Positions 1 through 44,223 are shown, counted from the first letter of the stretch. The stretch: DNA of 44,223 nucleotides from Pseudomonadota bacterium (GCA_027320085.1 DAHVLZ010000032.1:1-44223), one strand, 5' to 3'. Notes: generated from the letters alone by a model not told the origin. Numbers and translations: made by a program.

Positions 1-53
1 CTGGGGATCCTGCTTGGGTTTTGGGGTCTCCTGGGCTGGACCCGGCGGAGGCG
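1..53. repeat. Inverted repeat copy 1 (partner 43703-43755)
   Basis: 53/53 nt identity checked by eye. Confidence 0.9.
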
Positions 54-66
54 GGCGAGGAATTAG
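1..66 (+). CDS. 3' end of a GlyGly-CTERM (rhombosortase-sorted) surface protein, partial
   Basis: Frame 1 reads LGILLGFWGLLGWTRRRRARN-stop, a TM helix plus basic tail; nt 1-53 are identical to the reverse complement of 43703-43755. Confidence 0.75.
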   Translation: MGILLGFWGLLGWTRRRRARN

Positions 67-397
67 ATCGAGGGTCGGGGAGGGAAGCTGCGTCCCCCCG
101 GCTCGTGATTCTCCTGGAGGTACTGGGGCCCGGGGTACTGCTTGGCTTTTTGACCCTTTTGTTTTTGAATGGAGAAGCCCCCTGTCGCCTTGGTCCTCCT
201 GTTGTTTCGGGAGGCAAAGGGCAACGAGGCCCAGGCGATCGATCCGGATTTTCCGGTCAGTTCCGCCAGCCGTGTTCACCCAGTAGGCCGTCTGATATGC
301 TTGACCTCCACATCCGACCGGGTGCTACGCTCGGGGACCGGTCAATCCACCCTATCCAAGGGAGCGTTTCGGATTTGGTTTGACAGATGCTGACCGC

Positions 398-1048
398 ATG
401 AAGAAGATCGTGGTGCTCAATCCGAAGGGTGGATCCGGCAAGACCACCGTGGCCACCAACCTGGCTGTCTGCCTCGCCAGGGACGGAAGGCGGGTCTGCC
501 TGCTCGACCTCGATCCCCAGGGTTCCTCGCTGGCCTGGCTCCGCAAGCGGCCGGAAGCGCAGGTCCCGATCTACGGGATCAATGGAGCCCATCTCAACCA
601 GCACGTCACCCGCAGCTGGCAGTTTCACCAGTATCCGGACGCGGAGATCCTCCTCGTGGACAGCCCCGCGGGGGTTCCCCGGGAGCGGATCGTCGACATC
701 CTCCGCGACGCCCAGGGTTTGCTCATGCCCATTCTCCCCTCGGCGATCGATATCGAGGTTGCCCCGCGGATCATTGGCGATCTCCTCTTGATGAACTATC
801 CGCGCGAGCGGATCGGCATCATCGGCAACCGGGTCCGCAGTGGCACCCGCTCCCTGGACCAGCTCCGCAAATTCCTGGATCAACTGGGCATCCCGTTCAT
901 CACCTTCGTCAAGGATACCCAGCTCTACATCCAGGCCGGCTCACAGGGGCTCGGTCTCGTTGAATTCCCGCCGTGGATGATCGCTGGGGAAGGAGAGGTC
1001 TGGCACCGGATCCGCGAATGGGCAGAAGGCCTGCCGGTCCTGCCCTGA
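398..1048 (+). CDS. ParA/MinD-family ATPase
   Basis: Deviant Walker A KGGSGKTT, DLDPQGS and vDSPAG motifs; ATG at 398 preferred over the ORF-track start at 380. Confidence 0.9.
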   Translation: MKKIVVLNPKGGSGKTTVATNLAVCLARDGRRVCLLDLDPQGSSLAWLRKRPEAQVPIYGINGAHLNQHVTRSWQFHQYPDAEILLVDSPAGVPRERIVDILRDAQGLLMPILPSAIDIEVAPRIIGDLLLMNYPRERIGIIGNRVRSGTRSLDQLRKFLDQLGIPFITFVKDTQLYIQAGSQGLGLVEFPPWMIAGEGEVWHRIREWAEGLPVLP

Positions 1049-1055
1049 TCCCGGC

Positions 1056-2417
1056 TCAGGCAATCCAGACGGTCCTTGTATTGACGAACTCGTGCAGTCC
1101 CGCCTCCCCGAGTTCGCGTCCCACCCCGGAATCCCGGATGCCGCCGAAGGGCAGTCGGGGATCGCTTTTCACCATGCTGTTCACGAAGGACATGCCGGAG
1201 GGGAGCCTGCGGGCCAGCCTTTCGGCGCGGTCGAGATCGCCCGTCCAGAGACTCGCGCCGAGCCCGTAGGGAGTGGCCCCGGCCAACTCCAGGGCTTCCT
1301 CTTCGTCCCGCACGCGGAACAGGAGGGCGGCCGGACCGAAAACCTCCTCTTGCCAGACCCGCATGGTGCAATCCAGTCCCTCGATCACGGTCGGGGCATA
1401 AAAGTAGCCGGGCCGGGACGGCGTGGTCCCGCCGGCGAGCAGGCGGGCTCCCCGGTGACGCGCGTCCTCCACCTGGGCTGCCAGTTGTGATCGCAGATCG
1501 TCCCGCGCCATGGGGGCGAGGGTCGTCCGGGGATCCATGGGGTCACCCAGGACGAGCGCGCCGACCCGGGCCAGGAAGCCGTCCAGAAAGCGGTCATAGA
1601 CCTCCGCCTGGACCAGGAAGCGCTTCGCGGCGATGCAGCTCTGGCCTGCGTTCTGGAAGCGGGCGGTGACCCCGGCTCCCGCTGCCGCCTCGACGTCGGC
1701 ATCCGCGAGGACGATCCAGGGATCGGAACCCCCGAGTTCGAGAACGCACTTCTTGAGATGGGCTCCCGCCTGCGCGGCCACGGCACGCCCGGCACGGGTA
1801 CTGCCCGTCAGGCTGACGCCCCGGATGCGAGGATCCGCGATGAGGCCTTCGACCCACTCCACCTCGATGGGGAGTGACTGAAAGACGCCTGCCGGGAAAC
1901 CGGCCTCGCGGAACAGGCGGTCGATTTCCAGCGAGACGGATGTGACATTGGGGGCATGCTTGAGGAGGACCGTATTGCCGGCCGCGATCGCCGGCAGGGC
2001 AAAACGCAGCACCTGCCAGAACGGGAAATTCCACGGCATGATACCGACGAGCGGGCCCAGGGGGTCGTAGCAGACATAACTCCGTCGGGCTTCGGTGGCC
2101 ACCGGATCGTCGGCCCAGAGGGCCGGGGCTTTTTCGGTGAGGTACCGGCAGAGCAGGGCGCACTTGTCAACCTCGGCGAGTGCCTCGACGAGCCGTTTGC
2201 CCATCTCCCGGCTCGCGAGCGCGGCCAGGGATTCCCGTTCTGATCCCAGACGGAGTGCAAGCTCCCCGACCGGACGGAGACGGGTGTCCAGGGTGGCAGA
2301 CGACCACATCGCAAAGGCCCGCGCGGATTGCGCAACCGCCCGTTCGAGGGCCTCCCCCGTCCAGGCCTCATGCCGGGCCCACTCCCGGCCATCGAAGGGA
2401 TTGATGGAAACCAGCAT
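1056..2417 (-). CDS. NAD(P)-dependent succinate-semialdehyde dehydrogenase-like aldehyde dehydrogenase
   Basis: [35 protein letters not shown] and PFGG motifs; start placed at MLVSINP. Confidence 0.9.
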
Positions 2418-2613
2418 GCTGCCTCCCGCGGCCAGGCGGCCGCGTGCTCTCCAAACCTCTACTATAAAACCCATCCAGTCTGCCCCAGACGATCTGGAAC
2501 GGCAAAAGCCGGTGCTGGAGCCTTGCGGTGCCCGAACAGGGTCCTTTTCCCTTTGTTTCCAGTAATATTTCCCCCGGGGTTCCGGTTTTCTGCCGGCACA
2601 TCAAGAGCAGGTC

Positions 2614-3201
2614 ATGGAAAAATCCGAGGTCGAGCAGGGTCTCGCAAGATTGGGCGAGATGGCCAATGAGGATGGAGTGACCATTGATTTGGCGATCTAT
2701 GGCGGCTCGGCACTGGTGTTGCGGTGGGAATTCAGGCTGGCCATCCGTGGTGTGGATATCATGGTTATGGGTGATGCCAACTACGTTCACCAGGCAGCGG
2801 CAAGAATTGCGGAGGAAAAAGGATGGCCGGTGGACTGGGTGAACGATGCGGTAAAAGGTTTTGCTTCTCCGCAGGGTCATCACGATCTGTACCGGGAATA
2901 TCTTCATGACAAGGGCGGAATGCGGGTATTTGTGCCTCGGGCATCTTATCTGCTTGCCATGAAATGCATGGCCATGCGTATGGACGAACCAGACGGCCAC
3001 AACGATGTGGACGATATCAAATCACTGATCACCGAGGTGGGCATCGGCAAGAAGAGTGAACTGTATGATCTGGTGGAGTCTTATTACCCCAAGCACCGGA
3101 TTCCGCCCCGGGTTTACTATGGCATGGAGCAGATCATGAGCGAGATGGCACATGGAAAAAGTGGAGAACGCCAAAAGAAGCCGCCCGAACTTCCTCTTTG
3201 A
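2614..3201 (+). CDS. DUF6036-like nucleotidyltransferase (putative TA toxin); catalytic DxD appears as GxD
   Basis: YGGSAL, W.N.AVKGF, YLLAMKCMA.R and D..DI motifs. Confidence 0.7.
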   Translation: MEKSEVEQGLARLGEMANEDGVTIDLAIYGGSALVLRWEFRLAIRGVDIMVMGDANYVHQAAARIAEEKGWPVDWVNDAVKGFASPQGHHDLYREYLHDKGGMRVFVPRASYLLAMKCMAMRMDEPDGHNDVDDIKSLITEVGIGKKSELYDLVESYYPKHRIPPRVYYGMEQIMSEMAHGKSGERQKKPPELPL

Positions 3202-3568
3202 GGTGGCGAACAGAATTCGGGCGGGCGAAACCAGCGCTGTCGCCATGGGCGGGTTTCTGGATGCCTATCCGGCATCGGCCATGGGGGATCGTCCGTCCTT
3301 TCTGCAGGAGCGCCCGGGGTCTTTAGATCTTTCCGATCCCTGGAGGACGCGCGTGATGGATGCCTCCCTCTCGGCCGTGGCAGAGTTTCTGGCCTGCCGG
3401 GATCGCCTGCCGGCACCGGACTGGGTTTTTGATCGGGAATATTTTCTGGACCGGCCCTTGTTTGCCTGCTCCAGTGATGGGATGCGGCCGTTGCTGATCA
3501 TGGAAAGTCCGGTTTCTTTCCGCCGCAGGAACCTGTTTGTCTCGAAGAACGCGCTGAGTCGGGCCTGA
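3152..3568 (+). CDS. Conserved partner of DUF6036-type nucleotidyltransferases (putative antitoxin)
   Basis: Overlaps the upstream gene; DA.L.AVAE.LA, P.P.W, FLD.P.F and ESP..FRRRNLF motifs. Confidence 0.6.
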   Translation: MEKVENAKRSRPNFLFEVANRIRAGETSAVAMGGFLDAYPASAMGDRPSFLQERPGSLDLSDPWRTRVMDASLSAVAEFLACRDRLPAPDWVFDREYFLDRPLFACSSDGMRPLLIMESPVSFRRRNLFVSKNALSRA

Positions 3569-3582
3569 TCGCGCACAGCGTG

Positions 3583-3614
3583 AGCCCCGCCCCACCAGCG
3601 AGGGGCTGTTTGTT
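3583..3614 (+). terminator. Possible intrinsic terminator
   Basis: agcccc...ggggct stem followed by gtttgtt directly after the 3568 stop. Confidence 0.35.
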
Positions 3615-3654
3615 GAACCGGGACAGGCAGAATGGCTTCCCGGTGAGGAGGAAA

Positions 3655-3722
3655 AATGGCTCCCGACCCAACGATCTGGTATTTAGACGACGAGGTCACG
3701 CCGGCGCCAGAGGTCATCCGGC
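3655..3722 (+). pseudogene. Remnant of a vapC 5' end
   Basis: Reads TIWYLDDEVTPAPEVI, matching TWYFDDEVTRATEAV of the intact vapC at about 4211-4260. Confidence 0.6.
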
Positions 3723-3900
3723 CGCGCTCACCTTTGCGCGTGGAATCAGCTACTACGAATCTGTTGACCGGAAAACTACATTGAACCTGGCACAAAGAAC
3801 GCGGGCTGGTCAGAGACGAGAACCGGGAAAAACTTCCGTAAGCCCTTAGTTTGCAAGTCGGCCCCTTGAAGACCCATCTGGATTTTTCTAGCCGTTCTTT

Positions 3901-3930
3901 TATACTAGTCTAGTTAGTTGTCTAGTCGGT
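3901..3930 (+). promoter_or_regulatory. Putative -10 (TATACT) and CTAG-rich operator of the phd-vapC operon
   Basis: tatactagtctagttagttgtctagtc lies just upstream of the antitoxin RBS. Confidence 0.4.
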
Positions 3931-3941
3931 TGGAGTCGACC

Positions 3942-4184
3942 ATGAAGAAAGTTGGAGCGTTTGAAGCGAAGAGCCGGTTGGGCCAGCTCCTCGATTGGGT
4001 CGAGGCCGGTGAGGAGGTCGTCATCACCCGCCGTGGCGAAGTGGTTGCGCGCCTGGTGCCTCCCCACCTGGCCTTCGACCGTGAGCGCAGCCGCCGTGCC
4101 GTGGCACGGATCCGCGAAATGCGCAAAGGCATGACGCTCGGTGGGCTCGCAATCAAGGACCTGATCAGCGAGGGTCGCTTGTGA
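3942..4184 (+). CDS. Phd/YefM-family antitoxin
   Basis: MKKVGAFEAKSRLGQLLDWVEAGEEVVITRRG signature. Confidence 0.9.
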   Translation: MKKVGAFEAKSRLGQLLDWVEAGEEVVITRRGEVVARLVPPHLAFDRERSRRAVARIREMRKGMTLGGLAIKDLISEGRL

Positions 4185-4600
4185 GCGTGGTGATCGACGC
4201 CTCGCTCACAATGACCTGGTATTTCGACGACGAGGTCACACGGGCGACGGAGGCCGTCCTGGATCAGGTGTCCAAGGCTGGAGCCATCGTGCCGGGGCTA
4301 TGGCGGATTGAGGTTGCCAACGCCTTCCAGGCCGCACTCCGGCGCAAGCGGATCTCGCCGGAATATCGCGACCAGTCCCTGGCCGAGCTCGCAGAACTTC
4401 CGATCACGATGGATGCCGATACTGGCACCTATGCCTGGACGACGACCCTGCGCTTGGCCGAACGTTTTGGCCTGACCCTGTATGACGCGACCTATCTGGA
4501 GCTTGCACAGCGTCACAGCCTCCCGCTCGCGACGCTCGACCAAGAGCTTCGGGAAGCGGCCTTGGCCCTTGAGGTCCCCCTTCTCGGATTGGAGGCGTGA
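4181..4600 (+). CDS. vapC: VapC PIN-domain toxin
   Basis: VIDAS, EVANA, YDATYL and LATLD acidic residues; GTGA overlap with the antitoxin. Confidence 0.9.
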   Translation: MSVVIDASLTMTWYFDDEVTRATEAVLDQVSKAGAIVPGLWRIEVANAFQAALRRKRISPEYRDQSLAELAELPITMDADTGTYAWTTTLRLAERFGLTLYDATYLELAQRHSLPLATLDQELREAALALEVPLLGLEA

Positions 4601-4845
4601 TAGCCGAGCAATTTTTTCCGTTCCTGCCCAACTGGGGAGTCTGATAATCCCGATCGAGGCCCTCTTGGTGCCGGAGCGGATCGCCGATGCACACGCGGCG
4701 GGCTCAACGAACCCGCACTACGCCAGGTCCTCCCCCCTCTTGATCCCTTTCGTGCCCATCTCGATCCGGTTCCAACCCCCTTCACCCCGATTCCCATCAA
4801 AGCGGACATCACGAACTTCCTCTTACAGACCTCCGGGGGGATCGA

Positions 4846-5165
4846 GTGGCCAGTCCCGTTGATTCGGGGCACATAGGGCGCCATTCCTCGCGGTATCTTG
4901 GGCAGCGGGGACACCCCCAGGGCACGAGGTCGATCAAGGCCTGGTTTTATGCTGAGCGAATCCGGACAGGCCCAGCTGTCCTCGATCGCGCGATCGCGAT
5001 CAAGGTCGGTCGCACTCACCCAGCGGGCGCAGCGTGTGCCCGGTTGTGCAGCGGGGGAGTCGAACCACGCGCTGGCACGGCGCCTGGCGATCATGGGGGC
5101 CTCGGTGGGCAGATGGCGGTGCCGCTTTGTGCAGCATCGGATCCGGGGACGGGACGACGTTCGTC
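4846..5165 (+). mobile_element. IS630-family transposase remnant, copy 1 (N-terminal HTH)
   Basis: LS....AQLSSIARSRS...CAAGESN..LARRL....VGRWR.RF; about 220 nt direct repeat with 6439-6667. Confidence 0.75.
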
Positions 5166-5185
5166 AGCAGCCTAACCAATCACGT

Positions 5186-5458
5186 CTAGACGTAGCCTTT
5201 ATCCCTCAGGATTTCGATGTATCCATCCCGAGTAAGCGGACAATTTATTAAATCGGCAAATTGCCGTTCATCAAGCTTCATTTGCTGGCGTATGAACCCC
5301 GGAATCTTGCCATCAAGCTTTCCAGATCCCATCGATCTCTTTGTCCGAAGAACCAATTTCCCATCGACATAAAACAACGCATGCCTGTCACGGTTTTCCT
5401 TAATCCGCATCTCCAGCTTTTTCCATGCTCGGTCTACGTCAGATGCCTTAATGGACAC
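5186..5458 (-). CDS. HicA-like small basic protein (putative toxin)
   Basis: 90 aa; K.RDRH..FYVDGK...T..S.G...IRQQMKL....F..LI.C.L pattern resembles the HicA dsRBD-like fold with its His. Confidence 0.55.
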   Translation of the reverse strand: MSIKASDVDRAWKKLEMRIKENRDRHALFYVDGKLVLRTKRSMGSGKLDGKIPGFIRQQMKLDERQFADLINCPLTRDGYIEILRDKGYV

Positions 5459-5917
5459 TTAAACTTCACTCACGATCCGTTGGAGAAACTGCCAGTGGGC
5501 CTGCTGCAATGGCCCCAATCTATGCTGGTCTTCTTTCAAGATGTAGTACGTATCAACAATCGATGCCTTCAGCTCACTAATGGAGCTCTGCTCGTCGTCT
5601 GAAGTAACAAACTCATCCAAGTCAACCGAATAGGCTATATAGCCGCTTCCAGACGATTCAACATAGATTTGAATCGGCTCTTTTAAACACAAACCCGCCC
5701 TGTCCAAGCTTGCGATCCGTATAGCTTGCCTGGGAGCAATACTGTGTCCGCCGGAGCAGATATACCGGCTCTCGACGGCGTTTAATTCAGACACCACCAT
5801 TTTGTAATACGCGCTCGACCACTGCATTGACTGTGCTTGTTCCCGATCTCCAGAAGCCAGGCTATCCCCATCGCCACTGTAAATCTTGAAATTCAGTGCA
5901 CTTGCAGAGGCAGACAT
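5459..5917 (-). CDS. HicB-like acidic protein (putative antitoxin)
   Basis: PI.I.VE...GYIAYS.DLD.F....D.E..I.ELK.SIVD.Y..L; abuts the downstream gene. Confidence 0.5.
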   Translation of the reverse strand: MSASASALNFKIYSGDGDSLASGDREQAQSMQWSSAYYKMVVSELNAVESRYICSGGHSIAPRQAIRIASLDRAGLCLKEPIQIYVESSGSGYIAYSVDLDEFVTSDDEQSSISELKASIVDTYYILKEDQHRLGPLQQAHWQFLQRIVSEV

Positions 5918-5938
5918 GAGCAGGACTCCCTGTAAAAC

Positions 5939-6223
5939 TTAGTTGATGGGTCGCTTATCCGGACCGGGAACTACATGAACAAAGCCCACGGCTTTGACGA
6001 TATACAGAGGGTTGTTTTCGTTGTCATATTCGCCCTCCACTCGCCAAATCTCCTGAACAACATGACGAAGCGTAAGCAGAGACCCATCATCAAGGTTGTA
6101 CTTGGACGGAAGCTCCTTAGCATCCACGATCTCAACAAGAATACAGTCCTTGAGCCTTGGACCCTGTGGCGTAAGTACATTCATTTTTTGCCGACGAGGT
6201 GAGTCAGGCATGGGGTATCCCAA
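5939..6223 (-). CDS. Small beta-rich hypothetical protein, first gene of the three-gene module
   Basis: E.PSKYNLDDGS.L.LRHVV.EIWRV...YD.ENNP.Y.V; AT-richer like its neighbours; start uncertain (6223, 6211 or 6183). Confidence 0.6.
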   Translation of the reverse strand: MGYPMPDSPRRQKMNVLTPQGPRLKDCILVEIVDAKELPSKYNLDDGSLLTLRHVVQEIWRVEGEYDNENNPLYIVKAVGFVHVVPGPDKRPIN

Positions 6224-6438
6224 TATTCAAAGTCGATTGCTCGTGCACAGTTATCTTAGCAAATAAACACTAGGCGTAACCAGTACTATCAATTTCCAAG
6301 CGACCCTAACAGAATTCCTCTGCTGTCGAAAAGGCCCTTCAACTGGAACCGTGAGCGTCGGACTGCACGGCTGGTACGCCCCATGAGCTCCCAGAAGGCA
6401 CTTGGCCTTTTGTATACCTGAAATTACATCGCCCCCGG

Positions 6439-6760
6439 GTGGTCAGTCCCGTTGATTCGGGGCACATAGGGTGCCATTCCTCGCGGTGTCTTGGGCAGCG
6501 GGGGTACCCCCAGGGCACGAGGTCGATCAAGGCCTGGTTTTATGCTGAGCGAAACCGGACAGGCCCAGCTGTCCTCGATCGCGCGGTCGAGATCGATGTC
6601 GGCCTCACCACCCAGCGGGCGCAGCGTGTGCCCGGTTGTGCAGCGGGGGAGTCGAACCACGCGCTGGAGTGTGCGCACCGCGGCCCGCGAGAGCGGCATT
6701 TCCAAGGGCAGCGTCCATCGCGACTTCGAGATATTTGGCCTGAAGCCGCATCGCAGAAAT
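6439..6760 (+). mobile_element. IS630-family transposase remnant, copy 2 (internally deleted)
   Basis: Same 5' block as copy 1, joined to TRWSVRTAARESGISKGSVHR..IFGLKPHR. Confidence 0.75.
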
Positions 6761-6951
6761 TGGTCCCCTGCATCTTCAGGTTGGACCGGCTCTTCCGCAA
6801 GGGAGCCCATGGTATACCAGTATGTTTGATGTCCAGCAACTTTTTCTCTGCGTTTGGTCTGTCAGTCGTGCTGGGCTCTCTCTAGCAGCAAGGCCGGTGC
6901 TCGAGCTTTGGTGAAGGCTGTCCGGGGTGATGGATCCGGTCCGGATCTGCT

Positions 6952-7922
6952 TCAGGGTGGGTTGGGCTTATGGGGCGGAGGGAGCCTCGGGGAAGTCAGT
7001 TGCCGCAGGGCTAGGGCGGCGCCCATGTATTCGGCATACCCGACGACAGCCGTCTGGAGCGACGCGCGGAAGTAGCGCAGGGCCAGACGCCTGTGCCCCC
7101 GCAGCTTCGCCTGAAATCCGAGATAGTAGGTGGCCTCGCACAGTCGTTCCGGCGCGTTCCCCTTGAGCACGCTTTCGAGGAGAGCCTTCTGGCGGATCCG
7201 GCCCATGAGATCGAGGAGGACCGGCATCGGCCAGAGGGGGTCCGCGTGGTGGAGGAGATGGGGTTTCACGGTCGAGCCGGGATCGAGCCCCGCCCCCTCC
7301 GAGGCGAGATAGAGATAGGTGAGTTCATAGGCCCTTGCAAATCCGTTGGGGTGGCTCGCCAAAAGCCGGAAAAGGATCCGGCGGGCCTTCCGGTAGTGGC
7401 CATGCATGATCATCTCGAGGGCACTCATGCGCAGGGCATGCCAGTAATCGGTGTGGCCGGCTCCCGTGGGAGCCGGTTCGCGCAAGGCCTTCCGGAAGAT
7501 CCGTGAGGCCCTGTGCCACTGGCCGACTGGATGCCCAAGTCGAGTTGGAATTCTCCGGGCACTGTCGCGAGGCGGGTCGCCTTGACATATTGCACGAGGG
7601 ACAGGATCTGGAGCCCGAGCGCGCTGTCGTCGCTCCCGATCTCGCCGTGCAGGCGGGCCAGCCTCTCCAAAAACACCCGTCGCCTGAGGGGCCGGGCGTG
7701 GAGCCGGTCCGCGGGCAGGAGGGCCCCCGCCGTGAGAGTGGCGATCTTGGTTTCCCTGCGCAGGATGTCGGTCTGGCATTCCCGGCTGTGGGGCATGTAC
7801 GTGAAGGTCCGGGTACGCGCATAGGCCAGGAGGGGAAGCGTGGAAGGCACGCGACGGGCGGGGGTCAGCGCACAGGCACCCAGGAGGAGGAGAACCAGGG
7901 CCAGGAGCGGTCTCGGGTCCAT
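6952..7922 (-). pseudogene. NlpI-like TPR lipoprotein split by a frameshift near 7525 (pseudogene or assembly error)
   Basis: Lipobox LLGAC in the 7425-7922 frame; NlpI-like WP.PV...L.G and LCEATYYLG...A..YF in the 6952 frame. Confidence 0.6.
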
Positions 7923-7947
7923 CCTCCGGTGAGGGGGCTCCCGGGTT

Positions 7948-8247
7948 TCATCGCCGTTCGTTCCGATCCGGGGGCCCGGCCACTTCGTGCCGCTCGCCGC
8001 TCACGGGATCGTAGTAGACCTCGATCGTGCCCGGACGGCCAGGTGACTCGTAGCGCTCGCCGGTCTTCTGCCAGGAGGGATCCGGGCGACTCACGGGTGG
8101 ACGATAGCGCCAGCGCTCGAAGAGGAGGGCGGCCAGAATGGCGAGTCCGGAGACGAGAACCGGGAAAAACCTCATCCCCAGGGCGAGGAGCGCGAGTCCC
8201 AGCGCGACGAGGAGCAGAGCGGCTGCAAGCAGCACCTTGCGCAACAT
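7948..8247 (-). CDS. Small two-TM membrane protein
   Basis: Hydrophobic N-terminus, FERWRY, W..TGER and VYYDP.SGER motifs; 3 nt from the ybjQ-like gene. Confidence 0.7.
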   Translation of the reverse strand: MLRKVLLAAALLLVALGLALLALGMRFFPVLVSGLAILAALLFERWRYRPPVSRPDPSWQKTGERYESPGRPGTIEVYYDPVSGERHEVAGPPDRNERR

Positions 8248-8250
8248 GTT

Positions 8251-8574
8251 TCAGGGCTCCTTTTCGAGGACGACCGCCGTACCGTAGGCCACGATCTCGC
8301 ACATGCTCTGGCCGATTTCCGAGGAATCGAAGCGCATCATGACGACGCCGCTTGCGCCCATCAGGGTCGCGTTCTTGACCATCCGGTCGATGGCGTGGCG
8401 CCGGGCTTCCTCCAGCATCGCCGTGTATTCGGTGATCTCGCCGCCGACCAGGGAACGCAGGCCGGCCATGATGTTGCCGCCCAGTCCCCGACTGCGGACG
8501 ACCACGCCGAAGACCTGACCTTTCACCTCACGTACGCGATAGCCAATGACCTGTTCGGTCGTCGTGATCATCAT
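8251..8574 (-). CDS. YbjQ/UPF0145 family protein
   Basis: MMITTTE.V.G, AGLRSLVGGEITEY and EIVAYGTAV. Confidence 0.9.
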   Translation of the reverse strand: MMITTTEQVIGYRVREVKGQVFGVVVRSRGLGGNIMAGLRSLVGGEITEYTAMLEEARRHAIDRMVKNATLMGASGVVMMRFDSSEIGQSMCEIVAYGTAVVLEKEP

Positions 8575-8775
8575 GGGACACTCCTCCCCGGGGGGGATCG
8601 GGGCTTGCGGGCCAGTTGATGGATCATATACCGGACCGGCACGCGCAGTCGCCCGCCGGATCGGCACCTCCCCGGGGGACACGGAAGCGGAGCCGTGTTG
8701 CCGGGCCTGCGGATCGGTGGGGGCCTGCTCCGGACGGGCTCTTCTGCCGGCCGGGAAGCCAACCGGATCGCATCC

Positions 8776-9564
8776 TTATAGTGCGAGTAAAACATGCAAG
8801 GCGATGTCCGCAGAAAAATGCGAGAGCATCGCTGATTCAAGTCCATATTTTGTGTACAAGTAACCGGTGCAGACACCGACCAGTCCATTCAGCACGATGG
8901 CACGCGTGATGACCAGTGGAGTGAGCGGCAACAAGAGGGAAGTGGCTGGCAAGTGTCCCAGCCCGAACAAAACCGCAGCCAGCAGATTCGCCATCCAGAA
9001 TATCGTTGCCGTGGGTTTGCCTTCGGCGGTCTTGCTGACGAATCGGCCCAGCCAGACCAGGACCGACATGACACACAGCCGCAGCAAAACCTCCTCATTG
9101 ATGCCCCCATAAAACGCGGCCAGCAATCCCTTCCAGGCGGCTGGCTGGGAAGTGGGCGAAAAAACCCGGGCCTTGCTTCCCAGCTCGGCCCTGAGCGCGG
9201 GGAGAAATCCATAGACGTCGATGGCAACGACGAGAGCGGATGCCACCACACCGGTCACGATGCTGGGAAGCAGCATCGCCTTGATCTTCCCGCCGACCGC
9301 CGCTCCATTCAATTTTGCCTCAAGGATCGGAAGTCCCAATCCCACCCGCCTGGCGGCAGCCAACCCGATAAAAATGGCGATGGCAAACAAGAGCGCATTT
9401 TGTAATATCTGGATGGAAATCAAGAGCGGCAGTGGCAGTGGCAACTTTCCTTGTGCAGGCATGGAGGATTGGAGTGCGAGCGAGTAGGGTACGATCGCGA
9501 TGACACCAAAAACACAGGCGGCGAGCAGAATCCGGAAGATTTTCCATTGGAAGGGCTTGTTCAT
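8776..9564 (-). CDS. CPBP (CAAX/Abi) intramembrane metalloprotease
   Basis: EEVLLR, FGLGH and H...D motifs; GGAG RBS before ATG 9564. Confidence 0.9.
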   Translation of the reverse strand: MNKPFQWKIFRILLAACVFGVIAIVPYSLALQSSMPAQGKLPLPLPLLISIQILQNALLFAIAIFIGLAAARRVGLGLPILEAKLNGAAVGGKIKAMLLPSIVTGVVASALVVAIDVYGFLPALRAELGSKARVFSPTSQPAAWKGLLAAFYGGINEEVLLRLCVMSVLVWLGRFVSKTAEGKPTATIFWMANLLAAVLFGLGHLPATSLLLPLTPLVITRAIVLNGLVGVCTGYLYTKYGLESAMLSHFSADIALHVLLAL

Positions 9565-9599
9565 GGATGTCTCCATTCGTGCGCGTGTTGGGCGAGGGC

Positions 9600-9637
9600 T
9601 ATATTTAGATATTTATCTAAATATATAAATATGTCAA
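9600..9637 (-). promoter_or_regulatory. Perfect 12-2-12 palindromic operator plus -35 TTGACA upstream of the CPBP gene
   Basis: TATATTTAGATA-TT-TATCTAAATATA at 9600-9625; TTGACA on the minus strand at 9637-9632. Confidence 0.75.
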
Positions 9638-9859
9638 CCCCCCCCACCCCCGGCATCCCAGTGGCTGGTCTGCCGGGTCTCGTGAAGCGCCGCATCGCGG
9701 AAGCGGCCCGATCGATGCCCCGTCTAGGCTCGCTGTCCCCTCGTTTTGATCATGGACCGGCCCCCGGGCCGCCCGACCCCGGATCCCGCGCGCGGGGTGC
9801 GTCCATCAAGCGTCCCCCACCACGGACGCAACCGGGTTGCTCGAGCCGGGAAAACAGGT

Positions 9860-9891
9860 GAAAAAACCCCCCGCCACCCGGTGGCGGGGGG
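9860..9891 (-). terminator. Intrinsic terminator of the HAF-repeat gene
   Basis: ccccccgccacc/ggtggcgggggg inverted repeat followed by a T-tract on the minus strand. Confidence 0.85.
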
Positions 9892-9912
9892 AAAGACCAG
9901 GACCCGTTCCCT

Positions 9913-11157
9913 TCAGTGGGTTCCGGGGCGGGTTTCCGGAATGGCTTCGAAGGCGACCGTGGCACCGGTTGTGGCATCGATGGCCTGGCCGGTGATGACC
10001 CCGCGGTCATTGATGTCCTGGGCATCGGTCAGGACGAGGTCCGTGCCGGGTGCGGCCAACGCGTTGAGATTGGTCAGAACCCCCTTCTGCCAGAGAAAGG
10101 CATCTGCCGGAGCCGTGCCGCCGAAGGAGGCTCCCACCACTTGGCCACGGTCGTTGATCCCGAGTGCCTCACTGTACTGGTTGCCGGGGAGAACCCCGAG
10201 GTTGCAGGTCCCGCGGGTCACCTGTCCGTTGCACCGGTAGGGCCGATTGGACCAGTAGAAGGCCTGGAAGTTGGCACCGGCGAAGGTGGGCCCGTCGCCG
10301 GGCAGGTCGGAAAAGCCCACCACGTCCCCCGCGTTGTTGACGTCCATCGGGGTGTTCCAGTAGGACCCGCCCAGCGTGGGCAGGATCCGGAACACGCGGC
10401 CATGGAACCAGACCACCATGTGCTCGGCTGTTTCGCCGCCGATGGCTCCGCCGCACAAGCCGGAGATGCCCACGACCTCCCCCCTCTGGTTGATGGCGGT
10501 TGCAGCCCCGTCCAGGTCGCCCGGGACCGGCGGCAGTTCATGGGCCTGGTAGACACCGTCCCTGAGGGACCAGAGGACGGCTTCGAACTGGAGCACCTGG
10601 TTGTTGGCATTGCAGGTCGGGTCCTGAACCCGGTCCTCGGCCCAGCCCACGATCTGCCCCCGGTTGTTGACTCCGGTGGCGAATCCATCGTAGCCGCCCA
10701 GGGTCGGGAGCGCCGTCATCCGTCCCTCCCGCCAGACGAAACCCCGGCAGATGTCCTGGGTGACCGTGAAGAAGACGGCGAGGCCGCAGCTCCAGTCTTC
10801 ATGCAGGGGATCGGGCCGCCCCTCCTCGGCGATGCCGACCACGAGGCCGTGGTCATTGTGATTGGGCCAGGCGACCGCACTGTTCGGGCCCCCGAGCGTG
10901 CCGAGCGGCGTGGGTCCTCCTCTCCGCCAGAGCATGGCCTCCATGACGGTATCTCCCGGCAAGGCCGAAAAACCCGCGATCCAGTCACGGGCGTTGATGC
11001 TCGATCCCTGGCTTACGGTTCCGCCCAGGGGATTGCCGAGATTGATGATGTGATAGGCGACCGGTGCCGGGGTTTGGGCCAGAATCGTTGCGGGCAGGAC
11101 CAGCAAGAGGGCTGCAAGACCCAGGGACACCAGACGAGACAGGCGTTTGGGGTTCAT
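9913..11157 (-). CDS. Secreted HAF-repeat (beta-propeller-like) protein
   Basis: Signal peptide; repeated LGTLGG..S.A..IN.RG.VVG units. Confidence 0.85.
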   Translation of the reverse strand: MNPKRLSRLVSLGLAALLLVLPATILAQTPAPVAYHIINLGNPLGGTVSQGSSINARDWIAGFSALPGDTVMEAMLWRRGGPTPLGTLGGPNSAVAWPNHNDHGLVVGIAEEGRPDPLHEDWSCGLAVFFTVTQDICRGFVWREGRMTALPTLGGYDGFATGVNNRGQIVGWAEDRVQDPTCNANNQVLQFEAVLWSLRDGVYQAHELPPVPGDLDGAATAINQRGEVVGISGLCGGAIGGETAEHMVVWFHGRVFRILPTLGGSYWNTPMDVNNAGDVVGFSDLPGDGPTFAGANFQAFYWSNRPYRCNGQVTRGTCNLGVLPGNQYSEALGINDRGQVVGASFGGTAPADAFLWQKGVLTNLNALAAPGTDLVLTDAQDINDRGVITGQAIDATTGATVAFEAIPETRPGTH

Positions 11158-11451
11158 GATCGATCCTCCGGATGTCGGGTGATGGATCGAGTCTAGGAGG
11201 CTTGACCTGCTTTGCTCGCCACAATCGGACCCCGATGACGGCAAGCCCGGAGGCTAAGGGGCCTTCCGGCCCCTTCCTTTCCGGCCCTGGGCGAAGGGGG
11301 TTGGTGTTCGGGCGTTCGGGGGCCCGGCCGGAAAGACCCGTGGCAGGCCGGAATCCTAGTGGTGGCAGGATCCGACAAAGCGGTCCGATAATGGCGAGCA
11401 CGGGAGGAGCGAGCCTTTTAGGATCAGGATCCCGGATCGGGAGGTGCGTTC

Positions 11452-12972
11452 TTGGTACTCGAAGCCACGATCTGCGAGCAGGCCCGTCTGACGCGGGACC
11501 CGCGCTACGACGGACGCTTCTTCATTGGCGTGACCTCGACGGGAATCTATTGCCGGCCCATCTGCCCGTCCCCTCACGCGAGACGGGAGCATGTGTGTTT
11601 TTTCCCTTCCGCCGCCGCCGCCCAGGAGGCCGGTTTCCGTCCCTGTCTCCGGTGCCGGCCGGAGGTGGCCCCGGGGACTTCCGCCTGGCGCGGGAGTTCG
11701 GAGATCGTGCGCCGGGCGCTTCGACTCATTTCGGATGGTGCCCTCGATACCGGGGAGGTGGGGGGATTGGCTGCCCGGGTCGGTGTGAGCGCTCGCCACC
11801 TGTCCCGACTGTTCATGCAGCACCTGGGCGCCCGGCCCATCGCGGTGGCGCAGGCTCGCCGGCTCCATTTCGCGAAACAGCTCATCACCGATACCGGCCT
11901 GCCGATGAGCCAGGTGGCCCTGGCCGCCGGGTTCGGGAGTCTCCGGCGCTTCAACGCGACCGTGCAGAAGGCCTACCGCAGGACGCCCACGGAGCTCCGC
12001 CATCTCGGCCGGGGCGAGGCGCCAAAGCGCGATGCGGACGAATACGTCTTTCATCTGGCCTACCGTCCACCCTATGACTGGGATGCCTTGCTCGTCTATC
12101 TCGCCGCCCGGGCCACGCCGGGCGTCGAATCGGTCCGGGACGGATGGTATCGCCGGAGTCTCCGGCTCGAAGGTCAGGCGGGTTTTCTGGCCGTGGGGCC
12201 GAGCGGGGGGCTCCATACCCTCGAGATCCGCATCCGGATCCCGGATCCGTCCCTCCTCATGGAAATCGTCTCGCGCGTCCGGACCATGTTCGATCTTGCG
12301 GCGGATCCCGAGATCATCGCCCGCCACCTGTCCCGTGATCCCCTGCTGGCTCCCCTCGTCCGGCGTTATCCGGGGCTCCGCGTGCCGGGGAGCTGGGATG
12401 GCTTCGAGATGACGGTGCGAGCCATTCTGGGTCAGCAGGTGAGCGTCCGCGGGGCCACGACCCTGGCCGGACGCCTGGCCGAACAGTTCGGCGCCCCCCT
12501 TGCACCCTCCATGATCGAGGGGGTCTGCCGATGTTTTCCGGACGCGGCCAGTCTGGCCGGTGCGGAAATCCGGGGGCTTCCGGATTCGCGGCGGCGCGCG
12601 ATCCAGGCCCTGGCGCGTGCCGTGGCCGGACGCCGCATCGTGTTCGATGCGGCGCTCACGGGTGGCGAGTTGCCCGAATGTTTCCGGAACATCAACGGGA
12701 TCGGGGATTGGACCGCGCAATATGTGGCGATGCGGGCTCTCAACGATCCGAACGCCTTCCCGGCCGGTGACCGGGTGCTGCGGCGGGTCGCGGGAGGGGG
12801 GAGGTTGCTGACGGAGCGGGCCCTGGTCAAGCGGGCCGAGGCGTGGAAGCCCTGGCGGGCCTATGCGGCGATGTATCTCTGGCGGAGTGCGGCCGGGGAC
12901 GGGCCGGGGCAACGGGTGCCGGTTGAGGCTACCAGATCGACGGTGCCCAGTTCTCCTCCTTCCCGCCCTTGA
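11452..12972 (+). CDS. alkA: Ada-AlkA fusion (Ada Zn domain, AraC HTH, AlkA N-terminal and glycosylase domains)
   Basis: [35 protein letters not shown] and W.PWRAYAA. Confidence 0.9.
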
Positions 12973-13600
12973 GTGCTCCCACCCGGATCACGGTGGGGCT
13001 CACATAATAATAGGGTGGCACGGGAAGGTTGAGGGGGGCCGGCGAGCCCACGAGCACGCGACCCGCAAAGTCGTACATGGAGCCATGGCACGGGCAGTGG
13101 AAACCGCCCTTCCAGGAGGGGCCCAGGGAGCCACCGGGTTGGGGGACGTAGTCCGGGATGCAGCCCAGGTGGGTACAGATGCCGATCAGGACGAGATACT
13201 CCTTCCGGATTGATCGCCAGTATTGGTAGACCCCGGAGGGCATTCCCGGCGGTTGCTGGGGCTGCCGGTTGTGGGGGTCTTTGAGGACCGAATCCATGCC
13301 CGGGAGGATTGACAGCTGCTCGGGAGTCCGGCGCAGGACCCAGGCCGGCTTGTGACGCCAGAGCACCGTGATGAGCTCAGCCGGCTTGATCTTGCTGATG
13401 TCGATATCCACCGGGCTGCCGGCTGCGACTGCTTTGCGGCTCGGGTTCATCGATCCGATGAAGGGGATCGACGCCGAGGCGACGCCGATGGCGCCGAGCA
13501 CCGTGCTTGCGGAGATGAGGAAGCGGCGACGGCTCTGGTCGACGGCGTCACCGGTCTCTTCCGGGGTGGAACGGGCTGCGGGCTCGGGCGGGTTTTTCAC
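12929..13600 (-). CDS. petA: Rieske iron-sulfur subunit (PetA-type)
   Basis: Tat motif SRRRFL, CTHLGC and CPCHGS; GTG 13600 with GAGGAG RBS. Confidence 0.9.
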
Positions 13601-13864
13601 GGGCGGGCTCCTCTGGGCTCGGTGAACCGGGGGAGATCCGGTCGACCTCAATTATACCCGTCCGGGCCCGGAGATGATCCGCCGGGCCCTCACGAGGCGG
13701 TGCTGGAAGACCCAGTACCCAAAGGTCGAAGGGCGTGTGTCCCATTCCTGCTGGCACACGCGCCAGGATCGCGAGGCTCCCCGGCCAATCCCGTCGGGTT
13801 GTGGGTATCGGTTGTGCGGGGAGCCCCATGATTCCAGGGTCCACACCCGGGTTGGCCGTCTTGC

Positions 13865-14767
13865 GTGGACCGGCTGATGCGAACCGAGAAGTGCGAGGTC
13901 TACCTGACGGGCTCGTCGGCGCGCATGCTCTCCAAAGAGATCGCCACGCAGATGCAGGGGCGGGCCTTGTCCTGGGAGATGTTCCCGTTTTCGTTCAAGC
14001 GGCGGTTACTGGTTCAAAAGGCGTTCGGCGAATATTGGGAAACTGGAGGATTCCCGGAAGTGCTGGGCCTGCCGCGCCAATTGCGTGTCAAGACGCACCA
14101 GGAATACTTCCACGCCGTGCTTTTCCGTGACCTGATTGAACGCCATGACGTGGCCCACCCCAAAGCCGTGGCCGATCTGGCCCACTGGCTGGTGGACAAC
14201 ATCGGCGCGCCCCATTCCGTCAACCGGTTGACCCGGTATCTGCAATCACTGGGGCACAACGCCCCCAAGTCGGCGGTGTCGAATTTCCTGGCGTGGTTCG
14301 AGGATGCCTATTTCTTGTTTAGCGTGCGGATTTTCGACGCCTCCCTGGCCCGCCGCCACACCAACCCCAAGAAGGCCTACTGCGTCGATCATGCCATGAT
14401 CACGTCGGTGTCGTCGGGGATTCTGCTCAACTCGGGGCATCTCCTGGAAAACCTGGTTTACACGGCGTTGCGGCGAGTATTCCCGGAGATTTTTTACTAT
14501 AAAACGGCTGACGGTCGGGAGGTCGATTTCATCGTGCGATCAGGTTCGCGGTCCCCAATCCTGACCCAGGTCTGCGCGTCGCTCGCTGATCCGCTGACTC
14601 GCAAGCGCGAAGTGGCGGCGCTCAGCGAGTCCATGACGGAGTTGTGCGTCAAGACGGCAATCATTGTGACGCGGGCCGAAGATGAGCGGATCGCAACCAA
14701 CGCGGGGATCATCCATGTCGTTCCAATCTGGAGGTTCTTGCTGGAATTGCCGGAGTCGAAGGAATAG
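13865..14767 (+). pseudogene. 5'-truncated AAA+ ATPase/DUF4143 gene
   Basis: Begins at LTGSS with no Walker A/B; retains GGFPE, LLENLV and EVDF. Confidence 0.7.
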
Positions 14768-14771
14768 TCGC

Positions 14772-14834
14772 ATGCGTTTTCTTCTGATCAGTGATACCCA
14801 CGGGAATCCCGGCCTCATCAACGTCGTGGCCTGA
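14772..14834 (+). pseudogene. Metallophosphoesterase N-terminal remnant
   Basis: MRFLLISDTHGNPGLINVVA-stop, the first motif of calcineurin-like phosphoesterases. Confidence 0.55.
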
Positions 14835-14871
14835 TTTGCTAGGTTAGTTAGCGGATCCAAGCGTATTATTC

Positions 14872-14899
14872 TTGCAATTCTGGCTCAGTACGCCATAAT
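14872..14899 (+). promoter_or_regulatory. Sigma70-like promoter giving a probably leaderless mRNA
   Basis: TTGCAA-N16-CATAAT, ATG 7 nt downstream, no SD. Confidence 0.5.
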
Positions 14900-14906
14900 T
14901 GCTAGG

Positions 14907-16070
14907 ATGTTACCGCGCCGAAAGACCGAGCTCATTCTTGCCCGACTGGACCAGTTCCCGGCCGTGATTCTGCTCGGGCCGCGGCAGTCCGGCAAGACCA
15001 CGCTGGCCAAACAGATCAGCGATGGATGGCCGAGCGTTTATCTCGATCTCGAAGACCCGGCGGATCGGGAGAAACTGGCTGACGCTGCGCTCTACCTGTC
15101 CAGGCACGAAGACAAGCTCGTCATCCTGGATGAAGTTCAGAGGGTGCCGGAACTCTTTAAGACGCTGCGCGGCCTCATTGACGAAAGACGATGGCGAAAC
15201 AGCAAGACAGGCCGCTTCCTGCTACTGGGCTCGGCGTCGATTGATTTGCTGAGGCAATCGGGCGAATCGCTGGCGGGCCGCATTGCCTATGTCGAACTGG
15301 GACCATTCAACGTACTTGAAGCCGATGACGATGCGCGCGAGAAACTGTGGATCAGAGGTGGATTCCCGAACAGCTTCTTGGCCGAAACCGACCAGGCAAG
15401 CGCGATCTGGCGCGAAAACTTTATCCGCACCTACCTGGAACGGGACATCCCGCAGCTCGGGCCGCGCGTGCCGGCGGAAACGCTGCGCCGGTTCTGGACC
15501 ATGCTGGCCCACGTGCAGGGTGGAACGTTGAATGCGGCGCAACTCGCGCGCGGCCTCGGCGTCGATGGCAAGACCGTCGCCCGTTATCTCGATCTTCTGG
15601 TCGATCTGCTCCTCGTGCGCCGCCTGCAGCCCTTCCAGGCCAATGTCGGAAAGCGCCTCGTGAAATCACCGAAGGTCTATGTGCGCGACAGTGGCATCGT
15701 CCATGCCCTGCTCGGCCTGGATGACCGCGACGCCGTGCTGGGCCATCCGGTGGCGGGTGGAAGCTGGGAAGGTTTCGTCGTGGAGAGCCTGATGAGCGCG
15801 GCGCCCGCGCGCGTGAACGCGAGCTTCTATCGCACTTCCGCCGGCGCCGAAATTGATCTCGTGCTCGAACTGCCTGGCGGGAAGCTGTGGGCGGTGGAAA
15901 TCAAGCGGGGGCATCGACCGGCGCTCGACAAGGGATTCCACCACGCGCGGGAAGACCTGAAGCCGGCGCGGAGCTTTGTCGTGTATTCCGGTGAAGAGCG
16001 CTATCCGAAGGGTGAAGGAGTCGAGGTGATGGGCGTGCGCGAACTGGCCTCGCTCGTGGCCCGGGCATGA
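14907..16070 (+). CDS. AAA+ ATPase with C-terminal DUF4143 (PD-(D/E)xK-like) domain
   Basis: GPRQSGKT, ILDEVQ, LLGSAS, KSPKVY.RDSG and EIDL...VEIK. Confidence 0.9.
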   Translation: MLPRRKTELILARLDQFPAVILLGPRQSGKTTLAKQISDGWPSVYLDLEDPADREKLADAALYLSRHEDKLVILDEVQRVPELFKTLRGLIDERRWRNSKTGRFLLLGSASIDLLRQSGESLAGRIAYVELGPFNVLEADDDAREKLWIRGGFPNSFLAETDQASAIWRENFIRTYLERDIPQLGPRVPAETLRRFWTMLAHVQGGTLNAAQLARGLGVDGKTVARYLDLLVDLLLVRRLQPFQANVGKRLVKSPKVYVRDSGIVHALLGLDDRDAVLGHPVAGGSWEGFVVESLMSAAPARVNASFYRTSAGAEIDLVLELPGGKLWAVEIKRGHRPALDKGFHHAREDLKPARSFVVYSGEERYPKGEGVEVMGVRELASLVARA

Positions 16071-16367
16071 CAGGTGGAAAGGTGTGGGGCTGCCGGAGGA
16101 GTGGCATCAGAGGATGGCGTGATGGACGGGGCCAGGCCGTGTCGTTGATGGTCAGGACCCACTGGCACAGGCGAGACCGACTGGCTTGCCCGACTCGATG
16201 TCCGGGACCCGTGGCAACAGTTTCAAGGTTTTATCGGGATTTTCCGGTGGGATCGCCAGTTGGGAAGGCCGACTGAGGTGCGCCTGCCCTCTGCCGACTG
16301 TGTGGAACCCTCCCTATCACTGGATGAGCCTGTGCCTACCCGGCCCCTGCCGGTTCGGGGGCTTCCG

Positions 16368-17030
16368 TCAGGCCAGAAGCGAGCGGACCCGCTCCACGGC
16401 CTCGTCCGTCGTGCGGTTCGGGGAGGGGGGCACCTGCATGCCGGCCTGGACAGCCGGGCGGGAGCCGACCCGTTCGAGCCAGGCCGAAAGGGCATCCAGC
16501 CCCTCCATCCGGATGCCGGCCCACTCGTGTGAGGCCACCCAGGGGTAGGTCGCGATGTCCGCGATGGAATAGTCGCCGGCCAGGTAGGGGGAGTCCGTGA
16601 GCCGGTGGTCGAGGACCTCGTAGAGCCTCCGGGTCTCGCGCTGGTAGCGGTCGATGGCGTAGGGGATCCGTTCCGGCGCATAGCGGTAGAACACGTTGGC
16701 CTGCCCCTGCATGGGGCCGATTCCGGCCATCTGGAAAAAAAGCCACTGGAAGACCCGTGAGCGCCCGCGGGGATCGGGTGGCAGGAGACGGCCGGTTTTT
16801 TCGGCGAGGTAGGCCAGGATGGCACCCGATTCGAAGATGGCGAAGTCCCCCTCCTCCCGGTCGACCAGGGTCGGGATCCGGCCGTTCGGATTGAGCGCGA
16901 GATAGTCCGGCCTCTTCTGTTCCAGGCGGGAGAGGTCGAGCACGTGGACGGTGTAGGGGAGACCCAGCTCCTCGAGGGCGATCGAGACCTTCCGGCCATT
17001 CGGGGTGGGGGCGGTGTGGAGATCGTACAT
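16368..17030 (-). CDS. Glutathione S-transferase, YfcG/YghU-like
   Basis: TPNG, NPNGRIP, FESGAIL.YL and SIADIA. Confidence 0.9.
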
Positions 17031-17329
17031 CGAGAGGGGCTCCTTGAGGGCTGGCTTCAGGCTTGGGTCAGAGGCCTATTTTACCGATCTCGTTCACGAT
17101 CAACTGCATCCAGAAAGGTGGACCGGCTCGGATTATTTGGACACGGTTTTGCACCCCAGTCCACCTTTTGCATGACATCGGCCTGACGGGCTTCGGGGGG
17201 GTGACTTGAAACCCGGTTTCTCGAGGCGCCCATGATAACGATCCGCGAACGCCATGACGGCGGGTGCGCACGGCCCCCTTTCAGACACGATTCAACTCCC
17301 AACTCGTGTCCCGGAAAACCGGATCCGTC

Positions 17330-17656
17330 TCACTTGGCGATCCCGAGAAAGACGGCCAGGCGCCGCTCGATCTCGATCAGGGACTCGGGATCGATTTGCC
17401 CGAAAGGCCGTCCGATCTTCTCGCGCCGTACCGTCATCGCCTTGTCGATCATGACCTGCGAAGGCTTCCGCAGCCCGCTCAGCGGGCCCGGTTGCACGGT
17501 CACCCGCAACAACGGCGCCTCGACAAGCGTGCCGGACACCGGCAAAACTGTCACGGTGGCCGTATCCTCAAACGGATCAGCCTGGACGATCAGCGCCGGT
17601 CGGGGCTTGCTGAAATCTCCGGACCAGGCAATGGTGACGAAATCCCCCCGCCGCAC
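17330..17656 (-). CDS. PemK/MazF-family toxin
   Basis: RRGD.V, KPRPALIVQ and GL.KPSQVMIDK. Confidence 0.88.
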   Translation of the reverse strand: MRRGDFVTIAWSGDFSKPRPALIVQADPFEDTATVTVLPVSGTLVEAPLLRVTVQPGPLSGLRKPSQVMIDKAMTVRREKIGRPFGQIDPESLIEIERRLAVFLGIAK

Positions 17657-17661
17657 GCGCT

Positions 17662-17877
17662 TCAGTGCTCGGGATCGATCAGGGCCTCATCGAGGAAGCC
17701 GAGCAATGCGGAGTCGGCTTGGTCGGCCTTGGCGACCCGTCGCGACTGGCGGCGGCACTGCTGGGCAAAACCCTCGCGCCGGGTATCCGGCACCCGGAGT
17801 TGCACCGGACGCAGTCCCGCCCGCCACAGGGCATCACGGTGCTTTTGAACACGGGCATTGACGGACGTGTCGGTCAC
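17662..17877 (-). CDS. DUF3018 (MazE-like) antitoxin
   Basis: RVQKHRD.L..AGLRPVQ..VPDTR...F...C.RQS; GTG at 17877. Confidence 0.8.
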   Translation of the reverse strand: MTDTSVNARVQKHRDALWRAGLRPVQLRVPDTRREGFAQQCRRQSRRVAKADQADSALLGFLDEALIDPEH

Positions 17878-18174
17878 TTGGAATTCCTGGCGAGTGGCGT
17901 TACATGCAACGGTCCGGCGCTCAAATAAGAGCCTGGGGCCTCCGCTGGTTGCCGTCCGCGTCCTGTGTGGACGCTCGCTCTGCGACCCGTTCGACCGGCG
18001 CGGTGGCCAGCACAGCCCGGTTTTGATTTCCAATCCCCCTGGAACCCAAGAACAAGGCCCAGGGGCTCCGATCGGAGTCCGAAGCGAGGGGAAAAAAGGG
18101 AGGGGAGGAGAGAGGGGGTGTGTACTTCGGGGACCTCAAAACGGCAGGCGGCCATCAGGGACGTTTGGATTCGG

Positions 18175-18300
18175 GCAGGGCCGGCAGTTTGAACAGGGCC
18201 CGATCGTCGGCGCGTGAGTGTCTGGTCGAGCCCGGTGCGGACGGGTTCGGGGTCGAGCGCGCCGGCCTTGAGCCGGGCGAGCATGATGGCGCCGATGGAA
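18175..18300 (-). pseudogene. Plasmid mobilisation accessory protein (MobC/MobS-like) remnant
   Basis: IGAIMLARLKAG..D...V..GLDQTLTR, then a frameshift to ADDRALFKLP. Confidence 0.5.
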
Positions 18301-18369
18301 GGGGCACTTGCGCAAGAGCCTGTGATCAAGGGCTAAAGTCCACCCGCTCATTGAATGTGCGCTGCTTCC

Positions 18370-18556
18370 GGAGGGGGTGACCCCCGGGTGTTTTCTGGAT
18401 TCGTATACAAAGATGCGAGGAGAGGGAAAATGGGGATCCGCAAAGGCGCCGACCGGAATCGCCACGATGCTGCCCTGGCCGTCCACCACATACGTAGACC
18501 GTCGCCGCGCAGGTGGGACCGACATGAAATTTGATTTTGGACCCTTGATCTCCCAC
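18370..18556 (-). pseudogene. GFA/CENP-V family gene remnant
   Basis: KFH..PTCAATVY in one frame and VAIPVGAFADP.FP.P...VYESRKHP in another. Confidence 0.65.
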
Positions 18557-18752
18557 TCGAATGATTGAATTATCTTGGAATTATTTGTGATCGTGTGGAA
18601 TATTTCGGAGAGGGATGCGTGGATAAACCCCTGATTCGCCTGGATCGGAGCCATTGATATTCCACGGATTGGCACCGTCGCCAGCCTGCACCGTCAGTAT
18701 GCGATGTGTGATCATTTATGATATATTACGCATATTGATTTTTCGTGCCACC

Positions 18753-19553
18753 GTGAAATCACGCCTCTCCACTATCCTCGATGATGCCGAGCGGTCGGGC
18801 AAACTCATGCTCACCGATGCGCAGATCGCCGCGTCCCTCCCTGATACATCCCCGGAAGCACTGCGCCAGGCTTTGCATCGACAGCAACGACGCGGTCGCA
18901 TCATCCGTCTTGCGCGCGGCTCTGGGCAATGGGTGATCGTGCCCTTGATGTACGCGCAAAGCGGCGCGCCCCCTCCTGAGACGTGGCTGCACCGATTCCT
19001 CGCCTCCACGCTCAGGATCCCCTACTACGTCGGGTTGCTCTCTGCGGCGGAAGCGTATGGCGTTGCCCCCTATGCGCCGTCGGTCATCCAGGTCATGGTA
19101 CCGATGCAGCGCCGGCCGATGGTGGTCGGCCGCCAACGCCTGACCTTCCACACCCGCGCCCGCATATCAGGGATGCCGAGTCAGTGGCACGAAACCCCGG
19201 ACGGCCGGTATCTCGTCTCTACGCCCGAGCTCACGATGCTTGATCTTCTGCGGCGCCAGGAGCTTGCCGGCGGACCAATCCGCATTGCCGGGGTGGTCGA
19301 AGGACTCAGCGCGTACTCACATCCAGAGGGGCTCAGGGCGGCATTGGTTGCCGCTCACGACATCCCCAATGCACAGCGGCTCGGCGCGCTTCTTGCGCGA
19401 CAAGGCTCCAATCTCGCGGATACGGTGGCTGCGTTCCTCAAAGACCGGAAACTGCGACCCGTGGCCCTGGCGCCCGGGCGGCCAGGCCAGAGTCGCCAGA
19501 ATGTCCAGTTTAGAGTGCTCCTGCCCGTGCGGCTTGGGGAATCGAATACGTGA
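18753..19553 (+). CDS. abiEi: AbiEi-type (type IV TA) antitoxin
   Basis: YYVGLLSAA..YG, Q V.V and VSTPELT.LDL; followed by the AbiEii 5' end; GTG start at 18753 inferred. Confidence 0.8.
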   Translation: MKSRLSTILDDAERSGKLMLTDAQIAASLPDTSPEALRQALHRQQRRGRIIRLARGSGQWVIVPLMYAQSGAPPPETWLHRFLASTLRIPYYVGLLSAAEAYGVAPYAPSVIQVMVPMQRRPMVVGRQRLTFHTRARISGMPSQWHETPDGRYLVSTPELTMLDLLRRQELAGGPIRIAGVVEGLSAYSHPEGLRAALVAAHDIPNAQRLGALLARQGSNLADTVAAFLKDRKLRPVALAPGRPGQSRQNVQFRVLLPVRLGESNT

Positions 19554-19663
19554 TCCAGCAATCGCACCTCACCACCTGGCAGGCGCACGCGCCCTGGGAT
19601 AAGCGCAGCAAGATCGAGCAGGACTTGCGACTCTCGCGCGCCGTGGCAAGCCGTATGCAGTGA
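19550..19663 (+). pseudogene. abiEii: Truncated AbiEii nucleotidyltransferase toxin (37 aa)
   Basis: MIQQSHLTTWQAHAPW...KIEQDLRLSRAV then stop; GTGA overlap with abiEi. Confidence 0.75.
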
Positions 19664-19808
19664 TCTTGTCCTACGAAGAGGATCAAAAGCTCCAGGATCT
19701 GGAAGACGCCTGGTGGGGGAGCGCGCCAAGGCGGCACTCGGCAGTGGTCTGGTGGGGCCGGAGGAGGTCTGGCCGTATCTGCAGGGAAAGCTGGATGCGG
19801 CGTCTTGA
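19660..19808 (+). pseudogene. C-terminal half of a Phd-type antitoxin, frameshifted
   Basis: VILSYEE.QKLQDLEDAWWG, then (one G missing) ERAKAALGSGLVGPEE...; overlaps the relE start. Confidence 0.6.
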
Positions 19809-20061
19809 TCTCACACGGGATGCACTCAAGTTTCTCGATGAATTGCCGCCCAGGCAATTCAAGCAGGTCACCACGACGATACTGGGCCTGCTCCGCGAAC
19901 CCGAACCCCATGATGCCCGGCTGTTGAAGGGGTATGACTATCGTCGCGTGGACGTTGGGGAATACCGGGTGATCTACGATTTCGCGGAAGAGGAGATCCG
20001 TGTCCTCCTGATCGGGCAGCGCAACGATGATGCTGTTTATCAGGCGCTGCGTCGGAAGTAG
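19795..20061 (+). CDS. RelE/ParE-family toxin, apparently intact
   Basis: A.KFLD.LP.RQ.KQV, P.PHD..LLKG..YRRVDVGEYRVIY and IG.RNDD.VY. Confidence 0.85.
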   Translation: MRRLDLTRDALKFLDELPPRQFKQVTTTILGLLREPEPHDARLLKGYDYRRVDVGEYRVIYDFAEEEIRVLLIGQRNDDAVYQALRRK

Positions 20062-20489
20062 GGGGACGGGGAGTTTCCCGGATTCTCGGGATTGTCGAGC
20101 TTTCAGGACGACAATCGGCCCCGGACAGGTGGCACTTCGGATCGAGGGGGTGGGCTTCCATGCGGTTATGAGTGACCTGGAGCAAATGCAAAGCTCATGT
20201 GGGGGAGACCGAGACTCTCCAGGAGCGCGAGGAGAGGGTGACCGTGTCCTTGTCGAGTGGGTGGGCAAAAACGGTGCCCCCCATCCGGGCGAGCCCTGAG
20301 GACGCACCCGTCTACTGACGGGATTCGCGGCCCGTGCTGACACGGGTTCCTGGCATCCAGGTTCCGGGACCCGCTCCTGCAACGACCCGGGCTATGGCTT
20401 CAATCCCTCCGTCTTCAAAGGAGTGCCAAAGGTTTCTGAACTGAGGGATCCAAGGACGCACCCAAGCATGGCCTGTCCAAGAAGAACGA

Positions 20490-20520
20490 TCTTGCATTAT
20501 TTATTTTGCAAGAATACAAT
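20490..20520 (+). promoter_or_regulatory. Sigma70 promoter with overlapping palindromic operator for the HNH-GIY-XRE/ImmA-PIN operon
   Basis: TTGCAT(20492)-N17-TACAAT(20515); TCTTGCA-N10-TGCAAGA at 20490-20513. Confidence 0.75.
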
Positions 20521-20552
20521 GCTTGTGACTTGGATGACGTCGGGAGCTTCGC

Positions 20553-20849
20553 ATGAACTGGACCGACGAGCAGCAGGCTGCCATCTGGGCGAAGGCGAGC
20601 CCCGTCCCGAACTACGATCCGGACGCGTGGCGCAAGGACGCCTGCGGCGCTTGGATGGGCTGGTGGTTTTACGGAAACCGCAACTCACCATACGGATGGG
20701 AGGTGGACCACATCACACCTGTCGAGCATGGCGGTTCGGACGCGATTTCGAACCTTCGTCCCCTGCACTGGAAGAACAACGCCAGCAAGCAGGACGGGCG
20801 GTTGACTTGCCCCGTCCGTGCGAATAGCACCAGCAACAGCGGTATCTGA
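20553..20849 (+). CDS. Small HNH endonuclease
   Basis: RKDACGAW, GWEVDHI.P..HGGSD...NLRPLHW.NN..K. Confidence 0.88.
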   Translation: MNWTDEQQAAIWAKASPVPNYDPDAWRKDACGAWMGWWFYGNRNSPYGWEVDHITPVEHGGSDAISNLRPLHWKNNASKQDGRLTCPVRANSTSNSGI

Positions 20850-20867
20850 TTTCGAGGAGCAACTGAC

Positions 20868-21155
20868 ATGGCAAGAAGGACTGTTTCCTTCAACAAGACC
20901 GGCATCGGCAAGTTGCCGAACGACAAGCCGGTCAAATACACCATCGAGACCGGCGGCGGTAAGCCGAACTACGTCGGTGTTGCCCAGCGCGGGCGTGTAC
21001 AGGAGCGGCTCGTCGAGCATTTGCCGGGGAGCAAGGATTACGTTCCAGGCATGAAGGTGCGGATCGAGCAGATGAAAAGCATCGAAGATGCCAAGCAGGG
21101 CGAGGTGCGCTCAATCGCGCGCACCCAACCCAAGTACAACAAGCGGGGGAAGTGA
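20868..21155 (+). CDS. Stand-alone GIY-YIG nuclease-like protein
   Basis: VKY...NYVG.A...RL.EH...E......PKYN; GAGGAG RBS. Confidence 0.75.
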   Translation: MARRTVSFNKTGIGKLPNDKPVKYTIETGGGKPNYVGVAQRGRVQERLVEHLPGSKDYVPGMKVRIEQMKSIEDAKQGEVRSIARTQPKYNKRGK

Positions 21156-21162
21156 GGAACCT

Positions 21163-22278
21163 GTGAGCGACATCATCGTCCGCCGTCTGAAATACGCCCG
21201 CGAAGACAAGGGCTGGACCCAGGCCCAACTCGCGAAAAAGCTCGGCTTCAAGGATCGCCAGACACTCTCCGCCATCGAAGCGGGTCAGCGCAAGCTGACG
21301 GCCGCCGAACTGGTGCGTGCGCTCGATATCTTCAGGGTGGATCTGGATTTTTTTACCGATTCTCTGCGGTTGGTCGGCGAGGGCAGCTTCAACTGGCGCG
21401 CGAGTCGGGAGGCCAGCGCCAGCGTACTGGACCAGTTCGAGGATCGCGCCGGGCGCTGGATCGCGCTCTATCGCAAGCTGGGTGAAAAAACCGGCAAGCC
21501 TGCCAGCCCCCTGCAGAAACGGCTGGTGCTGTCGGAACAAAGCAGTTTCGAAGACGCTTGGGTTGCCGCCGAAATGCTCGCGAAGGAATGGGACCTCGGG
21601 ACAATCCCGGCGTTGAAACTTGAATCCGCGATTCACTCGCATCTCGGCGCACTGGTGCTTTACGTGGATGCACCCGTCGGCATTTCCGGCGCGGCCTGCC
21701 AATTGCCAGGGCTCAACACCATCCTGATCAATCGCAACGAAGGGGAAGGCCGTCGAAACTTCGACCTGGCGCATGAGTGCTTCCATGTGCTCACGTGGGA
21801 ACAGATGAGGCCGGAGCACCGGGAGAGCGTGAACGGGGATTACTCCGGCAAGGGCCGGCACAAGCGCATCGAACAACTCGCCGACAACTTCGCCGGGGCT
21901 TTGCTGATGCCGAAACGAACGCTCACGGCGCGCTTTCAAAGCCGCGAAGGAGAGGACCTGCATCGCTGGCTCAACAAAACCGCCACGGAATTGTGCGTGT
22001 CGGCGCAAGCCCTGAAGTGGCGACTGTTCTATCTCGGCCTGCTGTCCAAGGCCGATCTTGTAGATACCGACGACCAGAAGCTCACGGCCAACGGCCGTCC
22101 CATGCAGAAGCAGCTGAAACCGCGCCTGTTCAGCGCCGAGTTTGCGCAACGGCTGCACGCTGCACTGCTGGCGGGTGACTTGTCGGTACGCCGCGCGGGC
22201 TCGCTGTTTGGAATGACGTTTGAGGATCTGGCAGAATTTTTCGGGAGTTACGAACTGCCCGCCCCCTTTGACTTGTGA
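21163..22278 (+). CDS. XRE-family HTH fused to ImmA/IrrE (M78) metallopeptidase
   Basis: N-terminal TQAQLA...LSAIEAG; RRNFDLAHECFH (HExxH); EQLADNFAGALLMP. Confidence 0.92.
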   Translation: MSDIIVRRLKYAREDKGWTQAQLAKKLGFKDRQTLSAIEAGQRKLTAAELVRALDIFRVDLDFFTDSLRLVGEGSFNWRASREASASVLDQFEDRAGRWIALYRKLGEKTGKPASPLQKRLVLSEQSSFEDAWVAAEMLAKEWDLGTIPALKLESAIHSHLGALVLYVDAPVGISGAACQLPGLNTILINRNEGEGRRNFDLAHECFHVLTWEQMRPEHRESVNGDYSGKGRHKRIEQLADNFAGALLMPKRTLTARFQSREGEDLHRWLNKTATELCVSAQALKWRLFYLGLLSKADLVDTDDQKLTANGRPMQKQLKPRLFSAEFAQRLHAALLAGDLSVRRAGSLFGMTFEDLAEFFGSYELPAPFDL

Positions 22279-22294
22279 GCAAGGGCCAGCAGCC

Positions 22295-22792
22295 ATGGAA
22301 CGCGGACAGGTTGTACTCGTGGACACCAACATCATGATTGAGGCTGTCCGTACGCACTGCTGGAACGCGATCGCCAACCACTTCGCCGTGGAAACAGTCG
22401 AGAAGTGCAGGGAGGAAGCACGCACGGGCGGCCCGATGCGCCGAAATTACGTACCGATGGAATTGTCGGACCTGGAGTGCGTGAGAGTGGTTCACGTCGT
22501 TACCGAATCCGAGCGCGCGAACCTGGCACTGAACCTGCAGACGGCGGATGCGCTCGACGCCGGCGAACGGGATCTTTTCGCGCATGCGCTGGTCCGCAAC
22601 GATGCGTGGATCGCCAGTTGTGCCGACCGCGCTGCACTCAAGGGAGCTTTCGCGCTTGGTTGGAAGGACAGGATGGTTTCGCTCGAATCGCTCGCGCGAA
22701 CTGCGGGGATCAAGCCCCATCTCAAGGATCATTTTCTGGAACGCTGGCTGTCGAAAGAGCGGACAGCGTTCCTGCTAGAGCAGGGATTGTGA
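22295..22792 (+). CDS. PIN-domain protein
   Basis: VLVDTN..IE, C.EE, LDAGERDL and CADRAA acidic tetrad pattern. Confidence 0.75.
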   Translation: MERGQVVLVDTNIMIEAVRTHCWNAIANHFAVETVEKCREEARTGGPMRRNYVPMELSDLECVRVVHVVTESERANLALNLQTADALDAGERDLFAHALVRNDAWIASCADRAALKGAFALGWKDRMVSLESLARTAGIKPHLKDHFLERWLSKERTAFLLEQGL

Positions 22793-22964
22793 TGGATTGT
22801 TTCACCGTCATCGAAGCATGCAGCACCTGATCGCGCAGTAGCGCAGCTTCATCAAGAGCCCCTACCGGTTCGCCGATCCAAAGTTGCGCCAGCCGTTCGA
22901 ACGACACGTCGACCTGCCGGCCTGAACGTGGAGCTTCAGGCTCTCACGCGGGTGGTGATTCACT

Positions 22965-23783
22965 TCATTCCTGAACCGCCCGACCGTGACGCCCATCCGG
23001 CGGTCGTCGGGTCGCGAGCGCGAGGGACTGGAGATGGGACTCAAGTTGCGCCGGGTCCCGGGACTTCTCGATCAGGCTGGATCCCACGATCACGCCAGAG
23101 GCCCCCTGGGCCAGGGCCGCACGCACGTCCTCGGGTGAGGAGATGCCGAACCCGACGAGTCCGGGCGGTGCACCGAGGGCCCGCAGCTTTTCAAAAAGGC
23201 GGGCCTGGGGCCGGCCGGCCTGCTGTTCCGTTCCGGTGACCCCGCTCCGGCTCACGACGTAGATATAGCCGGAGGCGAGTTTTGCGATCCGTGCCAGGGC
23301 CGCCTCCGGCGCGTTGGGAGGGGCGATCAGGATCGGTGCAATGCCCTGGCGCCGGGCCGCGTCCACAAAGGGTTGGGCTTCCTCCGACGGGACATCCGGG
23401 ATGAGGACCGAATCCGCCCCGGCAGCGTGGACCCGTTCGTAGAAGGGATCCAGTCCCGGCTGGTAGACCAGGTTGGCGTAGACCAAAAGTCCGATCGGGA
23501 GCTCCGGATGGCGGGTGCGGAGCTGGCACACGAGGGCAAGTCCCGAATCGAGCCGGGCCCCGGCGGTGAGTGCCTGGTGGCTGGCCGTCTGGATCACCGG
23601 ACCGTCGGCGATGGGATCGGAAAAAGGCAGGCCCAGCTCCAGGGCATCGGCATGGGGAAGGAGCGCCTCGATCCATTCGAGCGAGCGTTCCGGAGTCGGA
23701 TAGCCCAGGATGGCAAAGGGCACGAGTGCCCCGCGGTGCTCGCGGCCCAGGCGCTCGAAGAGGGCGGAATAGCGGTCCATCAC
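22965..23783 (-). CDS. trpA: Tryptophan synthase alpha chain
   Basis: [25 protein letters not shown] and GFGIS. Confidence 0.97.
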
Positions 23784-24985
23784 GAAATCTCCTCGATCAA
23801 GGACTGCACATGGGCGAGATCCTTGTCTCCCCGACCCGAGAGGTTGACCAGGAGGCGGGCAGGCTTGGGCCCCAGACGGGCGAGCCTTTCGCAGTAGGCC
23901 AAGGCGTGGGCCGACTCGAGGGCGGGAATGATCCCCTCGTCGCGCGCGAGCCGGCGGAACGCGGCCACGGCCTCCCCGTCGGTCGCCGATTCATAGCGGA
24001 CACGCCCGGTCTCGTGGAGATGAACGTGCTCGGGCCCCACGCCCGGATAATCGAGACCGGCCGAGACGCTGTGCGACTCCAGGATCTGGCCTTCCCGATC
24101 GGTCAGGATCCGGGTTTCGGCTCCATGGAGGATGCCCGCCTGTCCACGACTGAGGGTGGCGCCATGCCGGCCGCTCTCGAGCCCCTCTCCGCCGGCCTCG
24201 ACGCCGACAAGGGCGACCTCGCGATCGGCGAGAAAGGCCCGGAAGATCCCGAGGGCGTTCGAACCGCCGCCGATGCAGGCCACGACCTCATCCGGAAGGG
24301 CGCCCCCGGTCTGTTCGAGAAACTGGGCACGGGCCTCATCCCCGATGATGCGCTGGAACTCGCCCACGAGCGTCGGGAACGGGTGCGGACCGGCGACCGT
24401 TCCCACGAGATAGTGGGTCGTCTCGTAGCTCGCGGCCCAGTCCCTGAGGGCCTCGTTCATGGCGTCCTTGAGGGTGGCGCTGCCCGCGGTGACGGCGATC
24501 ACCTCGGCACCGAAAAGTTTCATGCGGAAGACATTGGGGGCCTGGCGGGCGCAGTCGGTCGCCCCCATGTAGATGCGGACCGGAATCCGGAACAGGGCGC
24601 CGGCCAGGGCGACCGCGACGCCATGCTGACCGGCACCGGTCTCGGCGATGACCCGGGTCTTGCCCATGCGGCGGGCCAGGAGCATCTGGGCCAGGACCTG
24701 GTTGGTCTTGTGGGCGCCCCCGTGCAGGAGATCCTCGCGCTTGAGATAGATTTCGAGTCCCGAGCCGGCCAGGAAGTTGCGGCAGCGGGTGAGCGGAGTC
24801 GGCCGGCCGGCAAAATTCGAGAGAAGGTCCCTGAGTTCGGCCTGGAAGGCGGGATCGGTACGGGCCCCCTCGAAGGCCCCTTCAAGCTCGTCGAGGGCCG
24901 GAACCAGGATTTCCGGGACATAACGCCCGCCCCAGCGGCCGAAACGGCCGGGACGGGGAGCGGGTGGCGGGGTCGCCCGGGTCAT
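23780..24985 (-). CDS. trpB: Tryptophan synthase beta chain
   Basis: [21 protein letters not shown] and [11 protein letters not shown]. Confidence 0.98.
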
Positions 24986-26370
24986 GAGAGATTCCGGTTG
25001 CGGTGGGGGAGGAGCCTTAACTGATCGAAGAGCCGGGTCAGGCGCTCCCGATCCTTCCGTCCGGGCGATTCCTCGACTGCGGAGTTGACGTCGATGAGCC
25101 AGGGATCCAGTCGACGCGCGGTCTCGATGACATCCGGTCCGATGCCGCCTGCGATCACGGCCTGGGAGAGATCCGGCCAGAGGCGGGCACGCGCCGGATC
25201 AAAGGGGATCCCGGTGCCACCCATGCGGCTGCCGCATGCGCTGTCCAGGACCAGCCGGTCCGCGCCGACGGTCTCCGCCCGGACGGGGGGGGCATCCCAC
25301 GGCACGGCCTTCCAGACGGCCACGTGGGCCGGGAGCTTTTCCCTGAGGCGATCGAGTACGGCCCGGGGCTCGTTCCCGTGCAACTGGAGGGCGGAAAGTC
25401 CCAGCGTGTGGGCCCGATCGGCCATGGCCTGGGGTTCGGCGTCCTGGAAGACGCCAACCCAGGCGAGCGGGACGGCCTGGACGAGCGCCTGGGCCTGTCC
25501 GGGTGTGACGGCACGGGGGGAGCCGGCCACGAAGTTGAGTCCGCCATGGGTCGCACCGAGTTCCCAGGCGAGACGGGCATCTTCGATGCGGGTGAGCCCG
25601 CACACCTTGATCTGCCCGAGCCGGAGCCCGCGGGCTGCGAGATCGATCCGTGGCGAGCGCATGAGGGCACTTCCCACGAGGAAGCCGTCGACCGAGGGCC
25701 CAAGGTCGCGGATGTGCGCGTGGGTCTCGATCCCGGATTCGGCGATGACCGGAAGTCCTTCGGGAACGAGGGGCGCGAGACGCCGGGTGGTGTCGCGGTC
25801 GATCTCGAGCGTCCGGAGGTTGCGGTTGTTGATGCCGAGGAGATCGCATCCGAGATTGAGCGCCCGCTCGAGTTCCCGTTCATCGTGCACTTCCGTGAGC
25901 GCGTCGAGCCCGAGCTCGCGGGCGAGGGCGAGACAGTCGGTGTAGGCCGGATCGTCGAGGACCGACAGCATGAGCAGCACGGCATCGGCCCCGAGATGGC
26001 GGGCCTCGAGCACTTCGTAGGGATCGACCAGGATGTCCTTGCGCAGGAGCGGGAGGGTCGTCCGGGTCCGCCAGAAGGCGAGATCCCCGAGGCTGCCCTT
26101 GAAGAAACGCGCTTCCGTGAGGACGGAAACCGCATCGGCCCATTCATTGTAGATTCCGGCAATGGCTTCGAGGTCGGCCTCGGGACGGAGCAGGCCGGCC
26201 GAGGGCGAGGCGCGTTTGCACTCGAAGATGAAGAGGGGTCTCGTCCCCCCCAGACGCTCGCGGAGGGCGTGGCGGCCGGGGACCAGCGACCGCCGGAGCG
26301 CGGCTTCGGGAACGAGCCTTTTGCGGCCGGCGACGACCTCGCGCTTGTGGGCGATGATCGCATCAAGCAC
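24982..26370 (-). CDS. trpCF: Bifunctional IGP synthase/PRA isomerase
   Basis: [23 protein letters not shown], then KVCGLT, LQLHG and GGTG; GTG start at 26370. Confidence 0.93.
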
Positions 26371-27379
26371 GAGCTGCGACCTCCTGGAGCCGGGACAGGA
26401 CTTTCCGGGCCCCTCCCGCCTCGAGTGTCGCGTGGGCTTGGTCGATCCCCTCGGCGAGGGTCTCCGAGCGTCCGGCGATCCAGAGGAGCGCGCCCGTATT
26501 GAGGGCGACCGACCAGGCATAGGCGGGTTTTGCACGGCCGTCCAGGAGATCGGCGAGCGCACGGGTGTTGGCCGCCGCATCCCCTCCCTCGAGGGCTTCG
26601 AGCGGGTAGGTGGGAATGCCGAGCGAGGCCGGTTCGAGGATCCGGTTCTCGATCACGCCATCGCGCAGGATGGAAAGACGGGTCGGCCCGTGGAGTGCCA
26701 TCTCATCGATGCCCGAGCCATGAAGCACGATGGCCCGGCTCCGGCCGAGCTCGCCCAGGGCCTGGGCCACGGATTCCGTGCAGTCCGGATCGTAGACGCC
26801 GACCAGCTGGATGGGCGGCCGGGCCGGGTTGAGCAGCGGGCCCAGGAGGTTGAAAACGGTCCGGATGCCGAGTGCCTGGCGGACGGGCATGGCGTGGCGC
26901 AGCCCCGGGTGGTAGTCGGGGGCAAAGAGAAAACAGAGCCCGGCCTCGTCCAGGCAGGCACGGGCCCGGTCCGGCGTGAGGGAGAGCGGGATGCCCAACT
27001 GCTCGAACACGTCGGCGGAACCGGAGCGTGAGGAAACCGAGCGGTTGCCGTGCTTCGCGATCGGGAGCCCGCAGGCTGCCGCAAGAAAGGCGACCCCGGT
27101 CGAAATGTTGAGGGTTCCCCGCCGGTCGCCTCCGGTCCCGCAACTGTCGGCAAAGGGATAGTGCGGGGTGGGGAAGGCTTGCGCGACCCCGATCAGGCTC
27201 CGGGCAAAGGCGGCCATCTCGCGCCCGGTCTCCCGTTTGGCCCGGAGGGCCACGACGAGACCGGCCAGTTCCGTGGCCTCCAGCCGGCCCGCGACCAGGG
27301 ATTGGCAGAGGGCGGAAATCTCCTCCTCCGGAAGTTCGCCTCCGGAAAGGAGCCATTCGAGCCGGGCACCGGGTTCCAT
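26363..27379 (-). CDS. trpD: Anthranilate phosphoribosyltransferase
   Basis: DSCGTGGD, NISTG and KHGNRSVSS.SGSAD. Confidence 0.96.
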   Translation of the reverse strand: MEPGARLEWLLSGGELPEEEISALCQSLVAGRLEATELAGLVVALRAKRETGREMAAFARSLIGVAQAFPTPHYPFADSCGTGGDRRGTLNISTGVAFLAAACGLPIAKHGNRSVSSRSGSADVFEQLGIPLSLTPDRARACLDEAGLCFLFAPDYHPGLRHAMPVRQALGIRTVFNLLGPLLNPARPPIQLVGVYDPDCTESVAQALGELGRSRAIVLHGSGIDEMALHGPTRLSILRDGVIENRILEPASLGIPTYPLEALEGGDAAANTRALADLLDGRAKPAYAWSVALNTGALLWIAGRSETLAEGIDQAHATLEAGGARKVLSRLQEVAARA

Positions 27380-27385
27380 CGGGGC

Positions 27386-27994
27386 TCAGGCGGGGTGGCC
27401 CAGCGCCCAGTCGATGATGCGGACCACGAGGGTATGGCCGAGCGGGGTCAGGATGGACTCGGGGTGGAACTGCAGTCCCAGGACCGGATCCTTTTCGTGT
27501 TCCATGGCCATCGTCACCTCGTCCGATCCGTCGAGTGCCCAGGCGCTCCTCCGGAAATGGGGCGGCAGGCGGTCGACCACGAGCGAGTGGTAGCGGCCCA
27601 CCGTGAACGGAAGGGGGAGGTTCTGCCAGAGGCCCCTCCCGTCGTGGAAGACAGAAGCCGGTTTGCCGTGGACGAGGAGGGGGGCGGGACCGACCCCACC
27701 GCCCAGGGCCTGGGCGATGGCCTGGTGACCGAGGCAGATGCCCACGAGCGGGATCCTGCCGGCTTGTGACCGGGTGAGGTCGACGAGACAGCCGGCCTCC
27801 TCCGGTCGGCCGGGTCCCGGCGACAGGGCCACGAGCGTGGGCGGGTGTTGGGCCAGCCGGGCGGTCAGCGCCTCCAGGGGGGTGTCGTTTCTCCAGGTCT
27901 CGACCGTGGCACCCGCCGACTGGAATTCGTCGACCAGGTTATAGGTGAAGGAATCGAAGTTGTCGATGAAGAGGACATGGGGACGGGTCGTCAT
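27386..27994 (-). CDS. trpG: Anthranilate synthase component II
   Basis: IDNFDSFTYNL, SPGPG, GICLGHQ and QFHPES. Confidence 0.96.
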   Translation of the reverse strand: MTTRPHVLFIDNFDSFTYNLVDEFQSAGATVETWRNDTPLEALTARLAQHPPTLVALSPGPGRPEEAGCLVDLTRSQAGRIPLVGICLGHQAIAQALGGGVGPAPLLVHGKPASVFHDGRGLWQNLPLPFTVGRYHSLVVDRLPPHFRRSAWALDGSDEVTMAMEHEKDPVLGLQFHPESILTPLGHTLVVRIIDWALGHPA

Positions 27995-29586
27995 GGCGCA
28001 GGATCTCCGAGGGTGCGCTCGATGGCCTCGAGAACCGCCTCCGCCTTGCGCCGGGTCTCGTCACTTTCCTGGACCGGATCCGAGTCCGCGACCACGCCGC
28101 ATCCGGCCTGGACCCAGGCCTCTCCGTTGGCCACCCAGGCGGAACGGATCACGATCGCGGTATCGAGATTGCCGCGAAGGTCGAGGTAGCCCACGGCACC
28201 GCCATAGGGTCCCCGGCGGTGAGGTTCCCGGCCGCGCAACAACTGCATGGCGCGGATCTTGGGCGCACCGGTCAAGGTACCCATGTTGAGGCAGGCCTGG
28301 TAGGCGTGGAGGGCATCGAGATCCCGGGCCAGGGTGCCCTGGACCCGGGAGACCAGATGCATGACGTGGGAATAGCGTTCCACCGTCATGAGCTCGGTCA
28401 CGCTCCGGCTCCCCGGTTCCGCAACCCGGGCCACATCGTTGCGGGCCAGGTCGATCAGCATGGCATGCTCGGCCAGTTCCTTGGCACTCAGACGGAGTTC
28501 GAGTTCAACCCGCGCGTCCCGCTCGACGTCCACGGTGCCGTCCGGATTGAGGGCCCGGGGACGGGTGCCGGCGATCGGGCGGATCTCGATCCGGGACTCG
28601 GCGGCACGGACCTTGAGCGCGCTCTCCGGGGAGGCGCCGAACAGGATCCCTTCCCCGTCTTCCAGGAAAAACATGTACGGACTCGGGTTGAGCTCTCTGA
28701 GCGCGGCGTAGGCACCGAGCGGATCCGGGCAGTCGGTCTCGAAGCGCCGCGAGGGGACGATCTGGAAGACCTCGCCTTGGGCGATCTCGCCCTTGAGGTC
28801 CTGGACAACCGAGGCGAAGGCCTCGTCGGGGATGGGGCTCCGGTACCGGCGGGCACCCTTGCGGGCCGCGGGGGTCCGCGGGGCCGGGTTCGGGGTGGAG
28901 CGGATCAGGCGTTCCAATTCGCTCAAGCGGCGGCGGGCGGCGAGTTCGAGATCCTGGGGCGGGTTGTCGCCCAGGATCACCGCCGTGATCGTGGTCGAGC
29001 TCTGGGCATGATTGATGAGAATCCGGGTTTCACACAGGTGGAACTCGTAATCGGCGAGCGGTCGTTCCGCCGGCTGGCGCTCCGGCAGGGGTTCGAAACG
29101 GTCCGCGAGGTCGTAGGCGAAGAGTCCATAGGCATGGATGCTTTCCAGGGTGCGCGGATCCGCCTGCCAGCTCCCGAGGAGCGCGCGCAAGGGGTCGAAG
29201 GGACCGGCGGCGCGCAGACGCGATGCCTCATCGAGCGAGGGGGGTTGGGGGGGCAGGGGAAAGCGGTACCCCCCCCCGGGCAGCGCATGGGCGTCCCGGG
29301 TCCACCCGGCCTCGTGCAGGGAGATCAGCCCAAAGGCGCCATTCGCGCTCAGGGGATGCCATTCGACCGCATCCTCGAGCAGTCGGCACCGGATGGCAGG
29401 GTCGACATAGAGGAGACTCTGGGCCTCCTGGGTCGAGGCGTGATCGGCCGTTTCGAAAAGCGCGCGGGGTTTGACGTCCGCGGTCGCCCGGAGACGGGCG
29501 AAGAGGGCCAGGGGATCGGGCAGGTGGTCGAGGCGGCGGGTCAGGGTGCGCAGGGAAGCTTTCACCGGTGGCGGCCGGGACGTCAT
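27991..29586 (-). CDS. trpE: Anthranilate synthase component I
   Basis: NPSPYMF, PIAGTRPR, EHAMLIDLARND and GAPKIRAMQ; ATG 29586 overlaps the upstream stop (ATGA). Confidence 0.95.
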   Translation of the reverse strand: MTSRPPPVKASLRTLTRRLDHLPDPLALFARLRATADVKPRALFETADHASTQEAQSLLYVDPAIRCRLLEDAVEWHPLSANGAFGLISLHEAGWTRDAHALPGGGYRFPLPPQPPSLDEASRLRAAGPFDPLRALLGSWQADPRTLESIHAYGLFAYDLADRFEPLPERQPAERPLADYEFHLCETRILINHAQSSTTITAVILGDNPPQDLELAARRRLSELERLIRSTPNPAPRTPAARKGARRYRSPIPDEAFASVVQDLKGEIAQGEVFQIVPSRRFETDCPDPLGAYAALRELNPSPYMFFLEDGEGILFGASPESALKVRAAESRIEIRPIAGTRPRALNPDGTVDVERDARVELELRLSAKELAEHAMLIDLARNDVARVAEPGSRSVTELMTVERYSHVMHLVSRVQGTLARDLDALHAYQACLNMGTLTGAPKIRAMQLLRGREPHRRGPYGGAVGYLDLRGNLDTAIVIRSAWVANGEAWVQAGCGVVADSDPVQESDETRRKAEAVLEAIERTLGDPAP

Positions 29587-30593
29587 GGCAGGGTCCGTCC
29601 GAACAGCTGGGCGAGCGGCCGGAGTTCCCGCATGAGGCGGGCGAAGCTTGGGGGATCCAGGGATTGGCGGCCATCCGACCAGGCCCGGGTCGGATCCGGG
29701 TGGACTTCCACGAGCAGTCCATCGGCCCCCGCGGCCAGGGCCGCCTTGCTGAGCGGGGGAACCAGTTCGGACAGCCCGGTGCCATGCGAGGGATCGACCA
29801 GGACCGGCAGGTGTGTTTTCATCTTGAGCCAGGCCACAGCGTTGAGGTCGAGGGTATTGCGGGTGGCGGTCTCGAAGGTCCGGATCCCGCGTTCGCAGAG
29901 GATGACCGCCTCGTTGCCGGCATCGACGATGTACTCGGCTGCGAGCAGGAGTTCCTCGAGGGTGGCGGCGAGCCCGCGTTTCAGGATGACCGGCAGCTTC
30001 TGGGAACCCACGGCCTTGAGGAGCGAGAAGTTCTGCATGTTGCGGGCCCCCACCTGGAGCACCTGGACCGATTCCGCCATGGCCGGGAGATCCTCGGCAT
30101 CCATGATCTCGGTCACGATCGGCAGGTGGTGGGGGGAGGCCGCCTCGCGCAGGAGCTGCAGTCCGCTCCTCCCATGTCCCTGGAAGCTGTACGGGCTCGT
30201 TCTGGGCTTGAAGGCGCCCCCCCGGAGTCCATGGGCCCCGGCCGCGCGGACGGAGGCGGCGATGGACTGCATCTGCTCCGGCGTCTCGACGGCGCAGGGT
30301 CCCGCGATGACGATGAACGAGTCCCCGCCGACCGAGACGTCCCCGAGCGGGACGAGGGTGTCGTGGGGGTGCAGCGCGCGGGCCACCCGCTTGTAGGGCG
30401 CGGCATCCCGGATGCATTCTTCGACGTAGGGATGGGTGGCAAAGCGTTCGGTGATCTCCGGGGGGCCGATGAGGGCGAAGGCGCGCCGGTTGAGCCCCGG
30501 CAACGGAACCACCTCGAGTCGGGCGGCCCGGAGTTCCTCCACGAATCGATTCTGGACATCGGGTTCGAGGCCGGGTTTGAGGATGAGATACAT
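29583..30593 (-). CDS. aroF: 3-deoxy-7-phosphoheptulonate (DAHP) synthase, class I-beta with N-terminal regulatory domain
   Basis: IAGPCAVE, GGAFKPRTSPYSFQG, QVGARNMQN, CERGIRTFE and DPSHGTG; AGGAG RBS before ATG 30593. Confidence 0.93.
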   Translation of the reverse strand: MYLILKPGLEPDVQNRFVEELRAARLEVVPLPGLNRRAFALIGPPEITERFATHPYVEECIRDAAPYKRVARALHPHDTLVPLGDVSVGGDSFIVIAGPCAVETPEQMQSIAASVRAAGAHGLRGGAFKPRTSPYSFQGHGRSGLQLLREAASPHHLPIVTEIMDAEDLPAMAESVQVLQVGARNMQNFSLLKAVGSQKLPVILKRGLAATLEELLLAAEYIVDAGNEAVILCERGIRTFETATRNTLDLNAVAWLKMKTHLPVLVDPSHGTGLSELVPPLSKAALAAGADGLLVEVHPDPTRAWSDGRQSLDPPSFARLMRELRPLAQLFGRTLP

Positions 30594-30605
30594 GCCATGC
30601 TCCTG

Positions 30606-30634
30606 AAAACGAACGGCCCGCATTGCGGGCCGTC
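30606..30634 (-). terminator. Attenuator terminator of the trp operon
   Basis: gacggcccgc-aat-gcgggccgtt then cgtttt, between the leader peptide and the aroF RBS. Confidence 0.75.
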
Positions 30635-30660
30635 CAGGGAGAAAGAAGAAGGGATGCCCG

Positions 30661-30714
30661 CTAGAAGGGATGACCGAGCCACCACGCCCAAGCCGCCGTG
30701 CGGCAAGCCGACAT
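30661..30714 (-). CDS. trpL: trp leader peptide (17 aa)
   Basis: MSACRTAAWAWWLGHPF-stop with three Trp codons, just upstream of the attenuator hairpin. Confidence 0.85.
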   Translation of the reverse strand: MSACRTAAWAWWLGHPF

Positions 30715-30953
30715 GCGGAATGTCACCGGCGACGCCACAACCCGGCCGCGAGCCCGGGCGGTTTGGGGAGTGTGGCCCTGACGGGTTCCTGCGGGAGTCA
30801 ATCTACCCTCGAGGCCGGCTCTGGCCGACGACTGCGGATGTGGACAGATCCATGATAGCCTGAACCGGATGGGCTGACAAGAAGCAGCCCCCATCCAATC
30901 TCCGGGGAAACCCCGGCCTCGGGAGCACGGTGCTGGGTCAAGGTTCATCTGCC

Positions 30954-31874
30954 ATGCAGTCAGGGTCCGGTGCCCTCGCGGGGGAGGGGAGGAAGCCCCT
31001 TCTTTCTGCCATCGTCATCAACTACCGTCTCCCCGACTTGACCCGCCGCTGTGTGGCGGCGCTTTCTCTGCCCATCGCCCAGGTCTACGTCGTCGACAAC
31101 TCCGCCCAGCCGGAATCCGCCCGTCGCCTGGCCGAGTCCCTGGCCCACCTGCCGCCGGAAGCGCCGCCGGTCCGGGTGCTGGAGGCGGATGCGAACCTGG
31201 GCTTTGCGCGCGGGATCCAGTTCGGGATCGACCACGCGCTGGCCGAGCGGTCGTGGGACGGTTTTTTCATCATCAATAATGATGCACTCGTCCAGCCGGC
31301 CCTGCTCGAACGGATGGCCCGGGTCTGGGACAGCCAACCGGGTCCGGTTCTCGTGGCCCCCGCGCACGACGACCGGGGACAGCCCCTTCGTCTCTGGTAC
31401 CACCGGGTTTTGGGTATCGTGCTTGAGCATCCCTGGTGGGGGACCGTGCCTTATCTCAGCGGGACCTGTCTTCTGGTTCCGACCGGCTGGGTCAGCCCCT
31501 TCCTGTTTGATCCACACTTCTTCATTTATGGCGAGGATATCGAGCTCGGCTGGCGTCTCGGTCGGGCCGGGGTTCCCCTGGTCACCGTGACCCCCCTCTC
31601 GGGCGAGTTCCGGCATGAGGCCAATCGCTCGACCGGCAACGGGAGCCTTTTTTACGAATATCACATCAACCGGTCACATCTGATCCTGGCCCGCAAACTG
31701 TCCCGTCCGGGCGGGGACCGGCTGGGACTCGTCCTCGGTCGAAGCCTCATGCTGCCGGCCCGGGCCCTGGTCCGGAGCCTCAGGGGGGGGGGGTGGACCC
31801 CCTGGGCGGGACTCCTCCGGGCCCTTGGGGAAGATGCACCTCCCCCTCCCGGGGAGAGGGAAGCGCAGGGATGA
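30954..31874 (+). CDS. Glycosyltransferase family 2
   Basis: IVINY, VVDNS, NLGFARG, NNDA and FFIYGEDIE; start uncertain. Confidence 0.88.
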   Translation: MQSGSGALAGEGRKPLLSAIVINYRLPDLTRRCVAALSLPIAQVYVVDNSAQPESARRLAESLAHLPPEAPPVRVLEADANLGFARGIQFGIDHALAERSWDGFFIINNDALVQPALLERMARVWDSQPGPVLVAPAHDDRGQPLRLWYHRVLGIVLEHPWWGTVPYLSGTCLLVPTGWVSPFLFDPHFFIYGEDIELGWRLGRAGVPLVTVTPLSGEFRHEANRSTGNGSLFYEYHINRSHLILARKLSRPGGDRLGLVLGRSLMLPARALVRSLRGGGWTPWAGLLRALGEDAPPPPGEREAQG

Positions 31875-32968
31875 GTCGAGCCGGCGTGGGGGCGGGCGCG
31901 CGGGTGGCGATCCTCTGGGGCAGCGGTCTCGGGGATGTCCTGGTCATGCGTCCCCTCATCGAGTCGTTCTGTCGGCGGGGCGACCAGGTCGTGTATTTCA
32001 CGCGGGGCGACCGGTGCCGGCCATTGTTCGAGGCACTCGCCCTGCCCGTCCGGTTATGGGTTCTGCCGCCACATCCGGCTCAAGCGCTGAAATCCCTTCG
32101 TGCGGCCGGCACCTTTGATTGGGTCTATACGGGGCCCGGTTCCGGTTGGCCCACGCGGCTCCTCTGCCACGGGGTCCGGCGCTCGGGGCCGGAAGCCCGG
32201 GTCGTGGTCTCGCGCCGGAAGGCTTTTGTGGCGGATGGAATTGTCCAGGATCTCGTGGCGCTCGGATTGGCCCATGAACCCCCTCCGCCTTATGGGTCCC
32301 TGCCGCTCTTCCCGGGAGGGCCGCGGGCGCAATCGCCCGGGTCCGCCTCTCCTTATCTGCTTCTCCATCCCGGCGCCCGTTCCGACTGGCGGACCAAGTC
32401 CTGGCCCGCAACCCGCTGGCAGAGGCTCGTTCAAAGCCTGTGTGCGGCGGGCTGGTCGCTCGATCTTGTCGGCACCGCCGAGGAACGGGAGGGGCTTGAG
32501 TCCCTGGTGCCCCGACCTGTCGCGAAAGGCGCCGTCGATCTGCGGATCGGCGACTCGCTCGCCGGACTCGAGCGCGCCGTCGCGCACGCGGCGGGGGTGA
32601 TCTGCCACAACTCCGGCGTCATGCACCTGGCACTCGCCCACCGCCGTCCCACCGTCGTTCTGACGGGATCTTCGGCCCATCAGTGGCGGGCTCCCTACCC
32701 CCGGGTTTTCAACCTGGGTTCCGGCCGGTGCCATCTGGCCTGCAACCGGCGGCATTGTCCGGTGCCGGGTTTCCGGGCCCGCTGCATCCGCTTGCTCACT
32801 CTCGATGCCGTGGTCGAGACTTGCCTTTCACTGTGGGGTGAATCCCGCGAGCCCACGGATGCGCTTGCCCCTGCGGAAGGCCCCTCTCCCCCTGAGCCTT
32901 CCATTCCCACGCCCGAGGACGGTTCCCGACCGGCCAGGGATTTCCTTCGCGAACCGGGAAGGAGGTGA
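31871..32968 (+). CDS. Glycosyltransferase family 9 (heptosyltransferase-like)
   Basis: GLGDV, LHPGA....KSWP and NSGVMHLA.A; ATGA overlap with the GT2 gene. Confidence 0.85.
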   Translation: MSRAGVGAGARVAILWGSGLGDVLVMRPLIESFCRRGDQVVYFTRGDRCRPLFEALALPVRLWVLPPHPAQALKSLRAAGTFDWVYTGPGSGWPTRLLCHGVRRSGPEARVVVSRRKAFVADGIVQDLVALGLAHEPPPPYGSLPLFPGGPRAQSPGSASPYLLLHPGARSDWRTKSWPATRWQRLVQSLCAAGWSLDLVGTAEEREGLESLVPRPVAKGAVDLRIGDSLAGLERAVAHAAGVICHNSGVMHLALAHRRPTVVLTGSSAHQWRAPYPRVFNLGSGRCHLACNRRHCPVPGFRARCIRLLTLDAVVETCLSLWGESREPTDALAPAEGPSPPEPSIPTPEDGSRPARDFLREPGRR

Positions 32969-33197
32969 CCCCGTGAATCGCGGGTTCGGACGCCCTTGCA
33001 GTACCGGGGCTCGAGGCAGGACCGGCCTGTCCATTGCATCGCGTGTTGCCGACGGGCGGTCCGATCCCGCTTGCGCCGGCCGGCGGTCTTGCGGCGCCCG
33101 ACCCCCCCCCGCACGCTTGACAGTGTCCTCCTGTCGGTGCAAGACTCAAGTCATCCGATAATAAGCCACCCCTTTCCCCACTTCCGGATCAATCCCG

Positions 33198-35003
33198 ATG
33201 ACGCGCGCCTTCGGTATTCGCCTTGCGCTGACCCTCTTGGTCCTGGGCTGTGCGGTGAGTGCCGCGCTCCGTTTCACCCCGGCGATTCCCCAGGCGCACT
33301 TCTGGGTGCGCCTGGTTCATGTGCGGGGTGATCTTTATCGCGTCCAGCAGCGCACCGGGTTTGTTCTGCCCAAGGGGCTTGAAGTCGGGGATCGGATTCC
33401 GATCGGACAACTGACGGCATCCTCCCGGGCGGTCCTTCTGAAACGTGCGGCGGTACTGCCGGGCACGACCCTCCGCATTCCGATCGAGCGCGCCGGCCAC
33501 AGGCTCGAAGTGACACTGCGGGCACAGGCAGCAACCCGACCGCCGGCCATGTCTTCGGGGTACGCGATCCTCCTGTCTCTTGAGCTTGTCATCTTCCTGG
33601 CCGTCATGCTCGCCATCGTCCTCTTGACGCTCTGGCGCGGGCGGAACTGGTCGGCCTGGGCATTCTCGGCAGTGTTTATCCTCCAGCTGCTGGACAAGGG
33701 GCTGTTTGAGTTGCCCGCATCGCCCGGATGGTTCATTTGGATGCAGCAAGGGCATGCTCTCAGCACCATTCTGCAGTTGGCGGCCCTCTGCATCATCGCT
33801 GACGCCTTGGGCGGAGGGGGCCTGCCGGGCCGGCAACGGCGGGTGGCCCGGATCGGCTTTGCCACCCTGATTGGCTTGATGGTCATTTGCTACGAGATCG
33901 CGAACAGCGCATTGATCCTCGATGGCCTGAGGGTTTTCCCGACCGCGCTGGTGGGCGTGATGGATGTCGCCCTCGGTGCACTTTCCCTCGCTGCTTTTGG
34001 CCTGATCCTCCTCGTTTTGATCGGCGGGTATCGTCTCGCACCCCATCAGGAGCGGCTGCGCATCCGCTGGGTGTTCTGGATCACCGCACTACTCGGGATA
34101 ACCGTCAGCGCGAGCGTCTTCTTGCTCAACAGCGCAAGCTTCGAACAGAACCCCTACCTGTTTCAGCTGGTTGACCTCACCTTGATGCTGTGTCTCGTCG
34201 GTTATCTCTACGCCATCCTGCGAACCCGGTTGATCGACGTGGGATTCGTGGTGGACCGGGCATTGGTGTTCGGTTTTCTCACCGCACTCGTGTTTGGCTC
34301 ATTCTCCCTTCTTGAAGAGGGGCTGCACCAGTTTGCCGTGAGTGACAAGGTGGGCTGGATCCTCCAGGCGCTCGTTGCGCTCGTGTTGGCGATGGTGCTG
34401 AGTCCGCTGCACCGGCGGCTCGAGCGCTGGATCGAACGGCTGTTTTTCCGCAGCCAACAGCTTGTCCTCCTCGCCATCGAGCGCCTTGCGCGCGAGTGCC
34501 CGTTCGTGGAGCGCGAGAGCGATCTGCTCGAGCGGGTGATCGAGCGCCTCAAGCCTGAGTGTGCGGGGGTTGCGGTCTACGAACGCGCCGGGAACCGTTA
34601 CCGCCGGCTCGCGGCGAGCGCGGACGGGTGGCCCGAGGCGGTTGATGTCGACGATGCCGCATTCATTGCGCTGCGTGAGTCCCATGAACCGGTGGCACTT
34701 GCAGCACAGGCCAACCAGGTCGGTTCCGAAGGGCTGGCGCTGCCGATGACGGTTGCTGAGTCGCTCCACGGTGCGCTCGTCTGCCGGCCTCGTGATGGCG
34801 AGCAGTTTTCGCACGAGATGCGCGGGGTGCTCGCCAACCTGGCGCACCAGCTTGGCATGGCGCTCACCGGATTGCGCCATCAGGAGCATGCGCGGCTCGT
34901 GGCCGACGTGGCGGCAGGACGAATCGATCCGGAAACGGCGCGTCGGCGCGCCCTCACCCTGGTTGCAGGTGGGCGGCTCCAGGCGGACCCCGGCCCGGCC
35001 TGA
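33198..35003 (+). CDS. Multi-TM membrane protein with PDZ-like N-terminal region and GAF-like C-terminal region
   Basis: GLEVGDRI...IERAG, about 10 hydrophobic segments, YAILR.RL.D and LALPM.....LHG.L.C. Confidence 0.65.
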   Translation: MTRAFGIRLALTLLVLGCAVSAALRFTPAIPQAHFWVRLVHVRGDLYRVQQRTGFVLPKGLEVGDRIPIGQLTASSRAVLLKRAAVLPGTTLRIPIERAGHRLEVTLRAQAATRPPAMSSGYAILLSLELVIFLAVMLAIVLLTLWRGRNWSAWAFSAVFILQLLDKGLFELPASPGWFIWMQQGHALSTILQLAALCIIADALGGGGLPGRQRRVARIGFATLIGLMVICYEIANSALILDGLRVFPTALVGVMDVALGALSLAAFGLILLVLIGGYRLAPHQERLRIRWVFWITALLGITVSASVFLLNSASFEQNPYLFQLVDLTLMLCLVGYLYAILRTRLIDVGFVVDRALVFGFLTALVFGSFSLLEEGLHQFAVSDKVGWILQALVALVLAMVLSPLHRRLERWIERLFFRSQQLVLLAIERLARECPFVERESDLLERVIERLKPECAGVAVYERAGNRYRRLAASADGWPEAVDVDDAAFIALRESHEPVALAAQANQVGSEGLALPMTVAESLHGALVCRPRDGEQFSHEMRGVLANLAHQLGMALTGLRHQEHARLVADVAAGRIDPETARRRALTLVAGGRLQADPGPA

Positions 35004-35358
35004 GGGGCGGGCCGGATGAGGAGCCGGGACGGCTGCCCCACGCAACCGTGACGGGATCCTGGGGACGGGTATGGAATATCCGTGGACCGGGGAGCCGTCC
35101 TCCGGAGCGGGCTCGAAGTGATGGGTGACCTGGCCCGGGTTTCCCACCCGCCCGATGTGTCCCTTGCCGGGTCAGGGTCGTGATGGCCGTGTCATCCCAC
35201 TCGGCCCTCCGGGCGGGTGGTGTTCCAGTCCGGGGGCCCAGGCCGTTGGGGATACCCCATGCCGGCGAGCCAGCCTCCCACGGTCAAACCAGCCCTGGAC
35301 CGCCCGGTATAGTGGATGGGAAAATTTAGACAAAAAACCAGGGGGGTTTAAGAACATT

Positions 35359-35655
35359 ATGGGCTCTCTTCGAAAGCGCTATCCCCTCGAACTGAAGGTC
35401 AGGGTTGTCCTCGAAATCCTGAAGGAAGAGAAATCGGTGACCCAACTGGCATCCGAGCACCAGATCCATTATTCGCAACTCCTGAAATGGAAGAAGCCGG
35501 TTCTGGAAGGCCTTCCGAATGTCTTTGGAGATCCGAAGACCGAGGCCCTGAAAACCACCCACGAGAAGGAGGTCATGGCGTTGTATCAGGAGATCGGCCA
35601 GTTGACCACCCCACTGGCTTGGTTGAAAAAAAGTCCGGGATCAGCTGAGCCATGA
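35359..35655 (+). CDS. IS3 transposase OrfA
   Basis: RKRY..E.K.RVVLE.LK, LYQEIGQL and WLKK; A7G slippery site at 35626-35633. Confidence 0.85.
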   Translation: MGSLRKRYPLELKVRVVLEILKEEKSVTQLASEHQIHYSQLLKWKKPVLEGLPNVFGDPKTEALKTTHEKEVMALYQEIGQLTTPLAWLKKSPGSAEP

Positions 35656-35668
35656 ACAGCGCAAGGGC

Positions 35669-36511
35669 TTGGTCGACCCCGATTGTCCGGAATTTTCTCT
35701 CTCCACACAGGCGCTTCTTCTGGGAGTGTCCCGGTCCGGGCTCTATTACAAGGCGATCTCTCCCTCAAAAGAAGAGGGGGCTCTTTGGCACAGGATCGAC
35801 GAGATCTATACCCGCTGGCCTTTCCATGGAAGCCGCCGCATTGCGGCTGTTCCCAAACGAGAAGGACTCCTTGTGGGAAGAGCCCGCATTCAGACCGCCA
35901 GGCGGGAAATGGGAATCGAAGGGATCCATCCTGGGCCCAACCTCGGCAAGCGGGCTCTGGAGCACAAGATCTATCCCTATCTTCTTCGCAATGTCACAGC
36001 CCAGTACCCGCACCATGTCTGGGGAATCGACATTACCTATATCAGACTTCTCCACGGCTGGATGTACCTCGTGGCCATCATCGACTGGCATTCCCGGTTT
36101 GTTGTCTCTGGGGAGCTGGATCAGACCTTGGCGATGCCGTTTGTCCTGGACGCCGTGGATCGGGCTTTTCCGACCGCTTCTCCGGCCATTTTCAACAGTG
36201 ACCCGGGATCTCATTTCACCAGTGACAGCTATCTCGATCGCCTCCTTTCCCGGAACATCCAGGTCAGTATGGACGGGAAAGGACGAGCCACGGACAACAT
36301 CTTCACGGAACGGCTCTGGAGAAGCCTCACGTATGAAGAGGTGTACCTCAACGAATACGATACGCCTCGCCAGGCCAGAGAAAGAATTCGGGACTGGTTC
36401 ATCTTCTACAACACGAAACGACCTCACCCGCCTCTGGACGACCCAACCCCTTGGGAGGTTCTTTCAGAAGGAGAAAAAACAAACCCTCCCAGGAACAGGA
36501 CCAAAGATTGA
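35669..36511 (+). CDS. IS3 transposase OrfB (DDE)
   Basis: WGIDITY, NSDPGS.FT, DNIFTERLWRSL and YN.KRPH. Confidence 0.85.
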   Translation: MVDPDCPEFSLSTQALLLGVSRSGLYYKAISPSKEEGALWHRIDEIYTRWPFHGSRRIAAVPKREGLLVGRARIQTARREMGIEGIHPGPNLGKRALEHKIYPYLLRNVTAQYPHHVWGIDITYIRLLHGWMYLVAIIDWHSRFVVSGELDQTLAMPFVLDAVDRAFPTASPAIFNSDPGSHFTSDSYLDRLLSRNIQVSMDGKGRATDNIFTERLWRSLTYEEVYLNEYDTPRQARERIRDWFIFYNTKRPHPPLDDPTPWEVLSEGEKTNPPRNRTKD

Positions 36512-36596
36512 ATCCGTTTCCAAGACATTCCTCTTTCCTGAGATTTATGTGCTTAGAAAAGGCCTAAAAACTGTCTTGACAAACCGATCCACTTCC

Positions 36597-36879
36597 CTCG
36601 TTCGTATGCAAGAAACTCGGCCCCCTCTAACAGCGCAGCCTGCGGATGGCGATCCGCAAGGCTGATCAGCCGCCACAGCATGGGAAATGCGAGAACGAAT
36701 ATGGCGATCACCATGATCGCAAAAATCCACACATTCTTTACCAACCATGCATCCAGCATGATTAATAGCGACATAAAGCATACAGTGAAGGTAACCTTTC
36801 CAATCACCCCCCCGCCCTTCAGAGTTGCCTTTGAAAGCCCCTGCAGCGCCTGATCTAGATTGAATGGCAAGAAGTTCAA
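36597..36879 (-). pseudogene. Small membrane protein whose 3' end runs into the IS3 right end
   Basis: Two TM segments, then ADRHPQAALLEGAEFLAYE, reading directly into the IS terminal repeat. Confidence 0.5.
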
Positions 36880-36977
36880 GGAACCCTCACACCGCTTCTG
36901 ATCCTTTGGTGACGCGCTGCAACGTCGCTCCGATGGGGCAGCATCTTTTCACAGCGACGAGCTTTCATGAAACCGCC

Positions 36978-37244
36978 TTACCGCCGCTGCGCGGCGACGT
37001 ACCGCTTCAGCGCGTTGTCCATGCGGGTTTGCCACCCTGGACCTGTCCCGCGGAAGAATTCCAATACGTCCTTCGAGATCCGAAGCGTCGTCTGCGTCTT
37101 TTGGCCCGATCCCGCCGGCCGGCCGCGGCGGACGAGCTTCTTCCCGTGGTAAAGATCGGCCCCGGCGATCCACTGGCCGGTGACCTCTGGGGCGTCATCG
37201 GGATCACGCCAGGTGCGGTGCGAGCCTTTTGATTTCACGCTCAT
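36978..37244 (-). CDS. brnA: BrnA antitoxin
   Basis: DPDDAPE, RGRP....K...TLR...DVLE.FR.TG.GWQTR.D.AL. Confidence 0.9.
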   Translation of the reverse strand: MSVKSKGSHRTWRDPDDAPEVTGQWIAGADLYHGKKLVRRGRPAGSGQKTQTTLRISKDVLEFFRGTGPGWQTRMDNALKRYVAAQRR

Positions 37245-37480
37245 TGGCTTTCCTCATGGAGATGATCCGCCGCGCCTTGCCACGCGGCGTCCAAACGATG
37301 ATGACAACCCTGCCGCTCAGCCTGCCAGCGCTGATGAAACGGGGCTCACCGTAGTCCCTTCCTTCGGTCATCGAGCCGCGTCAGATGCGGCCCGTCGAAA
37401 ACCTCTCTGGCCTGCCGAAAATCGAGTCCCCGCTCCTCGAGAGACCGCCTCCGCTTGGCACGGTCGAAGGTAATCCTCAT
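37204..37480 (-). pseudogene. brnT: BrnT toxin inactivated by a 4-nt duplication
   Basis: MRITFD.AK....ERGLDF..A..VF; removing one CCTT at 37357-37364 restores DDRRDYGEPRF...RIISMRKANERE. Confidence 0.85.
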
Positions 37481-37487
37481 GGTATTT

Positions 37488-37516
37488 ATCGTAGCGACAT
37501 TTATTTAATCGCGCAA
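37488..37516 (-). promoter_or_regulatory. brnTA promoter, probably leaderless
   Basis: TTGCGC-N17-TACGAT, ATG 7 nt downstream. Confidence 0.55.
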
Positions 37517-37943
37517 CCCGTCCCGCCGCGCGCAGAAGCCGGCAGACGGAACCACGGGGTGAACCGTTGGGATTAGTGCACTGCACAGTCCTGTTCAACG
37601 GGGCATGAGCCCGGAACCGGGTCACAAAGCGCCTACCCAGTACATGGACTCCCGGACGGCTTCCCGGCAAGGTTTACCCGAGCCCGGGGCCATCGCGCCC
37701 TTTCCCACGCTCACGCGAACGCTCCGGCTCCGGCGGCCCCACTACCCGCGCAAGCATCCGGTCCCGCTCGCGTCTGGCCGCCACCCGGTCACCCGAGACA
37801 TCGAGGATCGAAACCCGGATCTCCCGCGCCTCCCGCTCGATCCGGCCCAGCTCAGAAGGAGGTGTCATTCTTTACCTCACTGCAAAACACAGCCCCTGAT
37901 CTACCCCACCCAATGAAGACATTTCAGACAGGGATGGGCAGAC

Positions 37944-37984
37944 AATGCATTTGCATTGAAAAGACAATGCGATTGCATTACTAT
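37944..37984 (+). promoter_or_regulatory. prlF-yhaV promoter and operator
   Basis: AATGCATTTGCATTG-N6-CAATGCGATTGCATT inverted repeat (13/15) overlapping TTGAAA-N17-TACTAT. Confidence 0.7.
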
Positions 37985-38016
37985 TCAAGTGTTTCCCCCT
38001 TTGCCTGGAGAGCGCC

Positions 38017-38346
38017 ATGCCTGCCACCCTCGAAGTCGAATCCACGCTGACTGACCGCTTCCAGACGACGGTGCCGGAAACCGTGCGCCGCGCCCTGCAT
38101 CTGGACAAGCGCGACAAAATCCATTACTCGATCCGTTCCGGCGGCGAAGTCGTGCTGACGCGCGTCGAAGCCCCCGAGGGCGACGACCCGGTACTCGGTC
38201 AGTTCCTGGGCTTCCTGGCTCGCGACATCGCCAGCCATCCCGAACGCTTGCAGGCCATCAACACCAGCCTCGTCCAGCGCATCCAGTCGCTGGTCGGCGG
38301 CATTGAAGTGGATCTCAATGCCGCCCTGTCGGCAGATGATGAATGA
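38017..38346 (+). CDS. prlF: PrlF (SohA) antitoxin
   Basis: ESTLTDRFQTTVPE.VRRAL.L, DDPV.GQFL.FLA.DI..HP and VDL.A.LS.DDE. Confidence 0.92.
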   Translation: MPATLEVESTLTDRFQTTVPETVRRALHLDKRDKIHYSIRSGGEVVLTRVEAPEGDDPVLGQFLGFLARDIASHPERLQAINTSLVQRIQSLVGGIEVDLNAALSADDE

Positions 38347-38849
38347 GGACGGACAGGCCGACGGATCTGGTCACTCACGGCTGGACGGTTTTCGCTCACC
38401 CACTGTTCGGGGCTCAGCTTGAAGCTCTGGTCCTGGAGGTCGAGTCCCTCAAGAAAAGGGATCCGGGCGGATATGGGAGGAAAAACGCCAGCAAACGATT
38501 GGCGGGGATCACCCGGTTGGCGTTCGAAATCATCCCGCAAGACCCGACCCGACCGGAATACCGGCCAGGTGGCAGCCTGGGTGAGGGGCACAAACACTGG
38601 TTCCGGGCCGAGTTCTTCCAGCAGTACCGGCTGTTTTTCCGCTACCACACACCCAGCAGGGTGATCGTGTTCGCGTGGGTCAACGATGGGGATAGCAAGT
38701 GCGCCTACGAGAGCCGCGACGATGCCTACCGGGTGTTCCGCAAGATGCTGGAGGGGGGGCATCCTCCGGACGACTGGGATCAGTTGCTGGCCGAAGTGCG
38801 TGCCTGGGGTGAGCGGCTACAGCGATTCGCTGCAGGTCTTGCACCGTAA
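38343..38849 (+). CDS. yhaV: YhaV toxin
   Basis: GW.VFAHPLF, IPQDPT, HWFRA.FFQQYRLFFRY, AWVND and DAY.VF.KML..GHPPDDW. Confidence 0.9.
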   Translation: MRTDRPTDLVTHGWTVFAHPLFGAQLEALVLEVESLKKRDPGGYGRKNASKRLAGITRLAFEIIPQDPTRPEYRPGGSLGEGHKHWFRAEFFQQYRLFFRYHTPSRVIVFAWVNDGDSKCAYESRDDAYRVFRKMLEGGHPPDDWDQLLAEVRAWGERLQRFAAGLAP

Positions 38850-39215
38850 GGCTTGGGCTCGCCGACGGACAGCGGGGTCCGGGGGGCATTTGCGAGGGTG
38901 GGGAAGATCACTCTCCCGTGACGACCGATGGGTTGCGGCATCCGGCATCTTCCTCGGCACCCTTCAAGAAAGAACCACGCTGTCTCAGGCAGGCAACGGC
39001 CGCCATTTCCGGCTTGCACCAGACACCGCTTTCTCCAACAGCGGGTCTGCTGCGCCCGAGCGCTCATCTGGGGGTGCTCAACCCGGATTCCGGCCGCTGA
39101 CCTTGGCCTCCGTCGTCAAGGCCCGCTCCGGCCTCTCGGGAGCCCCAGCCTGCCGGTGCCGGGCGCGCCATCCACAGCCTGACCTGGCGCGTCGGTCGAG
39201 GGAGCCCCCCGCCGG

Positions 39216-39698
39216 CTAGTGGAACAGGTCCCGCACCTTGCTCAGGAAGGAGCCTTTCCGCATCCGTTTCAGGGTCACCGCCCACTGGTCCTCCGCGATC
39301 ACCTTTCTCTTGGTCTCGGCCTCTTCCTTTTTCATGAGCTCCAGAACCCTCGTATCCTCATCCGCATCCAGCCAGTACCCATGCTGGTTCTCGCAAAAAT
39401 CCATTTCGAGATCGTAGAGCCGATATCGGAATCTCTTGAGCGGAGCATTGCATTCGGGACACGGGGCCGTTGTGGGCGAGGAACTGAAGACCAGCGTTCC
39501 CTTGGCGTCCTCGCCGAAATCGAAAGCCTCATCTTCCAGTTCGTCGAGCTCCTGACGCTCGAACCACATCCCCTGGCAGGAGGGACAGATCTTGACCTCG
39601 ATCTTGTGCCGGACGGTTGGCACGAGATCCGATTTGCAGGTGGGACATTTCAAGTTGGCCTCCGGCTCATCAGCGTTCGGGTGTCGGTCGGATCCCAT
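39216..39698 (-). CDS. zf-TFIIB-type tandem zinc-ribbon protein
   Basis: CPTC, CPSC.G.W....EL, CPEC and C...HG.WLD; start uncertain. Confidence 0.75.
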   Translation of the reverse strand: MGSDRHPNADEPEANLKCPTCKSDLVPTVRHKIEVKICPSCQGMWFERQELDELEDEAFDFGEDAKGTLVFSSSPTTAPCPECNAPLKRFRYRLYDLEMDFCENQHGYWLDADEDTRVLELMKKEEAETKRKVIAEDQWAVTLKRMRKGSFLSKVRDLFH

Positions 39699-39861
39699 CG
39701 CGGGATCTTCTCATTCTACGCCACCGAACCCGGTCCGAATGCGCGAGCGGGCGGATTGAAGACCACGACACGTGGGAGGGCCCATTTCCGGATTTCCGGG
39801 GTCTGCGATTCAAACCGGTGCCGATTTCCGCCCGATCAACCAGGCGTCCTCCCAATCTTGC

Positions 39862-40030
39862 TGTGTCAAGAATGATGTATCCCATTCGCTTCTTCATTGC
39901 GCGGTGGGGTTCGAGGGGAGTGCGGGTACGATTGGAGCGATATCTGGGGCATTTGGCGACGGTGCCTGGGGCACGCCGACAGGGTCGCCGGGCTCAAGGG
40001 CTACTGCACCGGGCTGGCGACGACGCTCGC
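39862..40030 (+). mobile_element. IS701-family left-end remnant
   Basis: ctgtgtcaag IR-like end; ERYLGHLA and LGHADRVAGLKGYCTGL in two frames. Confidence 0.65.
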
Positions 40031-40132
40031 CGAGGCGGGTCCGTTCAAGCGCCTCGGGAGACCGGGGTGCGTACATACGCCACGAGTGGTTGAGTTCCTT
40101 CCTGTCAGCACTCCCACCGACAACGGCATCCA

Positions 40133-41125
40133 TTACCGACTGAAGAGTCGGACCAGGACAGCGCCATCCGAAGACCGAAAGTAATAATGATCCTTGGGGT
40201 TCCAACTATTTGCATCACGTTTGCTGCCTTTTCTCAAGTGTTTTTTGGGTACTTTGGCGGCTGCCAAAGTGGACTTCCAAGGGAGCCAAGGGAACTCGGT
40301 AAAATGAGCTGCACCAACGGCAAAACCGCTCCCGAGCGCTGCAGAACAGCCAGCAATTCCATGGCGTTGCCAAAATGCGGTTGCATGACCTTCAAAACCA
40401 TGAATGGCAGCGATTCCCACGGTAACTCCATTAAGCGCTTGCCTGAACTTATTCAAGTTCTTTGTTAGCTTGTTACCGAAACCGTTGCTGCCTCGTTCGA
40501 TTTTGTCACGATACGTACCAATCCATTGAATTTTCCTCTCGCGTGTTCTGTTACCACTGCCGCAGTCTGCAATCCCAAACATGTCATAGCATGCCGACAG
40601 AACCGCTTTCCTGCCGCTTGCAAGCGGCACTATACGGTGGCCATCGACAAAGTCCGTGTCGTAGCAAAGCATGGTGTCAGCCTCACCATCTGTGGGAAAG
40701 ACTTTCCTTCCGATGCCAACGATTCCATCCTTGTCAATCGCGACGCAAAGTTGATCGCCACTGTCCCCATTGCGAAGGTCTCGCCCATCAACACCAACGA
40801 TAATTAGAGCACCGGGCGAGCGAGAAAGCGCCTTGACCGCCTCTTTTATCGGGTCAACGAAGCCAGCGTCGCTCAGTTTTTGGATTCTATCTTTGTAGCA
40901 GAGATGGCCGATGGACTCACCGAGAAAAAGAAAACCACCCGGAAAAACAACCGCATCCAGCTTATCCCACCATTGATTGATCAGGTTGGCGTTCTGCGTG
41001 AGCAGTTTCAAGGATTGCTTGTTGCTGCGTTTTTCCTTTATGGGCCGGCCCCTGACGCAGACCGTTACTAGGCACAGGGACGGCTGGTTGCGTTTATGAA
41101 ACCCCTTTCGGGCAGTAACTACCAT
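40133..41125 (-). CDS. Carbon-nitrogen hydrolase (nitrilase)-fold-like protein
   Basis: DAVVFPGG, GRKVFP and LSACYDMF; AT-richer DNA. Confidence 0.55.
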   Translation of the reverse strand: MVVTARKGFHKRNQPSLCLVTVCVRGRPIKEKRSNKQSLKLLTQNANLINQWWDKLDAVVFPGGFLFLGESIGHLCYKDRIQKLSDAGFVDPIKEAVKALSRSPGALIIVGVDGRDLRNGDSGDQLCVAIDKDGIVGIGRKVFPTDGEADTMLCYDTDFVDGHRIVPLASGRKAVLSACYDMFGIADCGSGNRTRERKIQWIGTYRDKIERGSNGFGNKLTKNLNKFRQALNGVTVGIAAIHGFEGHATAFWQRHGIAGCSAALGSGFAVGAAHFTEFPWLPWKSTLAAAKVPKKHLRKGSKRDANSWNPKDHYYFRSSDGAVLVRLFSR

Positions 41126-41663
41126 TATGAGGTGAATATATCAACAAATAACAAAAACTGCAATCACAATGTCTGGGTCCAGTACCTTTGGCACTCGGGT
41201 TGCTGTCCGGGAAGGAAGGATAGCGGAGATTGTTGTCCTCGGCGCTGGTGGGGGGCTGAGTGGGTATGGGCTCGCCTGTCAGTTTCTGTTTGATCCGCTC
41301 CGGGTCCATGAAGAGCAAGTCGGCGAGATCGTCTACGACGAAGAACTCCTCTGCATTGATAGGGCAGTACTCATCGCTATGAGGAGTACCAAGGACTTTT
41401 GAACTTGTGCATCACATCAAATGTCCAGATCGATAAAATGCGGACCGTGGGTCGTCGTTGAAGAATCGAAACTCCTTTGCTGCTACAAGTTGAAAGGAAG
41501 CGGATTGAGGAGTGTTGCCCGCATGGGGCAAAGCCACGAACAAAGCCAAAACGGGCGGTCAGCAGTCCTGATGTTGTCGGCGATTACCTTATATAAACAT
41601 CGCACCATTCTTGGTATTCTGATTCTCGGCACTCCATCATGGAGAACCATACGGTACTATTAT

Positions 41664-42335
41664 ATGAACATGAGAAAACTCAACAAGAAAGCTGTCCTTA
41701 GCGCTATAGCTGAATATGACCGGATTGGTCAGGACGCCTTTTTGAATAAATATGGGTTCGGTAAAGCACGAACCTATGTTCTAACCTACAAGAGAAAGTT
41801 CTATGACTCGAAAGCTATAGTTGGAGCGGCGTACAGACACCAGTATGGAACAGCGCTAAAACCCTCTGATTTTTCAGGGGGTAAAGCAACAGTGGTGCGG
41901 ATATTACACGATCTGGACTTTAAGGTAGTCGACAGGACCCTGGATAAACAATCCGTGGCATTTCCAGAGGAGAGTTCGGGACAAGTTTGGGAAGGAGCAA
42001 GTCAATTAATTACGGCTACTGCGTATGAGCGAAACCGAAAGGCGCGCGAGGCTTGTATAAAGGAATATGGCAGCGTCTGCAAAATTTGTGGATTCGACTT
42101 TGGTATAGAGTTCGGCCCTGATTTTGAGGGTTTTATTCATGTTCACCATTTGGTGCCGCTTTCTAAAATCACAAAGCAATACAAGGTGAATCCGAAGAAA
42201 GATCTTATCCCTGTGTGTCCAAATTGTCACGCTGCTCTGCACTATGGAGGCAAAGACAGGACGCCTGACCAGGTTCGAAACTTGCGCAACAAGCTACGCG
42301 TAAACAAGAAGGCCATGAACACCCCCAGAGAATAG
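41664..42335 (+). CDS. HNH endonuclease with ScoMcrA-like N-terminal head domain (candidate type IV restriction enzyme)
   Basis: AIAEYDRIG.DAF...YGF..A..Y.L....YDSKAI.G.A and FSGG; C-terminal YERN..AR..C, CKICGFDF, IHVHH.VPL and CPNCHA.LH; start 41664 or 41670. Confidence 0.8.
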   Translation: MNMRKLNKKAVLSAIAEYDRIGQDAFLNKYGFGKARTYVLTYKRKFYDSKAIVGAAYRHQYGTALKPSDFSGGKATVVRILHDLDFKVVDRTLDKQSVAFPEESSGQVWEGASQLITATAYERNRKAREACIKEYGSVCKICGFDFGIEFGPDFEGFIHVHHLVPLSKITKQYKVNPKKDLIPVCPNCHAALHYGGKDRTPDQVRNLRNKLRVNKKAMNTPRE

Positions 42336-42486
42336 GTACGAGGGAGCGGCCCTCGCGGTTTGAGTTCCGCTTCTGGATCCCCGATCTCCAGCCTGCCGAA
42401 GCGGTCTTGATGGCAGGATCCCAATCTTTCGGTGCAACACCGGGCCCGAACAAGACGGAGGGGGTTGCCAGGGGTCAGTGCTAGAG

Positions 42487-42755
42487 TCAGCGGTAGACGT
42501 CCTTGCGGTGTCCGGTCTGGACCACCAGGACGATGAGTGCTGCATCCCGGATTTCGCGCATCAACCAGTCGTGCCGACCCGGTAGCGCCACAGACTCACG
42601 AAGGCCGGCCCCTTGAGGGCCTTGCCCTGGCTGCGCGGATCGGTGAGCGGCGCGATCCGCTCGTCCATGGAATCGATGAGGCGCCGGCTGGCTTGGCGAT
42701 CGAGCTTGCGCAACTGCTTGAGCGCAGTCCCGGTGTAGCTAATCGTCCAGGCCAA
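42487..42755 (-). pseudogene. RelE/StbE toxin, frameshifted near 42573
   Basis: A.KQL.KLD...DPR..GKAL.G....LWRYRVG, then in another frame EI.D..LIVLVV..GHRKDVYR-stop. Confidence 0.8.
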
Positions 42756-42966
42756 GCTCGGCCCTCACCTGCTCGGCTGTGTAGAGCTTCTCCCGCCCGG
42801 AGTGCACCCGCTCGAGGGTCGCGGCGGCAAGATAGGCTTCCTCAAGCTCATCAAGACCGCCCATAATGAGCTCGCGCAGGTAATAGGCCTTGGTCCGCCC
42901 GGTGCGGGCGGCCAGTTGATCGAGCCGCCGCTCGGTCTTCTCGTCCAAGCGAATCGAGGTGGCCAT
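42739..42966 (-). CDS. RHH (RelB/DUF6290-type) antitoxin
   Basis: MATSIRL....E.RL..LA..TGRTKAYYLRE.I..GL..LE..YLA. Confidence 0.88.
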   Translation of the reverse strand: MATSIRLDEKTERRLDQLAARTGRTKAYYLRELIMGGLDELEEAYLAAATLERVHSGREKLYTAEQVRAELGLDD

Positions 42967-43050
42967 GGATCACTCCAAGGAATACGTGCATTCACGTGTA
43001 TCACAAGAGCGCTTGGGTCGATCACCGGCTCGTGGTCCCAGCCAGGGCGC

Positions 43051-43452
43051 TCAAGCATCCGGCGGAGACGATTCCCACCGGTTGGCTCCGTGGGGAAAGT
43101 CCGGCAACTGGGGCGGGACAACGCAGAAGCGCTGCCCGGTCGGCGACTCCATCACCACCCAGTGCCGGATGCGCTGGACCACCTGCGCGCCAAGGCGGAC
43201 GAGGCGGGCCACCTCGGCTTCCCGGTCATCGGTTTCGATGTCGATGTGCACCCGGCTCGGATGCTCGACCCGCTGGACTTCACACCGGATCGAGCCGGGA
43301 GGGGTCTTGAGGGCCCGGTAGCGGGCCGTGTTCCCGCTGTTTTCGAGGTCGATGGGCCGGCCGAGCGCAGCGCTCCAGAAGTTTGCGGCCTCATCCAGGC
43401 TCGGGCCTTCCCCGCAATCGATGATGATCGAACAAAGACGACTGTGGTGCAT
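43051..43452 (-). CDS. VOC/glyoxalase-like protein
   Basis: IIDC.....AA.FWSAALG, SRVH.DIETDD.EAEV.RL..LGA and P.GQRFCVV. Confidence 0.88.
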   Translation of the reverse strand: MHHSRLCSIIIDCGEGPSLDEAANFWSAALGRPIDLENSGNTARYRALKTPPGSIRCEVQRVEHPSRVHIDIETDDREAEVARLVRLGAQVVQRIRHWVVMESPTGQRFCVVPPQLPDFPHGANRWESSPPDA

Positions 43453-43680
43453 CGGGTCTCCGGTCGGGGTGGGGGTCCAGCTTCAACCGGGAAGAGGTCG
43501 CTGTCAAGGGCGGTTTCCCACCGATTCCCCCTTGGGCAGTTTGGGGTGGAGCGGGTGAGTCAGTCTCCGGGAGAGGACCGGCTGAGGGGAGAGGATGTTG
43601 CAGGTGAAGAAGCGCGGGATCTTGCGTCGCTGTTGCATACCTTGGAGCGTCATCGCCCCAAGATGCCTCCGGCCCGGGAT

Positions 43681-44223
43681 CTAGCCTCGGGGAGCCCCGA
43701 TGCGCCTCCGCCGGGTCCAGCCCAGGAGACCCCAAAACCCAAGCAGGATCCCCAGCGCCAGGGGGGATAACCCGCCCCCACCACCGCTCGCTGGGGGCGG
43801 TGCAGTCACGGTCACCGCCACCGTTTCCGTCACCGTATCCCCAAAGGCATCCCTCGCCGTGACCGTCAGATTGGAGGTCCCCGCCTGGCTCCCCGTGACC
43901 AGCTTGAGCGTGCAGCTCAAGTTGGCCTCCGTTGTCCCGCAGGGAGCAGACAGTACCACCCCCGAGGCCGGAAGCACCGCCAGATTGCTGCTGGCCAAAG
44001 TCAGCGTGAAGGGCGCCGTCCCGGTCAGCGCGAAAGACTCCGTCGTGCTCGCCTTCTCGTCCAGGGTCGCGTCCGCCAGCCCGAAAAGCAGCGGGTGGAG
44101 GGTGAAGAGAACCGTTGCCGTGTTGCTCACCGGATCCGTCGGACTGTCGGCGGCTGCACACTCGACAGGCGCCTGGCCCTGCCAGGTGAAGACATCCGGT
44201 CCGCTGTAGGTGGCCGAGGAAGG
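43681..44223 (-). CDS. C-terminal part of a surface protein with Ig/cadherin-like domains and GlyGly-CTERM, partial
   Basis: Frame open to the window end: YSGPDVFT...SNTATV, Thr/Val-rich beta domain, PPPASGGGGGLSPLALGILLGFWGLLGWTRRRR. Confidence 0.8.
   Translation of the reverse strand, partial: PSSATYSGPDVFTWQGQAPVECAAADSPTDPVSNTATVLFTLHPLLFGLADATLDEKASTTESFALTGTAPFTLTLASSNLAVLPASGVVLSAPCGTTEANLSCTLKLVTGSQAGTSNLTVTARDAFGDTVTETVAVTVTAPPPASGGGGGLSPLALGILLGFWGLLGWTRRRRIGAPRG
43703..43755. repeat. Inverted repeat copy 2 (partner 1-53)
   Basis: Exact reverse complement of nt 1-53. Confidence 0.9.

What the first reader, a model, noticed from the sequence alone, without database searches (positions are those of the whole stretch)
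20490..22792. Candidate undescribed four-gene defence/stress operon: HNH + GIY-YIG + XRE-ImmA/IrrE + PIN
Seen: four co-oriented, apparently intact genes with 18, 7 and 16 nt gaps. They encode a 98-aa HNH nuclease, a 95-aa stand-alone GIY-YIG protein (Y, YxG, R, H, E and PxYN retained), an HTH-HExxH metallopeptidase and a PIN protein. The operon is intact while neighbouring TA genes are decayed. Established: XRE-M78 peptidase plus PIN pairs are predicted TA-like modules, and ImmA/IrrE/CapP peptidases are stress or ssDNA-triggered switches. Inference: two minimal DNases and an RNase under a peptidase switch would make a damage- or phage-triggered abortive-infection system. One option is that the small nucleases generate the DNA signal that activates the peptidase and frees the PIN toxin. 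I do not recognise this four-gene arrangement as a named system.
Basis: partly seen in the sequence, partly recalled or inferred. Interest (0 to 1): 0.8.

Follow-up and report, generated by a model that had tools for sequence, protein, structure and literature searches.

The report
Orphaned peptidase-PIN toxin-antitoxin-like cassette
The four genes are real, but only the repressor-peptidase and PIN nuclease form a widely conserved pair of an already predicted kind, left here when a larger phage-defence operon decayed.

Summary
All four genes, their 18/7/16-nt gaps and their motifs are confirmed. They are not one conserved four-gene system.

- **Core pair.** The HTH-M78 peptidase (g3) sits directly upstream of a PIN-fold protein (g4) in 80 of 80 related loci across many phyla. 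A complex model scores 0.88 (best control 0.00) and puts the g3 tail over the PIN acidic pocket. This is the RosmerTA-like, HTH-DUF955 + PIN kind already predicted in print. g4 belongs to a PIN family that Pfam, PADLOC, NCBIfam and PHROGs do not detect.
- **Original setting.** In the window's clade the pair normally lies between a ~1300-aa DrmMI/PglX-like methyltransferase and a ~1730-aa DruE/YprA-like helicase-nuclease. The window keeps only a frameshifted, stop-containing 5' remnant of that helicase (22792-22913).
- **GIY-YIG gene (g2).** It is a facultative companion: 9 of 80 pair-centred loci, and next to an HTH-M78 gene in 10 of 20 assessable g2-centred loci.
- **HNH gene (g1).** It joins the others only in near-identical copies of this 2.3-kb cassette. 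Elsewhere the counts are 0-1 of 80, 1 of 80 and 0 of 40.

Verdict: a new variant of a known kind, of moderate interest.

The parts
20490..20552 (+). AT-rich leader upstream of g1. It is the left edge of the cassette shared with other runs. It carries a 7-nt inverted repeat (TCTTGCA..TGCAAGA, about 20490-20514) and a TACAAT at 20515-20520, so it is a candidate promoter or operator.
   Evidence: Sequence read. Contigs of runs X5 and X9 begin to match the window at 20492 and 20490. The consensus promoter scan reported no site, so the promoter and operator role is inference.
20553..20849 (+). g1, a stand-alone 98-aa HNH nuclease-family protein.
   Evidence: Pfam HNH 3.8e-7, above cut-off. 17 PHROG HNH families match. 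242 relatives of about 98 aa were found. D52-H53, N67 and N76 are invariant in 25 relatives. It is not linked to g2-g4 outside near-identical cassettes.
20868..21155 (+). g2, a minimal 95-aa GIY-YIG-fold protein.
   Evidence: Invariant Y24, Y35, G37, R43, E50, H51, E79 and N91. AF2 pLDDT 93.5. Foldseek best hit 1yd6 UvrC GIY-YIG, E 2e-4, TM 0.70. Relatives reach 19-21 bits on PF01541, below the 22.6 cut-off. Atlas neighbours are GIY-YIG clusters.
21163..22278 (+). g3, with an N-terminal XRE HTH, an M78 (ImmA/IrrE-type) HExxH peptidase domain and a conserved C-terminal HTH-like tail. It is RmrA-like, the predicted repressor and antitoxin.
   Evidence: Pfam HTH_3 and Peptidase_M78. PADLOC RmrA 2.1e-22 over residues 7-296, capP 1.7e-15. 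H204, E205, H208, E237, G338, S341 and R343 are invariant. It lies upstream of a g4 homologue in 80 of 80 loci. Residues 44-68 and 335-355 contact g4 in the complex model.
22295..22792 (+). g4, a 165-aa PIN-fold protein of a family without a Pfam, PADLOC, NCBIfam or PHROG model. It is the predicted toxin or effector nuclease.
   Evidence: 190 relatives, all unnamed. LVDTN(8-12), E16, E41, G90-E91 and D111 are invariant. AF2 pLDDT 93.1. Foldseek VapC4/PIN, probability 1.0. VIA-align Z 10.4 to 2mdt (rmsd 2.7, 114 aligned) and 10.2 to VapC4 5h4g (rmsd 4.0, 130 aligned).
22792..22913 (+). Decayed 5' remnant of a DruE/YprA-like helicase-nuclease gene. Its ATG overlaps the g4 stop (TGATG). A frameshift follows after about 8 codons, and there is an in-frame TAG. 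The remnant is cut off before trpA (22965-23783, minus strand).
   Evidence: tblastn with the L003 helicase gives 61% identity over 33 aa, E 7e-6. Translations were compared with L003 and L001. A search of the window's own genome finds only this piece, with 1 TAG inside.

Best explanation
The functional core is the g3-g4 pair, a RosmerTA-like toxin-antitoxin and regulator module.

- g3 is a fused XRE repressor and M78 Zn-peptidase.
- Through its conserved C-terminal tail and its N-terminal HTH, g3 holds the g4 PIN nuclease with the acidic active-site pocket covered. It probably also represses the operon.
- A stress or infection signal would trigger M78-dependent cleavage of g3, as in ImmA, IrrE and CapP. 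That would free the PIN nuclease and derepress downstream genes.

In the window's clade the pair normally sits inside a methyltransferase + YprA/DruE-like helicase-nuclease defence operon (ARMADA/Druantia/DISARM-like), translationally coupled to the helicase gene. In this genome the two large genes are gone. Only a broken 5' stub of the helicase remains. The pair survived, plausibly because losing it is toxic (addiction).

g2, the mini GIY-YIG, is a facultative third gene of such modules. g1, the HNH, is a recent, lineage-specific addition to the 2.3-kb cassette and has no conserved link to the others.

Shown: gene content, folds, conserved residues, adjacency statistics, the helicase remnant and a supportive complex model.
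Inferred: toxicity, the polarity of toxin and antitoxin, the trigger, self-cleavage and addiction.
For: **Pair adjacency.** A g3 homologue lies directly upstream of g4 in 80 of 80 g4-centred loci from many phyla. In 3 of them it is in two pieces, and several are cut by a contig end.

**Complex model.** ipSAE 0.88 in three runs, best of 3 controls 0.00. The mark was reached by 58 of 80 solved complexes and 2 of 110 mismatched pairs. The runs agree in at least 94% of contacts and the partner pLDDT is at least 89. The interface comprises g3 residues 44-68, 335-355 and 369-371. On g4 it comprises residues 11-12, 16, 71-91 and 110-114, that is the invariant D10-N12, E16, G90/E91 and D111 region.

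**Family assignments.** g3 matches PADLOC RmrA at 2.1e-22 and Pfam HTH_3 and Peptidase_M78. g4 has a PIN fold.

**Flanking genes in relatives.** 20 of 80 loci have a long DruE-like gene starting 3-24 nt after the g4 match. 4 have only a remnant, 4 have DrmA(+DrmB), 5 have an approximately 790-aa DEAD helicase, and 2 more are related cases. PADLOC gives DruE1 8.9e-143, DrmMI 3.9e-101, DrmA 3.5e-256 and DrmB 2.9e-82.

**Remnant in the window.**. The methyltransferase was not found in the window's own genome, which is 96% complete, with this query.

**Tree.** The window groups (SH-aLRT 99) with L001 (remnant only) and L003 (full operon). This sits inside a 23-row clade with 14 full and 4 remnant cases.

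**Literature, passages read.** RmrA antitoxins pair with diverse toxins and associate with PIN-like domains (PMC10440598). HTH-DUF955 + PIN-like modules are predicted three-component TA systems (PMC5499597). [quoted passage not shown]
Against: - No experiment bears on toxicity, cleavage or defence.
- No RmrT model matches g4.
- g3 shows no detectable GAF domain, and only about 75 residues follow the peptidase domain. The ssDNA groove described for CapP and IrrE (PMC13228613) therefore cannot simply be transferred.
- In PD-lambda-2 the Xre-peptidase fusion itself was toxic and the HigB-like partner rescued it (PMC9519451). The polarity here could be reversed.
- The four-gene block recurs with the same edges (20490/20492 to 22794) at about 92-94% nucleotide identity on contigs of runs X5 and X9. 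Proteins of one named bacterium carry accessions spaced by three. g1 therefore does travel with the rest in this lineage.
- About 42 of 80 loci show no helicase neighbour with my queries, so the pair is not obligately tied to those systems.
- My own unpaired alignments were used for the complex model, so its calibration holds only roughly.
Confidence: 0.62

Rival explanations
1. First reader's model. All four genes form one abortive-infection system. HNH and GIY-YIG make the DNA signal that activates the peptidase and frees the PIN toxin.
For: The spacing is tight, with ribosome-binding sites before each gene. The same 2.3-kb block, with the same edges, is found on contigs of runs X5 and X9 at about 92-94% identity. 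Homologues of g1, g2 and g4 share contig sets of 67520, 11360 and 14552 bases. One 5019-base contig length is shared by a 68% g1 relative and a 71% g2 relative. A distant HNH lies upstream of g2 in L156.
Against: - A g1 homologue is near the pair in 0 of 80 loci, apart from one weak 33-aa hit in L016.
- It is near g2 in 1 weak case of 80.
- No g2, g3 or g4 homologue lies near g1 in 0 of 40 viral-contig loci.
- g2 is present in only 9 of 80 pair loci.
- The g1 family is broad and also occurs on phage contigs.
Confidence: 0.08
2. A three-gene module, mini GIY-YIG + HTH-M78 + PIN, is the functional unit where g2 is present. g2 would be a regulated DNase effector or a signal generator under a cleavable repressor.
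For: - g2 lies next to an HTH-M78 gene in 23 of 80 g2-centred loci, and in 10 of 20 loci with at least 1500 nt on both sides.
- This occurs in two architectures. One is co-directional, upstream of g3-type genes. The other is divergent, 112-129 nt from a different RmrA family (PADLOC 9.6e-55) that has a Pfam-PIN/DUF3368 partner.
- A LexA-like S24 repressor sits 3 nt before g2 in L139.
Against: - 71 of 80 pair loci lack g2.
- Half of the assessable g2 loci have other neighbours: Tsp45I RM, a kinase, DUF6119, PDC-M50.
- Genes such as ThsB-TIR, PDC-S52 or a 256-aa protein can lie between g2 and g3.
- g2 could simply be one of several cargo genes in a variable slot.
Confidence: 0.2
3. The pair is mainly a transcriptional controller (CapH-CapP-fusion-like) of the adjacent helicase-nuclease system. 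The PIN protein is a co-regulator and not a toxin. In the window it is a functionless leftover.
For: The pair sits between the methyltransferase and helicase genes, with the g4 stop abutting the helicase start in 20 of 80 loci. DISARM-linked CapH-CapP fusions are reported. There are capP and capH hits in PADLOC.
Against: - All four ORFs are intact while the helicase stub has decayed. The same has happened independently in L001, L005, L012 and L026, which argues for selection on the pair itself.
- The acidic PIN residues are invariant.
- The pair occurs without such neighbours in about 42 of 80 loci.
- The model places g3 over the PIN active site, as antitoxins do.
Confidence: 0.15
4. Reversed polarity. 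The Xre-peptidase fusion g3 is the toxic component and the PIN-fold protein neutralises it.
For: In PD-lambda-2 the Xre-peptidase fusion alone was toxic and the upstream HigB-like protein rescued it (PMC9519451, passage).
Against: g4 keeps a complete, invariant acidic set typical of active PIN nucleases. The gene order, with the HTH protein first and the nuclease second, is the common antitoxin-toxin order (PMC10440598, passage).
Confidence: 0.06

Closest known systems
RosmerTA (RmrT/RmrA) anti-phage toxin-antitoxin systems
   Same: It is a two-gene module whose antitoxin is an HTH + M78/ImmA Zn-peptidase. g3 matches 15 PADLOC RmrA models, the best at 2.1e-22. RmrA is known to pair with diverse toxins, including PIN-like ones (PMC10440598).
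   Different: g4 matches no PADLOC model, including any RmrT model. Neither toxicity nor defence has been tested. In the window's clade the pair is embedded in a larger operon.
HTH-DUF955 (COG2856) + PIN-like 'three-component' TA modules of Matelska et al. 2017
   Same: A PIN-like gene lies downstream of a fused HTH-DUF955 gene that retains HExxH. That paper proposes the same self-cleavage and derepression idea (PMC5499597).
   Different: I could not determine which of their clusters (COG2405, DUF4411, PIN_14, PIN_20, PIN_26) g4 belongs to, because the supplements are closed. Pfam PIN/DUF3368 models do not detect g4 (1 of 27 relatives at E 0.075). Atlas structural neighbours include DUF3368 clusters at TM 0.67.
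CapH/CapP, IrrE/DdrO and ImmR/ImmA damage-responsive repressor-peptidase switches, including the DISARM-linked CapH-CapP fusion with a vapC-like gene
   Same: It combines an HTH repressor with an M78 peptidase. Relatives L064, L074, L078 and L080 sit beside drmMI-, drmA- and drmB-like genes, as in the Nocardia example of 10.1101/2022.04.27.489752.
   Different: No GAF domain is detectable. The pair is co-directional and internal to the operon, whereas the CapH/CapP-like genes lie upstream on the opposite strand. The ssDNA-sensing groove (PMC13228613) cannot be assumed here.
ARMADA, Druantia and DISARM (YprA-family helicase defence systems)
   Same: Flanking genes in relatives are a PglX/DrmMI-like methyltransferase and a YprA-type helicase with an MZB/DUF1998 domain and a C-terminal Vsr/DUF559 nuclease. 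This is the architecture described for ARMADA YprA homologues (10.1101/2025.09.15.676423).
   Different: The window has only a broken 5' stub of the helicase and no methyltransferase. A BrxHII-like ArmA was not found in the short upstream pieces tested. The inner HTH-M78/PIN pair is not mentioned in the passages I read.
PD-lambda-2 (HigB-like + Xre-peptidase fusion + third gene)
   Same: It is a defence module built around an Xre-peptidase fusion with an extra component required for defence (PMC9519451).
   Different: The partner there is HigB-like, not PIN. The fusion itself was the toxic part.

Membership tests
RosmerTA | The antitoxin RmrA has an HTH and an M78 Zn-peptidase with HExxH. | tested here: met
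   PADLOC RmrA 2.1e-22 over residues 7-296. Pfam HTH_3 and Peptidase_M78. H204, E205 and H208 are invariant.
RosmerTA | The partner is recognised as an RmrT toxin. | tested here: not met
   g4 has no PADLOC hit at E up to 0.1. RmrT families are diverse, so this lowers membership but not likeness.
RosmerTA | Toxicity that RmrA neutralises, and anti-phage activity. | not testable with these tools
   There is only a supportive complex model: 0.88 against a best control of 0.00.
PIN domain-like nucleases (VapC group) | PIN alpha/beta/alpha fold. | tested here: met
   Foldseek 1ye5 and 5h4g, probability 1.0, TM 0.59-0.67. VIA-align Z 11.1-8.6 over the 50 rows listed, for example 2mdt Z 10.4, rmsd 2.7, 114 aligned.
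PIN domain-like nucleases (VapC group) | Conserved acidic active-site residues. | tested here: met
   D10, E16, E41, E91 and D111 are invariant and D88 is nearly invariant in 27 relatives. Their mapping onto the catalytic positions is inferred, not superposed.
PIN domain-like nucleases (VapC group) | Match to a Pfam PIN-clan model. | tested here: not met
   The window protein has no hit. 1 of 27 relatives reaches E 0.075 on PF01850.
HTH-DUF955 + PIN-like TA (Matelska 2017) | The PIN-like gene is co-oriented next to a fused HTH-DUF955 gene. | tested here: met
   80 of 80 loci.
HTH-DUF955 + PIN-like TA (Matelska 2017) | g4 belongs to one of the named clusters (COG2405, DUF4411, PIN_14, PIN_20, PIN_26). 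| tested here: inconclusive
   hhalign against one DUF3368-type cousin (L122) gives probability 0.5%. Atlas structural neighbours include DUF3368 at TM 0.67. The cluster lists are in closed supplements.
CapH/CapP-type regulator | A peptidase-HTH-GAF architecture with an ssDNA groove. | tested here: not met
   No GAF hit at E up to 0.1. About 75 residues follow the peptidase domain, against a GAF of about 105 residues in CapP (PMC13228613). No model of g3 alone was made.
CapH/CapP-type regulator | Located upstream of the regulated operon and on the opposite strand. | tested here: not met
   The pair is co-directional and lies between the methyltransferase and the helicase in relatives.
GIY-YIG nuclease superfamily (g2) | GIY-YIG fold and the Y..Y-x-G..R..E..N residues. 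| tested here: met
   1yd6 at E 2e-4, TM 0.70. Invariant residues.
GIY-YIG nuclease superfamily (g2) | Pfam PF01541 score above the gathering cut-off. | tested here: not met
   The window protein has no hit at E up to 10. Three relatives score 19.4-21.0 bits against a cut-off of 22.6.
HNH nucleases (g1) | Pfam HNH above cut-off and the H-N-(H/N) residues. | tested here: met
   30.6 bits against 21.4. D52-H53, N67 and N76 are invariant. Position 72 is H or Q.
ARMADA/Druantia/DISARM-like system (in the window) | An intact YprA-family helicase and a methyltransferase. | tested here: not met
   Only a remnant of about 120 nt, with a frameshift and a TAG. The methyltransferase was not found in the window's own 96%-complete genome with the L003 query.

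The most novel reading that the evidence does not exclude
A mini GIY-YIG nuclease, a self-cleaving HTH-M78 repressor and a PIN nuclease of an undescribed family form a plug-in sensor and back-up effector cassette. The cassette sits between the methyltransferase and the YprA helicase-nuclease of ARMADA/Druantia/DISARM-like systems, coupling their expression to a damage or infection signal. It outlives them by addiction when the big genes decay.
Probability: 0.2. Interest if true: 0.6.

Novelty: new variant of a known kind. Interest (0 to 1): 0.4.

Why it matters
- **Regulation of large defence systems.** If the pair really gates YprA-helicase systems, it would show how large DNA-targeting defences are kept silent and then switched on.
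- **Explaining orphan pairs.** It would also explain why small 'orphan' peptidase-PIN pairs litter degraded defence islands.
- **A missing PIN family.** The g4 family has 190 relatives with no Pfam, PADLOC, NCBIfam or PHROG model for the window protein. It is a concrete gap in PIN and RosmerTA annotation.
- **A new association.** I did not find the recurrent GIY-YIG association in the papers searched.
- **A caution for scanning.** A tidy four-gene operon can be a recent mosaic around a conserved two-gene core.

Tried and rejected
- **PDB sequence search.** g2 and g4 gave nothing significant; best E values were 0.12 and 0.73.
- **Profile comparison.** hhalign of the g4 family against a DUF3368/PIN cousin gave probability 0.5%.
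- **Promoters and terminators.** The consensus scan of 20000-23100 found 0 promoter-like sites. It found 2 terminator-like sites on the minus strand, no more than in shuffles.
- **Cassette ends.** No repeat pair spans the two cassette edges (20490/22794); only short repeats that look like chance matches were listed. No tRNA lies in 14000-26000.
- **Viral contigs.** There is 1 locus for g2 and 1 for g4, so these two genes are not phage-borne. g1 has 40 loci.
- **Same-phylum genomes.** g2 occurs in 2 of 401 and g1 in 2 of 401, both counts including the window's own genome. This was too rare to give context.
- **Expression.** No RNA holder was listed, so there is no evidence on expression.
- **Laid contigs.** The contigs leave 19755-20207 and parts beyond 22794 uncovered in the other runs. 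That is no finding.
- **Earlier notes.** Nothing was stored for this place.
- **Papers.** PMC9670203 is not held, so I read its preprint.
- **ArmA test.** The short C-terminal pieces upstream of the methyltransferase gave no PADLOC hit.
- **Count corrected.** My note of 11 of 80 loci with g2 was a miscount. One search shows 9: 8 full-length and 1 partial.
Full report
**The observation**

The + strand of 20553-22792 holds four intact, co-oriented ORFs.
- g1: 20553-20849, 98 aa.
- g2: 20868-21155, 95 aa.
- g3: 21163 (GTG) to 22278, 371 aa.
- g4: 22295-22792, 165 aa.

The gaps are 18, 7 and 16 nt. Purine-rich ribosome-binding stretches precede each start. The block has about 60% G+C, against about 68-69% in the trp genes next to it.

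It lies in an island between a GST gene and trpA. The island also carries MazF/MazE-like, AbiEi-like and ParE-like genes.

**What each gene is**

- **g1** is an HNH protein: Pfam E 3.8e-7, above cut-off, and 17 PHROG HNH families. It belongs to a broad family of stand-alone proteins of about 98 aa, with 242 relatives. D52-H53, N67 and N76 are invariant.
- **g2** gives no hit in Pfam, PADLOC or NCBIfam. It has 255 tight relatives with invariant Y24, Y35-x-G37, R43, E50-H51, E79 and N91. A pLDDT-93.5 model superposes on the UvrC GIY-YIG domain: 1yd6, E 2e-4, TM 0.70.
- **g3** combines HTH_3 (5.2e-14) and Peptidase_M78 (6.2e-11). It matches PADLOC RmrA (2.1e-22 over residues 7-296) and capP (1.7e-15). 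The HExxH motif and a C-terminal G338-x-x-S341-x-R343 motif are invariant in 26 relatives.
- **g4** has no hit in any of the four HMM libraries, nor by sequence in the PDB. Its 190 relatives are all unnamed. They keep LVDTN, E16, E41, G90-E91 and D111. The pLDDT-93.1 model is a PIN fold. Foldseek gives VapC4/PH0500 at probability 1.0. VIA-align gives Z 11.1 to 8.6 over the 50 rows listed, for example 2mdt at Z 10.4, rmsd 2.7 Å, 114 aligned.

**Is the four-gene order conserved?**

I centred searches on three of the genes.

*g4-centred.* 126 relatives were found in one-genome-per-species contigs, and the best 80 were kept.
- A g3 homologue lies directly upstream in 80 of 80. In L017, L046 and L065 it is in two pieces, and several are cut by contig ends.
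- g2 is present in 9 of 80: 8 full-length and 1 partial.
- g1 is present in none, apart from one weak 33-aa HNH hit 1.6 kb away in L016.

*g2-centred.* 522 relatives were found in metagenome contigs, and the best 80 were kept.
- An HTH-M78 gene is adjacent in 23 of 80.
- Among loci with at least 1500 nt on both sides it is 10 of 20. Among loci with at least 1500 nt on either side it is 22 of 52.
- Two architectures occur. In one, g2 lies co-directionally upstream of g3-type genes. In the other, g2 lies divergently, 112-129 nt from a different RmrA family (PADLOC 9.6e-55) whose partner hits Pfam PIN and DUF3368.
- An HNH lies near g2 in one weak case, L156.

*g1-centred.* There are 40 loci on viral contigs. 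None has g2, g3 or g4 within 3 kb.

g2 and g4 are almost absent from viral contigs, with 1 locus each. In 401 genomes of the window's phylum, g1 and g2 are each found in 2, counting the window's own genome.

*Near-identical copies.* The whole block does recur at close range.
- Contigs of runs X5 and X9 match the window from 20492/20490 to 22794 at about 92-94% identity, then run on unlike it.
- Homologues of g1 (88%), of g2 (in the window protein's own 90%-identity cluster) and of g4 (85%) share contig sets of 67520, 11360 and 14552 bases.
- In one named bacterium they carry accessions spaced by three.

So g3-g4 is the conserved unit. g2 is a facultative but non-random companion. g1 belongs only to a young 2.3-kb cassette.

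**What surrounds the pair elsewhere**

Downstream of the g4 match:
- In 20 of 80 loci a long DruE-like gene starts 3-24 nt after it.
- 4 loci (L001, L005, L012, L026) keep only a 95-175-aa remnant.
- 4 loci have DrmA, with DrmB.
- 5 loci have a DEAD helicase of about 790 aa.
- 2 further loci are related cases.
- 3 more have such helicases nearby.

The downstream protein of L003 (1727 aa) has DEAD, Helicase_C, MZB/DUF1998 and Vsr/DUF559 domains. It scores DruE1 at 8.9e-143.

Upstream lies a methyltransferase of about 1300 aa of the Eco57I/DrmMI/type IIG kind (DrmMI 3.9e-101). It was detected in 21 of 80 loci.

Between the methyltransferase and g3 there is a variable slot. It can hold g2, ThsB-like TIR and PDC-M50 genes, a PDC-S52/DUF6988 gene, or unknown genes.

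This layout resembles the PglX-like methylase plus Vsr-fused YprA helicase described for ARMADA (10.1101/2025.09.15.676423, passages). It also recalls the DISARM operon with a CapH-CapP fusion and a vapC-like gene noted by Lau et al. (10.1101/2022.04.27.489752, passages).

**The window is a remnant**

Directly after g4, an ATG overlaps the stop codon (TGATG at 22790-22794).
- The next 12 codons, and then 22815-22913 in another frame, align with the N-terminus of the DruE-like proteins. tblastn gives 61% over 33 aa, E 7e-6, with an in-frame TAG.
- A search of the window's own genome finds only this stub.
- The methyltransferase is not found in that 96%-complete genome with the L003 query.

In a quick ML tree of concatenated g3+g4 (75 rows), the window groups at SH-aLRT 99 with L001 (remnant) and L003 (full operon). 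This sits inside a 23-row clade with 14 full and 4 remnant cases.

The clade mixes several phyla, which points to horizontal transfer. The careful search was not finished, so this is the quick tree.

**How it most likely works**

A complex model of g3 with g4 scores 0.88 in each of three runs. The best of three controls is 0.00.
- That mark was reached by 58 of 80 solved complexes and by 2 of 110 mismatched pairs.
- Contacts agree in at least 94% between runs, and the partner pLDDT is at least 89.
- My own alignments were used, so the counts hold only roughly.

In the model, the g3 tail (335-355, 369-371) and its HTH (44-68) contact g4 residues 11-12, 16, 71-91 and 110-114. These are the invariant acidic pocket. 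This supports binding but does not show it.

I therefore read g3 as repressor and antitoxin and g4 as nuclease toxin or effector. M78-dependent cleavage of g3 would be the switch, as proposed for HTH-DUF955 + PIN modules (PMC5499597) and for RmrA (PMC10440598).

Intact pairs persist beside decayed helicase stubs in at least five lineages. That fits an addictive module.

Three things remain unknown.
- **The trigger.** g3 lacks a detectable GAF domain, so the CapP/IrrE ssDNA groove (PMC13228613) cannot be assumed.
- **The polarity.** In PD-lambda-2 the Xre-peptidase fusion was the toxic part (PMC9519451).
- **The role of g2.**

**Novelty**

The core is a known, predicted kind. The following points appear new:
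- a PIN family that the four HMM libraries tested here do not detect;
- the conserved position of the pair between methyltransferase and YprA helicase, in both fused (DruE-like) and split (DrmA+DrmB) forms;
- repeated survival of the pair after operon decay;
- the GIY-YIG association.

I did not find the GIY-YIG association in full-text searches for GIY-YIG together with RosmerTA, CapP, ImmA or DUF955 (listings, plus passages). Closed supplements of PMC5499597 and of the YprA preprint may bear on these points.

Noticed in passing
window 17330-18033 (minus strand): The MazF/PemK-like toxin (108 aa, Pfam profile positions 1-109 of 109) and the MazE-like antitoxin (profile 2-63 of 65) look intact.
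   Followed up: partly
window 18654-20061: An AbiEi-like antitoxin gene has no AbiEii partner. It is followed by a ParE-like toxin ORF whose first 49 codons are not part of the domain. These are possible orphaned halves of two TA systems.
   Followed up: no
L039 3179-4515, also L007, L037, L083, L084, L090: A ThsB-like TIR gene together with a PDC-M50A-like gene occupies the slot between the mini GIY-YIG gene and the HTH-M78 gene. This makes a multi-cargo insert inside the methyltransferase-helicase operon.
   Followed up: partly
L139 4237-4998, L125, L106: A LexA-like protein (S24 peptidase + LexA DNA-binding domain) lies next to the mini GIY-YIG gene, 3 nt before it in L139. This is a second kind of self-cleaving repressor beside g2.
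   Followed up: no
L001 7113-8171 (minus strand): In the closest genome-collection relative, an IS-type integrase (rve) lies 0.6 kb beyond the truncated helicase stub. An IS-mediated deletion may have removed the helicase there.
   Followed up: no
L077 6455-7552: A Dsr1/ThsA-like SIR2 protein starts 28 nt inside the end of the g4 homologue. The pair therefore also couples to non-helicase effectors.
   Followed up: no
L065 2738-5950: The g3 homologue is split by about 2.1 kb of inserted DNA (residues 3-165 and 162-363 lie apart), while the g4 homologue downstream still aligns over residues 6-154 of 165.
   Followed up: no
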